A stretch of 64,000 bases of DNA from Verrucomicrobiota bacterium (GTDB lineage Bacteria > Verrucomicrobiota > Verrucomicrobiia > Limisphaerales > AAA164-E04): the NCBI GenBank assembly GCA_047947115.1, contig CP170459.1, positions 4,928,001 through 4,992,000 on the forward strand, in the 5' to 3' direction. The notes under the pieces were generated by a model that was given only the letters and a program-made list of their open reading frames with translations, did not search any database and was not told the DNA's origin. Shown piece by piece: positions 1-64,000 of this stretch (the first letter of the stretch is position 1; each line of letters opens with the position of its first letter). The translations under genes and the position numbers were made by a program.

Positions 1-1
1 C

Positions 2-1672
2 AAATGGGAACCTTTGAAAGAAATGGACGATCGACTGATCATCCTTCCCGACGCAAACCGCGACGGTATTGCCGACGAGGCCATCACCTTTGCAAAAGTG
101 CACAACCCGACCGGATTTGAATTCTGGAATGGCGGTGTCCTCGTCGCTTCCCAGCCCAATATCCTGTTCTTGAAAGACAATGACGGCGACGATGTGGCCG
201 ATGAAGAAATCGTCTTTCTGGAGGGCATTGGTTCCGCGGACACACATCACGCGGCAAACGCTTTTGTATATGGGCCGGACGGGGGCATCTACTGGCAGAG
301 CGGCATCTTTCTGGTGAACAACATCGAACACCCTTACTCCCCTGCTCTGAACACAGGTTCTTCAGGGATGTTCCGCTTTGACCCACGTCGTTATCACATC
401 AGCTACCACGCCGACAACAGCCCGAATCCACACGGCATCAGCTTCGACAAATGGGGCTATCATTACGCCACCGACGGAACGGGAGGCCGCGCCTACCAGG
501 TGGTTCCGGCTGAAAAAGGTTTCAAAATGCAAAAGCTCCTGGAGATGCAGGTCCGACCTGTGCCTGCCAATGGAGTGATCTCCAGCGAAAACTTCCCCGC
601 CTCCTATCAGGGAGATTTCATGATCGCCAACACCATCGGGTTCCTGGGAATCAAACAGTATGAACTCAACCGTGACGGAGACTCAGGCAACGTCTGGGGC
701 GAGCCACTGGGCGACCTGCTGGCATCCAACGACAAGAACTTCCGCCCAAGCGACATTGAGTTTGGAGAAGACGGTGCTCTTTACATTTCGGACTGGCAAA
801 ACGTGATCATCGGTCACATGCAGCACAACGTTCGTGACCCGAATCGTGACCACAAACATGGACGTGTTTACCGTATGATCTACAAAGATCGTCCACTTCA
901 GGCACCGGTTGAAATCGCCGGAGCTTCATTGGATCAACTGATGAAAAACCTGGAGCACCCTATCGATGGTGTGCGCTACCGCACCCGCATTGAATTAAGC
1001 GGACGCGACACCGGCGAAGTCATCGCCGCAGCCAACCGCTGGATCAAACAATTTGATGCCGACAACGCAGACCATGCACATCATCTGTTGGAAGCACTGT
1101 GGCTGCACCAGCAACACAACGTGCGCAACACGGACCTGCTCACCCAACTGCTGCAGTCTCCGGTTGAGCACGCCCGCAACGCGGCACGCACGGTGCAGCA
1201 CCACTGGTTTGGCATGGAACAAGCTCCTCCGACACTGGTGGCATCAGACGTTCTGGAAACGTCCGGACCAGCTTCCGGGGTGACTTCCAGCTCGGATAAT
1301 CTGGTTGAAGTAACGATTGGAACTGTCCCGGAAAAAATGCAATACGACATCAAATCTTTTGAAGTCAAAGCCGGTGCGAAAGTGAAAGTGACCTTTGTCA
1401 ATCACGATTTCATGCCGCACAACATCGTCTTCTCCCAACCAAAATCCGCCAATGAAATCGGCATGGCAGCCATCCAGATGGCCGCCGACGGATTTGCGAA
1501 GGGATTCATTCCGGACAATGACAAGATCATTGCCCACTCCAAACTGCTTCAAAACAAGCAGCTGGAAGTGCTCGAATTCACGGCACCGAATGAGCCGGGC
1601 GACTACGATTTCCTGTGCACCTTCCCCGGGCATCACTTGCTGATGCGTGGCATCTGGAAAGTGGTGAAGTAG
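2..1672 (+). CDS. PVC-type membrane-bound dehydrogenase-like beta-propeller protein with HEAT-like region and C-terminal azurin/auracyanin-type cupredoxin domain (5' truncated by window)
   Basis: Frame is open from position 2. Propeller motifs [63 protein letters not shown]-terminal type-1 copper ligands PHN...CTFPGH..LM. Confidence 0.85.
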
Positions 1673-1695
1673 TCGATTGAAAGATTCCAAAACAG

Positions 1696-1725
1696 AAAAG
1701 CCCCGGAACATTCCGGGGCTTTTTT
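1696..1725 (+). terminator. Rho-independent terminator (probably bidirectional)
   Basis: Perfect inverted repeat AAAAGCCCCGGAA-CA-TTCCGGGGCTTTT with a T-tract, just downstream of the stop at 1672. Confidence 0.9.
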
Positions 1726-1897
1726 ATTCGCTGATGTTTTGCATTGCTTGATACTTGGGTGGGCTGTTAATTTTCCAGTTCGTCACCCGCAACCCAATGC
1801 GCCGAAGCACGCCGTTGTGCGGATTGCCCGCGTGTGAGGGGTGCGTCACTTTTTGCGAGACAAACACAACAATTGAAACGATCAGAAAGGAAATTGC

Positions 1898-2926
<1,029 letters not shown>

Positions 2927-2973
2927 GGGGCTCCCTCTAACGAAGAGAAAATTGTTTTTAAGGAGATAAGAGA

Positions 2974-4119
2974 ATGAGTGACAAAAAACCATTGAACATC
3001 GGATTGGTGGGTTACGGATTTATGGGCCGCACCCACTCCAACGGATACAAGCGCGTCAATGACTTCTTCGGCGATATCGGATACCGTCCGGTGTTGAAAG
3101 CCATCTGTGGCCGCACCGAGGAAAAGGCAAAGGAATTTGCCGCACAATGGGGCTATGAATCCGTAGAAACCGACTGGAAAGCCCTTGTCCAACGCGATGA
3201 CATCGATGCCATCGATATCTGCACACCCAACGACACGCATGCAGAAATCGCCATCGCCGCAGCCGAAGCGGGTAAAATGATCCTCTGTGAAAAACCCCTT
3301 GCACGCACCGCCGAAGAATCACTGCCGATGGTGGAGGCGGTTGAGAAAGCAGGAGTCGCCAACACCGTTTGGTACAACTATCGCCGTATCCCCGCGGTGA
3401 CATTGGCCAAACAGATCATTGATTCAGGCAAGTTGGGCAAAATCTTTCATTACCGCGCGAACTTCCTGCAGGATTGGACCATCAACGCGGATCTGCCGCA
3501 AGGTGGCGCAGCCCTATGGCGTCTGGATGCCCAGGCAGCCGGATCCGGTGTGACGGGCGATTTGTTGGCACATTGTATTGATACGGCCATTTGGTTGAAC
3601 GGTGGCATCAAGGATGTTTCCGCCATGACCGAAACCTTCATCAAGGAGCGCGTTCATCAGGCAACCGGTCAAAAACAGGCCGTAACCATTGATGACGCCT
3701 GCATCTTCCACTGCCATTTTAATAATGGATCACTGGGACTGTTCGAATCCACGCGATACGCACGCGGTCACAAAGCACTCTACACCTTGGAAATTAATGG
3801 TGAAAACGCCTCCATCCGCTGGGATCTTCATGATCTGAACCGCTTGGAATACTTCGATTATTCGGACGAAGGCATCGTCCGAGGTTGGCGCAGCATCCAC
3901 GTCTCCGATGGAGATCAGCCTTACATGGGCAACTGGTGGGTGCCCGGTTTGTGTATCGGATACGAACACACCTTCGTGCACCAGGTCGCGGACTTCCTGC
4001 GCAGTCTGGAGAAAGGCGAACCCTGCGCACCGACCTTCCGAGATGCGCTCGAAACGGCCAAGGTATGTGACGCCGTTTTGAATTCAGCCAAGAACAGAAA
4101 ATGGGAAGAAATCTCCTGA
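2974..4119 (+). CDS. Gfo/Idh/MocA family oxidoreductase
   Basis: [11 protein letters not shown]ossmann motif, [29 protein letters not shown]. Confidence 0.95.
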
Positions 4120-4162
4120 ACTTTGAATAGTTGACGCAACAAGCCGTCTATTAAACTCATAG

Positions 4163-4621
4163 ATGCGTATGATAAAAACAATCCAAGTTACCATGGCAAC
4201 CGCAGCCATGCTTTGCGGTCTGAACGCTTATGCAGCGGATGAGGTGGACACGAGCAAATTACCTCCTGCATCCGACAAAAAGATCGATTTCGTCAAAGAC
4301 TTGAAGCCTTTGTTCGAAAAAGCCTGCTTCAGCTGTCACGGCGTCAAACCTCGCGCCAAAGGCAAGTATTTCATGAACAATCGTGAAAAAACCATTGCCG
4401 GCGGCAGCAGTGATGAAAAGGCCATCATCGTTGGAAAGAGCGACAAGAGCCCGTTTGTGCACTACATCGCCGATCTGGTGGAAGAAATGGAAATGCCCCC
4501 GCTCGACAAGCGCGACAAATACGCCAAGCTGACCAAAGAACAAGTCGGCCTGGTACGCGCATGGATCGACCAAGGCGCAAAATGGCCTGAAGGCGTTGAA
4601 TTGGAAGCAGTCGAGGACTGA
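4163..4621 (+). CDS. Secreted stand-alone planctomycete-type cytochrome c
   Basis: Signal peptide (AYA-A), IDFVKDLKPLFEKACFSCHG heme motif, MPP, WIDQGAKWP. Confidence 0.9.
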   Translation: MRMIKTIQVTMATAAMLCGLNAYAADEVDTSKLPPASDKKIDFVKDLKPLFEKACFSCHGVKPRAKGKYFMNNREKTIAGGSSDEKAIIVGKSDKSPFVHYIADLVEEMEMPPLDKRDKYAKLTKEQVGLVRAWIDQGAKWPEGVELEAVED

Positions 4622-4659
4622 CAACCCTACTTGACTTCCCCCCTAAAAACTCTCTGATC

Positions 4660-4690
4660 AGAGCCACCCCAATTACGGGGTGGCTCTTTT
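4660..4690. terminator. Rho-independent terminator between convergent genes
   Basis: AGAGCCACCCC-AATTAC-GGGGTGGCTCT followed by Ts. Confidence 0.85.
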
Positions 4691-4886
4691 CATTGCAAAG
4701 ACGGTTCGCTCGAATTCAAAACACCAAAGGTATCATTTCTGACGCCACAAGAACGCCATTGACCATGGAAGAAGACGTGACCAGCGGGCACAAACTGAAG
4801 TTTTTTCAAGTGAATGAGATTTTGCCGGATTTGGAAATCTTCATTCGATGCTCCCTCAGGCAACAGTTTCCATTCGACTCGAGAAA

Positions 4887-5909
4887 TCAGTGATCCCATT
4901 TCCCCCCGGACTTATCCCAATTCAAATACCCGGCATCATGGAACCATTGAATTTCATCGACAAGTGATTCCCTTAATGGTCGAAACCGGATCCCCAGTTC
5001 GTTCACGGCTTTAGCGTTATCGAACAACATGGGTGAAGCTGCCAATCGCACTCCCGTGATCGGAGCAGCCGGTGGTTTGCCTGTGATGTTTGCCCATGTT
5101 TCACTAAAATAACTAAAACCGAGCGCCAACCAATAGGGCACTTGTTTCTTGGGCATGGGACGCCCGGTGATCCCCTCCAGTTCCTTCAGCAACACACTCA
5201 GGTTCAGATTCGTACCTCCAAGAATATAACGCTCCCCTACTTTCCCCCTTTCATCCGCTGCAACATGGCCTGCCGCCACATCACGGGCGTCGACCATGTT
5301 CATGTGGGTTTCCAGATAGGCCCCGTATTTCCCGTTTAAATACCCCAACAACATGCGTGAAGGCGGCGTCAGCGTTGCGTCTCCTGGTCCTATGGGAACG
5401 GTTGGATTCACCACCACCACAGGCAGTCCCCGTGCTGCGGCATCCAGGGCTTCCTGTTCGGCGAGGAATTTGGCCCGACAGTAATCACCAGGCATGTCTT
5501 CAATCGTCAATTGAACCGTCTCGTCGGTGGGCTCATCCCCCCCTTTTCGACGAAAGCTTTTGAGTATGGATTCGGTGGAACAGTGCACGATACGCTCCAC
5601 CCCCGCTCGCTCAGCTTCTTGAAATACATGCCGGGCACCCATTTGATTCACTGCATAAAAATCACTCTTGCGATGCGCCCATAAGCCCGCCTTTGCAGCC
5701 AAATGAAACACACGCGAAACTCCCTTCATAGCTGAACGCACGGCAGCTTGTTCGGTGATGTTTCCCAAAAGATATTCCACTTCGGCGCACGGTCTGGCTG
5801 GTTTCTGCAGATCCAACACACGCACCCGATCACCGCGCCGCCGAAGAGCGTCCACAACATGTTGCCCGATGAATCCGGCCCCGCCTGTCACCAAGGAGAT
5901 GTCACTCAT
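4887..5909 (-). CDS. NAD-dependent epimerase/dehydratase (HpnA/dihydroflavonol-reductase-like extended SDR)
   Basis: LVTGGAGFIG, VFHLAA, YCRAK catalytic YxxxK, VNPTVPIGPGD. Start placed at ATG 5909, which has an AGGAG RBS and overlaps the upstream stop. Confidence 0.88.
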   Translation of the reverse strand: MSDISLVTGGAGFIGQHVVDALRRRGDRVRVLDLQKPARPCAEVEYLLGNITEQAAVRSAMKGVSRVFHLAAKAGLWAHRKSDFYAVNQMGARHVFQEAERAGVERIVHCSTESILKSFRRKGGDEPTDETVQLTIEDMPGDYCRAKFLAEQEALDAAARGLPVVVVNPTVPIGPGDATLTPPSRMLLGYLNGKYGAYLETHMNMVDARDVAAGHVAADERGKVGERYILGGTNLNLSVLLKELEGITGRPMPKKQVPYWLALGFSYFSETWANITGKPPAAPITGVRLAASPMLFDNAKAVNELGIRFRPLRESLVDEIQWFHDAGYLNWDKSGGKWDH

Positions 5910-7050
5910 CGCCATCTCCTTTGCCAATTGTCGGAACCGCATAGTTCCACCGCTCCACAAAACGGCCCCAGTGTTTTTGAACCAGATCAACTGTATCGCG
6001 CGAATACTCGTAACGGTTCTTTTGATAACGCTTCACCGAATCCAGATAAGCCAGAAAATGGGGTTTGTCCTGTTCAAAATCACCCAAATCTATTTGATCA
6101 TAGATCTGTTCAAGCGCCTGCATGGGTTGCTGGTCAAGCATGTCGTAACCCAGTTCAATGAACTGCCCCGAAGGCAGGTCCGCCGTTTCGCTCACCAAAC
6201 GATCCATGATCTTGGGATAATGCTCCAGGACCAGGTTTGGAATGGACAGATGATCGTAAGGTTGAAACGCCAGCTCTCGAAAGAGATTCCGGTAAAAATT
6301 CATCATCGATTCAAAAACTCTGAATGGGTTCCGATGAATGTGAATGAATTTGGCATCCGGATACATCTCCCGCAAAAGGGCCACTCGTGCGGTATAGACC
6401 GGGTTCTTGACCAGAATCGCCTTGCCTTCATTGAGCAAGGAAAGCTTGTTCATGAAATACAGGAATGCCTTCTTCCACCGAGCCACCTCAGTCGAATTAT
6501 CCCGATCGAAGTAAACACCCTGATTGAAATACGAGCGAAAGTGTTTAGGAAAATAGAGGCCGTGGTAGAATGACACATCGATCATGTTCGCCAGTGCAAT
6601 CTCGTCCTCTTGTGGCGAATCATGCTGCACGGGGACATTATCGATAAACCTCTCAGACGGCAGGGTCTTGATCAGCCAGGGCTCCAGCCAACGCCCCAAC
6701 AACAACATATTCCATGGAATACCGGTTGCGATGGGCGGGAGATAACCGAAGGAAGGAGATTTTGACAGAATGTTGTAGAGATGGGTGGTTCCGCTTCGCC
6801 AATGCCCCAGAATGAAAATCGGAGGTGCCGAAGGACGTCTTTCAGGCAATATGGAATCCACATAAACCCTTTCCATCCAATTAAATGGCAAGCGAGCCAA
6901 AGCAGAACACAGGATCATGCCCATATCGCCTATGCGATCCAACTGAATACCACCACTGCGACGAAACACACTCCACAGGGTTTTGACATCCGCTCCACAA
7001 AGTGGATGGGTCGCAAGGGTCCGATGTTTGACTTTCTTCTGATGCTCCAC
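5902..7050 (-). CDS. PAPS-dependent sulfotransferase (Sulfotransfer_3-like)
   Basis: PIFILGHWRSGTTHL 5'-PSB loop, KNP, FIHIHRNP..V..S 3'-PB motif. Confidence 0.9.
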   Translation of the reverse strand: MEHQKKVKHRTLATHPLCGADVKTLWSVFRRSGGIQLDRIGDMGMILCSALARLPFNWMERVYVDSILPERRPSAPPIFILGHWRSGTTHLYNILSKSPSFGYLPPIATGIPWNMLLLGRWLEPWLIKTLPSERFIDNVPVQHDSPQEDEIALANMIDVSFYHGLYFPKHFRSYFNQGVYFDRDNSTEVARWKKAFLYFMNKLSLLNEGKAILVKNPVYTARVALLREMYPDAKFIHIHRNPFRVFESMMNFYRNLFRELAFQPYDHLSIPNLVLEHYPKIMDRLVSETADLPSGQFIELGYDMLDQQPMQALEQIYDQIDLGDFEQDKPHFLAYLDSVKRYQKNRYEYSRDTVDLVQKHWGRFVERWNYAVPTIGKGDGDE

Positions 7051-7203
7051 GTGATTCTGACCTGTTGCCCTTCAAAAGAAAGGAAATCTTCCCATTTGAC
7101 AACCGTAATCATTACCGGTTATGCGGGAGATCCACTCAACACCATTATGTGTTTCAGCATAAACCTGCTTGCTCGACACTTCTCAAAGTTTTAATCTCGA
7201 CGC

Positions 7204-8685
7204 ATGGCAAAGGTTTTGTTGGTAGACGATGAAGTTACCATGGTTCAATTGGTAGCCGACTCATTGCGCAGTTGGGGGCATGAAGTGCATCCTTTCTCCA
7301 ATGGTCCGGCAGCCTTGAACGCACTGGAAGATTTACAACCTGAGATCATCATCACCGATTTGTATCTGGACAAGACACGTGCGTTCGGTCTGGATCTGCT
7401 GAAGCACACCAAAAAGAATCTTCCTTCCGCGGTGGTCATTGTGATTACCGGTTTTGGATCGATTGAAACAGCGGTGGAAGCCATGAAGCACGGTGCTTTT
7501 GATTATCTCGAAAAACCCTTCAAACTGGACGAACTCAAATTGAGTGTGGATCGGGCACTGTCCTATAACGAGGCGGTTTCCGAGAACGCCTACCTCCGAA
7601 AGCAACTGAAAAAGAAGTACCAGTTCAGCCAGATCATCGGCACATCTCCAAAAATGCAGGATGTGTTCAAGATGATTGAACGGGTGTCCGACACCGAGAG
7701 CACCGTCCTCATATTGGGAGAAAGCGGCACAGGAAAAGAACTCGTTGCCAAAGCGTTGCATTTCAACAGCCGACGAAGAACCGGCACCTTTATCCCCATC
7801 AATTGTAGTGCCTTGCCGGAAAACCTTCTGGAATCAGAGCTGTTCGGGCACCGAAAAGGTGCTTTCACCGGAGCGTTGCAGGATAAAAAGGGACTTTTCG
7901 AGGAAGCTGATGGAGGAACCATCTTTCTGGATGAAATCGGAACCATGCCCCCCACCCTGCAAAGCAGGCTTCTACGCGTGCTTCAGGAAAAGGAAGTCCG
8001 GCGTGTAGGAGACAACACCCCGGTTCAAGTGAACGTTCGCGTTCTGGCAGCCACCAATGAAGAACTGGAAGAACGCATCAAGCAAGGTGAGTTTCGTGAG
8101 GACCTTTATTACAGGCTCAATGTCATTCCGATTCATCTGCCAGCGTTGCGTGAACGGCTGGATGACATTCCTCTGCTCGTGGCCCATTTCCTGAAAGACA
8201 AAGTCCATCCCCGCACCGGAAAACTCTTTCAGGTCAGTAAAGTCTGCATGGAAGCCTTGGGGGCTCACTCTTGGCCCGGAAATGTGCGCGAACTTCAAAA
8301 CGTCGTCGAACGCGCCTGCGCTCTGAGCGAATCTCATGTTATCCGGCGTCAGGACCTCCCCTCTCATATCGAAAAACTAGTGGAAGCCGACGACACTGGA
8401 GTGGAAACCGGATTCATCGAAAAAGCCGATGAATCGGAAGTTTCACAAAATGTCTTTCCACTCCAGCGGGACAATGAATCCGGCATTTCTGCTGAAGGTC
8501 AGGACCTTGCAGCCATCTCAGCAAATGGTCCTCTCAAACCTTTAAAGCAATTCCTTCGAGATCAGGAAATCGCCTATCTCAATCGCGTCATGACACATAC
8601 AGGAGGCGATAAAGAAGAAGCTTCCAAGATTTTGGAAGTATCTCTCGCGACCCTTTACCGCAAATTGTCCGAAGAGGAAAACTAG
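7204..8685 (+). CDS. Sigma-54-dependent NtrC-family response regulator (REC-AAA+-Fis HTH), no adjacent kinase
   Basis: LLVDDE receiver, GESGTGKE Walker A, ESELFGH..GAFTGA, FLDEIG, WPGNVREL, C-terminal ATLYRKL. Confidence 0.96.
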   Translation: MAKVLLVDDEVTMVQLVADSLRSWGHEVHPFSNGPAALNALEDLQPEIIITDLYLDKTRAFGLDLLKHTKKNLPSAVVIVITGFGSIETAVEAMKHGAFDYLEKPFKLDELKLSVDRALSYNEAVSENAYLRKQLKKKYQFSQIIGTSPKMQDVFKMIERVSDTESTVLILGESGTGKELVAKALHFNSRRRTGTFIPINCSALPENLLESELFGHRKGAFTGALQDKKGLFEEADGGTIFLDEIGTMPPTLQSRLLRVLQEKEVRRVGDNTPVQVNVRVLAATNEELEERIKQGEFREDLYYRLNVIPIHLPALRERLDDIPLLVAHFLKDKVHPRTGKLFQVSKVCMEALGAHSWPGNVRELQNVVERACALSESHVIRRQDLPSHIEKLVEADDTGVETGFIEKADESEVSQNVFPLQRDNESGISAEGQDLAAISANGPLKPLKQFLRDQEIAYLNRVMTHTGGDKEEASKILEVSLATLYRKLSEEEN

Positions 8686-8742
8686 GAAACGGGTCGATCA
8701 CCATGTTCGCATGCCCGATCATTCTGCTTGCTTTCATGCGCC

Positions 8743-11295
8743 ATGACATCATTCAACATAGCGTCACAACTAGATTCACAACTGTCCCTCAACCAGGTGA
8801 CCATCCCCGACCTGTGGCAACAGGACGCAGTAACAGCACTGCGTGAAGGCAAGGATGTTGTGGTGCACGCCCCAACCGGCGCCGGAAAAACACTCATTTT
8901 CGAACTTTGGTCCAACCAAGGAAAACTCAAAAAGGGCCAGGCCATTTACACCGTTCCCACCAGAGCCCTGGCCAACGACAAATTGGCTGAGTGGCGATCG
9001 AAAGGCTGGAATGTCGGCATAGCGACAGGTGATTTGTCGGAAAACCTTGAAGCCCCCATTCTCGTCGCCACACTTGAAACTCAGAAAAACCGACTTATCC
9101 GGGGAGACGGCCCCAAATTGCTGGTAGTTGATGAATACCAGATGCTGGGAGATCAGGATAGAGGACTGAACTACGAACTCGCACTTGCCCTGGCCCCCCA
9201 GCAGACGCAATTGCTTTTGCTCAGCGGCAGCGTCGCCAATCCCCTGCAAATTGTCGATTGGCTGAAAAGACTGAAGCGCGACGCCATCCTGGTCGAGCAT
9301 CATGTGCGCCCGGTCCCGTTGGAAGAAGTGGCCCCCATGCACCTGGGCTATCATGTCCCAAAGACCATCCGATCTTTCTGGGGAAAGTTCTTGGCCAAAA
9401 GCTTGGCCGAAGGACTGGGCCCTGTCTTGATGTTTGCGCCACGTCGTAAAGCAGCCGAAAAGCTCGCGATCGAACTGGCCACGCAGCTTCCCACCCCCAA
9501 CCCCCTCACATTAACCGAAGACCAGAAACATCTAGTAGGCGATCGAATGGCCAAATTGCTCTCCAACCGAATCGCCTATCACCACAGCGGACTCAGTTAC
9601 GCAGCCAGGGCCGGAGTGATCGAACCCCTGGCCAAAGCGGGGCAATTGAGAGTGGTGGTAGCCACCATGGGCCTGGCGGCGGGCATTAATTTTTCCCTGA
9701 GAAGCGTCGTCCTGGTAGATGATTCCTACCGGCGCGATTACCAGGAATTCCCCATCCAACCAGACGAAATACTTCAAATGTTCGGTCGAGCCGGCCGCCG
9801 AGGGATCGATGAAATCGGTTTCGTACTGGTAGGGGGTAATTCAGTCAGACTCAGAGACGCCCACTCGGCAAAACTGACCCGGAGCGGCATGGTGGACTGG
9901 AATGCACTCCTCACAATCATGCATGCAGCATCACTTCAGGGCAAAGATCCTTATGCCGAAGCAGTGCGTGTACAAGAACGCCTTTTCACCACCAAACCCA
10001 TTTTTCTTGGCGTGGAAAACGCCATGAAACATCCCGATACACCCTGCAACCTGGGGACCGATGCCGAGCGCGCCCGTTACGTTAACAAGAAAATCCGGCA
10101 AATTCTCAACAGCGAAGGTGAATGGGATTATGATCCCACTGTTCAAGAAGTTCCCCTGGAAAACATCCTCGTCCCGATCTACCAAACTGCTCAGGGCGAA
10201 CTCGTGAAATGGTGGAAACTGAAGGAACCCGCCAAGAAGATGGATGGATGGAAACTGGCGCATCTCCAACCCGCCATGACGGTTCAGGAATTGGTCGGCG
10301 AAATTGGCCATGGCCGCCCATGTGTGCTCGATGATTCCGGAAAATGGAAAATCTATGGAAAAGCCCTCACTGTGGCGGATCGATTGCACAATGGAAAAAT
10401 CATCCTGACCAAATGGGTTCGCCGACTGACAGCTTGGAGGGGGCGCCAGATCTCCGACGGACAATGGCAGCAACGTATCCAGCCACTCATCCGAAAACGC
10501 ATGGCCCAGAAAGGAGTGGATGTCGTGCGGTTCATGGAACAGGAACACGCCATTACTGTCCACCTGAACTACGGCAAACAATCACTGAACGTGCCTGTCG
10601 ACCGACATGGAGTCCCACTTTGGAGCGCCGCCGTACGCAAAGTGGCCCCATCAGCCTGTATCGAATGTTCCTTGGTAGAGACATGCCGCTCACTTTCCGC
10701 CAAGACGGGTACGGCGATGCTTTGGAGACGTCTCCACCTGATTGATGCCCAGGGCGTGCCCACCCGTAGAGGACGCATCGTCAGCTTCTATACACATGGC
10801 GATGGACTGGCTATTGCCGCCGCGCTCGAAGACACGAGTTATCCACTGGATGAACTGATTTATGACATTGCCGATCTACACGCAGGACACCGATTCAGCC
10901 GGGATGAACACCGATGGGGAGGCCGTATGGCCATGGTGTGCCACGACGTTTATGGTTTCCAGAACATTCCCGGATACCTCGAAAACGGTATCCCTACGCA
11001 GTACGGTTACGGCGCGGAAACCATCGTAATGGATGTTCACAAGGCCGAACTCAACAAATTCAAATGGGTAACCGACTTCCTGGGAGCTGGTGACATAGAC
11101 CGCATCATCATTGAATGGCGCAGCCTGCTGCGACAAACGGTTCACTCCCCGGCTGTGGAATGGGACCGCTGGCTGGACTTCCAGGAATTGGCTCGAAAAA
11201 CGCTTGATGAAACAGTCTCCCCAACCCTCACGGAACTACCCGAGCTCGAATACAACCAGAAACAACGTGTGGATCACGCATTAAAATTGCGATAA
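8743..11295 (+). CDS. Ski2/HelY-like SF2 DEAD/DEAH-box helicase
   Basis: APTGAGKT, PTRALAN, DEYQ, LSGS, HHSGL, ATMGLAAGIN, QMFGRAGRRG. Start is 8728 (TTG) or 8743 (ATG). Confidence 0.9.
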   Translation: MTSFNIASQLDSQLSLNQVTIPDLWQQDAVTALREGKDVVVHAPTGAGKTLIFELWSNQGKLKKGQAIYTVPTRALANDKLAEWRSKGWNVGIATGDLSENLEAPILVATLETQKNRLIRGDGPKLLVVDEYQMLGDQDRGLNYELALALAPQQTQLLLLSGSVANPLQIVDWLKRLKRDAILVEHHVRPVPLEEVAPMHLGYHVPKTIRSFWGKFLAKSLAEGLGPVLMFAPRRKAAEKLAIELATQLPTPNPLTLTEDQKHLVGDRMAKLLSNRIAYHHSGLSYAARAGVIEPLAKAGQLRVVVATMGLAAGINFSLRSVVLVDDSYRRDYQEFPIQPDEILQMFGRAGRRGIDEIGFVLVGGNSVRLRDAHSAKLTRSGMVDWNALLTIMHAASLQGKDPYAEAVRVQERLFTTKPIFLGVENAMKHPDTPCNLGTDAERARYVNKKIRQILNSEGEWDYDPTVQEVPLENILVPIYQTAQGELVKWWKLKEPAKKMDGWKLAHLQPAMTVQELVGEIGHGRPCVLDDSGKWKIYGKALTVADRLHNGKIILTKWVRRLTAWRGRQISDGQWQQRIQPLIRKRMAQKGVDVVRFMEQEHAITVHLNYGKQSLNVPVDRHGVPLWSAAVRKVAPSACIECSLVETCRSLSAKTGTAMLWRRLHLIDAQGVPTRRGRIVSFYTHGDGLAIAAALEDTSYPLDELIYDIADLHAGHRFSRDEHRWGGRMAMVCHDVYGFQNIPGYLENGIPTQYGYGAETIVMDVHKAELNKFKWVTDFLGAGDIDRIIIEWRSLLRQTVHSPAVEWDRWLDFQELARKTLDETVSPTLTELPELEYNQKQRVDHALKLR

Positions 11296-11373
11296 TTCAC
11301 TCAATGCCATCGGCAACTCGAAATCAATTCAAGGGTGCTGAAGGATATGACGCGATGAATTCAATGAAAGCGC

Positions 11374-11997
11374 TTAACCCAGCAAGCAATCCCCAGCTAC
11401 CAGCTCTACATCATCTTTCCTTGATGAGACAGATGCGAGATGGCGTTTCTTATTGTTGCGGATAGAAACATTGATTTCCATATCCCCTTTTCCCACCGAC
11501 GGGACCGTTCCAGCCATCCCAAACACAGGCAGCAGGTTGTAAATGGTTTCGCTTAAAAACGTGTTCACTCCCTTTTCAATTTCTCCATCCACTTTGCTCA
11601 GTTCGCACAAACGTTTGAGATGATGCTTCAGGGCAATCACGTGATGTTTGATGTGCTCAACATGGGTCAAAGGAGTCCCGCATTGCAGGACGATTTTCGA
11701 ATCGGTTGCACTTGCGTAAGCTTTGATTTCAGCAAGCTTCAGTGATTCGTCCGAACCACTTTCAATCTTTGAAATCGCAGATTGAGTGACACCCATTTTC
11801 TCTGCCAGCTGAGCCTGGGTCATGTTGGCCTGTTTTCTAATTTGAACCAGTGTGTCAGTAACGATGCTCTTTCGCTCCAGCGCTTCCAATTCCGCGCGCT
11901 CTTCTCCTGTAAAATAATTGGATTCGAAAAAGTCTTCGATGTTTTCAAATTCAGCTTCGCAATTTCCGCCTTTAATTTTGTTTGTGGTTCTTTTCAT
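11374..11997 (-). CDS. XRE-family HTH protein, putative antitoxin (HigA-like) with C-terminal extension
   Basis: IRKQANMTQAQLAEKMGVTQSAISKIESG HTH_3 motif. Lies directly downstream of a RelE-like gene. Confidence 0.85.
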   Translation of the reverse strand: MKRTTNKIKGGNCEAEFENIEDFFESNYFTGEERAELEALERKSIVTDTLVQIRKQANMTQAQLAEKMGVTQSAISKIESGSDESLKLAEIKAYASATDSKIVLQCGTPLTHVEHIKHHVIALKHHLKRLCELSKVDGEIEKGVNTFLSETIYNLLPVFGMAGTVPSVGKGDMEINVSIRNNKKRHLASVSSRKDDVELVAGDCLLG

Positions 11998-12015
11998 GTT
12001 TGTAAGCAGAAGCTC

Positions 12016-12372
12016 TTACTTGCGCTTCAATTCTGTTATATGCTTTTTGGATGTTTGAATGTCCTTCTGCTGACTGCGCTTGTCACCAATTGTCAGGAGT
12101 AAAACGGTATTATTCCTTATTCTTATATGAATATATAATCTTGTCTCTGCGAGTGGCCCAAGCCTCTTGTCCGCTGAGGATTGGCCAATGGCCACTATAC
12201 CATTTCCTTCCGGGTGCAAATAGCCAGCCCTAAATGATTTGATGTCCGATAAGCCTTCAATGGCTTTGACGTATCTTTTCAAATTATGAAAAAGAACGGA
12301 TACCTCTCTCGGGTATCGTTTTCGAAAGGATTTTAGTTTCTCTTCAAATCCTTCAACCGGCTTTAATGTCAT
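12016..12372 (-). CDS. Putative RelE/ParE/HigB-superfamily toxin
   Basis: 118-aa basic protein. C-terminal TRLY...VLLLTIGDKRSQQKDI resembles the LLLxGGDKxxQxxDI motif of HigB/Gp49-like addiction toxins. Confidence 0.7.
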   Translation of the reverse strand: MTLKPVEGFEEKLKSFRKRYPREVSVLFHNLKRYVKAIEGLSDIKSFRAGYLHPEGNGIVAIGQSSADKRLGPLAETRLYIHIRIRNNTVLLLTIGDKRSQQKDIQTSKKHITELKRK

Positions 12373-12388
12373 GTGTGAGCCTCAATTC

Positions 12389-12416
12389 AGGATATTCCAT
12401 TTTGGAATTTCGTCAA
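12389..12416 (-). promoter_or_regulatory. Sigma-70 promoter of the TA pair with embedded palindromic operator
   Basis: Minus strand TTGACG-16 nt-TATCCT. Inverted repeat ATTCCA-N3-TGGAAT (12394-12408) lies across the spacer. Confidence 0.65.
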
Positions 12417-12578
12417 TTATTATTTTTACTTTTGCTGCTTCCGACATCAACGACTGCGGAATCAAACAACCACTGGCATCCGATAATATCTGACCATCGC
12501 TGAGAGGAACGTAACGAGTTTCCATCGAATGCATCCCCTTCCTTTCAGATCTATTCAAACGACCTCCTCGCAAACCAT

Positions 12579-15275
12579 CTATTCATCATTACCAGGACTG
12601 ACGATTCTGAAGAAACTTCCTCCGGCTGTGGTCCTGGTATCTATGACGATTCCTCTCGAATCGGCATCTCCTAAATCACCACTTTGCCATGTTTCCCAGT
12701 GAATGAGATCCTTGGACATTTCAATGGTGAAGGCCTGGGCAAGGGCTCCATTCATCAAAAGCCGGACATTTGAACCACCTCCGGGTGGTTCCGACACGAT
12801 AGACAATCGGACGGGTTCGATATCTGTTGAAGGTGGCGGAGGTACGTCATCCAAGACGATGACCGCTTCGGATGGATACCCCAGTTGGTAGGAATCTCCC
12901 GGTTTCAAAGCCAGATGAAGAGATTCCGGGTCTTCTGCGTCAAGGTCTGAAATGGCAGCCAATTGTATCAAACCCTCAGCTTTCCCAGCAGGAACCAGTA
13001 TCGGCCCCATTCCCTGCAAAATGTTCAGATCCCTTCCCAATTCGATTGACCCTGTGGCTCCAAAATCCACCCAGGTTTCTCTTCCGTCACCCGCCATCCG
13101 CCGTAAATGAAGATCCCGGCTGCGTGGCATGGATTCTGGCAGAATGGAACGGATGGTTTTGACTGGATCATCCAAGCCAGCGATCGAAGGCGGCAGCTCA
13201 AATGAGTCCGGACGAAAATCCCAGAAAACAACCGGTTTGTCACTTCCGCGCAAGACATCATCAAAAACCGTCGATACAACCAGATGATCCAACAGCATGC
13301 GGCCGATGCCGCCGGAAACACTGCTAGGTTGTCGAATGGCCAAAGCTGTTAACTGACTCGATGATGCTTCATCCAAGGCCACGACTGATAAATCCAATTC
13401 TGCCATCGGATTGACCCATAAACTGGTTTGAGCTTCCTGCAATTGGTAAGCCAGGACAATTCTCAGGCGCATGGGCGCAGTAAACACTTCCGGATACCAA
13501 ACATCGGCGCCGGAACTTCCATTGGAAATACCCAACTCAAAGTTTCCTTCGCTACCGGCCACGCTGCGAACAAACAATCTCGCCCGGTAACTGGAAGAAT
13601 TCCCTCCACGCAAGTGCGCCCAATAAGTTCCGTCACCCTCAGGTGCCTTGGCAAAAAACACATCCATCCCCATGTAAAGCATTCCTGGCAAGTTCGGAAC
13701 CTGTTTTTCAGGAATGGGAAAAGAAATATAAACGTCCTCTGCCTGAACTTCATTGACGTCCAATTGACCCGCAAAAGCAAGTATTTCGCTTTCCTCACCG
13801 CTGGCATGCTGCCATCTACCGTAAGAAACTTCGGTCAAGGGACCATCCGGATAATCAAAAGTCTCCTCTAGGACAATGCCAGAAAAGTCGTCACTTTGGA
13901 TCGTGATTTCGACTCTACCCGATGCGATTTGATAAGAAGGATCGCCCAACACGAACAAGATCAAGTTCTCCTCAGATTCAGTCAGGTCATCATTCAGAAT
14001 TTGAACAAACAACTCCAGCCTTGTCTGCCCTGGCTCAAAGGCGGGTGACAGGGGAAAGGACAACTCAAAATCCGTCCCTCTCTCAGCAACGCCTCCCACC
14101 TCCAAAGGTATAGTGAGTGGAGTTTGGACATCACCTTCCCTCTCCAAAACAACCACCCAATCCTGTTCATCCCCCTCTGTCACCGTTAACACCTGGCTCG
14201 AAAGATGAATGGTGGTCAAATCATCGTCTGCAATATGCCACTCAACACTTGAACTCCCTGAAATGTCGTACGACTCCGACTCAACGAATGACATGCTTAG
14301 AATCTCTGAACCTTCCTTTACATCGTCATCCAATATTTCCAAGGTAATCTCTGCCTGAACCTGATTCGGCTCAAAATGAATCTGCCCCACCTGCCCGGTG
14401 TAATCTTCCCCGAAAACAGCCGTGCCGGCCCATAGAATTCCGACATCCAGAGAGACGTCCGTCACTCCGTCTCTTTGAATCACAACCAAAAGGGAAAATC
14501 CCCCCCTTTCGGGGAGGATTTCCATATTGTTGTTGATTCTTAACACCGGTTTTTCAGGGATCACCAGGGCAGTCAAATCGCTGAACTCAGTCGTGACTTT
14601 AAGCGTGTCAATTTTGATATGCCCAATGCCGGAAACCTGTCGAAAGGCAAACTGATCAATGCCCCGGACCGATGCTTCATCTCCGGCAACCCAGTTCAGA
14701 TCATCCTCGGAAACAGGATCAACACCCAACCGCGTGGCTGCTGTGGATGGTTGATAGCTCATCACAATCCGATAACTTTGATTCAGTTCAAGGTTCTGAT
14801 CGAGCATGGTGGAATCCGAAAAACTGGAACCACCGTTGCTGATGCCCAACTTGAAACCGTCACCCTCTTCCGAAGCGGCGATGAATAACCGTCCCCTGAA
14901 GGTCGCCGAGCTACCTCCCCGAAAATGAGCAAAGTACCCACCTCCGCTGGAAGGTTTCTCGGTAACGGTCAACGTAAAGGATGCGTATAGCGTCACATCA
15001 CTTTCCGCATCGTACGATTGATCCGAGAGCGGGATCCCGACATCTTCCGACGCCGAGGATGCGATGTTTAACTGCCCGTTCTGCACCATCAAGTCACCTT
15101 CGGTTCCACTTCGATGTTCCCAAAGAGAACCCTCAGAAGAGACCAGAGGACCGTCAGGATAATTGAATGTCTGATCGACCAACGTCTCGGATTTCACCGA
15201 AAGTGAAAGGACGAAGATCGCGCAAGCGATGCCCCAAAGAGCATCCCGATACCGTGTAGATATGGTTTGTTTCAT
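12579..15275 (-). CDS. Secreted Calx-beta repeat protein with two duplicated beta-sandwich domains
   Basis: Signal peptide. Calx-beta motifs (GTA..G.DY, I.DD...EG.E, I.DDD). Internal duplication TFNYPDGPL/TFDYPDGPL. C-terminal IEMSKDLIHW...FFRI segment. Confidence 0.8.
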   Translation of the reverse strand: MKQTISTRYRDALWGIACAIFVLSLSVKSETLVDQTFNYPDGPLVSSEGSLWEHRSGTEGDLMVQNGQLNIASSASEDVGIPLSDQSYDAESDVTLYASFTLTVTEKPSSGGGYFAHFRGGSSATFRGRLFIAASEEGDGFKLGISNGGSSFSDSTMLDQNLELNQSYRIVMSYQPSTAATRLGVDPVSEDDLNWVAGDEASVRGIDQFAFRQVSGIGHIKIDTLKVTTEFSDLTALVIPEKPVLRINNNMEILPERGGFSLLVVIQRDGVTDVSLDVGILWAGTAVFGEDYTGQVGQIHFEPNQVQAEITLEILDDDVKEGSEILSMSFVESESYDISGSSSVEWHIADDDLTTIHLSSQVLTVTEGDEQDWVVVLEREGDVQTPLTIPLEVGGVAERGTDFELSFPLSPAFEPGQTRLELFVQILNDDLTESEENLILFVLGDPSYQIASGRVEITIQSDDFSGIVLEETFDYPDGPLTEVSYGRWQHASGEESEILAFAGQLDVNEVQAEDVYISFPIPEKQVPNLPGMLYMGMDVFFAKAPEGDGTYWAHLRGGNSSSYRARLFVRSVAGSEGNFELGISNGSSGADVWYPEVFTAPMRLRIVLAYQLQEAQTSLWVNPMAELDLSVVALDEASSSQLTALAIRQPSSVSGGIGRMLLDHLVVSTVFDDVLRGSDKPVVFWDFRPDSFELPPSIAGLDDPVKTIRSILPESMPRSRDLHLRRMAGDGRETWVDFGATGSIELGRDLNILQGMGPILVPAGKAEGLIQLAAISDLDAEDPESLHLALKPGDSYQLGYPSEAVIVLDDVPPPPSTDIEPVRLSIVSEPPGGGSNVRLLMNGALAQAFTIEMSKDLIHWETWQSGDLGDADSRGIVIDTRTTAGGSFFRIVSPGNDE

Positions 15276-15581
15276 GATTATTTTATATTGATGTAATGTT
15301 GACTGATAACAGTGCTCAAAATACTAAGCACAATTTAATCATTATTATTTCAATGAGTTGAGCAATATAAAACAGGTCTTAAAACAAGACATTTGAATCT
15401 AAAATGCGACACACGATTACTTTTATTTCAATAAAACATGAACAACATTGTCCCAATGGGGCGGCGGAAGCGCATTTCAGAATCGCATCTTATTGCACTT
15501 TCCTTGTCTGATTAAAAACCCTGCCCGCCTCACGCAACCTTCGGTTGAACATCCAGCGGCCTCTGCTAAGATGCGTCGCAC

Positions 15582-17933
15582 ATGGCCAATCGAAAACAGA
15601 AGCAATCGGGCAAGAAACCCCAGCCCCACAAGCAGGAACCAGACAAGGGTCTCCCTCCTTGGGTGTGGGGTATTGGGGCTTTGATCCTGGTTGGTTTGCT
15701 GATCTTTTTCAAAAATTCGCAACTTGAGTCGAACGCACGAAAGTCCCAAGCCCCTGACGATGGAGGTCCGGGGTTATCCATGGATCGACTCCGGATTCCG
15801 GACGAAAAAGTCTATGACGCTTATGCCGGGACTGCTTCATGCCGTGAGTGTCATCAGAAGGAATTCGACAAGTGGATGCCTTCCAACCATCGCATGGCTG
15901 AACGTCCCTTGATGACGGATATGGACACTCCGGCGTTTGATCCACCCCATGCTTTCACGATTGCTTCGGTAGAGTCCAAGGCCAGCAAAACAGGTAAAGA
16001 TTACCAGATTCAAACACTGGGAATCACATCAACCAACCAGAATCACCGACTGGAGCGTGTCCTCGGGCACACTCCGTTACGACAATTTCTGACGGATATT
16101 GGCGAAGGACGTATCCAGGCTTTGGATACGTCCTGGGATCCGCACAAAGGTGAGTGGTTTAATGTTTACGGCGAGGAAGATCGACGCCCCGGTGAGTGGG
16201 GACACTGGACTGGGCGTGGTATGAATTGGAACAGTATGTGCGCCGGTTGCCACAACACCCGTTTGAGAAAAAATTACGATTCGGAAACCGACAAATATCA
16301 TACTTCCATGGCCGAAATGTCGGTTGGCTGTGAAGCTTGTCACGGTCCGATGAAAGCGCATGTGCGGCATTACAAGGCGCCGTCCATCTACCCGAAACCA
16401 CCTAAAGCCGTCCTGGGGGAAAGAGATCCTCAACAGATTTTGAACACGTGCGGTTCCTGCCATTCGAGAAGAACCGAATTAACTGGAGATTACGCCCCGG
16501 GAGAGGCTTATTTGGATCATTACTCGCTGGTGATTCCGGATGCCTCCGATCTTTATTACGCGGACGGCCAGGTGCGGGATGAGGATTACGTTTACACTTC
16601 TTTTCTGAGCAGCAAAATGCATCAGGCTGGCGTTCATTGCATGGATTGTCATAATCCCCATTCCAATGAAACCATTCTTCCCGGCAACGCACTTTGCATG
16701 CGATGTCACACGGGAGGGTATCCGAACTCACCAGTCATTGATCCGAACAAACACATGTTTCATCAACCGGATACACCCGGCGGAAATTGTGTGGATTGCC
16801 ACATGCCGCAGACCACCTACATGCAACGTCATCCACGTCGTGATCATGGCTTCACCATTCCGGATCCCCTGCTCACCAAAGAGCTGAACATCCCCAACGC
16901 CTGCAATCGATGTCATGAAGACAAAACCACCGACTGGGCCATCACTGCGGTGGATGAATGGTACGGAGAACGCATGAACCGTCCCACCCGCGACCGCGCG
17001 CGCTGGATCGCCAAAGCCAGGGAAAACACCGAAGGCTCCCACAAACCTTTGTTGGAGATGTTAAAAGACGAAACCACTCCGCCTTTCTGGAAAGCGGTTG
17101 CCACCCGTTTACTGGACACATGGTGGTTCGAACGGGGCGTTATGGACGAAATGGTGAAAGCCACGACCAGCACCAATGCCCTGTTACGCAGCCAGGTCGT
17201 GATGGCCCTTGGACCCGCGGCACAGGCAGGGCAACCGGATGCCATACAAGCTCTCCAAAATAGATTGGAAGATCCCGTTCGCAGCGTGCGTGTCAACGCC
17301 GGATGGTCGATCCGCAATCTGGTGGATCCTGCCTCTTTGACTGGACAGGAATTACAGCACTTCCTGAATCTTCATCTCGATCAACCATCGGGACAAATGC
17401 AGAAAGGCGCCTGGCACCTTGCGCAACAGGACATCGAATCCGCCCTCAAACATTACAGCAAGGCCGTGGAATGGGATCCAAACTCCGCGCCTCTCCGCCA
17501 TGAACTGGCGGTGGTTTACAGCATGGCTGGCATTGGCGACAAAGCTTTGGAACAAATGAAGGAAGCTTGCCGCCTGGACCCCACTGAAGGCGAATATTTT
17601 TACAAACTCGCCCTGGCCTGGAACGAACTCGGCAATAAGGACGAGGTTTTGAAATCACTGGAAAAAGCGGTCGAAGTGGACCCGCGACATTCACGTGCCT
17701 GGTATAATCTTGGCTTGGCACAAAACGACAAGGGATTGAAGGAAGATGCCGTCCGTAGTCTGGTGCGTGGTGAATCGGCCAATCCATTTGACCCTGAGAT
17801 CCCTTACGCACGCGCCACCATCCTCATGGCAATGGGACGCGTGGAAGAAGCTAGGAGAGCGGCGCAGCGTGCATTGGAGATCCAGCCCGATTTCGGTGCG
17901 GCTCAAGGGCTTTTGAACAATCTTGGACGTTGA
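15582..17933 (+). CDS. Membrane-anchored multiheme (8 CxxCH) cytochrome c with HEAT and TPR repeats
   Basis: N-terminal TM helix. CRECH, CAGCH, CEACH, CGSCH, CMDCH, CMRCH, CVDCH, CNRCH. TPRs such as AWYNLGLA in the C-terminal ~190 aa. Confidence 0.9.
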   Translation: MANRKQKQSGKKPQPHKQEPDKGLPPWVWGIGALILVGLLIFFKNSQLESNARKSQAPDDGGPGLSMDRLRIPDEKVYDAYAGTASCRECHQKEFDKWMPSNHRMAERPLMTDMDTPAFDPPHAFTIASVESKASKTGKDYQIQTLGITSTNQNHRLERVLGHTPLRQFLTDIGEGRIQALDTSWDPHKGEWFNVYGEEDRRPGEWGHWTGRGMNWNSMCAGCHNTRLRKNYDSETDKYHTSMAEMSVGCEACHGPMKAHVRHYKAPSIYPKPPKAVLGERDPQQILNTCGSCHSRRTELTGDYAPGEAYLDHYSLVIPDASDLYYADGQVRDEDYVYTSFLSSKMHQAGVHCMDCHNPHSNETILPGNALCMRCHTGGYPNSPVIDPNKHMFHQPDTPGGNCVDCHMPQTTYMQRHPRRDHGFTIPDPLLTKELNIPNACNRCHEDKTTDWAITAVDEWYGERMNRPTRDRARWIAKARENTEGSHKPLLEMLKDETTPPFWKAVATRLLDTWWFERGVMDEMVKATTSTNALLRSQVVMALGPAAQAGQPDAIQALQNRLEDPVRSVRVNAGWSIRNLVDPASLTGQELQHFLNLHLDQPSGQMQKGAWHLAQQDIESALKHYSKAVEWDPNSAPLRHELAVVYSMAGIGDKALEQMKEACRLDPTEGEYFYKLALAWNELGNKDEVLKSLEKAVEVDPRHSRAWYNLGLAQNDKGLKEDAVRSLVRGESANPFDPEIPYARATILMAMGRVEEARRAAQRALEIQPDFGAAQGLLNNLGR

Positions 17934-18125
17934 GGAGCTTTTGCTTCGATGAATTGAATCTTACGCAACTGTGGTCAATGGCAGCCAAAAAAACCAAATA
18001 AAGACCTAAGCCATAACTTACTGCCACTCTACACATAACACTCATAACGCGACCTTTGCCGAATTCGGTCTTGAAATGCGGACCGTTCTGTTGCGAAATG
18101 TTCGCCGAACGAGAGTTGAAACGAT

Positions 18126-18596
18126 ATGTTACTGGGCGAAATCCTGACCAAAGAACAGATCATTCCCGAAATGAAGGCCACCACACGCTGGGAAGCCATC
18201 GAGGAGTTGATAGACAATCTTGTATCCTGCAACAAAATACGACCGCAGGATCGGGAGTCTATCGCCAACGTGGTGAAGAAGCGCGAAACCTCCATGAGCA
18301 CGGGGATTGGCTTTGGTGTGGGGATTCCTCATGCCTCCACCGACCTTATCTATGATGTGGTTGGAGCCTTCGGAAGATCTAAAAGTGGCGTCAATTTTGA
18401 TGCATTGGACAACAAGCCGGTGAATCTGGTGATGCTTTTCCTGGTACCCCAGGGGCAATTCCAGAAGCACCTGCATACCTTGGCAAACATTGCAAAATTG
18501 TTGCACAACAATGAATTCAGGCAGTCACTTGAACAAGCGACCGATGCCGAGGAAATGGAGCGCATCATCAAGGAGAAATCCGCTCCAAAAGCCTGA
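18126..18596 (+). CDS. PTS IIA (Ntr/Fru-type) domain protein
   Basis: RE..MSTGIGFGVGIPHA with the phospho-His, FDALDNKPV, HLHTLA. Confidence 0.92.
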   Translation: MLLGEILTKEQIIPEMKATTRWEAIEELIDNLVSCNKIRPQDRESIANVVKKRETSMSTGIGFGVGIPHASTDLIYDVVGAFGRSKSGVNFDALDNKPVNLVMLFLVPQGQFQKHLHTLANIAKLLHNNEFRQSLEQATDAEEMERIIKEKSAPKA

Positions 18597-18635
18597 GACG
18601 CAATCTCCACTCCTGCCGATTCCTTGCCAAGCAAA

Positions 18636-20396
18636 ATGGAACCTTACAACACTGTGCTGCCCAAACTGATCGAATCCCAACTTCGACAAGCCATTCTGGA
18701 AACTTTTCCAGATGCGGATCCGAGCCTGATTCAGTTGCAGATCTGCACGAATCCCAAATTTGGTGATTACCAGTGCACATCCGTGATGGCCATCGCCAAA
18801 CAGAGGAAAACCAATCCACGTGAATGCGCTCAACAAGTGCTCGAAAGACTGGATTTATCCGACATTGCGGAGGAGCTGCAGTTGGCTGGCCCAGGATTCA
18901 TCAACATCCGCCTGAAACAATCGGCCGTCCAGTCCGCCCTGCTCCAGGCAGCCAGAAGCGGCAGCCATTTTGTCGCCAGGACTTCAACACCTATAACTTC
19001 CGTCATTGATTTCAGTTCCCCGAATGTCGCCAAACCGATGCACGTGGGGCATATTCGGTCCACAATCCTGGGTGACTGCCTGGCCCGCATTCTCCGGTTT
19101 CTGGGACACAATGTGATCACAGACAACCACATCGGGGACTGGGGAACGCAGTTTGGCAAATTGTTGATCGGGTGGAAACATCACTTGGACCGTTCAGCAT
19201 TGGAAGCCGACGCCCTGGGGGAGCTGGAGCGTCTGTACCGAAAAATCAACGCTGACTGCGAAGAAAATGAGGCGGTCCTGGAGTCCGCCCGTCAGGAGCT
19301 GGTCAAATTGCAGAAGGGTGATCAGGAAAACCTCGACATCTGGAAAGAGATGCAGGAGCTGTCCAAAAAGCAGTTTGAAACCGTTTACAACCGCCTGGAC
19401 ATCCGATTTGACCATACCCTTGGGGAAAGCTTTTACAACGACCAATTGCAGGATGTGGTGAAGGATCTTTCGGAAAAGAACATAGCCACCGAAAGTCAGG
19501 GAGCAAAAGTCGTGTTCTTTGAGGACGTCGAGGCGTTGAAAGATCATCCAGCCCTCATCCTCAAAAGCGATGGCGGAGCCAACTACACCACCACGGATCT
19601 GGCGACTCTCGATTATCGACTTGAAACTTGGAAACCTGACGAGATTGTTTACGTTACGGATAGTCGCCAGCAGTTGCATTTCAAACAATTGTTCGAAATT
19701 TTCGGACGCTGGAAACCTGAGGCAAAGGTCAAGCTCCGTCACACCTGGTTTGGATCCATTCTCGGTCCGGACGGCAAACCCTTCAAAACACGATCGGGTG
19801 ACACCGTTAAGTTGAACGACTTGCTGGATGAAGCGGAAGAACGCGCCTTGAAGGCCGTACGGGAGAAGAATCCGGATCTTGATCAGGACGCCGCCAAGGA
19901 AATCGCCCGCATCCTGGGAATCGGAGCCATCAAATACGCGGATCTCCTGCCCAACCGACAGACCGATTATGTTTTTGATTGGGACAAGTTGCTTTCATTG
20001 AGTGGAAACACCGCCCCTTATTTACAATACGCCTGCACCCGCATTCGAAGCATTTTCCGCAAGGCGAACCTGGATGAAACCACTTTTCTGGATAGCCTGG
20101 GAGAGGATGCCGCATTTGAATTGAAACTGGATTCGGATTTTGAAAACAAACTGGCACGTCATTTGATCCATTTCAGTCAAGTGCTGGATTCCGTACTCGA
20201 AGATCATCGTCCCAACTACCTCTGCAACTACCTTTACGAATTGGCCGGGCACTATACGTCGTTCTACGAAAACTGTCCTGTGCTCAAATCGGAAGGCGAT
20301 GTCAAAACAACCCGCTTGGTCCTTTGCTCCCTGACGCGTCAGGTTCTGGCAAAAGGTCTCTCGCTCCTCGGCATCGAGACACCAGAGATGATGTAA
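18636..20396 (+). CDS. argS: Arginine--tRNA ligase
   Basis: FGDYQ, GPGFIN, DFSSPNVAKPMHVGHIRS (HIGH), GDWGTQFG, FKTRSG, GNTAPYLQYA. Confidence 0.98.
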   Translation: MEPYNTVLPKLIESQLRQAILETFPDADPSLIQLQICTNPKFGDYQCTSVMAIAKQRKTNPRECAQQVLERLDLSDIAEELQLAGPGFINIRLKQSAVQSALLQAARSGSHFVARTSTPITSVIDFSSPNVAKPMHVGHIRSTILGDCLARILRFLGHNVITDNHIGDWGTQFGKLLIGWKHHLDRSALEADALGELERLYRKINADCEENEAVLESARQELVKLQKGDQENLDIWKEMQELSKKQFETVYNRLDIRFDHTLGESFYNDQLQDVVKDLSEKNIATESQGAKVVFFEDVEALKDHPALILKSDGGANYTTTDLATLDYRLETWKPDEIVYVTDSRQQLHFKQLFEIFGRWKPEAKVKLRHTWFGSILGPDGKPFKTRSGDTVKLNDLLDEAEERALKAVREKNPDLDQDAAKEIARILGIGAIKYADLLPNRQTDYVFDWDKLLSLSGNTAPYLQYACTRIRSIFRKANLDETTFLDSLGEDAAFELKLDSDFENKLARHLIHFSQVLDSVLEDHRPNYLCNYLYELAGHYTSFYENCPVLKSEGDVKTTRLVLCSLTRQVLAKGLSLLGIETPEMM

Positions 20397-20405
20397 ACCG
20401 GTCCT

Positions 20406-21089
20406 TCATCCTTTGCACTTCAGGGCATGTTTCAGGAGCAAGTCAAACAAACAGGAACGGTCTGCAGCTGATTCAGGTTTAGCTCCATTTTTCAGAAATA
20501 ACTCAAAACCATCCCCCAAGGCCGGACCGTTGAGGATGCAGGCATCTGTTTGGCAAGTAGCGAGTTGATGCATCACTTTTTGGCATAAATCCGGATAACT
20601 CCCCTCAACCTCGTACTTCCAGCCGGCGATCCAGGCTTCAGGAAACCATCCCCGCAGTTGCTTGATAATTTTTGGAGTCGGGATCAATTTCGCCAAAACA
20701 TCTCCTTCGCGGGTCGAAACCTTGCCTGATTTCAGGGATTCCAATTCACCCGAACTCGTTTGCCGATACAGCCCCCCCACAGCAAAATCACTCACGGCAG
20801 CAGCATGAAAGATGGCGTCCACTTTTTCCCGCGCCAGCTCTTCCAGTTGTGCAGACAAATCGGCTGTGGTCGTAAATATTTGTCTCCTGTCTGCCAGAAA
20901 GCCCCCCCCATAAGTTACGTAATACCCAGTCAACAAGGTAACCCTGATCCCCCTGGACATCAGGTACCCGGCAAGCTGGGCGCCAAGAGAACCGGTGGAA
21001 AAATTGGTCAAACGACGCACCTGATCCAGCGGCTCGAAGGTTGGACCGGCTGTGATAACCACATGGAATGGATCCCGAGGTGCAGTCAT
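20406..21089 (-). CDS. Stand-alone phosphopantothenate--cysteine ligase-like protein (CoaB/DFP C-terminal domain)
   Basis: VITAGPTFEPLDQVRRLTNFSTGSLG, HAAAVSDF, PTPKII, GWKYE. Confidence 0.85.
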   Translation of the reverse strand: MTAPRDPFHVVITAGPTFEPLDQVRRLTNFSTGSLGAQLAGYLMSRGIRVTLLTGYYVTYGGGFLADRRQIFTTTADLSAQLEELAREKVDAIFHAAAVSDFAVGGLYRQTSSGELESLKSGKVSTREGDVLAKLIPTPKIIKQLRGWFPEAWIAGWKYEVEGSYPDLCQKVMHQLATCQTDACILNGPALGDGFELFLKNGAKPESAADRSCLFDLLLKHALKCKG

Positions 21090-21249
21090 GACAAGAGAAC
21101 TGGTCGGAAATAACCGACCCGAATTTGGATTGTTACAAACTGATCATATCTTGCGATTACCACAATTTTCGTTCCTTTGCTGCTTGTTAACTCGATTTAA
21201 AATTCATTATGATCCCTCAGTTCTGGTTGAACATAACCAAAGGCAAGCT

Positions 21250-22563
21250 ATGGCATCAAATCCGATTTTTTCAGCATCTTTCCTGTCGCAAAACGTGTTA
21301 AGCGTCATCCTTGGTGGCGGCGCGGGAACACGATTGTTTCCACTCACCAAAGAGCGCAGCAAACCTGCCGTGCCCCTGGGAGGTAAATACCGACTGGTGG
21401 ATGTACCGATTTCCAACTGCATCAACTCCGGGATGCATCGGATATTTGTCATGACGCAATTCCTGTCGGCATCCTTGCACCGACACATCTCCCAATCCTA
21501 CAAATTCGATCATTTCTCACGTGGATTCGTTGAAATCCTTGCGGCCGAACAAACCCCGACCAGCACTTCGTGGTACGAGGGAACCGCAGATGCCGTCCGC
21601 AAGAACCTGATGCATCTGACCAGCCAACCATTCGAATACCTCATCATCCTCAGCGGTGACCAACTCTACCGCATGAATTATCTGGAGATGCTGGCCCACC
21701 ACATCGAGAAGGGAGCCGAATTGACAGTGGCCACCATTCCCGTGGAAAAAGACTGGGTGGATGGATTCGGCATCATGCAGATGAACGACGCCCACGAAAT
21801 CACTCGATTTGTTGAAAAGCCCAAAGATCCGGATCTGCAAGAAGAGCTCAAAATGCCCCGGGACTGGTACGGTAAATTGGACATCGAATCGGAAGCCGAT
21901 CTCTGGCTTGCGTCCATGGGGATTTATATTTTCAATCGCAAAACATTGCTGGAGTTGCTGGACAATTCCCACACGGACTTCGGTAAGCACATCATCCCGG
22001 AAGCCATTAAAACGCACAAAGTGGCTTCTTATGTATATCAGGGCTATTGGGAAGACGTAGGAACCATCAAGGCATTTTTTGAAGCTAATTTGGACCTCAC
22101 CTCTGTGATACCCAAGTTTAATTTCTTTGACATGCAGTCACCCGTGTTCACCCGCCCCAGATTTTTGCCGGCCAGTAAAGTCAATGGCGGACAGATCGAA
22201 TCAACCCTGCTTTCGGATGGTTGCATCGTTCATAAAGCCAAATTGAAAGATTGCATGCTGGGAATTCGAAGTATCGTCGGAGCGGACACCGAAATGGAGC
22301 GTGTGGTCATGATGGGAGGCGATTTTTACGAGTCTCAGGAATCCATCGCCAGACATGCACAGGAAGGTAAACCCGCCATCGGCATCGGTCCACGCACCAA
22401 AATCTACAATGCCATTATCGACAAGGGCGCACGTATCGGCAAGGACTGCGTCATCACTCCCAAAGGGAAGCCGCCCGAGATGGATCATGAGCTTTACCAC
22501 ATAAGAGACGGCATCGTGATCATCCCCAAGAACGCCATCGTACCGGACGGCACGGTCATTTGA
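21250..22563 (+). CDS. glgC: Glucose-1-phosphate adenylyltransferase
   Basis: ILGGGAGTRLFPLTKERSKPAVPLGGKYRL, WYEGTADAV, SGDQLY, FVEKP, ASMGIY, YWEDVGT. Confidence 0.97.
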   Translation: MASNPIFSASFLSQNVLSVILGGGAGTRLFPLTKERSKPAVPLGGKYRLVDVPISNCINSGMHRIFVMTQFLSASLHRHISQSYKFDHFSRGFVEILAAEQTPTSTSWYEGTADAVRKNLMHLTSQPFEYLIILSGDQLYRMNYLEMLAHHIEKGAELTVATIPVEKDWVDGFGIMQMNDAHEITRFVEKPKDPDLQEELKMPRDWYGKLDIESEADLWLASMGIYIFNRKTLLELLDNSHTDFGKHIIPEAIKTHKVASYVYQGYWEDVGTIKAFFEANLDLTSVIPKFNFFDMQSPVFTRPRFLPASKVNGGQIESTLLSDGCIVHKAKLKDCMLGIRSIVGADTEMERVVMMGGDFYESQESIARHAQEGKPAIGIGPRTKIYNAIIDKGARIGKDCVITPKGKPPEMDHELYHIRDGIVIIPKNAIVPDGTVI

Positions 22564-22603
22564 TCATCGACGGACTCAAACTATTTCGTCATTCTTGAAG
22601 GAT

Positions 22604-24541
22604 ATGGGACAAAAAGAGCCAGGTATCTCGCTGTTAACCGATGATGATCTTCATTTGTTCAATGAAGGCAGTCATTTTCATTTGTATGAAAAACTGGGCA
22701 ATCACGCGGTCGAATGCAAGGGAAAACCGGGAGTCTATTTTGCCGTTTGGGCGCCCAATGCGGAATCAGTCCATGTGATGGGCGATTTCAATCAATGGTC
22801 CCGCTCAAAACATCCCCTGTCCCCGAAGGGACATTCCGGGATCTGGGAAGGTTTCATCGCCGGAATAGAGACCGGCAACTGTTACAAATACTATGTCCAA
22901 TCCAAATGGAATGGATATAAAGTAGAGAAAGCCGATCCATTTGCATCCTGGCACGAAATCCCGCCCAAGACCGGTTCTGTCATCTGGGGGTCTGAACACG
23001 AATGGAAAGATCAGTCATGGATGGAAAAGCGCAAGAATCGCACAAGCCACAAGGCTCCGGTCAGTGTGTATGAAGTTCATCTGGGCTCATGGAAACGCGA
23101 TCCAAATGATCCCAGCCGCCTGCTTTCTTATCGTGAACTGGCTCCCATGCTGGTGGATTACATCAAGGAAACCGGCTTCACGCATGTGGAATTCCTGCCC
23201 CTTATGGAACATCCCTTTTACGGTTCCTGGGGATATCAGCTGACCGGTTTTTTTGCTGCATCCAGTCGATACGGCACACCAGAAGATTTCGCATTTCTGG
23301 TCGATTTACTGCACCAGAACGACATTGGTGTCATTCTGGACTGGGTACCGTCCCATTTCCCAAACGACGCCCATGGCCTGGCCTATTTTGATGGAACACA
23401 TCTGTTCGAACACGAAGATCCCAAACAGGGATTTCATCCGGATTGGAAAAGCTACATTTTCAACTATGGACGCCATGAAGTGCGAAGCTTCCTAATCAGC
23501 AGCGCTTTTTACTGGCTGGATCGGTTCCACATCGACGGACTGCGTGTCGACGCGGTGGCCTCAATGCTCTATTTGGATTACTCACGTCAGGACGGCGAAT
23601 GGATACCCAACCAGCATGGCGGCAATGAAAATCTGGAAGCCATCGAATTCCTGAAGCGACTCAATACAGAGGTCTACCAACACTTCCCGGGCGTGCAAAT
23701 GATCGCTGAAGAATCCACCGCCTGGCCCATGGTGTCCCGTCCCCTCTACCTGGGCGGATTGGGGTTCGGGTATAAATGGGACATGGGGTGGATGCATGAT
23801 TCGCTCAGTTATATCAGTCACGACGCGGTCTACCGCAAATACCACCACCATCAATTGACCTTCCGCGGACTGTATGCCTTTTCCGAAAACTACATGCTTC
23901 CCCTTTCCCACGACGAGGTGGTCCACGGAAAAGGTTCGCTGGTGGAAAAAATGCCCGGCGACAATTGGCAGAAATTTGCCAACCTGAGACTGCTCTTTGC
24001 CAACATGTTCGGTCAACCCGCGAAAAAGCTCGTTTTCATGGGCGGGGAATTCGGGCAGTGGCGCGAATGGAATCACGACGCCAGTCTGGACTGGCATCTC
24101 CTGGACCACGCCAAGCACAAAGGTGTCAAGCAGTGGGTCAGAGACCTTAATCTTGCCTATCGCCGGGAATCCGCATTACACGCGTTTGACTGTGATTCGG
24201 GTGGATTTGACTGGGTGGATTGCGACAATGCCGACGAAAGCATTATCAGTTGGGAACGCACCAACCCGGAAACCGGCGAAATCATCCTCGTCGTACTGAA
24301 CTACACACCTGTTGTTCGAGAAACATACCGCGTCGGTGTCAAGCAAGGTGGATTCTGGAGCGAAATCCTGAATAGCGACGCACCGGACTACGGAGGCACC
24401 GGCGTCGGCAATCTGGGCGGGGTGAGCACAGAAGACTTTGGATGGCATTGGCGCCCCTACTGCCTGACCATCGCCCTCCCTCCTCTGGGAGCCGTGTTTT
24501 TCAAATACGAAGGCAAAGGGAAGCCTTCAGTTAAGTCCTGA
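22604..24541 (+). CDS. glgB: 1,4-alpha-glucan branching enzyme
   Basis: FAVWAPNA, YEVHLGSW, SWGYQ, DWVPSHF, DGLRVDAVASMLY, AEESTAW, LSHDEVVHGK. Confidence 0.97.
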   Translation: MGQKEPGISLLTDDDLHLFNEGSHFHLYEKLGNHAVECKGKPGVYFAVWAPNAESVHVMGDFNQWSRSKHPLSPKGHSGIWEGFIAGIETGNCYKYYVQSKWNGYKVEKADPFASWHEIPPKTGSVIWGSEHEWKDQSWMEKRKNRTSHKAPVSVYEVHLGSWKRDPNDPSRLLSYRELAPMLVDYIKETGFTHVEFLPLMEHPFYGSWGYQLTGFFAASSRYGTPEDFAFLVDLLHQNDIGVILDWVPSHFPNDAHGLAYFDGTHLFEHEDPKQGFHPDWKSYIFNYGRHEVRSFLISSAFYWLDRFHIDGLRVDAVASMLYLDYSRQDGEWIPNQHGGNENLEAIEFLKRLNTEVYQHFPGVQMIAEESTAWPMVSRPLYLGGLGFGYKWDMGWMHDSLSYISHDAVYRKYHHHQLTFRGLYAFSENYMLPLSHDEVVHGKGSLVEKMPGDNWQKFANLRLLFANMFGQPAKKLVFMGGEFGQWREWNHDASLDWHLLDHAKHKGVKQWVRDLNLAYRRESALHAFDCDSGGFDWVDCDNADESIISWERTNPETGEIILVVLNYTPVVRETYRVGVKQGGFWSEILNSDAPDYGGTGVGNLGGVSTEDFGWHWRPYCLTIALPPLGAVFFKYEGKGKPSVKS

Positions 24542-24587
24542 AGGCTTGCAGAACAAACGTCGCAGGCAGATTGGATAATCCCTCGGA

Positions 24588-24992
24588 TCAAGGATCAACG
24601 GTGATCCGTTGCCAACTGATTCCCTGGGACTTGGCATACTTTTCAAAAGCCCGTTCATTTTGCATAATGACAGCGCGCACCACGCTGGAGTCGTCCGCGT
24701 GCCCGAGGTCCACAATGGAATCCGGGATGATATCCACCTTCTTGTGGGCATAAGTCAGTGCAAACACCGCCTCAGCCAGGGCGAAATAAGGTAATTCCTT
24801 ATAGACACCCTCAAAACTATCCTCCACCGCATTGGCCAAGAACTCCAACTGATCCACCAAATGCGGGTATTTGGGCGCTTCAATTTGTGTAAACTCAGCC
24901 TTCCAAACGGGAATATGTCGAATAACGTCCTCCACCACGGAAGGCGTTATCAGCGATGCCCCATTATTAACAAAACGAACAAACTCAGCCAT
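24588..24992 (-). CDS. YkvA/DUF1232-like small protein
   Basis: ALTY...VDIIPD....LG..DD..V motif. Confidence 0.75.
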   Translation of the reverse strand: MAEFVRFVNNGASLITPSVVEDVIRHIPVWKAEFTQIEAPKYPHLVDQLEFLANAVEDSFEGVYKELPYFALAEAVFALTYAHKKVDIIPDSIVDLGHADDSSVVRAVIMQNERAFEKYAKSQGISWQRITVDP

Positions 24993-25071
24993 AAGAGAAT
25001 TCTAAAAGCACCCCCAGCCCAAAGTAAACCTGAATTTCACCCTCCTGGAAAAAGAATCACTTGAGGCATAC

Positions 25072-25325
25072 GGTAGCTACAGCGGGGCTCCTTCTGGCGA
25101 AGGAACCTACGTCAGATAGAACGTATCAGGCTGTCCCGCGACTGCGTGGATCTTGATGCGATCCTCGTGGTTACCGAGCTTATTATGCTCTCCGGTTTGT
25201 GAAGCCCTAAGCATGCCAATCCCCTATCGCCTTTTCGCGCGCGAAAACGGAACTTTCTCAAAAAGGCTCCTACGAAGTAATTGGATCCTGTTCATCTCGT
25301 ATATCTCGAGACTTCGGTGGCTGCC
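25072..25325 (+). ncRNA. Candidate ~255-nt multibranched structured RNA, family unknown
   Basis: Closing helix GGTAGCTAC/GTGGCTGCC encloses several back-to-back helices. Many G-U pairs work only on the + strand. No credible ORF. Confidence 0.55.
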
Positions 25326-25332
25326 TAAAAAA

Positions 25333-26424
25333 TCACTGACTTTCGGATGAGGTGTGGCGTTTCAGGATTTGGTCGATGGCCCATTGGGCGTGCTCGGCAA
25401 TCAGGGGTTCCGGTTCACATTTGGCTTTTTCGAGAGCTGGCAGGGCTTGTTCGTCTCCAACGTTGCCTAAAGCCACACAAACGTTTCGTAACAAGCCTCG
25501 CCGCTTGCTTCTCATCATGGGAGTGCCCTGAAATGACTTCTTGAACTGTTCATCATCCAGTTCAAGCAAGGCAAGTAGGTCTGGTCGCTTCAAATCATCC
25601 CTGCGTGCTGAGTGCATCAAGTTCCCTTCCCTAGCGAACCGGTTCCAGGGACAAACTGCCAGACAGTCATCACACCCAAAAATACGATCTCCAATGGAGG
25701 ATCGCAGATCTTCAGGAATCGATCCTTTCAGTTCAATGGTCAGATAGGAAATACACCGACGGGCATCTAGCTTGAAAGGTTCCAAAATCGCATCGGTCGG
25801 ACAGGCATGGAGGCAGCGGGTGCAGGTTCCACAACGATTTTTCTCCGGTTCATCCGGTTTTAGATCAAGTGTTGTGAGGATTTCTCCCAGGAAAAACCAG
25901 TTTCCAAGATCCCGACTGATCACATTGGTGTGTTTCCCCACAAAGCCCAAACCGCTGCGCTGCGCCAAATCGCGTTCCATGATCGGCCCGGTATCCATGT
26001 AGTAGAGATGATTTTCATCCGGACCGACCATTGATTGGATAGTTTCAACCAGACGCACCAAAGCTGGCTTGAGGACATCATGATAGTCCTCATACCTGGC
26101 ATATCGGGCAACTGTACCCTTTGCACCGACTGGCATTTCACCGATTTCATCGACTCCAGAATCTCCCGGAAAATAAGAAACCGCCAGGGTGATGACGCTC
26201 TTAACCTGAGGGAGTACTGTGGATAAATCAGCTTTTTTTGCGGAATGACGGGCGAGGTATTCCATTTTCCCATGCATTCCCGCATCAACCCAGGACCGAT
26301 AGGATGGCCATGTCCCGGGTGTGCGGGCGTGGGTAAAACGACAGTGATCAAAACCTAATTCGATGGCCTGTTGTCGGATGCAATCTTCAAGCGTTCCCGT
26401 TTTAAAACAATTCATAGCCAACAT
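25333..26424 (-). CDS. queG: tRNA epoxyqueuosine(34) reductase
   Basis: GMHGKMEYL, ARYA..DYH, DTGPIMER, two Fe-S motifs CGTCTRC..ACPT and CISYLTIE...GCDDC..VCPWN, HEAT tail. Start uncertain. Confidence 0.95.
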   Translation of the reverse strand: MLAMNCFKTGTLEDCIRQQAIELGFDHCRFTHARTPGTWPSYRSWVDAGMHGKMEYLARHSAKKADLSTVLPQVKSVITLAVSYFPGDSGVDEIGEMPVGAKGTVARYARYEDYHDVLKPALVRLVETIQSMVGPDENHLYYMDTGPIMERDLAQRSGLGFVGKHTNVISRDLGNWFFLGEILTTLDLKPDEPEKNRCGTCTRCLHACPTDAILEPFKLDARRCISYLTIELKGSIPEDLRSSIGDRIFGCDDCLAVCPWNRFAREGNLMHSARRDDLKRPDLLALLELDDEQFKKSFQGTPMMRSKRRGLLRNVCVALGNVGDEQALPALEKAKCEPEPLIAEHAQWAIDQILKRHTSSESQ

Positions 26425-26434
26425 GCTACCCGTT

Positions 26435-26989
26435 TCAAGCCTCTCCTTCACCGGATTCACGCCTTTGCACCTGACGGAACTGGCGAACGACAATCTGGCT
26501 AATTTGTCGCATGGGTCGGGTTTCAGTATTAATCATCAAATCCGCAGCCTGATAGAATACCTTTCGTTTAGCCAGCAAGTTGGTGATCGTTCCCAGGGGA
26601 TCTTCAGTTTGCAACAGGGGGCGGTGAGATTGCCTCTTAACCCGGTTGAATATCGTCTGAGGCGAAGCCCACAGGCATACGACAAAGGCATGTTGTTTCA
26701 GGTGATCAATATTGTCCTCGTAAGTCACCAGGCCTCCCCCCGTAGAGATCACGCAGTGGTTCCAGGATTTCATTTCCATGACCAAATCTCGCTCCAACCG
26801 ACGAAAATGGTCTTCACCGTGCTCTGCAAATATTTGTGCGATACTTGTTTTTTGGCGCTGCTCAATGATTTCATCCGTATCGACAAAACGATAGTTGAGA
26901 AAATCGGCAAAATGACGCCCCATTGTGGACTTACCGACTCCCATGAAGCCGATCAAGGCAAGATTACGAATGTGACGTTCTGCATACAC
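26435..26989 (-). CDS. aroK: Shikimate kinase
   Basis: LIGFMGVGKST Walker A, DTD..IE, GE..FR..E, STGGG, RPLL. Confidence 0.95.
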   Translation of the reverse strand: MYAERHIRNLALIGFMGVGKSTMGRHFADFLNYRFVDTDEIIEQRQKTSIAQIFAEHGEDHFRRLERDLVMEMKSWNHCVISTGGGLVTYEDNIDHLKQHAFVVCLWASPQTIFNRVKRQSHRPLLQTEDPLGTITNLLAKRKVFYQAADLMINTETRPMRQISQIVVRQFRQVQRRESGEGEA

Positions 26990-27139
26990 ACCTTTTGGTT
27001 ACATTAGTTTGAGACCGGAACCAAGGCGGAAATGAGTCCAATCAAACAAGCCACAAAGCTGGAGCATCATCCGGAGTATTCAAAATGCATTCATTGCACG
27101 CTCCACCAACAGCTCAAGATCGCAAAGCCTTCCCTTCTT

Positions 27140-27350
27140 CAGGAAGGAGTGGCCGGGAGAGGATGGAGGAATCCCGGCCACTCTGAGCCTGAATACACAT
27201 GACTTCTGTCATATGTGGGTTTCCGTAGAGTCTCACTTAGGAAAGACCCTGTGAGTGACCGGGCTGAAGCTTCTAGGTTGCACCCTACTTGAAGCAAAAA
27301 GTTTAAAACCCGGTCACTCATTGGCCTGATAACAGTGAGTGGATCACCCG
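27140..27350 (-). ncRNA. Candidate rod-shaped small RNA (6S-like?) or structured leader of aroK
   Basis: TTGACC-17-CATGCT promoter just upstream (27385-27357). ~135-nt imperfect hairpin with a perfect 12-bp core, followed by two more hairpins. Confidence 0.5.
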
Positions 27351-27438
27351 GTGCAAAGCATGCATCAACCCCACACATAGGTCAATAGATAATTTTTCGC
27401 AACTTACTGCTTTTTAATTGCTTCCATATTTTTTGAGC

Positions 27439-27523
27439 GTCGGTTTTTCAATATTTTGTCGGTTTTTCAATATTTTGTCGCTTTTCAATAACTCAGATTA
27501 TTGGTTTTGTCGGTTTTTCGATA
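27439..27523. repeat. 19-bp tandem direct repeat GTCGGTTTTTCAATATTTT (2 exact copies + 2 degenerate) in an AT-rich intergenic region
   Basis: Exact copies at 27439-27457 and 27458-27476. Partial copies at 27477-27490 (GTCGCTTTTCAATA) and 27509-27523 (GTCGGTTTTTCGATA). Confidence 0.85.
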
Positions 27524-27853
27524 CTTTCGTAACAAATTCTCATTTTCCACGATTAGAAAAAATGGGCAGAAAAAAATGAATGTTTTTCAATTTTTTCCCT
27601 TCATCCTTGTTTCATCCCCTCCTCAAGTCCCGTTTTTCATGTTCAACATTCTGAATTTCATCACCTATTCCTTTTTCTTAAGTCTGGCAGGCGGATTCCA
27701 CATGGTCTTGAAATCGGCATTGTTCGTGAAATAAAGAATCCGGTCTCGGAACTGAATCTGTTCCCGATCGTTGAATCTTTGCCCCAAGAAGAACGCTTGA
27801 CCGACACGCCTTTTTGTGCGGGACTTATCCGCAATCCCAACTGCTTTCGAATC

Positions 27854-29362
27854 ATGATTACGTTTTTAGCTCAAGCTACCGCGGCAACCAGCATATCAAT
27901 GTGGCCCATGGCCATCTTGGCCATCTGCGTCTTTTTTATTGTGATAGCCATTACGGTCCTGAGGGTCCACGCCTTCCTGGCCCTGATATTGGCCGCCTTT
28001 CTGGCAGGTATCCTAACTGGAGATCTGCCGAATCCAAACGAACTGAACAAAGGAACATTCCACTCCAGGAAAGCTCTTGACATGAGTGAGTTGGAAGGCA
28101 ACAACCTCACGAAAGCCGTGAAGTGGTCACTCATGGGGTTTGGGGATACAGCTGGAGGCATTGGCTTGGTCATCGCTTTGGCAGCGATTATCGGCACATG
28201 CATGATGGGCAGCGGGGCAGCAGATCGCATCGTTAGAGCTCTTTTGAAAACTTTTGGCGAAAAGCGAGCAGGTATCGTATTATTGCTCAGCGGGTTCCTA
28301 CTATCCATCCCGGTATTTTTCGATACGGTGTTTTTCTTGCTGATACCTTTGGCGCGCGCCCTTAGTTTACGCACGGGGAAAAGCTACACTTTTTATGTAA
28401 TGGCCATGGCCGGAGCAGGAGCTATTACTCACTCAATGGTTCCTCCAACCCCGGGCCCCCTCATGATTGCTGAAGAATTAAAAATCGAACTCGGCATCGC
28501 TATCATGGCTGGTCTCGCGGCGAGCATCCTTCCCGCATGGTTAGTGCTGATCCTGTCAAAACGCTTCGACGACAAGTTTAACATTCCCATGCGTGATATC
28601 TCAGGAGCTTCTAATGAGGACCTGCAAAGCATTGTAAATAAAAAGGATTCGGATCTGCCTGGATTATTTCTTTCATCCATACCTGTTGCTTTTCCGGTTG
28701 TCGCCATTTCATTGGTTTCTGTTCTCGGTTTATTCGATGCCGATGCATACAAATTCTTCCCATACCTCGAGTTCATTGGTCAGTCGAATATCGCGATGTT
28801 GATCGCCGCAGGTTTTGCAGTTTTCACCTATGCACGGCAACTGATCATTACGACACCATCCCTCAAAGGGAACCTCTCCCGCACACTGAGTGAGAAACTG
28901 GAGGCCCCACTGCAGACAGCCGGTGTCATCATCATGATTACAGGGGCGGGAGGCGCTTTTGGCGGGATGATTCGTCTGGCTGGTGTGGGCGAAACCATCG
29001 AAGCTCTGGCGCATAAATTTAACATTTCCTACATCTTGCTTGCCTGGCTGGCAACGGCGGTCGTTCGTATCGCTCAGGGTTCTGCAACGGTGGCCATGAT
29101 TACCGGGGTTGGATTGATGTCGGCTGTCATTGGAGACGGAAGCACCTTGGCTTACCATCCGCTCTATGTCTTTCTGGCGATCGGATTCGGGTCCATCACC
29201 ATGTCCTGGATGAACGACAGCGGTTTCTGGGTCGTACAACGCCTGAGCGGATTCACCGAAAAGGAAACGCTCAAGACTTGGACGGTGCTATTGACAGGTA
29301 TTGCCGTGCTGGGCTTGATCGAAACTTTGATCTTTTCAAAGATTCTTCCTTTGGCCGGATAA
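27854..29362 (+). CDS. GntP family gluconate/sugar-acid:H+ symporter
   Basis: LRVHAFLALI, SGAADRIV, IPVFFD, PPTPGP, RIAQGSATVA, NDSGFW. Many TM helices. Confidence 0.93.
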   Translation: MITFLAQATAATSISMWPMAILAICVFFIVIAITVLRVHAFLALILAAFLAGILTGDLPNPNELNKGTFHSRKALDMSELEGNNLTKAVKWSLMGFGDTAGGIGLVIALAAIIGTCMMGSGAADRIVRALLKTFGEKRAGIVLLLSGFLLSIPVFFDTVFFLLIPLARALSLRTGKSYTFYVMAMAGAGAITHSMVPPTPGPLMIAEELKIELGIAIMAGLAASILPAWLVLILSKRFDDKFNIPMRDISGASNEDLQSIVNKKDSDLPGLFLSSIPVAFPVVAISLVSVLGLFDADAYKFFPYLEFIGQSNIAMLIAAGFAVFTYARQLIITTPSLKGNLSRTLSEKLEAPLQTAGVIIMITGAGGAFGGMIRLAGVGETIEALAHKFNISYILLAWLATAVVRIAQGSATVAMITGVGLMSAVIGDGSTLAYHPLYVFLAIGFGSITMSWMNDSGFWVVQRLSGFTEKETLKTWTVLLTGIAVLGLIETLIFSKILPLAG

Positions 29363-29383
29363 TGCTTTCCTGACGACTCCTAC

Positions 29384-30193
29384 TTGAATCACTTGCTCTA
29401 CGACGCCCATTTGCATCTGCAGGATCGCAGGCTGGATTGTGTTCGATCCGGTCTGCCGGCGTGGTATGGCAAAGAGAATGTGGCCCGCATTGTGGTCAAC
29501 GGCACCCAGGTTTCTGACTGGCCAGACGTCCTGCAACTGGCCGAGCAAATACAGCAAGTCCTACCTTCTTTCGGGATTCATCCCTGGTGGATCGAGAATC
29601 GGCCGGAAGACTGGCTGAATCGATTGATCGGACATCAAGAATCCATCCCGAGTGTCATCGGCGAAATCGGACTGGATAGGTGGTTTAAAAAGGACAACAT
29701 GGAAGATCAGGTGTCGGTCTTTCTTGATCAATGGCATGTGGCCAATGAACGCGGTTTGCCTGTAACCATCCACTGTCTGAAAGCCTGGGGCACATTGTTG
29801 GACCTGATCGAAAAGCACCCCCACCAAGGACCTGGATTTCTATTGCATTCCTACAGCGGTCCGTTGGAAATGGTGGATGCTTGGGTCAAACTGGGTGCAC
29901 GCTTTTCAATCTCTGGTCATTTTGCTCACCCGCGAAAAGCATCCAGAAGGGAAGTATTTCACCGCATCCCGCTGGATCGCATTCTGATCGAAACAGACGC
30001 ACCCGACATGCCTCCCCCTGAAGAATGGGTAAAGTTCCCACTCCCAACAGAACCGGATCAAAAACCCATCAACCACCCAGGAAACCTCATTAGCATTTAC
30101 GATTTTGCAGCCAAGTGGTTGGAAATTCCGCAAGATGAATTGGAATCCATCATCGAGCACAATTTCAGGGAAATGTTTGGAATGGTCATGTGA
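29384..30193 (+). CDS. TatD family hydrolase/DNase
   Basis: DAHLH, GIHPW, GEIGLD, IHC, HSYSG, IETDAP. Confidence 0.93.
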   Translation: MNHLLYDAHLHLQDRRLDCVRSGLPAWYGKENVARIVVNGTQVSDWPDVLQLAEQIQQVLPSFGIHPWWIENRPEDWLNRLIGHQESIPSVIGEIGLDRWFKKDNMEDQVSVFLDQWHVANERGLPVTIHCLKAWGTLLDLIEKHPHQGPGFLLHSYSGPLEMVDAWVKLGARFSISGHFAHPRKASRREVFHRIPLDRILIETDAPDMPPPEEWVKFPLPTEPDQKPINHPGNLISIYDFAAKWLEIPQDELESIIEHNFREMFGMVM

Positions 30194-30310
30194 TGTCACA
30201 CAAGGGCTCCAAGGCACTAAGGTAAATCATTCCGATCACTCTCCCCCATGGCAAACACTCATAATCTTCGTGACTTTGTGTGAGACAAAAACAATTCCAA
30301 CAACAAAATA

Positions 30311-31615
30311 CTAATCATCAATGGCCTGCCCAATCAATTGCCGAACCTTCCAGGCGGTGGGTTCGCCGATTTGTTGGGTTTGTTTCATGAGGACTCCAAT
30401 AACTTCTTCCTCCGGATCGGCAAAGTATTGCGTATTGAAGTAGCCACCCCATTCAAATGTTCCGGGGCTTCCCAATCCACCGCGAGCAGGTCCGTCCTCG
30501 CTGACCACAGCGAAAGCCAGTCCGTGATGTTTGTCCACACCCCCAAACAAATCGCCCGTTTGATTGTGCATCATGGTGTCAATGGTGGTGCGGCTAAGAA
30601 TTCGGACGCCATTGAGTTCGCCTCCATTAAGGTACATCTGCAAAAAGGTAGCGTAATCTTTGGCAGTACTGGACAAACCTGCTCCGCCGGAGAAAAAGGT
30701 TTTGGCGCCTTTGATTGGATAATCCGGATCGTAAAAAGTCACCGGGTATCGCACCCACTTCCCATCCTTTTTGGTCTGGACCGGTACGAGTCGACCAGCC
30801 TTGGACGCTGGCTGATAAAACCCGGTATCGTGCATGCCCAAGGGTTCAAACAATCTCTCTTTCAAGAAATCCTCGAAACTCATGCCCGAAACAATTTCAA
30901 TGAAATATCCCAATACATCCAATCCTTCGCTGTAGGTAAACTTTTCACCGGGATGATGGTGTAAAGGTAATTTGGCAAGCTTTCGGACACTTTCGCCGAT
31001 GGTGACGGGCTCGGTGGTGAAAAGATCGGTAACACCGGCCTTGGCATAGATCTTCTTGAAACGATCATCTCCGTCAATGACACCGTAACCAATGCCGGAT
31101 GTATGCGTCAGCAGGTGACGGATGGTGATAGGTGTTTTCACCGGCTCAGTTGTCCAGGTCACAGTAGATTGGTCGAATGACTTCAGGACACCGGCATCCG
31201 AGAATTCGGGTATCCAGTTCGAAATGGGATCATCGAGTTGGAACAGTCCCTCTTCCCAGAGCATCATGACGGCAGTGGAGGTGATCGCTTTGGATTGAGA
31301 GGCGATTCGGAAAATATCATTGATCTGGAAGGCTCGTTGACTTTCATGGTCCGCCATTCCGTAGGCCCGAAGAAAGACAATCTTGCCTTTGCGGGCCACC
31401 AAAGCGACTGCACCCGGAATCTGTTGATCCTGCACCGCTTTACTGAGCATCCGGTCAATACGTTCAAGTCGATCCGGCGACATGCCTGCCGATTCCGGCG
31501 AAGCCTCCATCAAAGGTGCGGAATGTGCAGCGTGACTTGGAGTTTGCGCCATTCCGGTCCATGCCACGGCAACGCACAAAACCATACACAATCGTACAAA
31601 GGTAAAATTTTTCAT
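30311..31615 (-). CDS. Secreted serine hydrolase, beta-lactamase class C/PBP-like family
   Basis: Signal peptide, FRIASQSK (SxxK), LLTHTSG, PGEKFTYS, EPLGM.DT, WGGY. Confidence 0.92.
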   Translation of the reverse strand: MKNFTFVRLCMVLCVAVAWTGMAQTPSHAAHSAPLMEASPESAGMSPDRLERIDRMLSKAVQDQQIPGAVALVARKGKIVFLRAYGMADHESQRAFQINDIFRIASQSKAITSTAVMMLWEEGLFQLDDPISNWIPEFSDAGVLKSFDQSTVTWTTEPVKTPITIRHLLTHTSGIGYGVIDGDDRFKKIYAKAGVTDLFTTEPVTIGESVRKLAKLPLHHHPGEKFTYSEGLDVLGYFIEIVSGMSFEDFLKERLFEPLGMHDTGFYQPASKAGRLVPVQTKKDGKWVRYPVTFYDPDYPIKGAKTFFSGGAGLSSTAKDYATFLQMYLNGGELNGVRILSRTTIDTMMHNQTGDLFGGVDKHHGLAFAVVSEDGPARGGLGSPGTFEWGGYFNTQYFADPEEEVIGVLMKQTQQIGEPTAWKVRQLIGQAIDD

Positions 31616-31772
31616 GGTATTTGCCATGGAGCGAAGTTGGTAAACGGGATTCATGGAAGGAATTATGCGATCTCTGGAAACAAAAAACAATCCCCAAGCC
31701 GCAACGTTCCAAAAGTCCTTGAAACAATAGCCATGCTGGACGTGTAGAGGTGGATATATGTTCCCTTGCATC

Positions 31773-34700
31773 ATGAAAGACAGAATATCCATACGACAAC
31801 TCAACAGTCTGGTCGTGGCAACCGGTTTATTGACCGGCCTCCTTTTTGGGCAACAGGCCAGAGCGGCTTCGGCACCACCTGAGAATGTCCTGCCCAGCAA
31901 CGCAATCCTGCACGCTCAAATCAACAGTGTGCTGGATATTGTCTACCAGGTTGAATCCCTGGCTAAAAACGCCATCCCCGAGAAACTGGCTCCCCCTCCC
32001 GTCTCCGAAATGCTCCAACAGGAACACCCCTTGCTTGCCATGGCCGGCATGCAAATGCAGGGTGCGCCGCTGGATCCCCAAGCTTTTGGACAACAGGTCG
32101 GCCTGGACGTCGGGGCTCCAGTCACCGTTTCCGTTTACCCTGGAGACCCGATCAAATTCTTTATTCTGAGTCTCGGCATATCAAACGAGGAAGCGCTGAC
32201 TCAGTTCCTAACCTCTGACCAAGGTCCGCTCAGGGGAACCCCCATATCCATCGGGGGCCAAGACATGGTTCAGCTCCGTGTCGGCAACGGACCATTGAAA
32301 AGAGTGTTCGGACTTGTCCATGAAGACCGTATTTATTTGTCAGGCGAACCCTCCCTGCTGTTGCTTTTGAAAGATACCGGTGGATACACCCGATTGTTCG
32401 AAGACCCACACATGGCGGACGTCATGACCAAGGTGAATGATCTGGATGTCTTTGTTTCCGTTCATCCGGGCTTGGCAAAACCTCTGTTCAGTCAGATCAG
32501 CTTCTTCAAATACCTGCCCATCTCGATTCTCAGCCAGCAAAAGGAAGCGCTTCTCAAGCAGATTGGCGAAAATGAACGGCAAGTCATCGATGCCCAGATC
32601 CGTATGCAACTTCCGGTCAGTGGACTGGACGAACTACTGGATTATGCGGAATGTGTCGTATCGGCGGTTTATCAATCAGCAGTCGACAGTTTACTGAGCG
32701 GAGCGACTTCTTTTGAAGGCGTGACACTGGGGATTCGAGCCAAATCCGAGACACCTGGTCTGACCATGATGGTGCACCGGGGTGAGATGAACCAGGCCAA
32801 GGTCACCCGCCCCATTCCGAAGGATGAACTCCAAGACGCCCTCGCCCATTTTCCGGGAGATGTCAATCAATGGTCGGCCACCGGCCGTCACCCGGCAAAT
32901 CTGCCTTCGGTATGGATCAAGGGCGTCATGGACAAAATGCATCACTTAATGGAAGCAAAAGGTCTTCGAACCGAGTGGCTGGAAAAAATCCAGCAGATCC
33001 ACACCAACCAGGCCAGGCTCCAGCCCATGGAATCTCAATCCGACTGGACTCTGAATGTCGGGGCAAAGATCAAGGAACTGCCCGCTCCGGGACAATATGA
33101 TTCGTTGCAGGACTTTTTCATGGATTGGGTTGAACAGCAATACCAACCGGCCTACCGTCAAGTCACCGCCATCCCAAACCAAGGCCCTCACCTCCTTTCA
33201 GAACACCTTGTTCAGCAGAAACATGTGTTGAAACAAAACCATGAACAAATAAAAGAATTGCTTCAACCCATGCAACGACAAGGTGGATGGATTGAGCAAC
33301 TGTATCGAGTGGATGCCAACCGTCGCGGTCCGAACGTTTCCGAATTCACCTGGGAAAACATCTGGAAGACCAAAAGCGGATTGTTCGGTTTTAACGAACA
33401 CGAACTCATCCATCGCAAAATCTATCTCGCCCGAAAGGTGGACCCGTTTTTGGTGTATCATCAGGACAGTGGAGACCACGCTTGGTTGCAAGATTTCGAA
33501 TGGAAAACAGAAGGTCACCTTCCCGAAAGCACCCAAACCTTACTGAACATGGTTCCGGGAGGTTCTCATGACATTCAGTTCGTGAAACTTAATGGGGCCC
33601 TGGCGACTCTGGTACATGGTCTGGCGGATTTTGAATCCCTGGCGCATCGGGATATACAAAACTATCTGGACCAGGTCGCGGAACAATTGTCCAGCGTCGA
33701 CAAATCAGACCAAGATGCGGTGAAAACGGCCTTGTACAGGGTTCCATTCTCCCCCATGCTGGCAAGTGTCAACCAAAACCCTGAATCGGGAGATGTTTAT
33801 GGATTACTGCCTGGCAACATTGCCTTTCCTCGTCCCAAACTGGCTCCGATATTACAAGAATTGATCAAGGATTACGAAGCTCAGGCAAACGATGTCGGCG
33901 GTATCATCACCTATGCAAAGCACCACGATACCACCTGTGAATTCGGCATCATTCACCATACCGGAGGATTGACTTCACTCCTCAAAATTGTCGGCAACAC
34001 CCTGGCGAACCAGTATCTCAAAAACCCGGAAGGCATGCAGAGGTTGATGCAACGCGCCATGTCTCCGCTGGACATGTCTCCTGATAAAAACAACCAGATA
34101 CTGGCAAAAAACCCACGTTGGCTCTTTCTGGACAACATCCAGCGCGGCAGGCAGACGATGTCCACACAATCGGCGGGGCCCAAGGTGAAGGCATCGCCTC
34201 AACAATCCATCCCGGACCGTGATGCCACTACTCCGGAGGAATGTATTGACCTGGGCTCCTACTATAATGCAGCTCTGAATGACGCCTTTCACCTGGGCGG
34301 ACTGGACGGCAACAACCTGGCTGGCTTCCCGCGCGGAACGCAATCGTTTGAGGGAATTACCTTCGATGCCCGTGGCTTGATCCATCTGAGCGGCAAACAA
34401 GTTCGGGCCATCTCGAGCTTGGATTACCCTGCTGCAGTCACCGACATCCTTGTCGGAAAGAAAGCCTCGCAACTGCATTTTCTCCACGGAGCAGGATGGC
34501 AGGCCGACCAGGGGAAAACCATTGGTCAATGGATAATTTATTACAACGACGGCACGGAATCGGTCGTTCCGATTCGTTATGGTATTGAGGTATCTGATTG
34601 GTGGACATTACCCGATGCCGCACCATTGGAAGGTTCCGATATTGCATGGGAAGGCGACAACGATGCGAGTCGGAATTCAAACATGAAACTTCGTGTCTAT

Positions 34701-34811
34701 AAAACCACCTGGAACAATCCTCACCCTGAAAAAACCATCAGTGCCCTGGATTTCCGATCCACCATGACCGACAGTTCCCCATATCTGATCGCGATCACAA
34801 CGGAACCTTGA
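31773..34811 (+). CDS. Large secreted hypothetical protein with a C-terminal beta-sandwich domain
   Basis: Signal peptide (ARA-A), ~1010-aa ORF. C-terminal FDARGLIHL...LHFLHG...Y.DG....PIRYG...WW...W.NP.PEK.I...PYLIAIT. Confidence 0.75.
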   Translation: MKDRISIRQLNSLVVATGLLTGLLFGQQARAASAPPENVLPSNAILHAQINSVLDIVYQVESLAKNAIPEKLAPPPVSEMLQQEHPLLAMAGMQMQGAPLDPQAFGQQVGLDVGAPVTVSVYPGDPIKFFILSLGISNEEALTQFLTSDQGPLRGTPISIGGQDMVQLRVGNGPLKRVFGLVHEDRIYLSGEPSLLLLLKDTGGYTRLFEDPHMADVMTKVNDLDVFVSVHPGLAKPLFSQISFFKYLPISILSQQKEALLKQIGENERQVIDAQIRMQLPVSGLDELLDYAECVVSAVYQSAVDSLLSGATSFEGVTLGIRAKSETPGLTMMVHRGEMNQAKVTRPIPKDELQDALAHFPGDVNQWSATGRHPANLPSVWIKGVMDKMHHLMEAKGLRTEWLEKIQQIHTNQARLQPMESQSDWTLNVGAKIKELPAPGQYDSLQDFFMDWVEQQYQPAYRQVTAIPNQGPHLLSEHLVQQKHVLKQNHEQIKELLQPMQRQGGWIEQLYRVDANRRGPNVSEFTWENIWKTKSGLFGFNEHELIHRKIYLARKVDPFLVYHQDSGDHAWLQDFEWKTEGHLPESTQTLLNMVPGGSHDIQFVKLNGALATLVHGLADFESLAHRDIQNYLDQVAEQLSSVDKSDQDAVKTALYRVPFSPMLASVNQNPESGDVYGLLPGNIAFPRPKLAPILQELIKDYEAQANDVGGIITYAKHHDTTCEFGIIHHTGGLTSLLKIVGNTLANQYLKNPEGMQRLMQRAMSPLDMSPDKNNQILAKNPRWLFLDNIQRGRQTMSTQSAGPKVKASPQQSIPDRDATTPEECIDLGSYYNAALNDAFHLGGLDGNNLAGFPRGTQSFEGITFDARGLIHLSGKQVRAISSLDYPAAVTDILVGKKASQLHFLHGAGWQADQGKTIGQWIIYYNDGTESVVPIRYGIEVSDWWTLPDAAPLEGSDIAWEGDNDASRNSNMKLRVYKTTWNNPHPEKTISALDFRSTMTDSSPYLIAITTEP

Positions 34812-34929
34812 TTCCATCCCGCACAGACTCTCAGTATTGAGTTATCGGGCGGCGGATGTGATCAACCTCGTCTTATCGACAGAGTTGGTTGCAATCCGCC
34901 GCTTTCTTTCGTTAGACTGGAATCGAAGC

Positions 34930-35253
34930 ATGGATTTGACCATTGAACATTTCAGAAACGAAATCGAGACCGCACTGGCCGTGTACGACAAGTATGTGGT
35001 GTGTCTGGAAAAAACGCCTGATGAATGCAGAGAATCCCTCGAAAGCCTGACCAAAAGAGCCATCAACGTATTTGAAAACAGAGGCCCGAACCTTCGCCAT
35101 GGGATTGCACTGGACAAGCATGTCACCGTCATGCTGAGCCAGACCAACCGGGAAATCCCGCTTTGTGCCATCTACTTCAACCTCTGCTCCCCTTACCACA
35201 GAGAAAAAGAGAAAGCAGAAAAAAACAGTCCAGCCCCCCCAACGGACGACTAA
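34930..35253 (+). CDS. Hypothetical protein
   Basis: Protein-like ORF MDLTIEHFRNEIETALAVYDKYVVCLEK... fills the gap between neighbouring genes. Confidence 0.65.
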   Translation: MDLTIEHFRNEIETALAVYDKYVVCLEKTPDECRESLESLTKRAINVFENRGPNLRHGIALDKHVTVMLSQTNREIPLCAIYFNLCSPYHREKEKAEKNSPAPPTDD

Positions 35254-35316
35254 TAGCGTCCTTACCTACTGTGCCTTCCGCTGCTCATCAACTGAAACAA
35301 ACCGGACAGTCCATGC

Positions 35317-35976
35317 CTAGCGAGATGCTTCCCTGATATCGTCGCCCTTGTTCACGCTTTTACCATCTCGTAGCTGCTTCAATTTCTCCCAATAATTCAG
35401 CGCTGTTTTGACGGAATCAGGCAACATTTGCATGGCCGCATCGCGTTTAGTCAAATTCAAGCCGGACCAATCGATCGCCTTGGCTTCCTTTCCGCAAGCA
35501 GGACATACCGGAGGGGCATGTTGGGAATCGAGCCCTGAAGCAAGACACGCATGGCAGAACAAGTGAAAACAATGTTCACATTCGTAAACGGCACGTTGAT
35601 CCTGATGGTTCAGGCAACTGTAACTACCATCAGAAAGAGGAACGGATTCCAGATGCGGTGCCGGACTCGATGATTCGGGGGTATCTTCAGCCAAGACTTT
35701 GATCATGAATGTGCCCAGATGAATCATTTGCCCGGGAGCCACCACACACGTGTCCACCGGGGCCCCCTCCACAAACACTCCCGAAACCGTTCCGACATCT
35801 TGAATCCGCATCACGCCACCCGCGTCAACCGTCAACAAACAGTGTTCGCCGGAGACTGCAAGTTCATCGATAACAATATCATTGTCATCGTTACGCCCCA
35901 CTCGATAGCGTCCCGGCTTCAGATCAACAGACACCTTGCGGTCATCCCAGGTATGGTATTGCAATTTTAACATCAT
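35317..35976 (-). CDS. FHA domain protein with C-terminal Cys/His zinc finger (RING/B-box-like)
   Basis: VGRNDDNDIVI...VSGEHC..(FHA), then CLNH..CEHCFHLFCHAC..CPAC. Confidence 0.85.
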   Translation of the reverse strand: MMLKLQYHTWDDRKVSVDLKPGRYRVGRNDDNDIVIDELAVSGEHCLLTVDAGGVMRIQDVGTVSGVFVEGAPVDTCVVAPGQMIHLGTFMIKVLAEDTPESSSPAPHLESVPLSDGSYSCLNHQDQRAVYECEHCFHLFCHACLASGLDSQHAPPVCPACGKEAKAIDWSGLNLTKRDAAMQMLPDSVKTALNYWEKLKQLRDGKSVNKGDDIREASR

Positions 35977-36065
35977 CCAGAATTCCTTTGTAAACGAATG
36001 TCAGCCACAATGAAATATGAAAAAGATTGTGAGAAACAACATCATGCGATATGGATAGGTGGTTC

Positions 36066-36419
36066 ATGCAATATTTGATATTCAGCATCATAGGAGTCAT
36101 CAGCGGCATCACGAGCGGATTGTTCGGTGTCGGCGGCGGCATTATCATTGTGCCCGCTTTGACCTATTTTCTGGATATCCCGATCAAAACCGCCATTGGC
36201 ACCTCCCTGGCAGTCATTGTACCAACCGCCATCATGGGAGCCAGCAAGCACTATCATCAGGGCAATATCGATTGGAAGATCATGGCCGCCATTGCTCCGC
36301 TTGCCATCGCCGGAGGTTACCTTGGCGCTTGGATGACCCAACACCTGAAGCCTGGTCAAATCCAGAAGGGTTTTGCCGTGCTCATGGTCTACGTTGGCAT
36401 ACGATTATTTTTCAAATGA
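36066..36419 (+). CDS. Half-size TauE/SafE (TSUP) family membrane protein
   Basis: GVISGITSGLFGVGGGIIIVPAL, AIGTSL. About 4 TM helices. Confidence 0.85.
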   Translation: MQYLIFSIIGVISGITSGLFGVGGGIIIVPALTYFLDIPIKTAIGTSLAVIVPTAIMGASKHYHQGNIDWKIMAAIAPLAIAGGYLGAWMTQHLKPGQIQKGFAVLMVYVGIRLFFK

Positions 36420-37474
36420 AGATGCACGCCATTCAATTTCCGAAACTTTCTGCAACAACAGGATTTTTAGTATGGATCGCGTGCCTCATGGCATCGCATT
36501 GTCAAACAACCTTTGCCGGGAAAGTCACCTTGTTTCTCAAGGGAAATTCTGTGCTTGAGGGCGATTTGCTGGCCGAAAAACGCGACCAATTGGTCATGGA
36601 CATGGGTTACACGGTCATGTTGATCCCCAGGTCGCAAGTGGCACGCATCGACAAGGAAACCAACGAGCCTGCGCAGGGTTCAGCAAAGACGGATGAGCCC
36701 GGAAAACACTCGATTGAGCAGTCCGGCCTCTACTCCATCTCAAGAGACAAGCTGCCCGATCAATCGGTTCCTGAGTTGACGCGAACTTTGGGAGGCGCTG
36801 TGGTTCAAGTGCGGACCCCTTCCGGCCTTGGCTCCGGTTTCATCATCCATCCTGAAGGTTACCTTATCACCAACTACCATGTGATCGAAGGTGAAACAGA
36901 AATCATCATTGAGGTGTATCAGGAGGAAAAAGGAGCACTGAAGCGAGTCGCATTTGAAGACACACGCATTGTTGCTCTGGACAAATTTGCCGATCTGGCA
37001 CTACTGAAAATGGAAACCGACACCGAACCATCCTTCGAGTTCCCGACCGTTCTGCTGGGAGATATCCGGTCGGTGCATGTTGGCCAACCTGCTTTCGCCA
37101 TCGGCAGTCCTCTTGGTTTGGAACGAACGGTCACCGAAGGCATAGTCAGCACCAAGACGAGGGCATTTGAAGGTCGCCTTTTTCTGCAGACAACAACCCA
37201 GATCAATCCGGGAAACAGTGGAGGCCCCCTCTTCAACCATCGAGGTGAAGTGATCGGGGTCACCAACATGAAACTCAATTTCAGTGAAGGTCTCGGATTT
37301 GCGATTCCAGTGGACCGTTTAAGATATTTTTTGGACAACAGGGAGGCATTTGCCTATGACCAGCACAATCCGAGTAGCCCCTACCGGTACCTGCCCGCAC
37401 CCGGTATAGTCAACGTTCACCAGTCCGAAAAAAGCAAACAGCCTGAGGGTGGATCCCACAACAACAACAAATAA
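36416..37474 (+). CDS. Secreted trypsin-like (S1C/HtrA-type, PDZ-less) serine protease
   Basis: GSGFII...TNYHV, DLALLK, INPGNSGGPL. ATGA overlap with the TauE stop codon. Confidence 0.92.
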   Translation: MKMHAIQFPKLSATTGFLVWIACLMASHCQTTFAGKVTLFLKGNSVLEGDLLAEKRDQLVMDMGYTVMLIPRSQVARIDKETNEPAQGSAKTDEPGKHSIEQSGLYSISRDKLPDQSVPELTRTLGGAVVQVRTPSGLGSGFIIHPEGYLITNYHVIEGETEIIIEVYQEEKGALKRVAFEDTRIVALDKFADLALLKMETDTEPSFEFPTVLLGDIRSVHVGQPAFAIGSPLGLERTVTEGIVSTKTRAFEGRLFLQTTTQINPGNSGGPLFNHRGEVIGVTNMKLNFSEGLGFAIPVDRLRYFLDNREAFAYDQHNPSSPYRYLPAPGIVNVHQSEKSKQPEGGSHNNNK

Positions 37475-37492
37475 AATCAAACAAAGACTGAT

Positions 37493-39415
37493 ATGTTAAA
37501 AATGAAACAAAACGCCAAGGTCATGCTCCACCTGACGTGGGCACTATTCTTGGGCAATCAACAGTTCACCCTCCTTCAGGCGGAGACACCAGCACCGCAA
37601 CAACTGGTTCCTGAGAACGCATGGGCTGTCCTGACCATTCCCAGTTATGACGGAGCCAGGAAGGCATGGAATGAAACCTTGTACATGCAATTCTGGAACG
37701 ATCCTGCCATGTCCGAATTTCGCGAACATGCGGAAAAATCTTTCGACACCAAGGTCTCTCAAGAATTCGAAAACAAGACCGGTTTTTCGCTCAGTTCGCT
37801 GAGTCAACTCATCAAAGGTCAGGCCACACTGGCCCTGTTTCCATCTCAGCAAGAAAAGCAACAAGGCATGGATATACTTGCCATCATGGACTCGGGAGAC
37901 CAGGCTGCCAGAATTAAAGAACTGATCGAACTTGCCCGCAACAAATCGTCTGAAGCAGGTCACCCGCTCAAACCTTTAACCATTCAGAACCTGCCATTTT
38001 ACTCCGCGGAAATCGATGCCGACTTACCCCAATTCGGATCATCCAAGGGAACCGACACGAAAAGTAAAAAATTGACATTCACCTTTGGTCAGGTCGATTC
38101 CGTGCTCCTGGCAAGCAGCTCAACAGTTCATTTGGAACAAACCATCCAACGCATCCGGGGCGGAGGAGGAAAGGCCATCGCTTCGCAGGCCACTTTCAAT
38201 CAGTTCTATCAAAAGAAATTCCGAAACGCCGCGGCCTACGGGTTCATACAATTCCAGCCGATCTACGCTTTGATCAAACAGTTCATCTCTGAGAACGCCC
38301 CCAACCCGAGTTCATCCCAAGATCCTATCGCAGCACTGATGCCAAAGCCGGAGACAATTCTGAAAGCACTTGGGCTGGAAGGCATCCAGGGCCTCGGATT
38401 CTCATGGGCATCCGACAAGGAAGGTTCCATCTGGGATTTCGCGGTTCAAGTCCCCACCAGTCAACGCACGGGGTTGCTCGGTTTGGTTGAATTTGAAAGC
38501 AAAGACGCCTCCCCTCCCACATTTGTCACAGAGGACGTGTCCACCTTTCAGCGCATTCGCTTCGATGCACGTAAAAGCTGGCAGAAGCTGGAAGCCATGC
38601 TCGGACAAATTTCCCCTCAAATTGCCGGGGTGCTCCAGATGACGATGAATCTCATCGGAAAGGACCGCGACCCCAACTTTGATTTTCGCAGGAATTTCAT
38701 TGAAAACCTCGGTGATGATTTCATCGTGGCGCAATGGTCTCCGGCTACCACCGAGTTGACCGATGTGATGAACCCACCTGAGATCATCCTCATCGGAAGT
38801 CCAAACCCGGAACCTCTTGTCAAAGCCTTCATCGCTGCCAGCGGATTATTACCGGGAGGCAACAGTGTCCTGAAAGAAAGATCATTTCTGGGCCGGACCA
38901 TCTACTCCATCAACATCCCTACCGGTGCGCCGGCCCCCGGGGCGAATCCAAACGAAATGACCACCATGGGCATTCATTTTGTTGCCAGCGGCACGTATGT
39001 GGCCTTTTCGACTGACGAAGACATGATCGAATCCTATTTGAGATCAGGAAACAGATCCGGTCGCCCACTGAAAAACAACCCTGAATTCCAACAGGCCGCA
39101 CAGTCTGTCGGCGGATTCAACTCGGGCTATATCAATTACCAGAGTTTCGCCTCCGTGATTCAGCTTTATTATGAATCTTTCCGCACCAATCCCGACTCGG
39201 CTCTGAGCGGCATGCTGGGAGCTTTTATTGGAGAGGCCATACCGGAATCGACAGATTCCAAGGACGGCGGGAATGCGCTGGTCGACTTCAAAAAGCTCCC
39301 CCCTTATGATCAGGTTAAAAAATACTTTCACTTCAATGTCACTGGAAACAATAGTGATGAAACCATGTTAAACATGATTTCAGTATCCCCAATCCCTTCT
39401 CAGTTAAAACGTTAA
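37493..39415 (+). CDS. Secreted hypothetical protein (possibly DUF3352-like)
   Basis: 640-aa ORF with signal peptide, co-oriented with the protease. No catalytic motif recognised. Confidence 0.7.
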   Translation: MLKMKQNAKVMLHLTWALFLGNQQFTLLQAETPAPQQLVPENAWAVLTIPSYDGARKAWNETLYMQFWNDPAMSEFREHAEKSFDTKVSQEFENKTGFSLSSLSQLIKGQATLALFPSQQEKQQGMDILAIMDSGDQAARIKELIELARNKSSEAGHPLKPLTIQNLPFYSAEIDADLPQFGSSKGTDTKSKKLTFTFGQVDSVLLASSSTVHLEQTIQRIRGGGGKAIASQATFNQFYQKKFRNAAAYGFIQFQPIYALIKQFISENAPNPSSSQDPIAALMPKPETILKALGLEGIQGLGFSWASDKEGSIWDFAVQVPTSQRTGLLGLVEFESKDASPPTFVTEDVSTFQRIRFDARKSWQKLEAMLGQISPQIAGVLQMTMNLIGKDRDPNFDFRRNFIENLGDDFIVAQWSPATTELTDVMNPPEIILIGSPNPEPLVKAFIAASGLLPGGNSVLKERSFLGRTIYSINIPTGAPAPGANPNEMTTMGIHFVASGTYVAFSTDEDMIESYLRSGNRSGRPLKNNPEFQQAAQSVGGFNSGYINYQSFASVIQLYYESFRTNPDSALSGMLGAFIGEAIPESTDSKDGGNALVDFKKLPPYDQVKKYFHFNVTGNNSDETMLNMISVSPIPSQLKR

Positions 39416-39512
39416 TTCACATTGACCCGCAATGCGGGCAATGATATTCCAAGTTCATTACGGAAGCCTTCATTCTGAAGGTTTGCGTATGTATTTGTGT
39501 AGGTGAACGATC

Positions 39513-40583
39513 GTGAACTCTTCGTGCAATCAGGTTGAAACAGGATCTGGGTACAGGGCATTATGTCGCTGGATATCTCAACGTTCCCCTGAATCATCCT
39601 ATATATCCACCCCAGACGATGCCGCACCGGCGTCTCCACACCCTTACCCACCATTTCCTGGATCCATTGGCGTGTATTCTTCCGGATCCACCGGAAAACC
39701 AAAGTTGATCTGGAAGGATATAAACCGCTTGGAGAATGATTGCAGCCGACACACCAGCCATAAAGCATGCACGTGGGCCACTTGTTTTGCTCCGTCAAGC
39801 TTCGCCGGGGTGCAGGTGGCCGCCCAGGCGATGGTTTCCGGTGGAAACATTCTGCCTTTGGGGAAGAAGTGGACAAACAACCGTCAGTTGCTCTTTCAGT
39901 CCCAACCGGAAATACTGGCGGCAACACCGACATTTTTGCATTTGCTTCAGCAAGCATTGAACCATTCCCTGTCCGAACGATGGCAACCACGGCAAATCAC
40001 TCTGGGTGGGGAACCCATTCGCCCAACGACGGAACATATCCTCCAAAATCAATTTCCAACAAGCCGGGTCACCCTCATTTATGCTTCGGCGGAAATGGGA
40101 ATCATCGCAAAATCCCACCGTAAGGACGGATGGTATCCTATCCGATTTTTGAGACAAAGATTTGATGGATGGCGTCAGGAGAATGGTGAACTACAATTGC
40201 TCAGGAACAATGACTGGATAAAGACTGGCGATCATTGTGAAGTCAATGATGACCATTTCCGCATTGTGGGAAGGATGGATCGGGTGATCCATGTTGGAGG
40301 ATTCAAAGTGTGCCTGGACGACATTGAAACCATGGCGGAATCATTCTCCGAAGTCAGTCGAGCCCTTGCCTTCGCAAAAGAGAATCCGGTGACAGGTCAT
40401 GTCGTCGCTCTGGTCCTGGAATCTTCCAAACCGTTTCGGAATCAGGTCATGTTGGATAATATTTTGGAAAACTTGCGCAAACGCCTTCCCAAACCAGCAT
40501 GGCCACGCTGGACTGCCTGGGGAAAAGTCCGGGCATTGAAAAACGGAAAACGCATACTCCTCCCCGATTCTAACATCACATGA
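39513..40583 (+). CDS. Short AMP-binding (ANL family) acyl-activating enzyme
   Basis: YSSGSTGKPK P-loop, LGGE, YASAE, WIKTGD, GRMD..I.VGG.KV, terminal NGK. Confidence 0.8.
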   Translation: MNSSCNQVETGSGYRALCRWISQRSPESSYISTPDDAAPASPHPYPPFPGSIGVYSSGSTGKPKLIWKDINRLENDCSRHTSHKACTWATCFAPSSFAGVQVAAQAMVSGGNILPLGKKWTNNRQLLFQSQPEILAATPTFLHLLQQALNHSLSERWQPRQITLGGEPIRPTTEHILQNQFPTSRVTLIYASAEMGIIAKSHRKDGWYPIRFLRQRFDGWRQENGELQLLRNNDWIKTGDHCEVNDDHFRIVGRMDRVIHVGGFKVCLDDIETMAESFSEVSRALAFAKENPVTGHVVALVLESSKPFRNQVMLDNILENLRKRLPKPAWPRWTAWGKVRALKNGKRILLPDSNIT

Positions 40584-41320
40584 AATCATTGGACGGAAAA
40601 CGCATCCTTGTGACAGGAGGTTCCCGAGGTCTTGGACTCGACATCTGTGAGACGCTGCTGAAATCAAAAGCTTCGGTCATCACCACGGCAAGACAATCCA
40701 CAGCTGATGTGGAAGATCTGAATCAACGTTTTGAGAATCACTTTGAATTCTTTTCATGTGACTTTTCCGACAACAAACAACTTGGATCTTTTGTGGAAAA
40801 AGCCCGGTTGATGAACAAACCGGTCCATGGTCTGGTTGCCAACGCGGCTGTTGGGACGGAGGGGCTGCTCACCTTGCTGTCCCACGACCAAATCCATCGT
40901 TCGCTGCAGATAAACCTCCATGCAACCATACTGATCACACAGGCAGTGCTCAAAAGCATGCTGGCCCATCAACAATCGGGGAGTCTGGTGTTCATTTCAT
41001 CAGCATGCGCCCACCGGGGATTCAAGGGATTGAGTGTCTATGCGGCAGCCAAAGCGGGGCTGTGCGGATTTTCCAAGGCAGTTGCCCGGGAATACGGTCC
41101 CCGGGGCGTTCGCAGCAATGCAGTGCTGCCCGGGTTTTTACAAACCGAGATGACGCGGAACTTAAGTGGTTCCCAAACCGAATCCATCCGTAAAAGGACA
41201 TCTCTCAAACGTCTCGGCAAGCCCTGCGACGTTACCCAAACCGTGCTGCACCTTTTGTCGGATGAATCACATTACATCACCGGCTCCGAAATTGTGGTGG
41301 ATGGAGGTTTGACAAACTAA
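40580..41320 (+). CDS. FabG-like SDR oxidoreductase
   Basis: VTGGSRGLG, VANA, YAAAK, PGF.QTEM, VDGG. Confidence 0.92.
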   Translation: MKSLDGKRILVTGGSRGLGLDICETLLKSKASVITTARQSTADVEDLNQRFENHFEFFSCDFSDNKQLGSFVEKARLMNKPVHGLVANAAVGTEGLLTLLSHDQIHRSLQINLHATILITQAVLKSMLAHQQSGSLVFISSACAHRGFKGLSVYAAAKAGLCGFSKAVAREYGPRGVRSNAVLPGFLQTEMTRNLSGSQTESIRKRTSLKRLGKPCDVTQTVLHLLSDESHYITGSEIVVDGGLTN

Positions 41321-41333
41321 ATCAGGAAAGAAC

Positions 41334-41903
41334 ATGCAGAGGCTCCCAAAAACTTTCGGCCCGGGCAAACTCATCGATGCAGACATTCTGAACGACCTGT
41401 TCAAACTGGCTGGTCAACAAGTGCGCATCTTTGAAAACGCCCGCATCGACCAACCAAATAAGATTAGTATCGGAGATTTCTCACAGATCGACGAAGGCGT
41501 TCACTTGTTCGCCGGAGAAGGCATTCAAATCGGTCGCCATGTTCACTTCGCGTTTGGATCCTCGGTATCAGGGGGAGGATGGTGTGCAATCGGTGATTAT
41601 GTCAGCATTGGAGCAGCTGTCCGCATTGTCACCGGAACTGAAAATATTGAGTCCGGATTAACCAATCCAACGGTACCATCAGCATCACGCTCTCCGCTTC
41701 GCGCCTCGATCAACATTGGAGATCATGCAGTCGTATTTACCGGCGCCATCCTGTTTCCGGGAGTCCACATCGGAGAAGGCGCTGTTGTCTCTGCCGGATC
41801 TTTGGTGCACCATGATTTGAAACCCTGGACGATATACGGCGGTCATCCACTGGTCCCGATCAAGAAGAGGGAAATGAATAAAGTAGCAGGCCTCGCGACG
41901 TGA
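41334..41903 (+). CDS. Hexapeptide-repeat (LbH) acyltransferase
   Basis: Repeated IGD/IG.. hexapeptides, PGVHIGEGAVVSAGSLV, GG.P..PIKKR. Confidence 0.88.
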   Translation: MQRLPKTFGPGKLIDADILNDLFKLAGQQVRIFENARIDQPNKISIGDFSQIDEGVHLFAGEGIQIGRHVHFAFGSSVSGGGWCAIGDYVSIGAAVRIVTGTENIESGLTNPTVPSASRSPLRASINIGDHAVVFTGAILFPGVHIGEGAVVSAGSLVHHDLKPWTIYGGHPLVPIKKREMNKVAGLAT

Positions 41904-41932
41904 TTTCCTCGCTGGCCGCCCTTGACATAGAA

Positions 41933-43402
41933 TCAATCTTTCCTGGCGCCCAACACCTTGACACGCAGTCGATCTGACAGGGCTTGAATCATCTCAGGGG
42001 CATCTGAAATGGAAGTCGTTTCACCGGGATCCTGTTCAACATGAGAGAGCACGGCATCCACCACTTTGTCCGCCCCCCTCTCCCACCATTCGGTGTAACG
42101 GTATAAGGGGGTTCGAATAGAATGCCCCACGACCCCTTTTTGTCCAGTCCCGCGCCCATGGGGGTAGGAAGAATATGCGACCTCGCGGTGACTGCTGTGC
42201 GGGTTTTTCAAGACTGGAACCAATGACTTGCCTTGCAGATGATCCGGTCGATCCAACCCACACAGATCACAAAGGGTCGGATACAAATCCAGCAATTCCA
42301 CCAGCGACTGAGTGCGACCTTTCGCCGACGCCATGCTTGGATGACGGATCATCAGCGGCACGCGCGTATCGCATTCAAAGTTGGTATGTTTGCACCAACT
42401 GGAATGATCCCCCAGCTTCCAGCCATGATCAGCCCAAAGCACAACAATAGTGTTTTCGGCAACACCGTGTTCCTCCAATGCATCCAGCAGCACTCCAATA
42501 TTCCGATCTGTATAACTGATGCTGGCGTGATATCCATGAAGGAGTGTTTGGTTCAATTCATCCGAAAACTGCTCTGGAGAACCTTCCTGCGGAACATCAC
42601 TGTAGGCTCGAAGCTCACCTGCATTCTTGTTTCGAGCGTATTCAGGATAACCGGGTGGAACAGACAGATTGTCTGGAAGTTTGAAGGTTTCTGATTGGTA
42701 AAGATCCCAATACTTTTTGGGAGCAATGAATGGCAAATGAGGTTTGGTAAAACCAACAGCCAGGAAAAATGGTTTCGCATCTCTGGCCAACCGAGCAATT
42801 TGCTCCGCCCCCGTACGAGCTCTTACTCCGTCAAAATGGGTCTCATCCCCCGTCTCAAACGATTCAGTGGATGGACCGCGTCGTTTCCCATCGGTTTTAC
42901 TCTGGTTTTCCAGCCTTAAGGCTGTGTTGGCCGGATTGGCATATTCGGTCCCCCCATCGGGAATGATCCAGCGGGTCCAATGATCCGGATCCACTCCTGG
43001 GCCCCGATTGCCATGATAAATCTTACCCAACCCGATGGTCACGTATCCATTGGACTTGAAATGCTGGTTCATGGTGACTATATGCGCCCACCGGTCTCGC
43101 CATCCGGTCACGTGATATGTGCGTTCCTCCAGATACTCGGGATAGAGTCCCGTCATCAAAGAAACGCGACTCGCACCACAAACGGCCTGATTGCAGTAAG
43201 CACGGTCAAAAACAAGCCCCGTAGCCGCCAACCGATCCATGTTGGGTGTTATCGCCTTGCCGCCGTAGCACCCCATTTCGGGCCGCATATCATCAACAGC
43301 GATGAACAGCACATTGAAGGGCCTTTTATCAGCCGCCAAATGCAGCACACCCAGTCCCAGCATCAAGACGGATAAAACCATTCTACGGCAAAGGGGAATC
43401 AT
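41933..43402 (-). CDS. Sulfatase (iduronate-2-sulfatase-like, formylglycine-dependent)
   Basis: Signal peptide, NVLFIAVDDMRP, TPNMD, CGASR.SLMTG, GKIYH, KPHLPF, DHG, K.TNFE. Confidence 0.93.
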   Translation of the reverse strand: MIPLCRRMVLSVLMLGLGVLHLAADKRPFNVLFIAVDDMRPEMGCYGGKAITPNMDRLAATGLVFDRAYCNQAVCGASRVSLMTGLYPEYLEERTYHVTGWRDRWAHIVTMNQHFKSNGYVTIGLGKIYHGNRGPGVDPDHWTRWIIPDGGTEYANPANTALRLENQSKTDGKRRGPSTESFETGDETHFDGVRARTGAEQIARLARDAKPFFLAVGFTKPHLPFIAPKKYWDLYQSETFKLPDNLSVPPGYPEYARNKNAGELRAYSDVPQEGSPEQFSDELNQTLLHGYHASISYTDRNIGVLLDALEEHGVAENTIVVLWADHGWKLGDHSSWCKHTNFECDTRVPLMIRHPSMASAKGRTQSLVELLDLYPTLCDLCGLDRPDHLQGKSLVPVLKNPHSSHREVAYSSYPHGRGTGQKGVVGHSIRTPLYRYTEWWERGADKVVDAVLSHVEQDPGETTSISDAPEMIQALSDRLRVKVLGARKD

Positions 43403-43486
43403 GACGAAAAACTAGTCAAAGGCGGTCCAATGGTCAATGACTCCTTCGAGTGATCCAAAATCCAGTACACTCCGGCAGTTCCCTTT

Positions 43487-43502
43487 TTGCAAGGCCTTGC
43501 AA
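43487..43502. promoter_or_regulatory. Perfect 16-bp palindrome, candidate activator/regulator site
   Basis: TTGCAAGGCCTTGCAA in the divergent intergenic region, ~100 bp upstream of the putative sigma-54 -24 element. Confidence 0.45.
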
Positions 43503-43601
43503 CCACCCCAAAGGGAGAATTCGACAGGTAATTTCATTTGGTCACAACGCGGATAGATGTTATATAAACCCCAAGGATTCTTGTAATGGCGGAAAACTTT
43601 A

Positions 43602-43617
43602 AGGCACCTATACTGCT
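43602..43617 (+). promoter_or_regulatory. Putative sigma-54 (-24/-12) promoter
   Basis: AGGCACCTATACTGCT has GG-N10-GC spacing and is close to the consensus TGGCAC-N5-TTGC(A/T). About 50 bp upstream of ATG 43669. Confidence 0.55.
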
Positions 43618-43668
43618 AACGGTTTTTCACAATACGATTCGCAAAATAACAACAAAACAACTCCCAGA

Positions 43669-45543
43669 ATGAAATCTTCGGAATTACGGTATTCAAACCA
43701 TCGAACCAACCTGTTTTTCATGTGCCTGGCTACCATGATGGCTTGCCTCATCGGTTACCAATCTCTTCACGGACAGGGAGCCGACTTCAAAGCTGCAGTT
43801 GGCAACCCACAGATTGGTTCGGTCAACTCATCCGGTTCGCTGCAACTCCCCTACATCACCTGGGGCGGCGATGTGGCCACCTTTCACGCCAACGGAGGAC
43901 TTCAAACCGCCACTGGTTCCATTTTCGACAAGCAGGGATTGAAGTTCAATATGAAGGCTGGTGACGATTTCGCACAGCAGGTCAAGGATTACATGACGGG
44001 CAAATCCCCCTTCCTGCGAGGCACGTTCCGCATGATGGGGATGGCTTCCGAGATCATTGGCTCGGATCCAAGGACCAAAGGGGTTGTCATACTGCAAATG
44101 ACCTGGTCTGCCGGAGATCACATGGTAGCGCGGGAAGGATTGAAAACAATATCAGACCTGAAGGGCAAAAGCATCGCTATCCAGCAAGGCGGACCTCACG
44201 TGGGCATGCTGGACGACATCCTAAAAACCGCCCAGCTCTCCTGGGCGGATGTCAACATTGTCTGGGCCAAGGATTTGACCGGCACTCCGGATTCACCCGC
44301 GGAAATGATGCGTAAAAACCCGCAGATCAGCGCTTGCTTCGCCATCACACCGGACATGTTGGGTTTGTGTGGCGGACTGGAAAGCACCGGATCAGGCGCA
44401 GAAGGCACGATCAAAGGGGCTCATGTACTGGTCTCGACCGCGGAACTCTCCCGGTCCATCGCAGATGTTTATGTGTGCCGTAAAGATTTCTACGACGCTC
44501 ATCGTGACAAGGTCACAAAGTTTGTGACAGGTTACTTGAGAGGATGTGAAGAACTTGTGGACATGAAACGCCAATACGAAGCCGGCGGATCAGCCAATTA
44601 CGAAAAAGTGCTGAAAATGACCCAGCAGATTTACGGCACTGATGTTGTTCCTGTTCCAGAGGAAGCACACGGACTGATATCGGATTGCACCTTTGTTTTG
44701 TATCCGGGCAACGTGACCTTCTTCACGCAAAACAATAATCTGACCAGTTTCAATAAGTTCCAGCAGTCGGCACTGGACCTGGCCGTCAGTCAGGGATATG
44801 CCAAAGAAAAAATGGGGCTCTTTCCATCTGGTTTAAATTATCAATCCGATGACTTCCTGAAGTATCTCTCCAAAACCACCATGGAACAGGGCGGACGATT
44901 CAGAGCCGAGGCCGTTCGGGAGGAAATCGAGCTATTGAGCCAGGGGGGCGAGTTGGACGACAAGACCATCATGAGCTTCACCATCCAGTTCGAACCCAAT
45001 CAGACTGAATTCAGCGCGGTTCAATATGGAGCCGAATTTCAGAGAGTGGTGGAATCTTCCCAACGCTTCGGCAACGCTGTCATTGCCATTCGCGGGCACG
45101 CGGATCCCACCAAGACATTGCTGGATCTGGTGAAAGCAGGCATGCAGAAAGGTGTACTCAAACGCTCCGGAGCCAGCGGCAATTATAACTACTCGCTGCA
45201 AGGCCGCCCTCTGGATCTGGAAGCAACCAAAGATCTGGTCCAATTGATCGAGTCAGGATCCTTTGACGGGGCACAGACATTCAATCCCCGCGAAACCATG
45301 CAAGCCGCCCTCAATCTCTCCAGACTAAGGGCAGAGCAGGTACTCGACGCGATCAGCCAATACGCGAGTTCCAAGGGCGTCACCATCGACACCAGCCAGA
45401 TTCAGCCGGTGGGAGTGGGCATTCGTGAACCATTCATTGCCAAACCAAGTAATTTGAACGAGGCCAAGCAAAACATGCGGGTTGAATTCCGCATCGTACG
45501 TGTTCCGGCTGAGGCAACCACTTCATCCGATTTTGATTTCTGA
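43669..45543 (+). CDS. Secreted NMT1/SsuA-like substrate-binding domain fused to an OmpA-like C-terminal domain
   Basis: ITWGG, WSAGDHMVAR..LKTISDLKGKSIA, IADVYV (PBP type 2). C-terminal IQFEPNQ...RGHAD...NLSRLRAEQV...GVG...NMRVEF. Confidence 0.8.
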   Translation: MKSSELRYSNHRTNLFFMCLATMMACLIGYQSLHGQGADFKAAVGNPQIGSVNSSGSLQLPYITWGGDVATFHANGGLQTATGSIFDKQGLKFNMKAGDDFAQQVKDYMTGKSPFLRGTFRMMGMASEIIGSDPRTKGVVILQMTWSAGDHMVAREGLKTISDLKGKSIAIQQGGPHVGMLDDILKTAQLSWADVNIVWAKDLTGTPDSPAEMMRKNPQISACFAITPDMLGLCGGLESTGSGAEGTIKGAHVLVSTAELSRSIADVYVCRKDFYDAHRDKVTKFVTGYLRGCEELVDMKRQYEAGGSANYEKVLKMTQQIYGTDVVPVPEEAHGLISDCTFVLYPGNVTFFTQNNNLTSFNKFQQSALDLAVSQGYAKEKMGLFPSGLNYQSDDFLKYLSKTTMEQGGRFRAEAVREEIELLSQGGELDDKTIMSFTIQFEPNQTEFSAVQYGAEFQRVVESSQRFGNAVIAIRGHADPTKTLLDLVKAGMQKGVLKRSGASGNYNYSLQGRPLDLEATKDLVQLIESGSFDGAQTFNPRETMQAALNLSRLRAEQVLDAISQYASSKGVTIDTSQIQPVGVGIREPFIAKPSNLNEAKQNMRVEFRIVRVPAEATTSSDFDF

Positions 45544-45661
45544 TCCGACCAATACGCACCATACAAGGGAAACCCCAATACACAACCCTCGACGACACGA
45601 CCAGGCAGGTGACACTCGGGTTGCCCCCTTCGTATCCATCCATTGAAGATATAGACAACCG

Positions 45662-46591
45662 ATGAAACGAATATTCATGAGACCGCTGTTGGCAGGCACG
45701 GCCCTGACCTTTCTCCTGGGCGCTTTTTCCAGCCTGATGGGACAATCCTCCATCGATCATGTGGTCATTGTCCTGGATGCTTCCGGATCCATGAAACAAA
45801 AGATGCCGAGTTCGAATCAGCCCAAAATGGAGGCCGCGAAGGAGGCTTTGATCGAAGTTCTGAGCAACATACCTCAAACTACGCACATCGGGCTGCTGGT
45901 ATTCAGCGCGGCAGATGTCAAGGATCACTGGGTGTATCCCCTCGCCTTCCGCAAGGATGACGAACTTCTCCCCGCCATTCGAAACATTCGCCCCAACCGC
46001 GGAACACCATTGGGCCGATACATTAAAATCGGCGCTGATCGGTTACTCGAAGAACGCGCCAAACAATTTGGCTACGGCACCTATCGACTGTTGATCGTCA
46101 CGGATGGAGAAGCAAACGATCGCAACCTGGTCGAACAATATACCCCCGAGGTGCTGTCCCGTGGTTTGAGAATGGATGTGATCGGTGTAGCCATGGATAG
46201 AGATCACACACTTGCCACCAAAGTGCACACCTATCGCCGCGCCAACGACGCCAACACTCTCAAACAAGCCATCGCGGAAGTCTTCGCGGAAGTCGGAGGC
46301 AATCAGGCCGGGAATGTGGCTGACAACGACGCTTTCGAACTGTTGGCCCCCATTCCTGTCGAAGTAGCTTCTGCCGCAATCAATGCCCTTTCCCAATCTG
46401 GAAACAACCCCATTGGCGAAAGCCGAACCAACAGCCCAGATGTCGAGCAAGCCGCTTCAAACACCACGGCACAGCATACCATCACACACACGCGAACAGT
46501 TCAACCCGAGGGGATGGGAAGTGTTTTGAAACTGGTCATTTTGGGAGGTCTTGTGCTACTGGTCCTCCTGAAAGCAATCACGAAAAGATAA
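45662..46591 (+). CDS. Exported vWA domain protein with C-terminal membrane anchor
   Basis: Signal peptide. MIDAS DASGSM, GTPL, IVTDGE. C-terminal hydrophobic helix + KR. Confidence 0.9.
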   Translation: MKRIFMRPLLAGTALTFLLGAFSSLMGQSSIDHVVIVLDASGSMKQKMPSSNQPKMEAAKEALIEVLSNIPQTTHIGLLVFSAADVKDHWVYPLAFRKDDELLPAIRNIRPNRGTPLGRYIKIGADRLLEERAKQFGYGTYRLLIVTDGEANDRNLVEQYTPEVLSRGLRMDVIGVAMDRDHTLATKVHTYRRANDANTLKQAIAEVFAEVGGNQAGNVADNDAFELLAPIPVEVASAAINALSQSGNNPIGESRTNSPDVEQAASNTTAQHTITHTRTVQPEGMGSVLKLVILGGLVLLVLLKAITKR

Positions 46592-48162
46592 TGAGCGAAC
46601 GTAAGGCGAAGGGATGTTTGGTTGCCACGATGGCGTGGTGTATCATTTTTCTATTGTTGGCAGTGGCGTACAAATACCTGGTGCACCCATATTTCAGCCA
46701 ACGCCTGACAGAGGAAACAGGAACCGTCAGCCGTTACGATCACGAAATCACCATTGCGACCGATTCCTTCAGCGGCTATGCCATTCTTCGTTCTAATGCC
46801 ATGAAACAATGGATGTCGGAACATCAGATCAAACTGAATGTGATCGACGACGGAGCCAATTACTCGGAACGACTCGACAATCTCCGGCGCGGCACAACCC
46901 AGTTGGCTGTGTTCACCATCGATTCCTACTTGAAAGCAGGAGCCAAAGCCGGGGCATTTCCCGGTTCGATCGTTCTGGTGATGGACGAAACACAGGGTGG
47001 AGACGCACTGGTGGCACATGAGTCATCCTTCAAATCCATCCAGGAACTCAATGCGCCATCCACTCGGATCGTTTTGACACCTGATTCTCCAAGTGAATTT
47101 CTTGCACGCGTCATCCTTGCCCACTTCAGCCTGCCGAAAATATCGCCGGACTGGATGACAGGTGAAGACGGCTCGGACAAAGTCCTGAACCATCTCAGGC
47201 AATCAAGTCCCGGAAGCCAAAAAGCATTCGTTCTTTGGCAACCCTATGTGGCCCAAGCTATCAAACTACCGGGTTACAAGGTGTTGCTGGACAGTTCCCA
47301 ACTCAAGGGCTACATCGTGGATGTACTGGTGGCCGAGCGAACGTTTTTGAAAAACAATCAGGAACTCATTCAAACTTTTGCCGAAGGTTACTTCCGCGCT
47401 CTGTATCAGTATCAAAACAAGGAAAACGGACTTCAAAATCTGGTCATCACGGACGCCAACCGGCTCAACCCAGAGAAATTGGACGCGGATCTGGCAGATG
47501 CCGTGGTGAAAGGGATTCATTGGAAAAACACCATGGACAACTATGCCCACTTTGGAATTGCCCGGGAAACTCGCCCGAATTCCCCCCCCCACCTAGAAGA
47601 CATGATCGGAAACATCGTCGAAGTGTTGCTAAAAACGAAGAGCATTGGCACCGATCCATTAAACGGACAGTATAACACGCTCTTTTACGACCAAATCATG
47701 GCCTCCCTGCAGACAAACAACTTTCACCCTGGCCAGGAGCTCCATTTGATATCGGACCTGAGCTCCGAACAACGACCAAGCGCGCCCCCAGACCAACCCC
47801 AACCCTTGACCGAAACGGAGTGGAGTCGATTGATACCCGTCGGGGTGCTTCAAGCCGATGCCATTGGGTTCGTCAGAGGGTCTTCCAGTGTGAGTCGTTC
47901 CAGCGAACGGGCCCTTCAGGCCCTTTCCAAAAAGCTGCAGTCCTTTCCAAATTTCTATCTAAAAGTGATCGGGCAAACCCGGGCTGAAGGCGATGCGGCA
48001 GCCAACCAGCGATTAGCTGCGGCCCGGGCCGAGGCGGTGGCGCAGATGTTGAAACAACATGGAGTGCCCGATTGGCGGATCCGAACCGAAGCATCTCCTT
48101 CCACCAGCGAAAACGGTCAATTTCAATCGGTTGTTTTTGAATTGGGACAGCGTCCTTATTGA
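46591..48162 (+). CDS. Membrane-anchored substrate-binding domain fused to a degenerate OmpA-like domain
   Basis: N-terminal TM. DSFSGY, DETQGGDALVA..SIQEL, SPSEFL, VLWQPYV, IVDVLV. C-terminal IGFVRGS..NQRLAAARAEAV. TAATG overlap with the vWA gene. Confidence 0.8.
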   Translation: MSERKAKGCLVATMAWCIIFLLLAVAYKYLVHPYFSQRLTEETGTVSRYDHEITIATDSFSGYAILRSNAMKQWMSEHQIKLNVIDDGANYSERLDNLRRGTTQLAVFTIDSYLKAGAKAGAFPGSIVLVMDETQGGDALVAHESSFKSIQELNAPSTRIVLTPDSPSEFLARVILAHFSLPKISPDWMTGEDGSDKVLNHLRQSSPGSQKAFVLWQPYVAQAIKLPGYKVLLDSSQLKGYIVDVLVAERTFLKNNQELIQTFAEGYFRALYQYQNKENGLQNLVITDANRLNPEKLDADLADAVVKGIHWKNTMDNYAHFGIARETRPNSPPHLEDMIGNIVEVLLKTKSIGTDPLNGQYNTLFYDQIMASLQTNNFHPGQELHLISDLSSEQRPSAPPDQPQPLTETEWSRLIPVGVLQADAIGFVRGSSSVSRSSERALQALSKKLQSFPNFYLKVIGQTRAEGDAAANQRLAAARAEAVAQMLKQHGVPDWRIRTEASPSTSENGQFQSVVFELGQRPY

Positions 48163-48269
48163 ACATGTATTCATCCTGCGCCCATTTTAGGACCGACCAA
48201 GTTCACCTGCTGAATGCCCTGATCCAAGCCTTTGCAGGGGTAACCGTTTGTGATACATTTGGAATCTCG

Positions 48270-49067
48270 ATGATTCAGGAACCATCCCAGGCATCGCCAA
48301 GCTCGGCGAAAGAAGTCGGCAAGGTAGACATCCGCAAACGGGTGTTGCTTCGCCTGACATCCAGTCCCTTGGTTCTCGGTCCGGTCATGCTCGGGTTTAC
48401 CAGCATGGTTTCCGCATGGGCTTTTGCCCCGCGTCAGGCGGGATTGCTCCTGTTTGGAGGCATCGCGGGATTGCTCATTGGGACAGGCTGCTTTGTTTCC
48501 AAATTATTACTTTCAGGCAACAAGGTGGCTCACAAGGTGCTGTCTGAAATCGAAGAACAACAATTCAATGCCCGACAAAAGGCACTGGACGATCTAAGGA
48601 AAGCTCTGGAACGTTCAGACAACGATCCCCGTCCGGAAGAAGCCCTGGGGGATCTGAGAGCATTGGTGGACACTTTCCGTTCCATTGAGACGTCTGAGGC
48701 ATCGGCACAATGGGCCATCATGGTGGATGTCCGACTCCAGGTGGAATCTCTCTTTGCCCACTGCCTACGCCTGATCGAACAAACCCATCACCTCCGGCTC
48801 ACAGCAGACAAACTCAACACGGAAGCCGCTCGCCACCCCGTTTTGGAGCAACGTGAAGGCATCATTCATGAAATACAGGCTTGCGTGAAACAATTGAGTC
48901 ATTCGCTTGTTTCACTTCAGAAGTTGAGGCATGTCCAATCAGGCACCCATGATCTTCAGCAGATGCGTAAAGAACTCGATGCCAGCCTGGAAGTCGCTCG
49001 CAAAGTGGAAGAAAGAATGCAGGAATGGTCTCTGGGATCCCATGTTCGATCAGTTGATAACATTTGA
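48270..49067 (+). CDS. 2-TM membrane protein with helical cytoplasmic domain (XpaC-like architecture)
   Basis: Two adjacent hydrophobic helices followed by a ~190-aa heptad-rich helical region. Start is 48159 or 48270. Confidence 0.65.
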   Translation: MIQEPSQASPSSAKEVGKVDIRKRVLLRLTSSPLVLGPVMLGFTSMVSAWAFAPRQAGLLLFGGIAGLLIGTGCFVSKLLLSGNKVAHKVLSEIEEQQFNARQKALDDLRKALERSDNDPRPEEALGDLRALVDTFRSIETSEASAQWAIMVDVRLQVESLFAHCLRLIEQTHHLRLTADKLNTEAARHPVLEQREGIIHEIQACVKQLSHSLVSLQKLRHVQSGTHDLQQMRKELDASLEVARKVEERMQEWSLGSHVRSVDNI

Positions 49068-49098
49068 TTTGTAAAGCACAGCAACTAAAACAAATATC

Positions 49099-49929
49099 AT
49101 GTTCAAAGCAATCACAAGATGGTTTAAAGCGGTGGGATATCTCCTAACCGGGCAAATTGATTCGGCACGTAAAGTGATCGACACCAATCCACATGTCATC
49201 AAAGCCAAATACGATGAAATTGTCCGGGACAAGATATCCCGCATTCATCAATACAAGCAGGCGGTCGCCGGCCTGATCGCTCAGGAGGAGAAAAAAATCG
49301 CAAAGGTCAAGACCCTCTCCGAGGACGTGGCCAATCTGGAACGACTCAAAGCCGGAGCCCTGGCCAAGGCAAAACAAACCGTTGAGTCATTAAAAAACTC
49401 CGGAAAAACACAAGAGCAGATCCATGCGGACGAGGATTACAAACGCTGTCTGGCTGCTTTCAACGACTTTTCCTCGACGTTGGCTGAAAAACAGGATCGC
49501 ATCACGGAATTGGAACAGGACATTGCCGATTACCGCAAGAACATCAGTGACCACAAGGTTCAGTTGCAGCAGTTGCTGAGAGATGTCGAAAAAGTCAAAT
49601 CCGAAGCCGCCGACACAGTGGCGGATGTCATCACCTCCAAACAGGAAAAAGAATTGGCCGAAACATTGGCGGGCATCGCTCAGGATGGAACAGCTGAAGA
49701 ATTGCAGAACCTGCGCGACATGCGCCAGGAGTTGAAAGCCGAAGCCAAAGTCACCCGTGAACTGGCAGGTACCGACACAAAGGCACAGGAAGCCGAATTT
49801 CTGGAATACGCCCGACAAAGTCAATCCACCTCCGAATTCGATGCCCTCATCGGCCTGGCGTCCGAAACGGAAGAAAAATCAAAACCCTCCGGCGAGACCG
49901 GGAAAAAGGACACTTCGCTGCCGGAATGA
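49099..49929 (+). CDS. PspA/IM30 (ESCRT-III superfamily)-like coiled-coil protein
   Basis: N-terminal amphipathic helix MFKAITRWFKAVGYLL, then NP near residue 30 (equivalent to the PspA EDP). Long helical hairpin, C-terminal short helices, no TM. Confidence 0.7.
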   Translation: MFKAITRWFKAVGYLLTGQIDSARKVIDTNPHVIKAKYDEIVRDKISRIHQYKQAVAGLIAQEEKKIAKVKTLSEDVANLERLKAGALAKAKQTVESLKNSGKTQEQIHADEDYKRCLAAFNDFSSTLAEKQDRITELEQDIADYRKNISDHKVQLQQLLRDVEKVKSEAADTVADVITSKQEKELAETLAGIAQDGTAEELQNLRDMRQELKAEAKVTRELAGTDTKAQEAEFLEYARQSQSTSEFDALIGLASETEEKSKPSGETGKKDTSLPE

Positions 49930-49976
49930 CGTCCGAGGCAGCGTCACACCATTTATTTTGATCTGTAAAACCAATC

Positions 49977-51149
49977 ATGAAAGAAAACAAATTCCTATAC
50001 ACACAGTCACTCGCAGCCCTATGCCTTGCCATGGGACTGACCGCCTGCGGTCCACAAAGTGCCACCACCGACTCAGAAACATCCAATGGGAACGCATCCG
50101 GTGGAGTCAGCAACATGGAAGCAACCAACCCCTCACCGGCTGAGGAAAAAAAGGATTCGGGATTACCCACCTTCTCGCTGGCTTGGAGCGAATACCCCTC
50201 ATGGAGCACATTCGGTGTGGCGCATGTCGACAAATTCATCAACGGAAAAAAAGGCGAGCTGGGTTCGCTGGAAGAAAAATGGCAGGTCGATATTGTCCTG
50301 CACGAGGCAGAATATGACGCCTGCATTACCATGTATGGCGCCGGCACCGTCGATGCAGCCTGTCTCACCAACATGGACGCATTGAACCCGGCCATCGCAC
50401 GTCCTTCCACCATGATTCTCCCTACCTCCACAAGCCATGGAGCGGACGCCTGCATCGTGGTGGATTCCATCAATTCCATTCAGGATCTCAAAGGCAAAAA
50501 AGTCTACGGTCTCGAAAAAACGGTTTCTGAATATTGTTTTGTTCGAAACCTGGAAATGGCCGGGGAAAAAGAAAAGGACTATCAGTTCAGCAACATGGAC
50601 CCCGCCGCAGCCGCCGCAGCCATGCAACAAAAGCAGGACGGTGTGGATGGCATCATGGTCTGGAATCCATTCGTCATGGAAACCCTCTCAAAACGTGACG
50701 ACGTGAAAATACTCTTTGATTCCACCAAAACCCCAGGCGAAATCATCGATTCGGTAATCATGGCCCAGGATTCCCTGGCCAAAGAAGGCGGCGAAGCCTT
50801 TGCCTGTGCGATCATCGACGCCTTTTACACTATCGCAAACCGCATGAACCAACCCGAAACCCGCAACGACACATTGATCGCCCTTGGTGAGAAATTTTCC
50901 AACCTCGGACTGGAAGCCATGAACACTGTCGTGCGTCAAACCAAATTCATCAGCACGCCAGGGGAAGCCATCACCTTGTTCAACTCACAGGAACTCCCGC
51001 AAATCATGAAGCGGGTCATCGACTTCTGTGTCGACCACGAAATCACCGGACGCTCCCCTGCCCTCAGCTATGGGACCCCCAAAGACGGGGACAAGGCCGA
51101 ACTTCGTTTCGACCCCAGTTACATCCAAAAAGTCACTATGAAACAGTAG
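49977..51149 (+). CDS. Lipoprotein substrate-binding protein (NMT1/SsuA-like PBP2 fold)
   Basis: Lipobox LTAC. LAWSEYPSW, TNMDAL, S.GADA..V..I.SIQDLKGKKV, VWNPF, PGEIID. Confidence 0.85.
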   Translation: MKENKFLYTQSLAALCLAMGLTACGPQSATTDSETSNGNASGGVSNMEATNPSPAEEKKDSGLPTFSLAWSEYPSWSTFGVAHVDKFINGKKGELGSLEEKWQVDIVLHEAEYDACITMYGAGTVDAACLTNMDALNPAIARPSTMILPTSTSHGADACIVVDSINSIQDLKGKKVYGLEKTVSEYCFVRNLEMAGEKEKDYQFSNMDPAAAAAAMQQKQDGVDGIMVWNPFVMETLSKRDDVKILFDSTKTPGEIIDSVIMAQDSLAKEGGEAFACAIIDAFYTIANRMNQPETRNDTLIALGEKFSNLGLEAMNTVVRQTKFISTPGEAITLFNSQELPQIMKRVIDFCVDHEITGRSPALSYGTPKDGDKAELRFDPSYIQKVTMKQ

Positions 51150-51477
51150 CCTTGAATGAGGCGACTTCATTTCAGTTCCAACGAGAACGAATGCAACGGG
51201 CACACGTCAACCAGTGTGCCCGTTTATTTTTATCCCATTCATGATTCCCGTTAAAAACAATCAACTTCGAGTCAGGGATACAGGAACAATAGCTACCATT
51301 TCATACAAACCATGCTTAATATGGACGCTGGTTCCGGTTCATCGGCATGGCCGTAACAATCAAAAGTCCCGTCAACTTCGTAGCATCAATCCCTGCCCCC
51401 CATTTGGTGAGCATCCGAAAAGCATAGATTAAGCTGGCGATTTTTTAATTTTCCCTATTGAATCTCTTCATTATTCG

Positions 51478-54114
51478 ATGCTCAGGATTGTTTTCACAGG
51501 AATATTTTGCGCTGGGCTGATCCCTTTTTTAACAAAGGGTGAAGACGCCTCGTTGTATTTCGAACAAATCAAACCCGTCCTACAGGAGCGTTGCTACGCA
51601 TGTCATGGCGCATTGAAGCAAAAGGCCGACCTGCGCCTGGATACGGCGTCACTGATTCAAAAGGGCGGTGAGAGCGGAAAAGTAATCCTTGTTTCATCGC
51701 CTGATGAAAGCGAACTGATCAAACGGTTGACCACCAGAGAGGCATCCGACCGCATGCCTCCCGAAGGAAAACCTGTCGATGCACATACCATTCAGGCGAT
51801 TCGCAAATGGATCGCGGCAGGTGCGCCCACGCCCGAACATGAATTACCAGAACAAAATCCCCTGGACCACTGGGCTTTCAAACTTCCTACCCTTGCAAAA
51901 CCAGGCATTCAACACTCCGCAGATCATCCCATCGATGCCATGCTTTCGGAGGCTCTGGAAAGGATGAACCTCATCCCACAACATGAAGCGGAACCGACTT
52001 TATTGATGCGCCGCCTTTTTCTCGACCTGACAGGACTCCCTCCAAGTCCGGAACAAATTGAGCACTATATCCAAAACCCATCGGATACCGAATACGAAAA
52101 AATCGTCGATCAACTGCTTGCTTCACCACAGTATGGCGAGCGTTGGGGAAGACATTGGATGGATGTATGGCGCTACTCGGACTGGTTCGGTCTGGGCGCT
52201 CAACTGCGTTACAGCGCAAAACACATTTGGCATTGGCGCGATTGGATCATTGAATCATTGAACGAGGACAAGGGTTACAATCAGATGATCCGTGAAATGC
52301 TGGCGGCGGATGAACTATATCCAACGGATAATAACCGACTCAGGGCAACCGGGTTCCTTGTTCGCAATTATTTTCTGTTCAACCGCACCACCTGGTTGGA
52401 CAAAACAATCGAGCATACATCCAAGGCATTTCTGGGACTGACCATGCAGTGCGGGAAATGTCATGATCATAAATATGACCCGATCACAGCCCAGGATTAT
52501 TACCGATTCCGAGCCATCCTCGAGCCACATCAGATTCGCACCGATGCGCTCCCCGGAAAATCCGATCTGGAAAAGAATGGGCTACCAAGAGCATTTGACA
52601 TGCACCCGGATGAACTCACTTATGTGCATGTGCGAGGCGACGAGAAGAATCCGGACAAAAGCAATACTATGGTACCGTCGCCTCCGGCATTCCTGAGGGA
52701 TATTCCTTTCAACATCACTCCCGTTTTGCTTCCCCACGAAGCGTCCAGTCCCGCATTGAGGCCTTATGTATTGAACACGCTTCTCGAAGAAGCGAATGAC
52801 CAGATCCGTTCACTGTCAACCAATCCCCCGTCTGAAGTTTCCGAAGCTGGCAACCAGGCATCGCCGTCCTCAAAACCATCTCTTTTGGAACTCGAATTAA
52901 GATCAGCCAGAATGCAACCGGCCGCACTCGTCACAGCGCACCGCGCTATGCGCGCCAAGGTGTATCAACCGGATTCTCCAGATCTGGAAAGCCTGGAACT
53001 TCAAGCTGGTCAAGCAGCTTTCGAACATGAAAAGGCAAAGCTGGAAGTGGAGTTGGCAAGAGCTCGGCAAGCCCTTCAGGATGGAAAGGAAGAGAAAAAG
53101 GATGCTTTGCGCAAGGAGCTGGAAAAAGTGCAGGACCGGTTGGAGAAGCGCATCCGGTCGTTTCAAGAAAACCCCCGAAGTTTCACTCCCATCAGGGCCT
53201 CACTGAAAGCGCTCGAATCGCCCGCCGAAACCGGAGAAGATCGCGGCAAACCCTACCCGAGCCGAAGCACCGGACGTCGTACAGCGCTGGCAAATTGGAT
53301 AGTTCATCCCAACAACCCCCTGACCGCACGTGTTGCCATCAACCATATTTGGATGAGGCATTTTGGTGCTCCGTTGGTAGATCCCGTCACTGATTTCGGA
53401 CGCAGAACACCAGCCCCCAAACTTCAGTCCATACTGGACGATCTGGCAGTGAGATTCATGAACAACAATTGGCGCATGAAGCCCATCCACAGACTGATTG
53501 TCACCAGCAAGGCATACCGCAGATCAAGCTCCGACCTGAATGCTGCGCCGGCCAACTTGACATCCGACTCCGACAACCAATACTTATGGCGACAGAATCC
53601 CAAGCGAATGGAATCTCAAGTCGTAAGGGATAGTCTGCTTTCTTTGGCCAATCGATTGGATTCACAAATGGGTGGCCCCGATATTGATCCAAGCTCCGGC
53701 GCGATTCAGCATCGTCGAAGTTTGTACTTCACCCATTCACGCGACGATCAACACAGATTTCTGAACCTGTTCGATGATGCGTCAATCCTGGCTTGTTACC
53801 GCCGCCCGGAAAGCATCATCCCCCAGCAAGCGCTGGCACTTTCCAACAGCCTGCTATCTACCGAAGCGGCAGAAGCCATTGCTGAAACATTGGAGAAAGA
53901 TCTTGGCGAGGAAGCAACCAACTCCTCGGCCTTCATCAATGCGGCCTTCATACGATTGGTGGGTTGGCGGCCTTCCGAAGAGGAGTTGGAGATTTGTCTG
54001 TCCGCGTTGAATCAATGGCAGGCCGAACCTGCGGATTCCAGGAAAAATCCCAGCCCAAAGGCGAGTCTTGTTCATGCACTCTTGAATCACAACGATTTTA
54101 TCACCATCCGTTAA
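51478..54114 (+). CDS. Planctomycete cytochrome c + DUF1549 + DUF1553 (PSD1) protein
   Basis: [64 protein letters not shown]. Confidence 0.93.
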
Positions 54115-54118
54115 AGGC

Positions 54119-55579
54119 ATGAAAACCCAGCTCAACCGTTCATTGGATCCACATGACATCGTGATCAATCGTCGCTCTTTTCTTTCCCGCTCTGCACTTG
54201 GGTTCGGAAGCATCGCTCTTCAGTCTTTGTTGACCCGCGAGGTTCAGGCGGTTCCAGGACCGGGTTTTGGCATGCCGCATCATCCAGCCAAGGCGAAAAA
54301 CGTGATCTGGTTGTTCATGCGAGGTGGAGTCAGTCACATGGAGAGTTTCGATCCCAAACCCGAGCTCAACCAGTACGCTGGCAAAAGCATAGCGGAAACA
54401 CCTTACCAGGGGGTTCAGAATCCTGAACTGCTCAAGAAAGTCCGGGTGGTAGTGATCAACGATGCCAATGGCCAACAGCGCAACAAAATCTATCCCTTAC
54501 AGACCGAGTTCAAGCGATACGGACAATCGGGAATGGAAGTGAGCAATTGGTTTCCTCATATCGGATCCTGCGCCGACGACATTGCGGTCATTCGTTCCAT
54601 GTGGACAACTGATGACAATCATGGTGCCCAAGTGCAGTTTCATTCAGGGCGACACATGCTGGACGGCAGGTTTCCTACCATCGGCGCCTGGGTCACTTAT
54701 GGGTTGGGATCGCTCAATGAAAACCTTCCGCAGTTTGTCACAATGGGCCCTCGTTTCTTTGACACGCGGGATGGACATTATTTGGGCCCGGCTTATGATG
54801 CTGTACCTCTCAAAATCGATCCCAAAAACCCTTTGGATTACGCCAAACCCGAACGCTCCATCGGACCTCATCGACAAAGGCAGGAGTTCGAACTGGTCAA
54901 ACGACTCAGTAGGATGCGCTCCAAACATTTCCCAAACGACGACAAACTGGAAGCCCGCATTCAGTCTTACGAACTCGCATTCCGCATGCAGACCTCGGTC
55001 CCTGACCTCTTGAATTTCGACCAGGAACCTTCCCACATACACGAAATGTATGGCATGGATCAGGATGTCACCCGACCATTCGGGCAGCAACTTCTGTCGG
55101 CCAGACGTATGGTTGAAAAAGGGGTGCGTTTTGTTCAGATCATGCACGGAGACGGCGCCGCAGGAGCCTGGGACGCACATAGCGGACTCAAAAAGAATCA
55201 CGAACAACTGTCGGCACAGGTGGACAAACCGATTGCCGGGCTCCTGAAAGATTTGAAACAAAGGGGTCTGTTGGATGACACCATCGTTGTTTTTGCCACG
55301 GAGTTCGGACGCACACCCGGTTCACAAAGCAGTGATGGCCGAGATCACCATCCCTATGGATTTTCGGTCTGGATGGCTGGCGGTGGTTTGAAAGGAGGCA
55401 TCGTTCATGGGGCGACCGATGAAATAGGGTTCCATGCGGTGGAACATCCGCACTACGTCACGGATGTGCATGCCACGATTCTGAATCAACTGGGATTGAA
55501 TCCACATCGCATGGAAATTCCTGAACACAAACGATTGGAACAGGATTTCGGCCATATCATCCATGACATCATTGCCTGA
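54119..55579 (+). CDS. DUF1501 domain protein (Tat-exported)
   Basis: NRRSFL twin-Arg, [40 protein letters not shown]. Confidence 0.93.
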
Positions 55580-55596
55580 ACCCGGGCATCCTTCTT

Positions 55597-57063
55597 ATGA
55601 GAAGCAGCATCCAACTTCTACCTGGTTGTGCATCCGTCGAGGCGCTGTTGATGAATCTGGCTGACACGCCGGACGTGGTCCTGCTGCATTCCGCCATGCG
55701 TGGTCGCTCGGACTCACGTTATTCCTTTTTTGCTGCGAACCCCATGATGACCATCAAAGCCTACGGCACCGATTGTCGTTTACACTACCCTTCCTCCGGC
55801 CGAGGCCACACACTTTACGGAAATCCCTGGGCCATCACCGAACACTTCATGCAGCCATTCGAAGTGCTGGAAGAACTGGATTCCCCCTTCCCCTTGGGGG
55901 GATGCTTCGGTTATTGGGGCTATGACCTGAAGCAGTTTGTGGAACCGAAGCTGGAACGAAGGGCCATACGCAAAAGTGGTCTGCCAGATGCCTACCTGGG
56001 ACTCTATGCAAGCTTGCTGATCATTGATCATCATGACAAAAACACCTGGATTGTTTCAACCGGTTTCCGCCCTGATGGATCCAGATCTCAGACAGAAGCC
56101 ACCAGGCAGACTGATCAATGGAAGCAAATTCTGGATCAATCCCCGGACGTCACACCAAGTCAAATACCTCATGCTTCAACCAAGACCCAACTGACCTGGA
56201 GCAGCAATCCCAATCGGGATACTTACATTCAATCCGTCATCAAAGCTCAGGAGTGGATCGGTCAGGGAGACATCTATCAGGTCAACCTGGCGCGGGAACT
56301 TTGCGCGACGATGCATTGGGACGCTGTTACCTGTTACCGCCAATTACAAGCCATGTCCCCTGCCCCCTTCTCAGGTTTTATCAACGAAGGCAGCTTTCAA
56401 ATTCTGGGAGCTTCACCCGAATCGTTTCTGCGAATGGATGGACGCCACATCCAAACCTGTCCCATCAAGGGAACGCGTCCGCGAGGCACGGATGCTCAAA
56501 CAGATGCGCAACTGGCCTATGAGCTTCAATCCAGTGAAAAGGAACGAGCAGAGCTGTTGATGATCACTGACCTGCTTCGGAACGACCTCGGACGTGTCAG
56601 TGAATTTGGAAGTGTCACAACACCGGACTTGATGCGACTGGAGCGGTATCCACAAGTCCATCATCTGGTCTCAACGGTAGAAGGCACCTTGAAAAAGGAA
56701 ATATCACATTTGAAGGCTCTCTACCATTGTTTCCCGGGAGGGAGCATTACGGGAGCTCCCAAATTTCGGGCCATGGAGATCATCGAAGCACTGGAGCCGG
56801 AAACGAGGGGACCCTACACGGGTTCCATGGGTTATCTGGGGTTCAATCAAACCAGTCAACTCAATATCATCATACGCACTGCGATCAAACACCGTGAAAA
56901 CATTTCATTGCATGTGGGTGCCGGTATTGTAGCAGACTCGGATCCGGAAGCTGAATTTCAGGAAACAGAGGACAAAGCGGCAGGTTTTTTTGCTTCCTTT
57001 GCCTCGCTTGCTGAACAGCAGCCTGTAACAAAAGAGTATCAAGGAAACTCTCATTCAAATTGA
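55597..57063 (+). CDS. pabB: Aminodeoxychorismate synthase component I (chorismate-binding)
   Basis: GDIYQVNL, SPESFL, PIKGTRPRG, KERAELLMITDLLRNDL, FPGGSITGAPK.RAM. Confidence 0.88.
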   Translation: MRSSIQLLPGCASVEALLMNLADTPDVVLLHSAMRGRSDSRYSFFAANPMMTIKAYGTDCRLHYPSSGRGHTLYGNPWAITEHFMQPFEVLEELDSPFPLGGCFGYWGYDLKQFVEPKLERRAIRKSGLPDAYLGLYASLLIIDHHDKNTWIVSTGFRPDGSRSQTEATRQTDQWKQILDQSPDVTPSQIPHASTKTQLTWSSNPNRDTYIQSVIKAQEWIGQGDIYQVNLARELCATMHWDAVTCYRQLQAMSPAPFSGFINEGSFQILGASPESFLRMDGRHIQTCPIKGTRPRGTDAQTDAQLAYELQSSEKERAELLMITDLLRNDLGRVSEFGSVTTPDLMRLERYPQVHHLVSTVEGTLKKEISHLKALYHCFPGGSITGAPKFRAMEIIEALEPETRGPYTGSMGYLGFNQTSQLNIIIRTAIKHRENISLHVGAGIVADSDPEAEFQETEDKAAGFFASFASLAEQQPVTKEYQGNSHSN

Positions 57064-57229
57064 ATCACATTTGAACAAGTGCATTCAGTCCGTCAAAGAC
57101 AGACCTGATGAAAAAAGGAGTTGGTCAAGGTTCTCTTCTCTACAGACAGGATTTGGATTGGGCGCAGGCAGACGATCAATGGCATTCAGATCCATCATGA
57201 CACAGAAATCAAAAACCTTCAGCCAGGGC

Positions 57230-58399
57230 TCATTCTTCCAGCTTCCACCTCGCCTGTCTCAGAACCGCTTTTGAAGAGCCTCTCGGCAATTCATACCAGA
57301 TCGAAACCAACGTTCCATCCGAAAGCTGAACCGTACTCGGATACCCCAGATCACCCGACGCACCGTCGTCCGACACAGTTAAAGGATCCGACCAATGACG
57401 TCCATCGGTGCTCAATCGCACTTGATTGCCATAAGGAGGTTTTCGGTAGCCATAAGTCATCAAAACCCGACCATCGCGTAAACGCAACAAGTGGGAAGGC
57501 AACCCCCAGACCCCGATCGACACCGGCTTCGTCCAAGTACGGCCGCCGTCGGTCGATTCACATTGCAGGGTTTCCCTCGAATTCCGGGTATTATGATTCC
57601 TGATCTGAACAATGATTCGCTTGTCGATCCATTCGACCGCATGAAGTTCATGATACTCTGAGGGATCATCTCCATCGCGTGCTGGAATTTCTGCCAGCCA
57701 TGTCCAAGTCCTTCCATCATCGCGCGATTCACTCACCCCGATGCGGCGTTGACCGGTCCACAGTTCTTTTCCGGCATAGATCAATCGACCGTCCGCCAGT
57801 TGAATGGGGCCGTGTGGGCTATTGACAATGGTGGGATATTTACCCGACCAGGTTTTGCCTCCGTCCTCAGACCGTATCATCCATTGCCCGAGTTCCGCCA
57901 TACGCTCATCATCGGTCAAACGATGATGAGCAGCCTGCCATCGTTTCAACTTGTCCGTATGCCATCCACCCTTCTCCAAAGCTTTCTTCAAAATCGGTTC
58001 ATAGGCCAAGGAAGTAAAAGTGGTCGCCAGCAGGGTTCCTGCCTGAGTTTGCAAAATCCCCGAATCCCGGTCATCCAGCCCACTATCCAGAATCACTCTA
58101 GGCCAGCACCAGGAATCCCCGCCGTCCCGGGATTTCATGAATACTACTTGGCCAAACGGGCATACATGTCCTTCCCTTCCCCCGGACCATGAGGCGACCA
58201 GGTCACCGTTTTGCGACAGAGCCAAGGTCGGCCAGCCGTGGTAAAACTCGGACTGATGGCTGATGGTTTTCAGATCGATCCTCTTAATGGATGGGGTGGC
58301 AGCGCGTGTTCGCACATGCGGGAAACCAGCCAAAGCCACCCCCACCAGAGTGCTTTGCCCCAAAAATTGACGGCGCGTGAAAGTTCGGGAAATATGCAT
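57230..58399 (-). CDS. Tat-exported sialidase-family (BNR/Asp-box) protein
   Basis: TRRQFL signal. Asp-boxes SRDGGDSW, SEDGGKTW, SRDDGRTW, STDGGRTW. GYP..VQL.DG. Confidence 0.88.
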   Translation of the reverse strand: MHISRTFTRRQFLGQSTLVGVALAGFPHVRTRAATPSIKRIDLKTISHQSEFYHGWPTLALSQNGDLVASWSGGREGHVCPFGQVVFMKSRDGGDSWCWPRVILDSGLDDRDSGILQTQAGTLLATTFTSLAYEPILKKALEKGGWHTDKLKRWQAAHHRLTDDERMAELGQWMIRSEDGGKTWSGKYPTIVNSPHGPIQLADGRLIYAGKELWTGQRRIGVSESRDDGRTWTWLAEIPARDGDDPSEYHELHAVEWIDKRIIVQIRNHNTRNSRETLQCESTDGGRTWTKPVSIGVWGLPSHLLRLRDGRVLMTYGYRKPPYGNQVRLSTDGRHWSDPLTVSDDGASGDLGYPSTVQLSDGTLVSIWYELPRGSSKAVLRQARWKLEE

Positions 58400-58537
58400 G
58401 ACAACATCATGGTGACTCTGAGCGCTCAGTCAATGGCGAAAAGACTTCCCGATCCGATCCGACAGAAAGCGTGCGTCTGCAAAGAAATCCTTTCCCCGAT
58501 CTCCTCAAACAAGTAGGCTTCGTTCCGTATTTGACAC

Positions 58538-59422
58538 ATGAAGGCCATTAGAATCGTAGCATATGTCATCCTGTCCGTTCTGGTATTTTACTTCGGATCG
58601 GCGTTTTTGAAGGAATACAATAGTATCACCGAGCGGAGCGCCGCCCGGGGAAACTACGATATTGATGACATCGAAACACCCATCTATGACGTGGATCGAG
58701 GCACCGATTCCTCATCTTCGGAAATCGAAACACCTGCTGAAGAAAAACCGGCCCCTGATCCAGCATTGAATGGCAGTGATCTACTGGAGCACGGGGATGT
58801 TTCGGCGGCAAATGCCAGTTCAGACGATTCCAACCCGGCCGAAACCAACACAGTTGACACCGCAACACAAACTGCGGCCAACGAAACCGCGTCAACTCCC
58901 GACAATTCAAATCGCATTGGCTTTTTTACGGGAGGATTTGTGCTGTCTCTTTTGGCTCTTGGTTTGCTGGCCGGATATGATCTCACACGTTACTCAGCCA
59001 ACCGCACACTGGATTCCATTTATAATGATGACGGAGTGGGAACGGATGGACATGATCTCTACGAAGCAGCAGAGCAAGAATGGGCGCGCGGAGACTTTCT
59101 CGAAGCGATCCGCATTTTGCGTGAATACCTGGAAGTAAATCCCAAGCAACAGCATGCCGCCATCCGCATCGCTGAAATCTACGAGAAAGACCTGAAGAGC
59201 CCACTTGCGGCGGCCTTGGAATACGAGGAAATCCTGCAGCAAAAACTGGCCCCGGAACGCTGGGGCTGGGCGGCTATCCATCTTGCCAACCTCTACTCAG
59301 GCCCAATGGGCAAACCGGAAAAAGCCATCGATCTACTCAGGCAGTTGGTCGAAAAATATCCCGATACACCGGCAGGTGAAAAAGCGAGTCAGCGCCTGGC
59401 TATGATTGATGGGGCTGAGTGA
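58538..59422 (+). CDS. Membrane protein with acidic linker and C-terminal TPR-like repeats
   Basis: Two TM helices flank a D/E/T/P-rich linker. TPR-like helices end in L..KYPDT.A. Confidence 0.75.
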   Translation: MKAIRIVAYVILSVLVFYFGSAFLKEYNSITERSAARGNYDIDDIETPIYDVDRGTDSSSSEIETPAEEKPAPDPALNGSDLLEHGDVSAANASSDDSNPAETNTVDTATQTAANETASTPDNSNRIGFFTGGFVLSLLALGLLAGYDLTRYSANRTLDSIYNDDGVGTDGHDLYEAAEQEWARGDFLEAIRILREYLEVNPKQQHAAIRIAEIYEKDLKSPLAAALEYEEILQQKLAPERWGWAAIHLANLYSGPMGKPEKAIDLLRQLVEKYPDTPAGEKASQRLAMIDGAE

Positions 59423-59583
59423 GTCAACCATAGTTTCCTCGGTCAACTAAATCTTTGGTCCGCCTTGCGCGTTTGACCAGACAATCCAATCGGTATTCCG
59501 TTTCAATGTCCAGTTGCCTGGCGAGCGTGATGTAAAATTGCCATGGTTTAGAATGAATGGCAAAACGCCACCAATACTCCTGC

Positions 59584-61350
59584 TCAAACAACCAGTTCAG
59601 GCTCTTTCCACTTACCGTGATCACGGATCAAATCCACCAAACGATCTACGGCCTCTGCTTCAGGAATATTGAATTTGACAGGTTGCTTGCCAACGTAAAG
59701 GTTGATCTTCCCCGGTGCCCCTCCCACGTATCCGAAATCGGCATCCGCCATTTCCCCAGGCCCGTTCACAATACACCCCATGATGGCGATCTTGACTCCG
59801 GTCAAGTGCCCGGTCCGTTCCTTGATGCGGGCGGTCACCGATTGCAAATTGAACAAAGTCCGCCCACAGGAAGGACAGGCAACGTAATCGGTCTTGAATG
59901 AACGACAACCAGCCGCCTGTAAAATTGTGTAAGCCAACTCAACTGCCTTCTTGGAAGCAGTTTCGTTGCGAACCAGAATCGCGTCCCCGATACCATCGGC
60001 CAGCAATGACCCCAGGCTCACCGAGGAACGAAGCAGCGCAATGTCGGAAGATAGCGTTACCGACGGATCCAGTGTATCCTTAAGCAATATCGGATACTCA
60101 CATCCCTCGGCTTTCAAACGCGAAGCAAGCAATCGAAAAGCGGTGATCACCGGCAGTGCCACTCCATCTTTAACTGTAATCAATGCTGGCTCACCAGGGC
60201 TTTCGAATGTTGAGGTCGGATCGATTTCGTGAACGGTCAGTGTGTCATAGTTGGCTTCAGCCTGGATAACTTCCGGTTTATCGGGGCGAGGAGGCATCGC
60301 CTCATACTGATCAGTCGTCCCGAGCACACGAATCGTTTGATCGCCTCCACATGAAATGTCTCCGGATAATTTCAGCTCACCACTTTTTCTCCGTGAAAAC
60401 TCAAAGGGATCAAAGGATAGTGGAGCTTCGTCAAATTCCTTCGCCGACTGGGTTAAAAGAGGGATTTGGTCGAGTAAATCACGGCAGACGGGAATCTCAT
60501 TCGGAGCATCCTCGGTCAAGGAAACCCGGATTGTATCCCCCAACCCGTCGCAGAGCAAAGCACCGATGCCGATAGCGCTCTTGACACGACCATCCTCCCC
60601 ATCGCCTGCCTCGGTCACTCCAAGATGAATTGGATAATTCCAGTCCGCCCCCAACTCATTCAAACGAGCCACCAGCAGTCGGTAGCATTCGATCATGACT
60701 TTGGGATTGCTGGATTTCATGGAAAACTTGAAGTTGTGAAAATCCAATCTTCGAGCGATGCGGGCAAACTCCAGGGCGCTTTCCACCATCCCCAAAGGGG
60801 TGTCTCCGTATCGATTCATGATCCGGTCACTCAGGGAACCATGGTTGGTCCCGATCCGGAGCGCACGTTTCAGCTTTTTACATTGCTCAACGAGGGGAGC
60901 AAACTTCTCTTCGATACGAGTTAGTTCTTCTTGATACTCCTCGTCGGTGTATTCGCGGGTTTTGAATTTTTTTGAATCCGCATAATTCCCGGGGTTCACA
61001 CGGACAACTTCCACCCACTTGACCGCTTCCATTGCGGCTTCCGGCTTGAAATGAATATCGGCCACCAACGGAACATGGCAGCCTCTGGATCGCAACTCGC
61101 GCGCAATGTGTTCCAGGTTCGAGGCGTGACGAACCGTTTGCGCGGTAATGCGCACCAGCTGACAACCCACAGCCGCCAGATCAAGGGTCTGTTGAACGCA
61201 TGCCTCGGTGTCCAGCGTATCGCTGGTGATCATGCTTTGATAGACGATCGGATGTTCCGCTCCCAGCGAAACGGTCTGCTCGGGATTGGATATCACTATC
61301 TCGCGCGTAAGCCTGCGCGCATATCGGTAGCCGGACTCGTTGTAACGCAT
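59584..61350 (-). CDS. ispG: (E)-4-hydroxy-3-methylbut-2-enyl-diphosphate synthase (long form)
   Basis: QSM, VRIT, PLVADIHF, RVNPGN, RIGTNHGSLS, HLGVTEAG, GDTIRVSL, CPSCGR, MGCIVNGPGE. Confidence 0.97.
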   Translation of the reverse strand: MRYNESGYRYARRLTREIVISNPEQTVSLGAEHPIVYQSMITSDTLDTEACVQQTLDLAAVGCQLVRITAQTVRHASNLEHIARELRSRGCHVPLVADIHFKPEAAMEAVKWVEVVRVNPGNYADSKKFKTREYTDEEYQEELTRIEEKFAPLVEQCKKLKRALRIGTNHGSLSDRIMNRYGDTPLGMVESALEFARIARRLDFHNFKFSMKSSNPKVMIECYRLLVARLNELGADWNYPIHLGVTEAGDGEDGRVKSAIGIGALLCDGLGDTIRVSLTEDAPNEIPVCRDLLDQIPLLTQSAKEFDEAPLSFDPFEFSRRKSGELKLSGDISCGGDQTIRVLGTTDQYEAMPPRPDKPEVIQAEANYDTLTVHEIDPTSTFESPGEPALITVKDGVALPVITAFRLLASRLKAEGCEYPILLKDTLDPSVTLSSDIALLRSSVSLGSLLADGIGDAILVRNETASKKAVELAYTILQAAGCRSFKTDYVACPSCGRTLFNLQSVTARIKERTGHLTGVKIAIMGCIVNGPGEMADADFGYVGGAPGKINLYVGKQPVKFNIPEAEAVDRLVDLIRDHGKWKEPELVV

Positions 61351-61355
61351 GCGAA

Positions 61356-62795
61356 TTACTGATCGACAGTCACCGTGCTTTCCACGGGTTCAAATTTGAT
61401 TTTATAGGTCTTTTCCTTGGCACCGCTTCCCAGATCCTGAACATCAAAGAAGCTCACATAAAGCATGTAGCCAATGACCAGCAAGGCGAAACCTGTCTGA
61501 ACATAGTTCAAAATGAAGAAAGGAATGGGACGCCGAATGATCCCTTCGATGCAGGCCATCACAATATGCCCCCCATCCAGAACAGGGACCGGAAGCAGGT
61601 TCAACAAGGCAAGATTGACGTTCAGAATGACGCTGAACCACAGCGCCAATCTCCATCCGTAATCACTTTGGAACAACATGTAGTAAATCCGCATGATCCC
61701 AACCGGACCGCTCAGATGTTGAGCGCCGATATCGGATCCTTTGGTGAACAAAGCTTTAAACGTGTTGACCATCGCCATGACGCTGGCTTTGATCTGATCG
61801 TTTGGCCCAGGATGACTGATTGTCATGCTGCCGTTGAGATCCCATTTGATTCCCAACATGGGTCGTTGATCTTCCTCCGGAGGAGCTTCTCCTTCGTAGG
61901 ATGGTATCACTGCCTTGACCGCAAATTCCTTCAGTTCCCCTTTTCGTTCCACCTTGATGACCAGTTCAGAGTCAGGATTATCATCGATCACCTGACTCAA
62001 AGCACGAGGATGGAAAATTGGAACACCATTCACTTCCTTGATGATGTCATTGGATTGCATCCCGGCCAAAGCGGCGGGGCTGTTCTTTTCAACACCTGCA
62101 ACCAAAGGAGTTTGAAAGGGTGCTATCTGGATCTGGCGAAGATTACCACGCTTGTACCACTCTGCGTCCTGCTTCTCGGGCACAGCCTCAAAAGTCATGG
62201 CCTGTCCGTCGCGTTGAACCGTGACAGGAATGCTTTCGCCAGTACTACTAACGATCTGCCAGGTAACCGCATCACCGATGCCGGACCAACGGGTCACATC
62301 GGAACCATTGACATTCTGAATGACATCCCCAGCCAACAAGCCGGCTTTTTCAGCCGGAGAATCCGGGAAGACATATCCAATGGTTGTGGTCGTATCCGTC
62401 TCGCTGACCGGTTTACCAATTCCCCAGATCAGCACAGCAAACAAATATGCCAAGCCAAAACTGAACAGAGGACCGGCAAATGCCACGATGATCTTGTCCA
62501 CCACACCAATAGAGGGGAGATTTTTGTGTTCTGTTTCCCCCTTGCCTTCAATGGCTTCCATGGGAGCCATCTGAGGGAGGGCGACAAAACCACCTGCGGG
62601 TATGCTCCCAAGGCTGTATTTGACGCCTTTGAATTCACGCTCCCACAACGGCTTACCAAACCATATCCCAAACCGTTCAACGACCAGACCGCGCCACTTG
62701 GCAGCCAGAAAATGTCCTAGTTCGTGGACGATGATCAGGATGTTGAACAACACGATCACTTCCAACAAAATGAATAAAAAATTCAAAACTTCCAT
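61356..62795 (-). CDS. rseP: RIP metalloprotease RseP with two PDZ domains
   Basis: HELGH, IP.GGFV, AGP, two SPA..AG...D.I PDZ motifs, SGPVGI, NLLPVPVLDGGH. Confidence 0.95.
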   Translation of the reverse strand: MEVLNFLFILLEVIVLFNILIIVHELGHFLAAKWRGLVVERFGIWFGKPLWEREFKGVKYSLGSIPAGGFVALPQMAPMEAIEGKGETEHKNLPSIGVVDKIIVAFAGPLFSFGLAYLFAVLIWGIGKPVSETDTTTTIGYVFPDSPAEKAGLLAGDVIQNVNGSDVTRWSGIGDAVTWQIVSSTGESIPVTVQRDGQAMTFEAVPEKQDAEWYKRGNLRQIQIAPFQTPLVAGVEKNSPAALAGMQSNDIIKEVNGVPIFHPRALSQVIDDNPDSELVIKVERKGELKEFAVKAVIPSYEGEAPPEEDQRPMLGIKWDLNGSMTISHPGPNDQIKASVMAMVNTFKALFTKGSDIGAQHLSGPVGIMRIYYMLFQSDYGWRLALWFSVILNVNLALLNLLPVPVLDGGHIVMACIEGIIRRPIPFFILNYVQTGFALLVIGYMLYVSFFDVQDLGSGAKEKTYKIKFEPVESTVTVDQ

Positions 62796-62894
62796 AGAGT
62801 TCTTAAAAGCATCAGACCATTTCAATCAGGTCCATGTTCACAAATGAGGATGAAACATAGCGGGTTGGTCGGGATAATCAATGGCTGATTTCCC

Positions 62895-63920
62895 TTAGTT
62901 ACCCCCCAGCTTACGAGCCATTTCCAAAGCAAAATAAGTTAAAATCAAGTCCGCCCCCGCTCGTTTGATAGCCAATAATGATTCATCACGGGTTCGTTCC
63001 AGATCCAACCAGCCCTTCTGAGCAGCTGCGTGAATCTGGGCATATTCACCGGAAACCTGATAAGCAGCCAGAGGCAAATCCGACGCACGACGCAATTCAG
63101 CAATGATGTCCAGATAAGGCCCGGCGGGTTTAACCATCAACAAATCCGCTCCTTCTTCTTCATCCAAAAGAGCATCCCTGATCGCTTCCCGGGGATTTGC
63201 AGGGTTCAATTGATAGGTCCCTTTATCCAAATAAGCCTTTCCAGCAGCCGATTGACTCCCCACTGCATCTCTGAAAGGCCCGTAATAGGCTGAGTTAAAC
63301 TTCGCGCTATAAGCCAAAATACTCACATGAGACAGTCCGGCATCATCCAGTGTCGATCGAATCGCGCCCACCCGTCCATCCATCATGTCAGACGGAGCCA
63401 CCCAATCCGCCCCCGCCTCAGCCAACACTCTGGCCATCTGAGTGAGCATGTTCAAGGTGGCATCGTTGTCCACGTCGGTTTGGCTGGAATTAAGCACCCC
63501 GTCATGACCGTGACTCGTGAAAGGATCCAGAGCCACATCGGTGATCACCGCGATTTCGGGCACGGATTTCTTGAGGGCTTGGACAGCACGCGGCGTTAAC
63601 CCCCCCGGATCCACAGCTCCACTGCCAAAAGGATCTTTGATGTCAGGAGGATTGCATGGAAATAAAGCTACCGCCTGCACCCCTGCATCGATCAGTTTGC
63701 GGCATTCCTCAACAATACCGTCGATGGACAACCGAAACACTCCAGGCATGGAATCCACCGGTTCCGGTTCCGAAAGATTTTCTTTGACGAACAACGGCGC
63801 GATCAGGTTCTCGGGACGCAGATGCGTCTCCTGCACCATGGATCTCACGCGTGGATTACTGCGCAAACGACGCATTCGCACAGGTAAATCGTAATATGTC
63901 GATGAATGACTCTCTGACAT
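62895..63920 (-). CDS. hemB: Porphobilinogen synthase (ALAD)
   Basis: RMRRLR, SMPG, DVALDPFTSHGHDG, PSDMMDGR, YSAKF.S.YYGPFRDA, MVKP, AYQVSGEY. Confidence 0.97.
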   Translation of the reverse strand: MSESHSSTYYDLPVRMRRLRSNPRVRSMVQETHLRPENLIAPLFVKENLSEPEPVDSMPGVFRLSIDGIVEECRKLIDAGVQAVALFPCNPPDIKDPFGSGAVDPGGLTPRAVQALKKSVPEIAVITDVALDPFTSHGHDGVLNSSQTDVDNDATLNMLTQMARVLAEAGADWVAPSDMMDGRVGAIRSTLDDAGLSHVSILAYSAKFNSAYYGPFRDAVGSQSAAGKAYLDKGTYQLNPANPREAIRDALLDEEEGADLLMVKPAGPYLDIIAELRRASDLPLAAYQVSGEYAQIHAAAQKGWLDLERTRDESLLAIKRAGADLILTYFALEMARKLGGN

Positions 63921-64000
63921 GACCTTGAAAGAATGAGAAAATTTCTACCCGACTTATTCCATGCGCATCAAATCAACCCGTGCGCCGCCAGCACCGCTTT

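Follow-up and report, generated by a model that had tools for sequence, protein, structure and literature searches.

The six co-oriented genes at positions 43669-51149 of the window (the whole stretch of 64,000 nucleotides that was analysed, from contig CP170459.1 of a Verrucomicrobiota bacterium) are the front of a nine-gene cassette, the rest of which lies 763 kb away in the same genome. On balance we lean towards a membrane-upkeep machine in which a PspA-like coat is recycled by the cassette's own AAA+ ATPase beside a predicted solute importer. The 'transporter-less' six-gene operon of the window is a by-product of rearrangement.

The open reading frames of the window confirmed six genes on the + strand, followed by a hairpin:

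43669 to 45543, + strand: gene 1, 624 aa, exported SsuA/NMT1-type binding protein with a C-terminal OmpA-like domain
45662 to 46591, + strand: gene 2, 309 aa, exported vWA protein with a C-terminal membrane anchor
46591 to 48162, + strand: gene 3, 523 aa, N-terminally membrane-anchored binding protein with an OmpA-like domain
48270 to 49067, + strand: gene 4, 265 aa, two-TM protein with a helical bundle (longest ORF 48159-49067, 302 aa)
49099 to 49929, + strand: gene 5, 276 aa, divergent PspA/Vipp1 (ESCRT-III-type) protein
49977 to 51149, + strand: gene 6, 390 aa, SsuA/TauA-type lipoprotein solute-binding protein
51195 to 51224, + strand: terminator-like hairpin after the six-gene unit, 11-pair stem and T run (consensus match only)

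Successive genes are separated by 118, -1, -4, 31 and 47 bp, the -4 becoming 107 with the later start of gene 4. This start (ATG 48270) is likely the true one, as judged by the N-termini of orthologs. Terminator-like hairpins occurred at 16 sites compared with 10.6±3.9 in shuffled sequences, which alone is not significant, and a promoter scan of the window gave nothing exceeding shuffles. The six genes are flanked by a sulfatase and a DUF1549/1553 protein, and a domain search of the window ORFs found no permease or ATPase inside the cluster or adjoining it. The six-gene order recurs across several phyla and therefore does not reflect chance, which bears out the original prediction of a conserved unit around an ESCRT-III-type PspA/Vipp1 protein.

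In related loci, genes 1-6 are followed by an ABC permease, an ABC ATPase and a tandem AAA+ ATPase with an inactive and an active domain. All nine genes were found in this order in 35 of 80 loci; these are the best 80 of 185 matches and lean to close kin, so that locus counts are not independent. According to the record titles, hosts of the full cassette include Verrucomicrobiota, Acidobacteria, Desulfobacterales and several candidate groups. Where downstream DNA was usable, the permease shared a locus with lipoprotein gene 6 in 51 of 54 cases (from the same best 80 of 185). In the window genome, permease, ABC ATPase and AAA+ genes are located at C1:4204752-4208326, and each cassette HMM gave one strong match. 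The three proteins share 77-86% identity with their in-cassette counterparts in the near relatives L012 and L014-L016, which carry an insertion of 1.7-3.0 kb, including a sulfatase-like ORF, at the junction of gene 6 and the permease. The same breakpoint recurs in the window genome and in L011, L018 and L035. Permease and AAA+ were present elsewhere in each of the three other split genomes, and in the apparently orphan genomes tested, permease, AAA+ and ABC ATPase were each found elsewhere in 5 of 5. All nine ORFs of the window genome are full length and keep their conserved motifs.

The original prediction had described the operon as lacking a transporter and had set it apart from nutrient importers. 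The first part holds for the cluster and its immediate surroundings. Gene-neighbourhood analysis, named beforehand as the comparison that could refute the prediction, showed that permease and ABC ATPase genes recur in homologous clusters; the reading 'without transporter' is therefore not supported, nor is the exclusion of an importer, since in most relatives these genes follow the six. A remnant of the transporter-free idea survives in one 96%-complete genome (G080), where genes 1-5 lead directly to the AAA+ gene; here a permease search at E 1e-30 was negative, and gene 6 had a best match of 29% identity.

The permease matches PF00528 (E 2e-17) and is TauC-like (E 9e-21). The ABC ATPase is intact and matches ABC ATPase models. 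In the AAA+ protein the first domain is degenerate (Walker A G-N-x-x-D) and the second intact, with the Walker A Lys, the Walker B Asp-Glu, the aromatic pore loop and the arginine fingers conserved in 63-64 of 64 rows. Among solved structures the protein is nearest to VAT/p97/Cdc48. Gene 6 is likely the binding subunit of the predicted importer encoded 763 kb away, judging by its lipobox, an NMT1/SsuA-type domain (Pfam E 2e-6) and the solved structures related to it, SsuA and TauA (E 3e-6 to 1e-4); against TIGR03427 it reached 163 bits, below the family cut-off of 334.

Domain matches in genes 1, 2 and 3 agreed with the predicted vWA protein and two binding-protein/OmpA fusions. OmpA-C domains carry a motif whose Asp and Arg serve peptidoglycan binding. 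Gene 1 combines an N-terminal hydrophobic stretch (residues 15-33), an NMT1/SsuA-type binding domain (PF09084, E 5.6e-8) and an OmpA-like domain that carries an insertion of ~65 aa and gave a weak model match only (NF053611, E 1e-4). Its motifs G-H-x-D and L-S-x-x-R are conserved in 49 of 49 aligned rows, with L replaced by I in one, and D479 and R554 are invariant in all 49. The vWA domain of gene 2 (PF00092, E 1.3e-12) lies in a protein with hydrophobic stretches at 4-22 and 283-309. Its MIDAS metal-binding motif is intact, D39, S41 and S43 being present in 52 of 54 rows (two gaps) and T115 and D148 in 54 of 54. Gene 3 matches PF00691 (E 4.3e-12) and TIGR03427 (E 2e-11); in its OmpA motif the usual Asp is replaced by Arg (R464, shared by 53 of 56 rows), and R479 is present in all 56.

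Gene 5 alone did not match the Pfam PspA model PF04012, and as a single sequence it found no match among PDB sequences. With the family profile, Vipp1 (6zvr) ranked first (E 2.3e-8), the match covering Vipp1 residues 30-87 and 98-213, that is, both hairpin arms and the later helices. PF04012 was matched at E 1e-3 or better by 17 of 135 gene 5 relatives (best 3.4e-7). We conclude from these profiles that gene 5 belongs to a divergent clade of the PspA/Vipp1 superfamily, outside PF04012 by cut-off, as the predicted ESCRT-III-like nature of 49099-49929 had implied. The top five Foldseek rows were all Vipp1 (E 1e-3 to 7e-3), none reaching E 0.001. In a wide structural search, Vipp1 ranked 16th (Z 11.3, rmsd 3.4, 156 aligned) below SMC and dynein coiled coils, so that this search could not tell gene 5 from generic coiled coils; it is the profiles that carry the fold assignment. 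Atlas scores to PspA/IM30 clusters were 0.91-0.98. The model helices (31-100, 112-194 and 202-250) follow the PspA/Vipp1 order of hairpin, then alpha4-alpha5, with ~35 aa inserted at the hairpin tip. Residues 1-18 are amphipathic and basic; with a hydrophobic moment of 0.57 and a net charge of +3, this stretch ranks third among the 18-mers of the protein. The C-terminus is Leu-Pro-Glu (LPE) in 80 of 80 loci (best 80 of 185 matches) and less strict in distant relatives, where 40 of 130 end in LPE and 79 of 130 have a similar motif within the last 25 residues. A second, classical pspA was not found in the window genome (95.8% complete). In a tree of 222 sequences (FastTree, midpoint root; L001, L006, L007, L010, L091 and all representatives not within 255-300 aa left out), the window copy was sister to the split copy L011 among in-cis relatives (support 0.95); deep supports were weak and no transfer direction was visible.

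Gene 4 has two hydrophobic stretches and an all-helical predicted structure (pLDDT 81). Profile searches gave no family match at a cut-off, and structure searches gave no fold match rising over background. We predict that it is the membrane anchor or recruiter of the gene 5 protein. The nearest named Atlas cluster was Rv2743c/PspM (score 0.88, 186 shared features), which we treat as a lead. At the sequence level, PspM homology was not seen: the HMM PF25587 (PspM) did not match gene 4 at E 10, and PspM sequences sought in 151 genomes around G315 yielded none over cut-off. Snf7 was likewise matched by 0 of 64 members at E 0.01, and no ESCRT-III fold stood out. The gene 4 and gene 5 profiles did not align (probability 1.3%), and a complex prediction with each protein as a 64-row alignment scored 0.00, which is no answer for or against binding. 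In Ter-type neighbourhoods, XpaC, TelA, vWA and SBP genes occur together. The link to these neighbourhoods suggested originally proved to be positional: in four short loci the PspA gene is preceded by XpaC in place of the two-TM gene, but the XpaC profile does not align with that of gene 4 (probability 0.5%). No match to XpaC (PF10112) over cut-off was found in the window genome.

The pairing of PspA-like and AAA+ genes is tight, and in most relatives the two are in cis. All 19 genomes with the PspA-like gene had the AAA+ gene, compared with 11 of 19 for gene 1 and 10 of 19 for the permease; the permease was also present in 10 of the 11 genomes with gene 1. A form with PspA and AAA+ genes that lacks genes 4 and 6 and the importer made up 17 of 80 loci (best 80 of 185). 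Together with the nine genomes of 19 that have no permease, this indicates that the pair has its own task. G313 separates the pair from the remaining seven genes, including genes 1-4 and the importer, which lie on a different contig. The two-gene minimal form occurs in nature, and the cassette offers a concrete, testable pair, with the LPE tail as a candidate handle for the AAA+ ATPase. The cassette is patchy, with 15 of 301 genomes positive in one phylum sample and clear matches in 5 of 301 in the window's phylum.

Among phages, three records with a capsid gene (299-595 kb) contain eight to nine of the cassette genes, which suggests that the virus gains from the cassette. Huge phages keep genes 1-8 intact, LR756511.1 without the AAA+ gene, and viral locus L121 has genes 4-5-6 and AAA+ without permease or ABC ATPase. 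The Gp23 capsid protein, sought in eight viral records (L126 left out), was not found in four (G302, G303, G470 and G471), and the viral nature of these four is therefore less sure. A search of three viral records for terminase PF03237 was negative, and gene 1 as a single query had no match in viral contigs. RNA data contained parts of the stretch in 20 runs from 17 studies, and contigs of RNA libraries cover both cassette halves. The four runs that were aligned consist of contigs, which in two of them extend over the flanks as well; they give neither expression level nor strand nor operon boundaries, and carried-over DNA may be present.

We hypothesize that the PspA-like protein attaches to the inner membrane from the cytoplasmic side by its amphipathic N-terminal helix and polymerizes as Vipp1 and PspA do. 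The two-TM gene 4 protein would recruit it, as PspM does in mycobacteria, and the AAA+ ATPase would take hold of the LPE tail, which terminates a flexible linker, and extract subunits, as Vps4 does for eukaryotic ESCRT-III. Lipoprotein 6, permease and ABC ATPase would form an SsuABC/TauABC-type importer of a small solute. In the periplasm, both binding-protein/OmpA fusions may join the anchored vWA protein in a scaffold tethered to the wall, which would capture ligand and mark the site of polymer action. In the window lineage, the cassette was cut between gene 6 and the permease. More speculatively, and in our estimate rather doubtful, the cassette is a bacterial counterpart of ESCRT-III and Vps4 built from other parts: a PspA clade, a dedicated Cdc48-like ATPase reading its LPE tail, interchangeable two-TM recruiters (gene 4, XpaC, perhaps distant PspM kin) and a wall-tethered ligand-binding scaffold that places remodelling, the whole machine having been picked up more than once by huge phages to control the host envelope.

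Nutrient uptake could instead be primary, the PspA-AAA+ pair only assembling, clustering or protecting a high-affinity importer with three binding proteins. Three SsuA/TauA-type binding domains, the TauC-like permease with its intact ABC ATPase, the near-constant company of permease and gene 1, the phage cassettes with genes 1-8 and the solute-transport link proposed by Ravi et al. 2024 (PMC11237479) argue for this. We consider it unlikely because the pair often occurs free of the importer and because G080 retains genes 1-5 with neither gene 6 nor permease. G080 itself, the repeated breaks between gene 6 and permease, and L121 would suit the sensor envisaged originally, in which wall-tethered products of genes 1-4 signal across the membrane to the PspA polymer with no need of transport; the importer would then be a separate passenger. 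This reading strikes us as quite improbable: G080 is the sole such bacterial genome among the 11 with gene 1, in G313 genes 1-4 stay with the importer while PspA lies elsewhere, the permease is retained in all three truly split relatives, and the nine genes include no signalling domain or regulator.

Phage carriage and patchy occurrence could also point to an anti-phage or superinfection-exclusion system at the envelope. Nothing was found in support of the anti-phage function suggested originally, and we regard it as very unlikely: PADLOC gave weak matches only in the window (E 2.5e-4 or worse, coiled-coil or MotB-type), the flanks encode a sulfatase and PVC-type proteins rather than a defence island, no copy of gene 5 was found on plasmids, and the G+C content of the cassette is like that of the window (about 0.51-0.53). 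The distance between the two halves might suggest that the split cassette has begun to decay and lost its joint function; this is hardly credible, given nine full-length ORFs with conserved motifs, split relatives that also keep both halves, and RNA-library contigs over both.

Among importers, SsuABC, TauABC and the urea-carboxylase-linked TIGR03427 systems share the class of binding protein, the single permease and the single ATPase; in contrast, all specific family scores were below cut-offs here and the importer genes are embedded in a PspA cassette. Like Vipp1/IM30 and PspA, gene 5 has an amphipathic N-terminal helix, a helical model and a profile match to the hairpin, but it differs in the extra hairpin-tip residues, the C-terminal LPE and the linked AAA+ ATPase. 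Vipp1 disassembly factors are Hsp70-type chaperones according to the accessible part of a 2026 review (PMC13051332), which for disassembly of bacterial ESCRT-III polymers names only general chaperones; the PspA-AAA+ pair offers a test case. ESCRT-III with Vps4/CdvC is a works-like analogy, combining a polymer-forming protein, a conserved C-terminal tail and a pore-loop AAA+ partner. The AAA+ protein matched the CdvC model weakly (E 1.6e-9), and whereas Vps4/CdvC has MIT and a single AAA domain, it has no MIT match and tandem AAA domains nearest VAT/p97/Cdc48. The mycobacterial ClgR-PspA-PspM system also has a two-TM partner gene beside pspA, and PspM there retains a membrane-bound PspA species (10.64898/2026.09.09.750162); the present cassette has no ClgR, and sequence-level homology between gene 4 and PspM was not seen.

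The closest precedent is in Ravi et al. 2024 (mSystems, PMC11237479), who predicted the operon type in shorter form (example OGG56892.1) together with a still shorter PspA-PBPB-TM+Snf7 context (AKJ06548.1), offered the AAA+ link to PspA as a prediction and reported no PspM outside Actinobacteria. The system is thus not undescribed, as had been supposed; our literature search found no experiment on any cassette member. Common to both versions are the PspA gene, the tandem AAA+ with inactive first domain, the ABC permease with its ATPase, a binding-protein/OmpA fusion and a helical protein anchored in the membrane. Gene 4 fits the architecture of their membrane-anchored divergent Snf7 protein, but the 'Snf7' label was not reproduced. 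The present cassette adds the vWA protein ('vWA' is absent from the main text and one supplement of that paper), a second binding-protein/OmpA fusion and the lipoprotein binding protein; its gene order differs, and in the window genome it is split, with AAA+ and ABC genes in trans. We conclude that the cassette is a longer variant of an operon type already in print in shorter form, to which the phage records, the XpaC swap in four loci and a genome that keeps the periplasmic genes without the importer are additions.

Six co-oriented genes had been predicted in the window, and we confirmed them as plus-strand ORFs:

43669-45543, + strand, gene 1, SBP-OmpA protein
45662-46591, + strand, gene 2, vWA protein
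46591-48162, + strand, gene 3, TM-SBP-OmpA protein
48159-49067, + strand, gene 4, 2-TM helical protein (start probably at 48270)
49099-49929, + strand, gene 5, PspA-like protein
49977-51149, + strand, gene 6, lipoprotein SBP

The three expected binding domains are of the SsuA/NMT1 type and lie in genes 1, 3 and 6; the vWA domain of gene 2 and the OmpA domain of gene 3 were also detected as proposed. Pfam misses the OmpA domain of gene 1, which carries an interruption of ~65 residues; its Asp and Arg are invariant (49 of 49 aligned rows). In gene 3, Arg replaces the Asp of the OmpA motif in 53 of 56 rows, and its OmpA domain is predicted to be a weak binder of peptidoglycan. The cluster has the same G+C content as the window, is flanked by a sulfatase and a DUF1549/1553 protein, and has near relatives in records labelled Verrucomicrobiota. 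Elsewhere in the window (39513-41903), an apparent AMP-binding ligase, a FabG-like reductase and a hexapeptide acyltransferase seem to form a small cluster.

The claim that the operon lacks a transporter did not hold. One viral contig carries orthologs of all six genes and, after them, permease, ABC ATPase and AAA+ genes. A search of the window genome (G000) with permease, ABC ATPase and AAA+ gave one best match each, and the three adjoin at C1:4204752-4208326, ~763 kb before the six-gene cluster. Among the best 80 of 185 relatives from a genome scan, gene 6 was present in 60 loci, and 51 of these hold the permease in-locus. In six others the sequence ends within 800 bases, and three (L011, L018 and L035) extend 7.5 kb or more past gene 6 with no permease.

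The permease of the window genome is TauC-like, and the ABC ATPase has intact Walker, signature and His motifs. The AAA+ protein is closest to VAT/p97/Cdc48; its first domain is degenerate and its second intact. It is followed by a membrane-anchored TAXI-family binding protein (12333-13856 of L091, the locus holding this stretch), also found in L012 and L016. L091 also holds a dispersed REP- or MITE-like repeat of ~125 bp (13940-14065). BLAST at E 1e-5 finds 68 matches to it in the window genome, of which the best, the repeat itself aside, are 87-97% identical. Immediately before the permease gene lies a PVC-type membrane-bound dehydrogenase-like gene (L091:5499-8634) that is seemingly broken into three ORFs. 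RNA contigs from two runs carry single-base insertions within it, at L091 5859 and 7537, which suggests errors in the reference assembly.

All nine genes occur in order in 35 of the 80 loci (best 80 of 185). The 20 loci without gene 6 comprise 17 of the PspA-AAA+ form, one short of gene 6 only and two that end just past gene 5. L062 and L065 are examples of a two-gene form. Apparently orphan genomes hold the partner elsewhere in each of three tests on overlapping sets of five genomes (permease 5/5, AAA+ 5/5, ABC ATPase 5/5). In a gene 5 tree, the window protein is sister to that of the split locus L011, amid in-cis relatives, and the nearest intact relatives have a 1.7-3.0 kb insertion at the gene 6/permease junction. 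The gene directly after gene 6 in L018 (10507-13548) shares 69% nucleotide identity with a gene that lies 6 kb beyond the window genome's AAA+ (C1:4214023-4215358), possibly as a trace of rearrangement, or possibly as a paralog.

We also compared 19 genomes that carry a PspA-like gene: 15 among 301 genomes of the phylum to which G310 belongs, and four from a separate scan. AAA+ was found in all 19. Gene 1 turned up in 11, and ten of these 11 also hold the permease, which was found in no other genome of the set; these counts are descriptive, because the genomes are related and often incomplete. The exception is G080, in which genes 1-5 are followed directly by AAA+ (L132:5023-12858), and no gene 6 or permease ortholog was found in this 96%-complete genome. 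G313 shows the reverse split, with seven genes together at L133:4288-12659 and PspA and AAA+ adjoining on another contig. Gene 1 was not found in four of five genomes with a short form of the locus. From these counts, the split and variant genomes and the short forms in which gene 1 was not found, we conclude that the PspA-AAA+ pair is the core, and that genes 1-4 and gene 6 with permease and ATPase are sub-modules that usually accompany each other. We are nearly certain that this is a conserved nine-gene cassette, split in the window genome, with the PspA-like protein and AAA+ tightly paired.

Gene 5, predicted to be ESCRT-III-like, was searched as a single sequence with PspA models and gave no match. 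When a family profile built from 135 rows was compared with PDB sequences, Vipp1/PspA chains ranked top (E 2.3e-8). The match covers the two arms of the hairpin and then, in order, the later helices, with ~35 additional residues at the hairpin tip. The margin is thin, because spike-protein coiled coils reach E 7e-8 in the same list. PF04012 matched 17 of the 135 family members. In a Foldseek search with the structure model (pLDDT 80), Vipp1 filled the top five rows, none of which reached E 0.001; VIA-align did not separate the model from generic coiled coils. Atlas grouped gene 5 with PspA/IM30 clusters. From the family profile, the PF04012 matches, the Foldseek rows and Atlas, we class gene 5 as a divergent PspA/Vipp1, in line with the prediction. 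It is the sole copy found in the window genome. Gene 5 ends in Leu-Pro-Glu in 80/80 loci (best 80 of 185), and the linker that precedes this tail is modelled with low confidence. Of 130 distant representatives, 40 end in Leu-Pro-Glu and 79 show a similar motif close to the C-terminus.

The gene 4 protein, a helical bundle with two hydrophobic helices, gave nothing above background in family and fold searches. In Atlas, the closest cluster that bears a name is Rv2743c/PspM (0.88), a lead that an HMM test did not confirm. In four short loci, an XpaC-family 2-TM protein (PF10112, above cut-off) is encoded just upstream of the PspA gene, adjoining it or with one gene between:

L050:2177-2836, XpaC
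L071:2212-2910, XpaC
L082:8048-8761, XpaC
L088:4619-5329, XpaC

In L082, an unassigned, exported-looking protein of 369 aa lies between XpaC and the PspA-AAA+ pair. The XpaC proteins do not align with gene 4. The position of gene 4 and the analogy with PspM (bioRxiv 10.64898/2026.09.09.750162) suggest that it may recruit the PspA-like protein.

Three phage records encode a Gp23 capsid protein and carry the cassette in the same order (eight or nine genes). LR756511.1 (595 kb; L119:10072-18634) has genes 1-8 and no AAA+ match. All nine genes are present in two IMG/VR records, of 436 kb (L008:4517-16797; AAA+ ORF short, 456 aa) and 299 kb (L125:3-11842; classed as provirus). Five shorter viral contigs (L009, L010, L121, L124 and L126) hold it in part or whole. 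Viral gene 5 copies take several positions in the tree, where deep supports are weak. Within the cassette of the 436-kb record, we noted a putative polynucleotide kinase/phosphatase-like gene (L008:14164-15135), and after the cassette a second, unrelated AAA gene (L008:16958-18499). In huge phages, Yuan and Chen count 189 pspA genes, and complete ABC transporters adjoin 15 of these; 'AAA' and 'OmpA-like' are absent from their main text, and the supplements may list the phage loci (bioRxiv 10.64898/2026.10.24.761521).

We slightly favour a mechanism in which the PspA-like protein would coat the membrane, be recruited there by gene 4 and be recycled in a tail-dependent manner, with import of a solute and a wall-tethered scaffold as further parts. 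The cassette, which huge phages carry, offers a testable bacterial ESCRT-III/ATPase pair. Literature searches limited to non-subscription papers turned up no experiments on an operon of this type, and no paper that describes the nine-gene form with vWA. Ravi et al. 2024 described PspA with an inactive/active tandem AAA+ and a TM-anchored 'Snf7', alongside ABC ATPase, permease and PBPB-OmpA protein; the role they proposed is an ATP-dependent remodelling of membranes with a link to solute transport (PMC11237479). The window cassette, whose mechanism we infer, is a variant of a kind of system already predicted.
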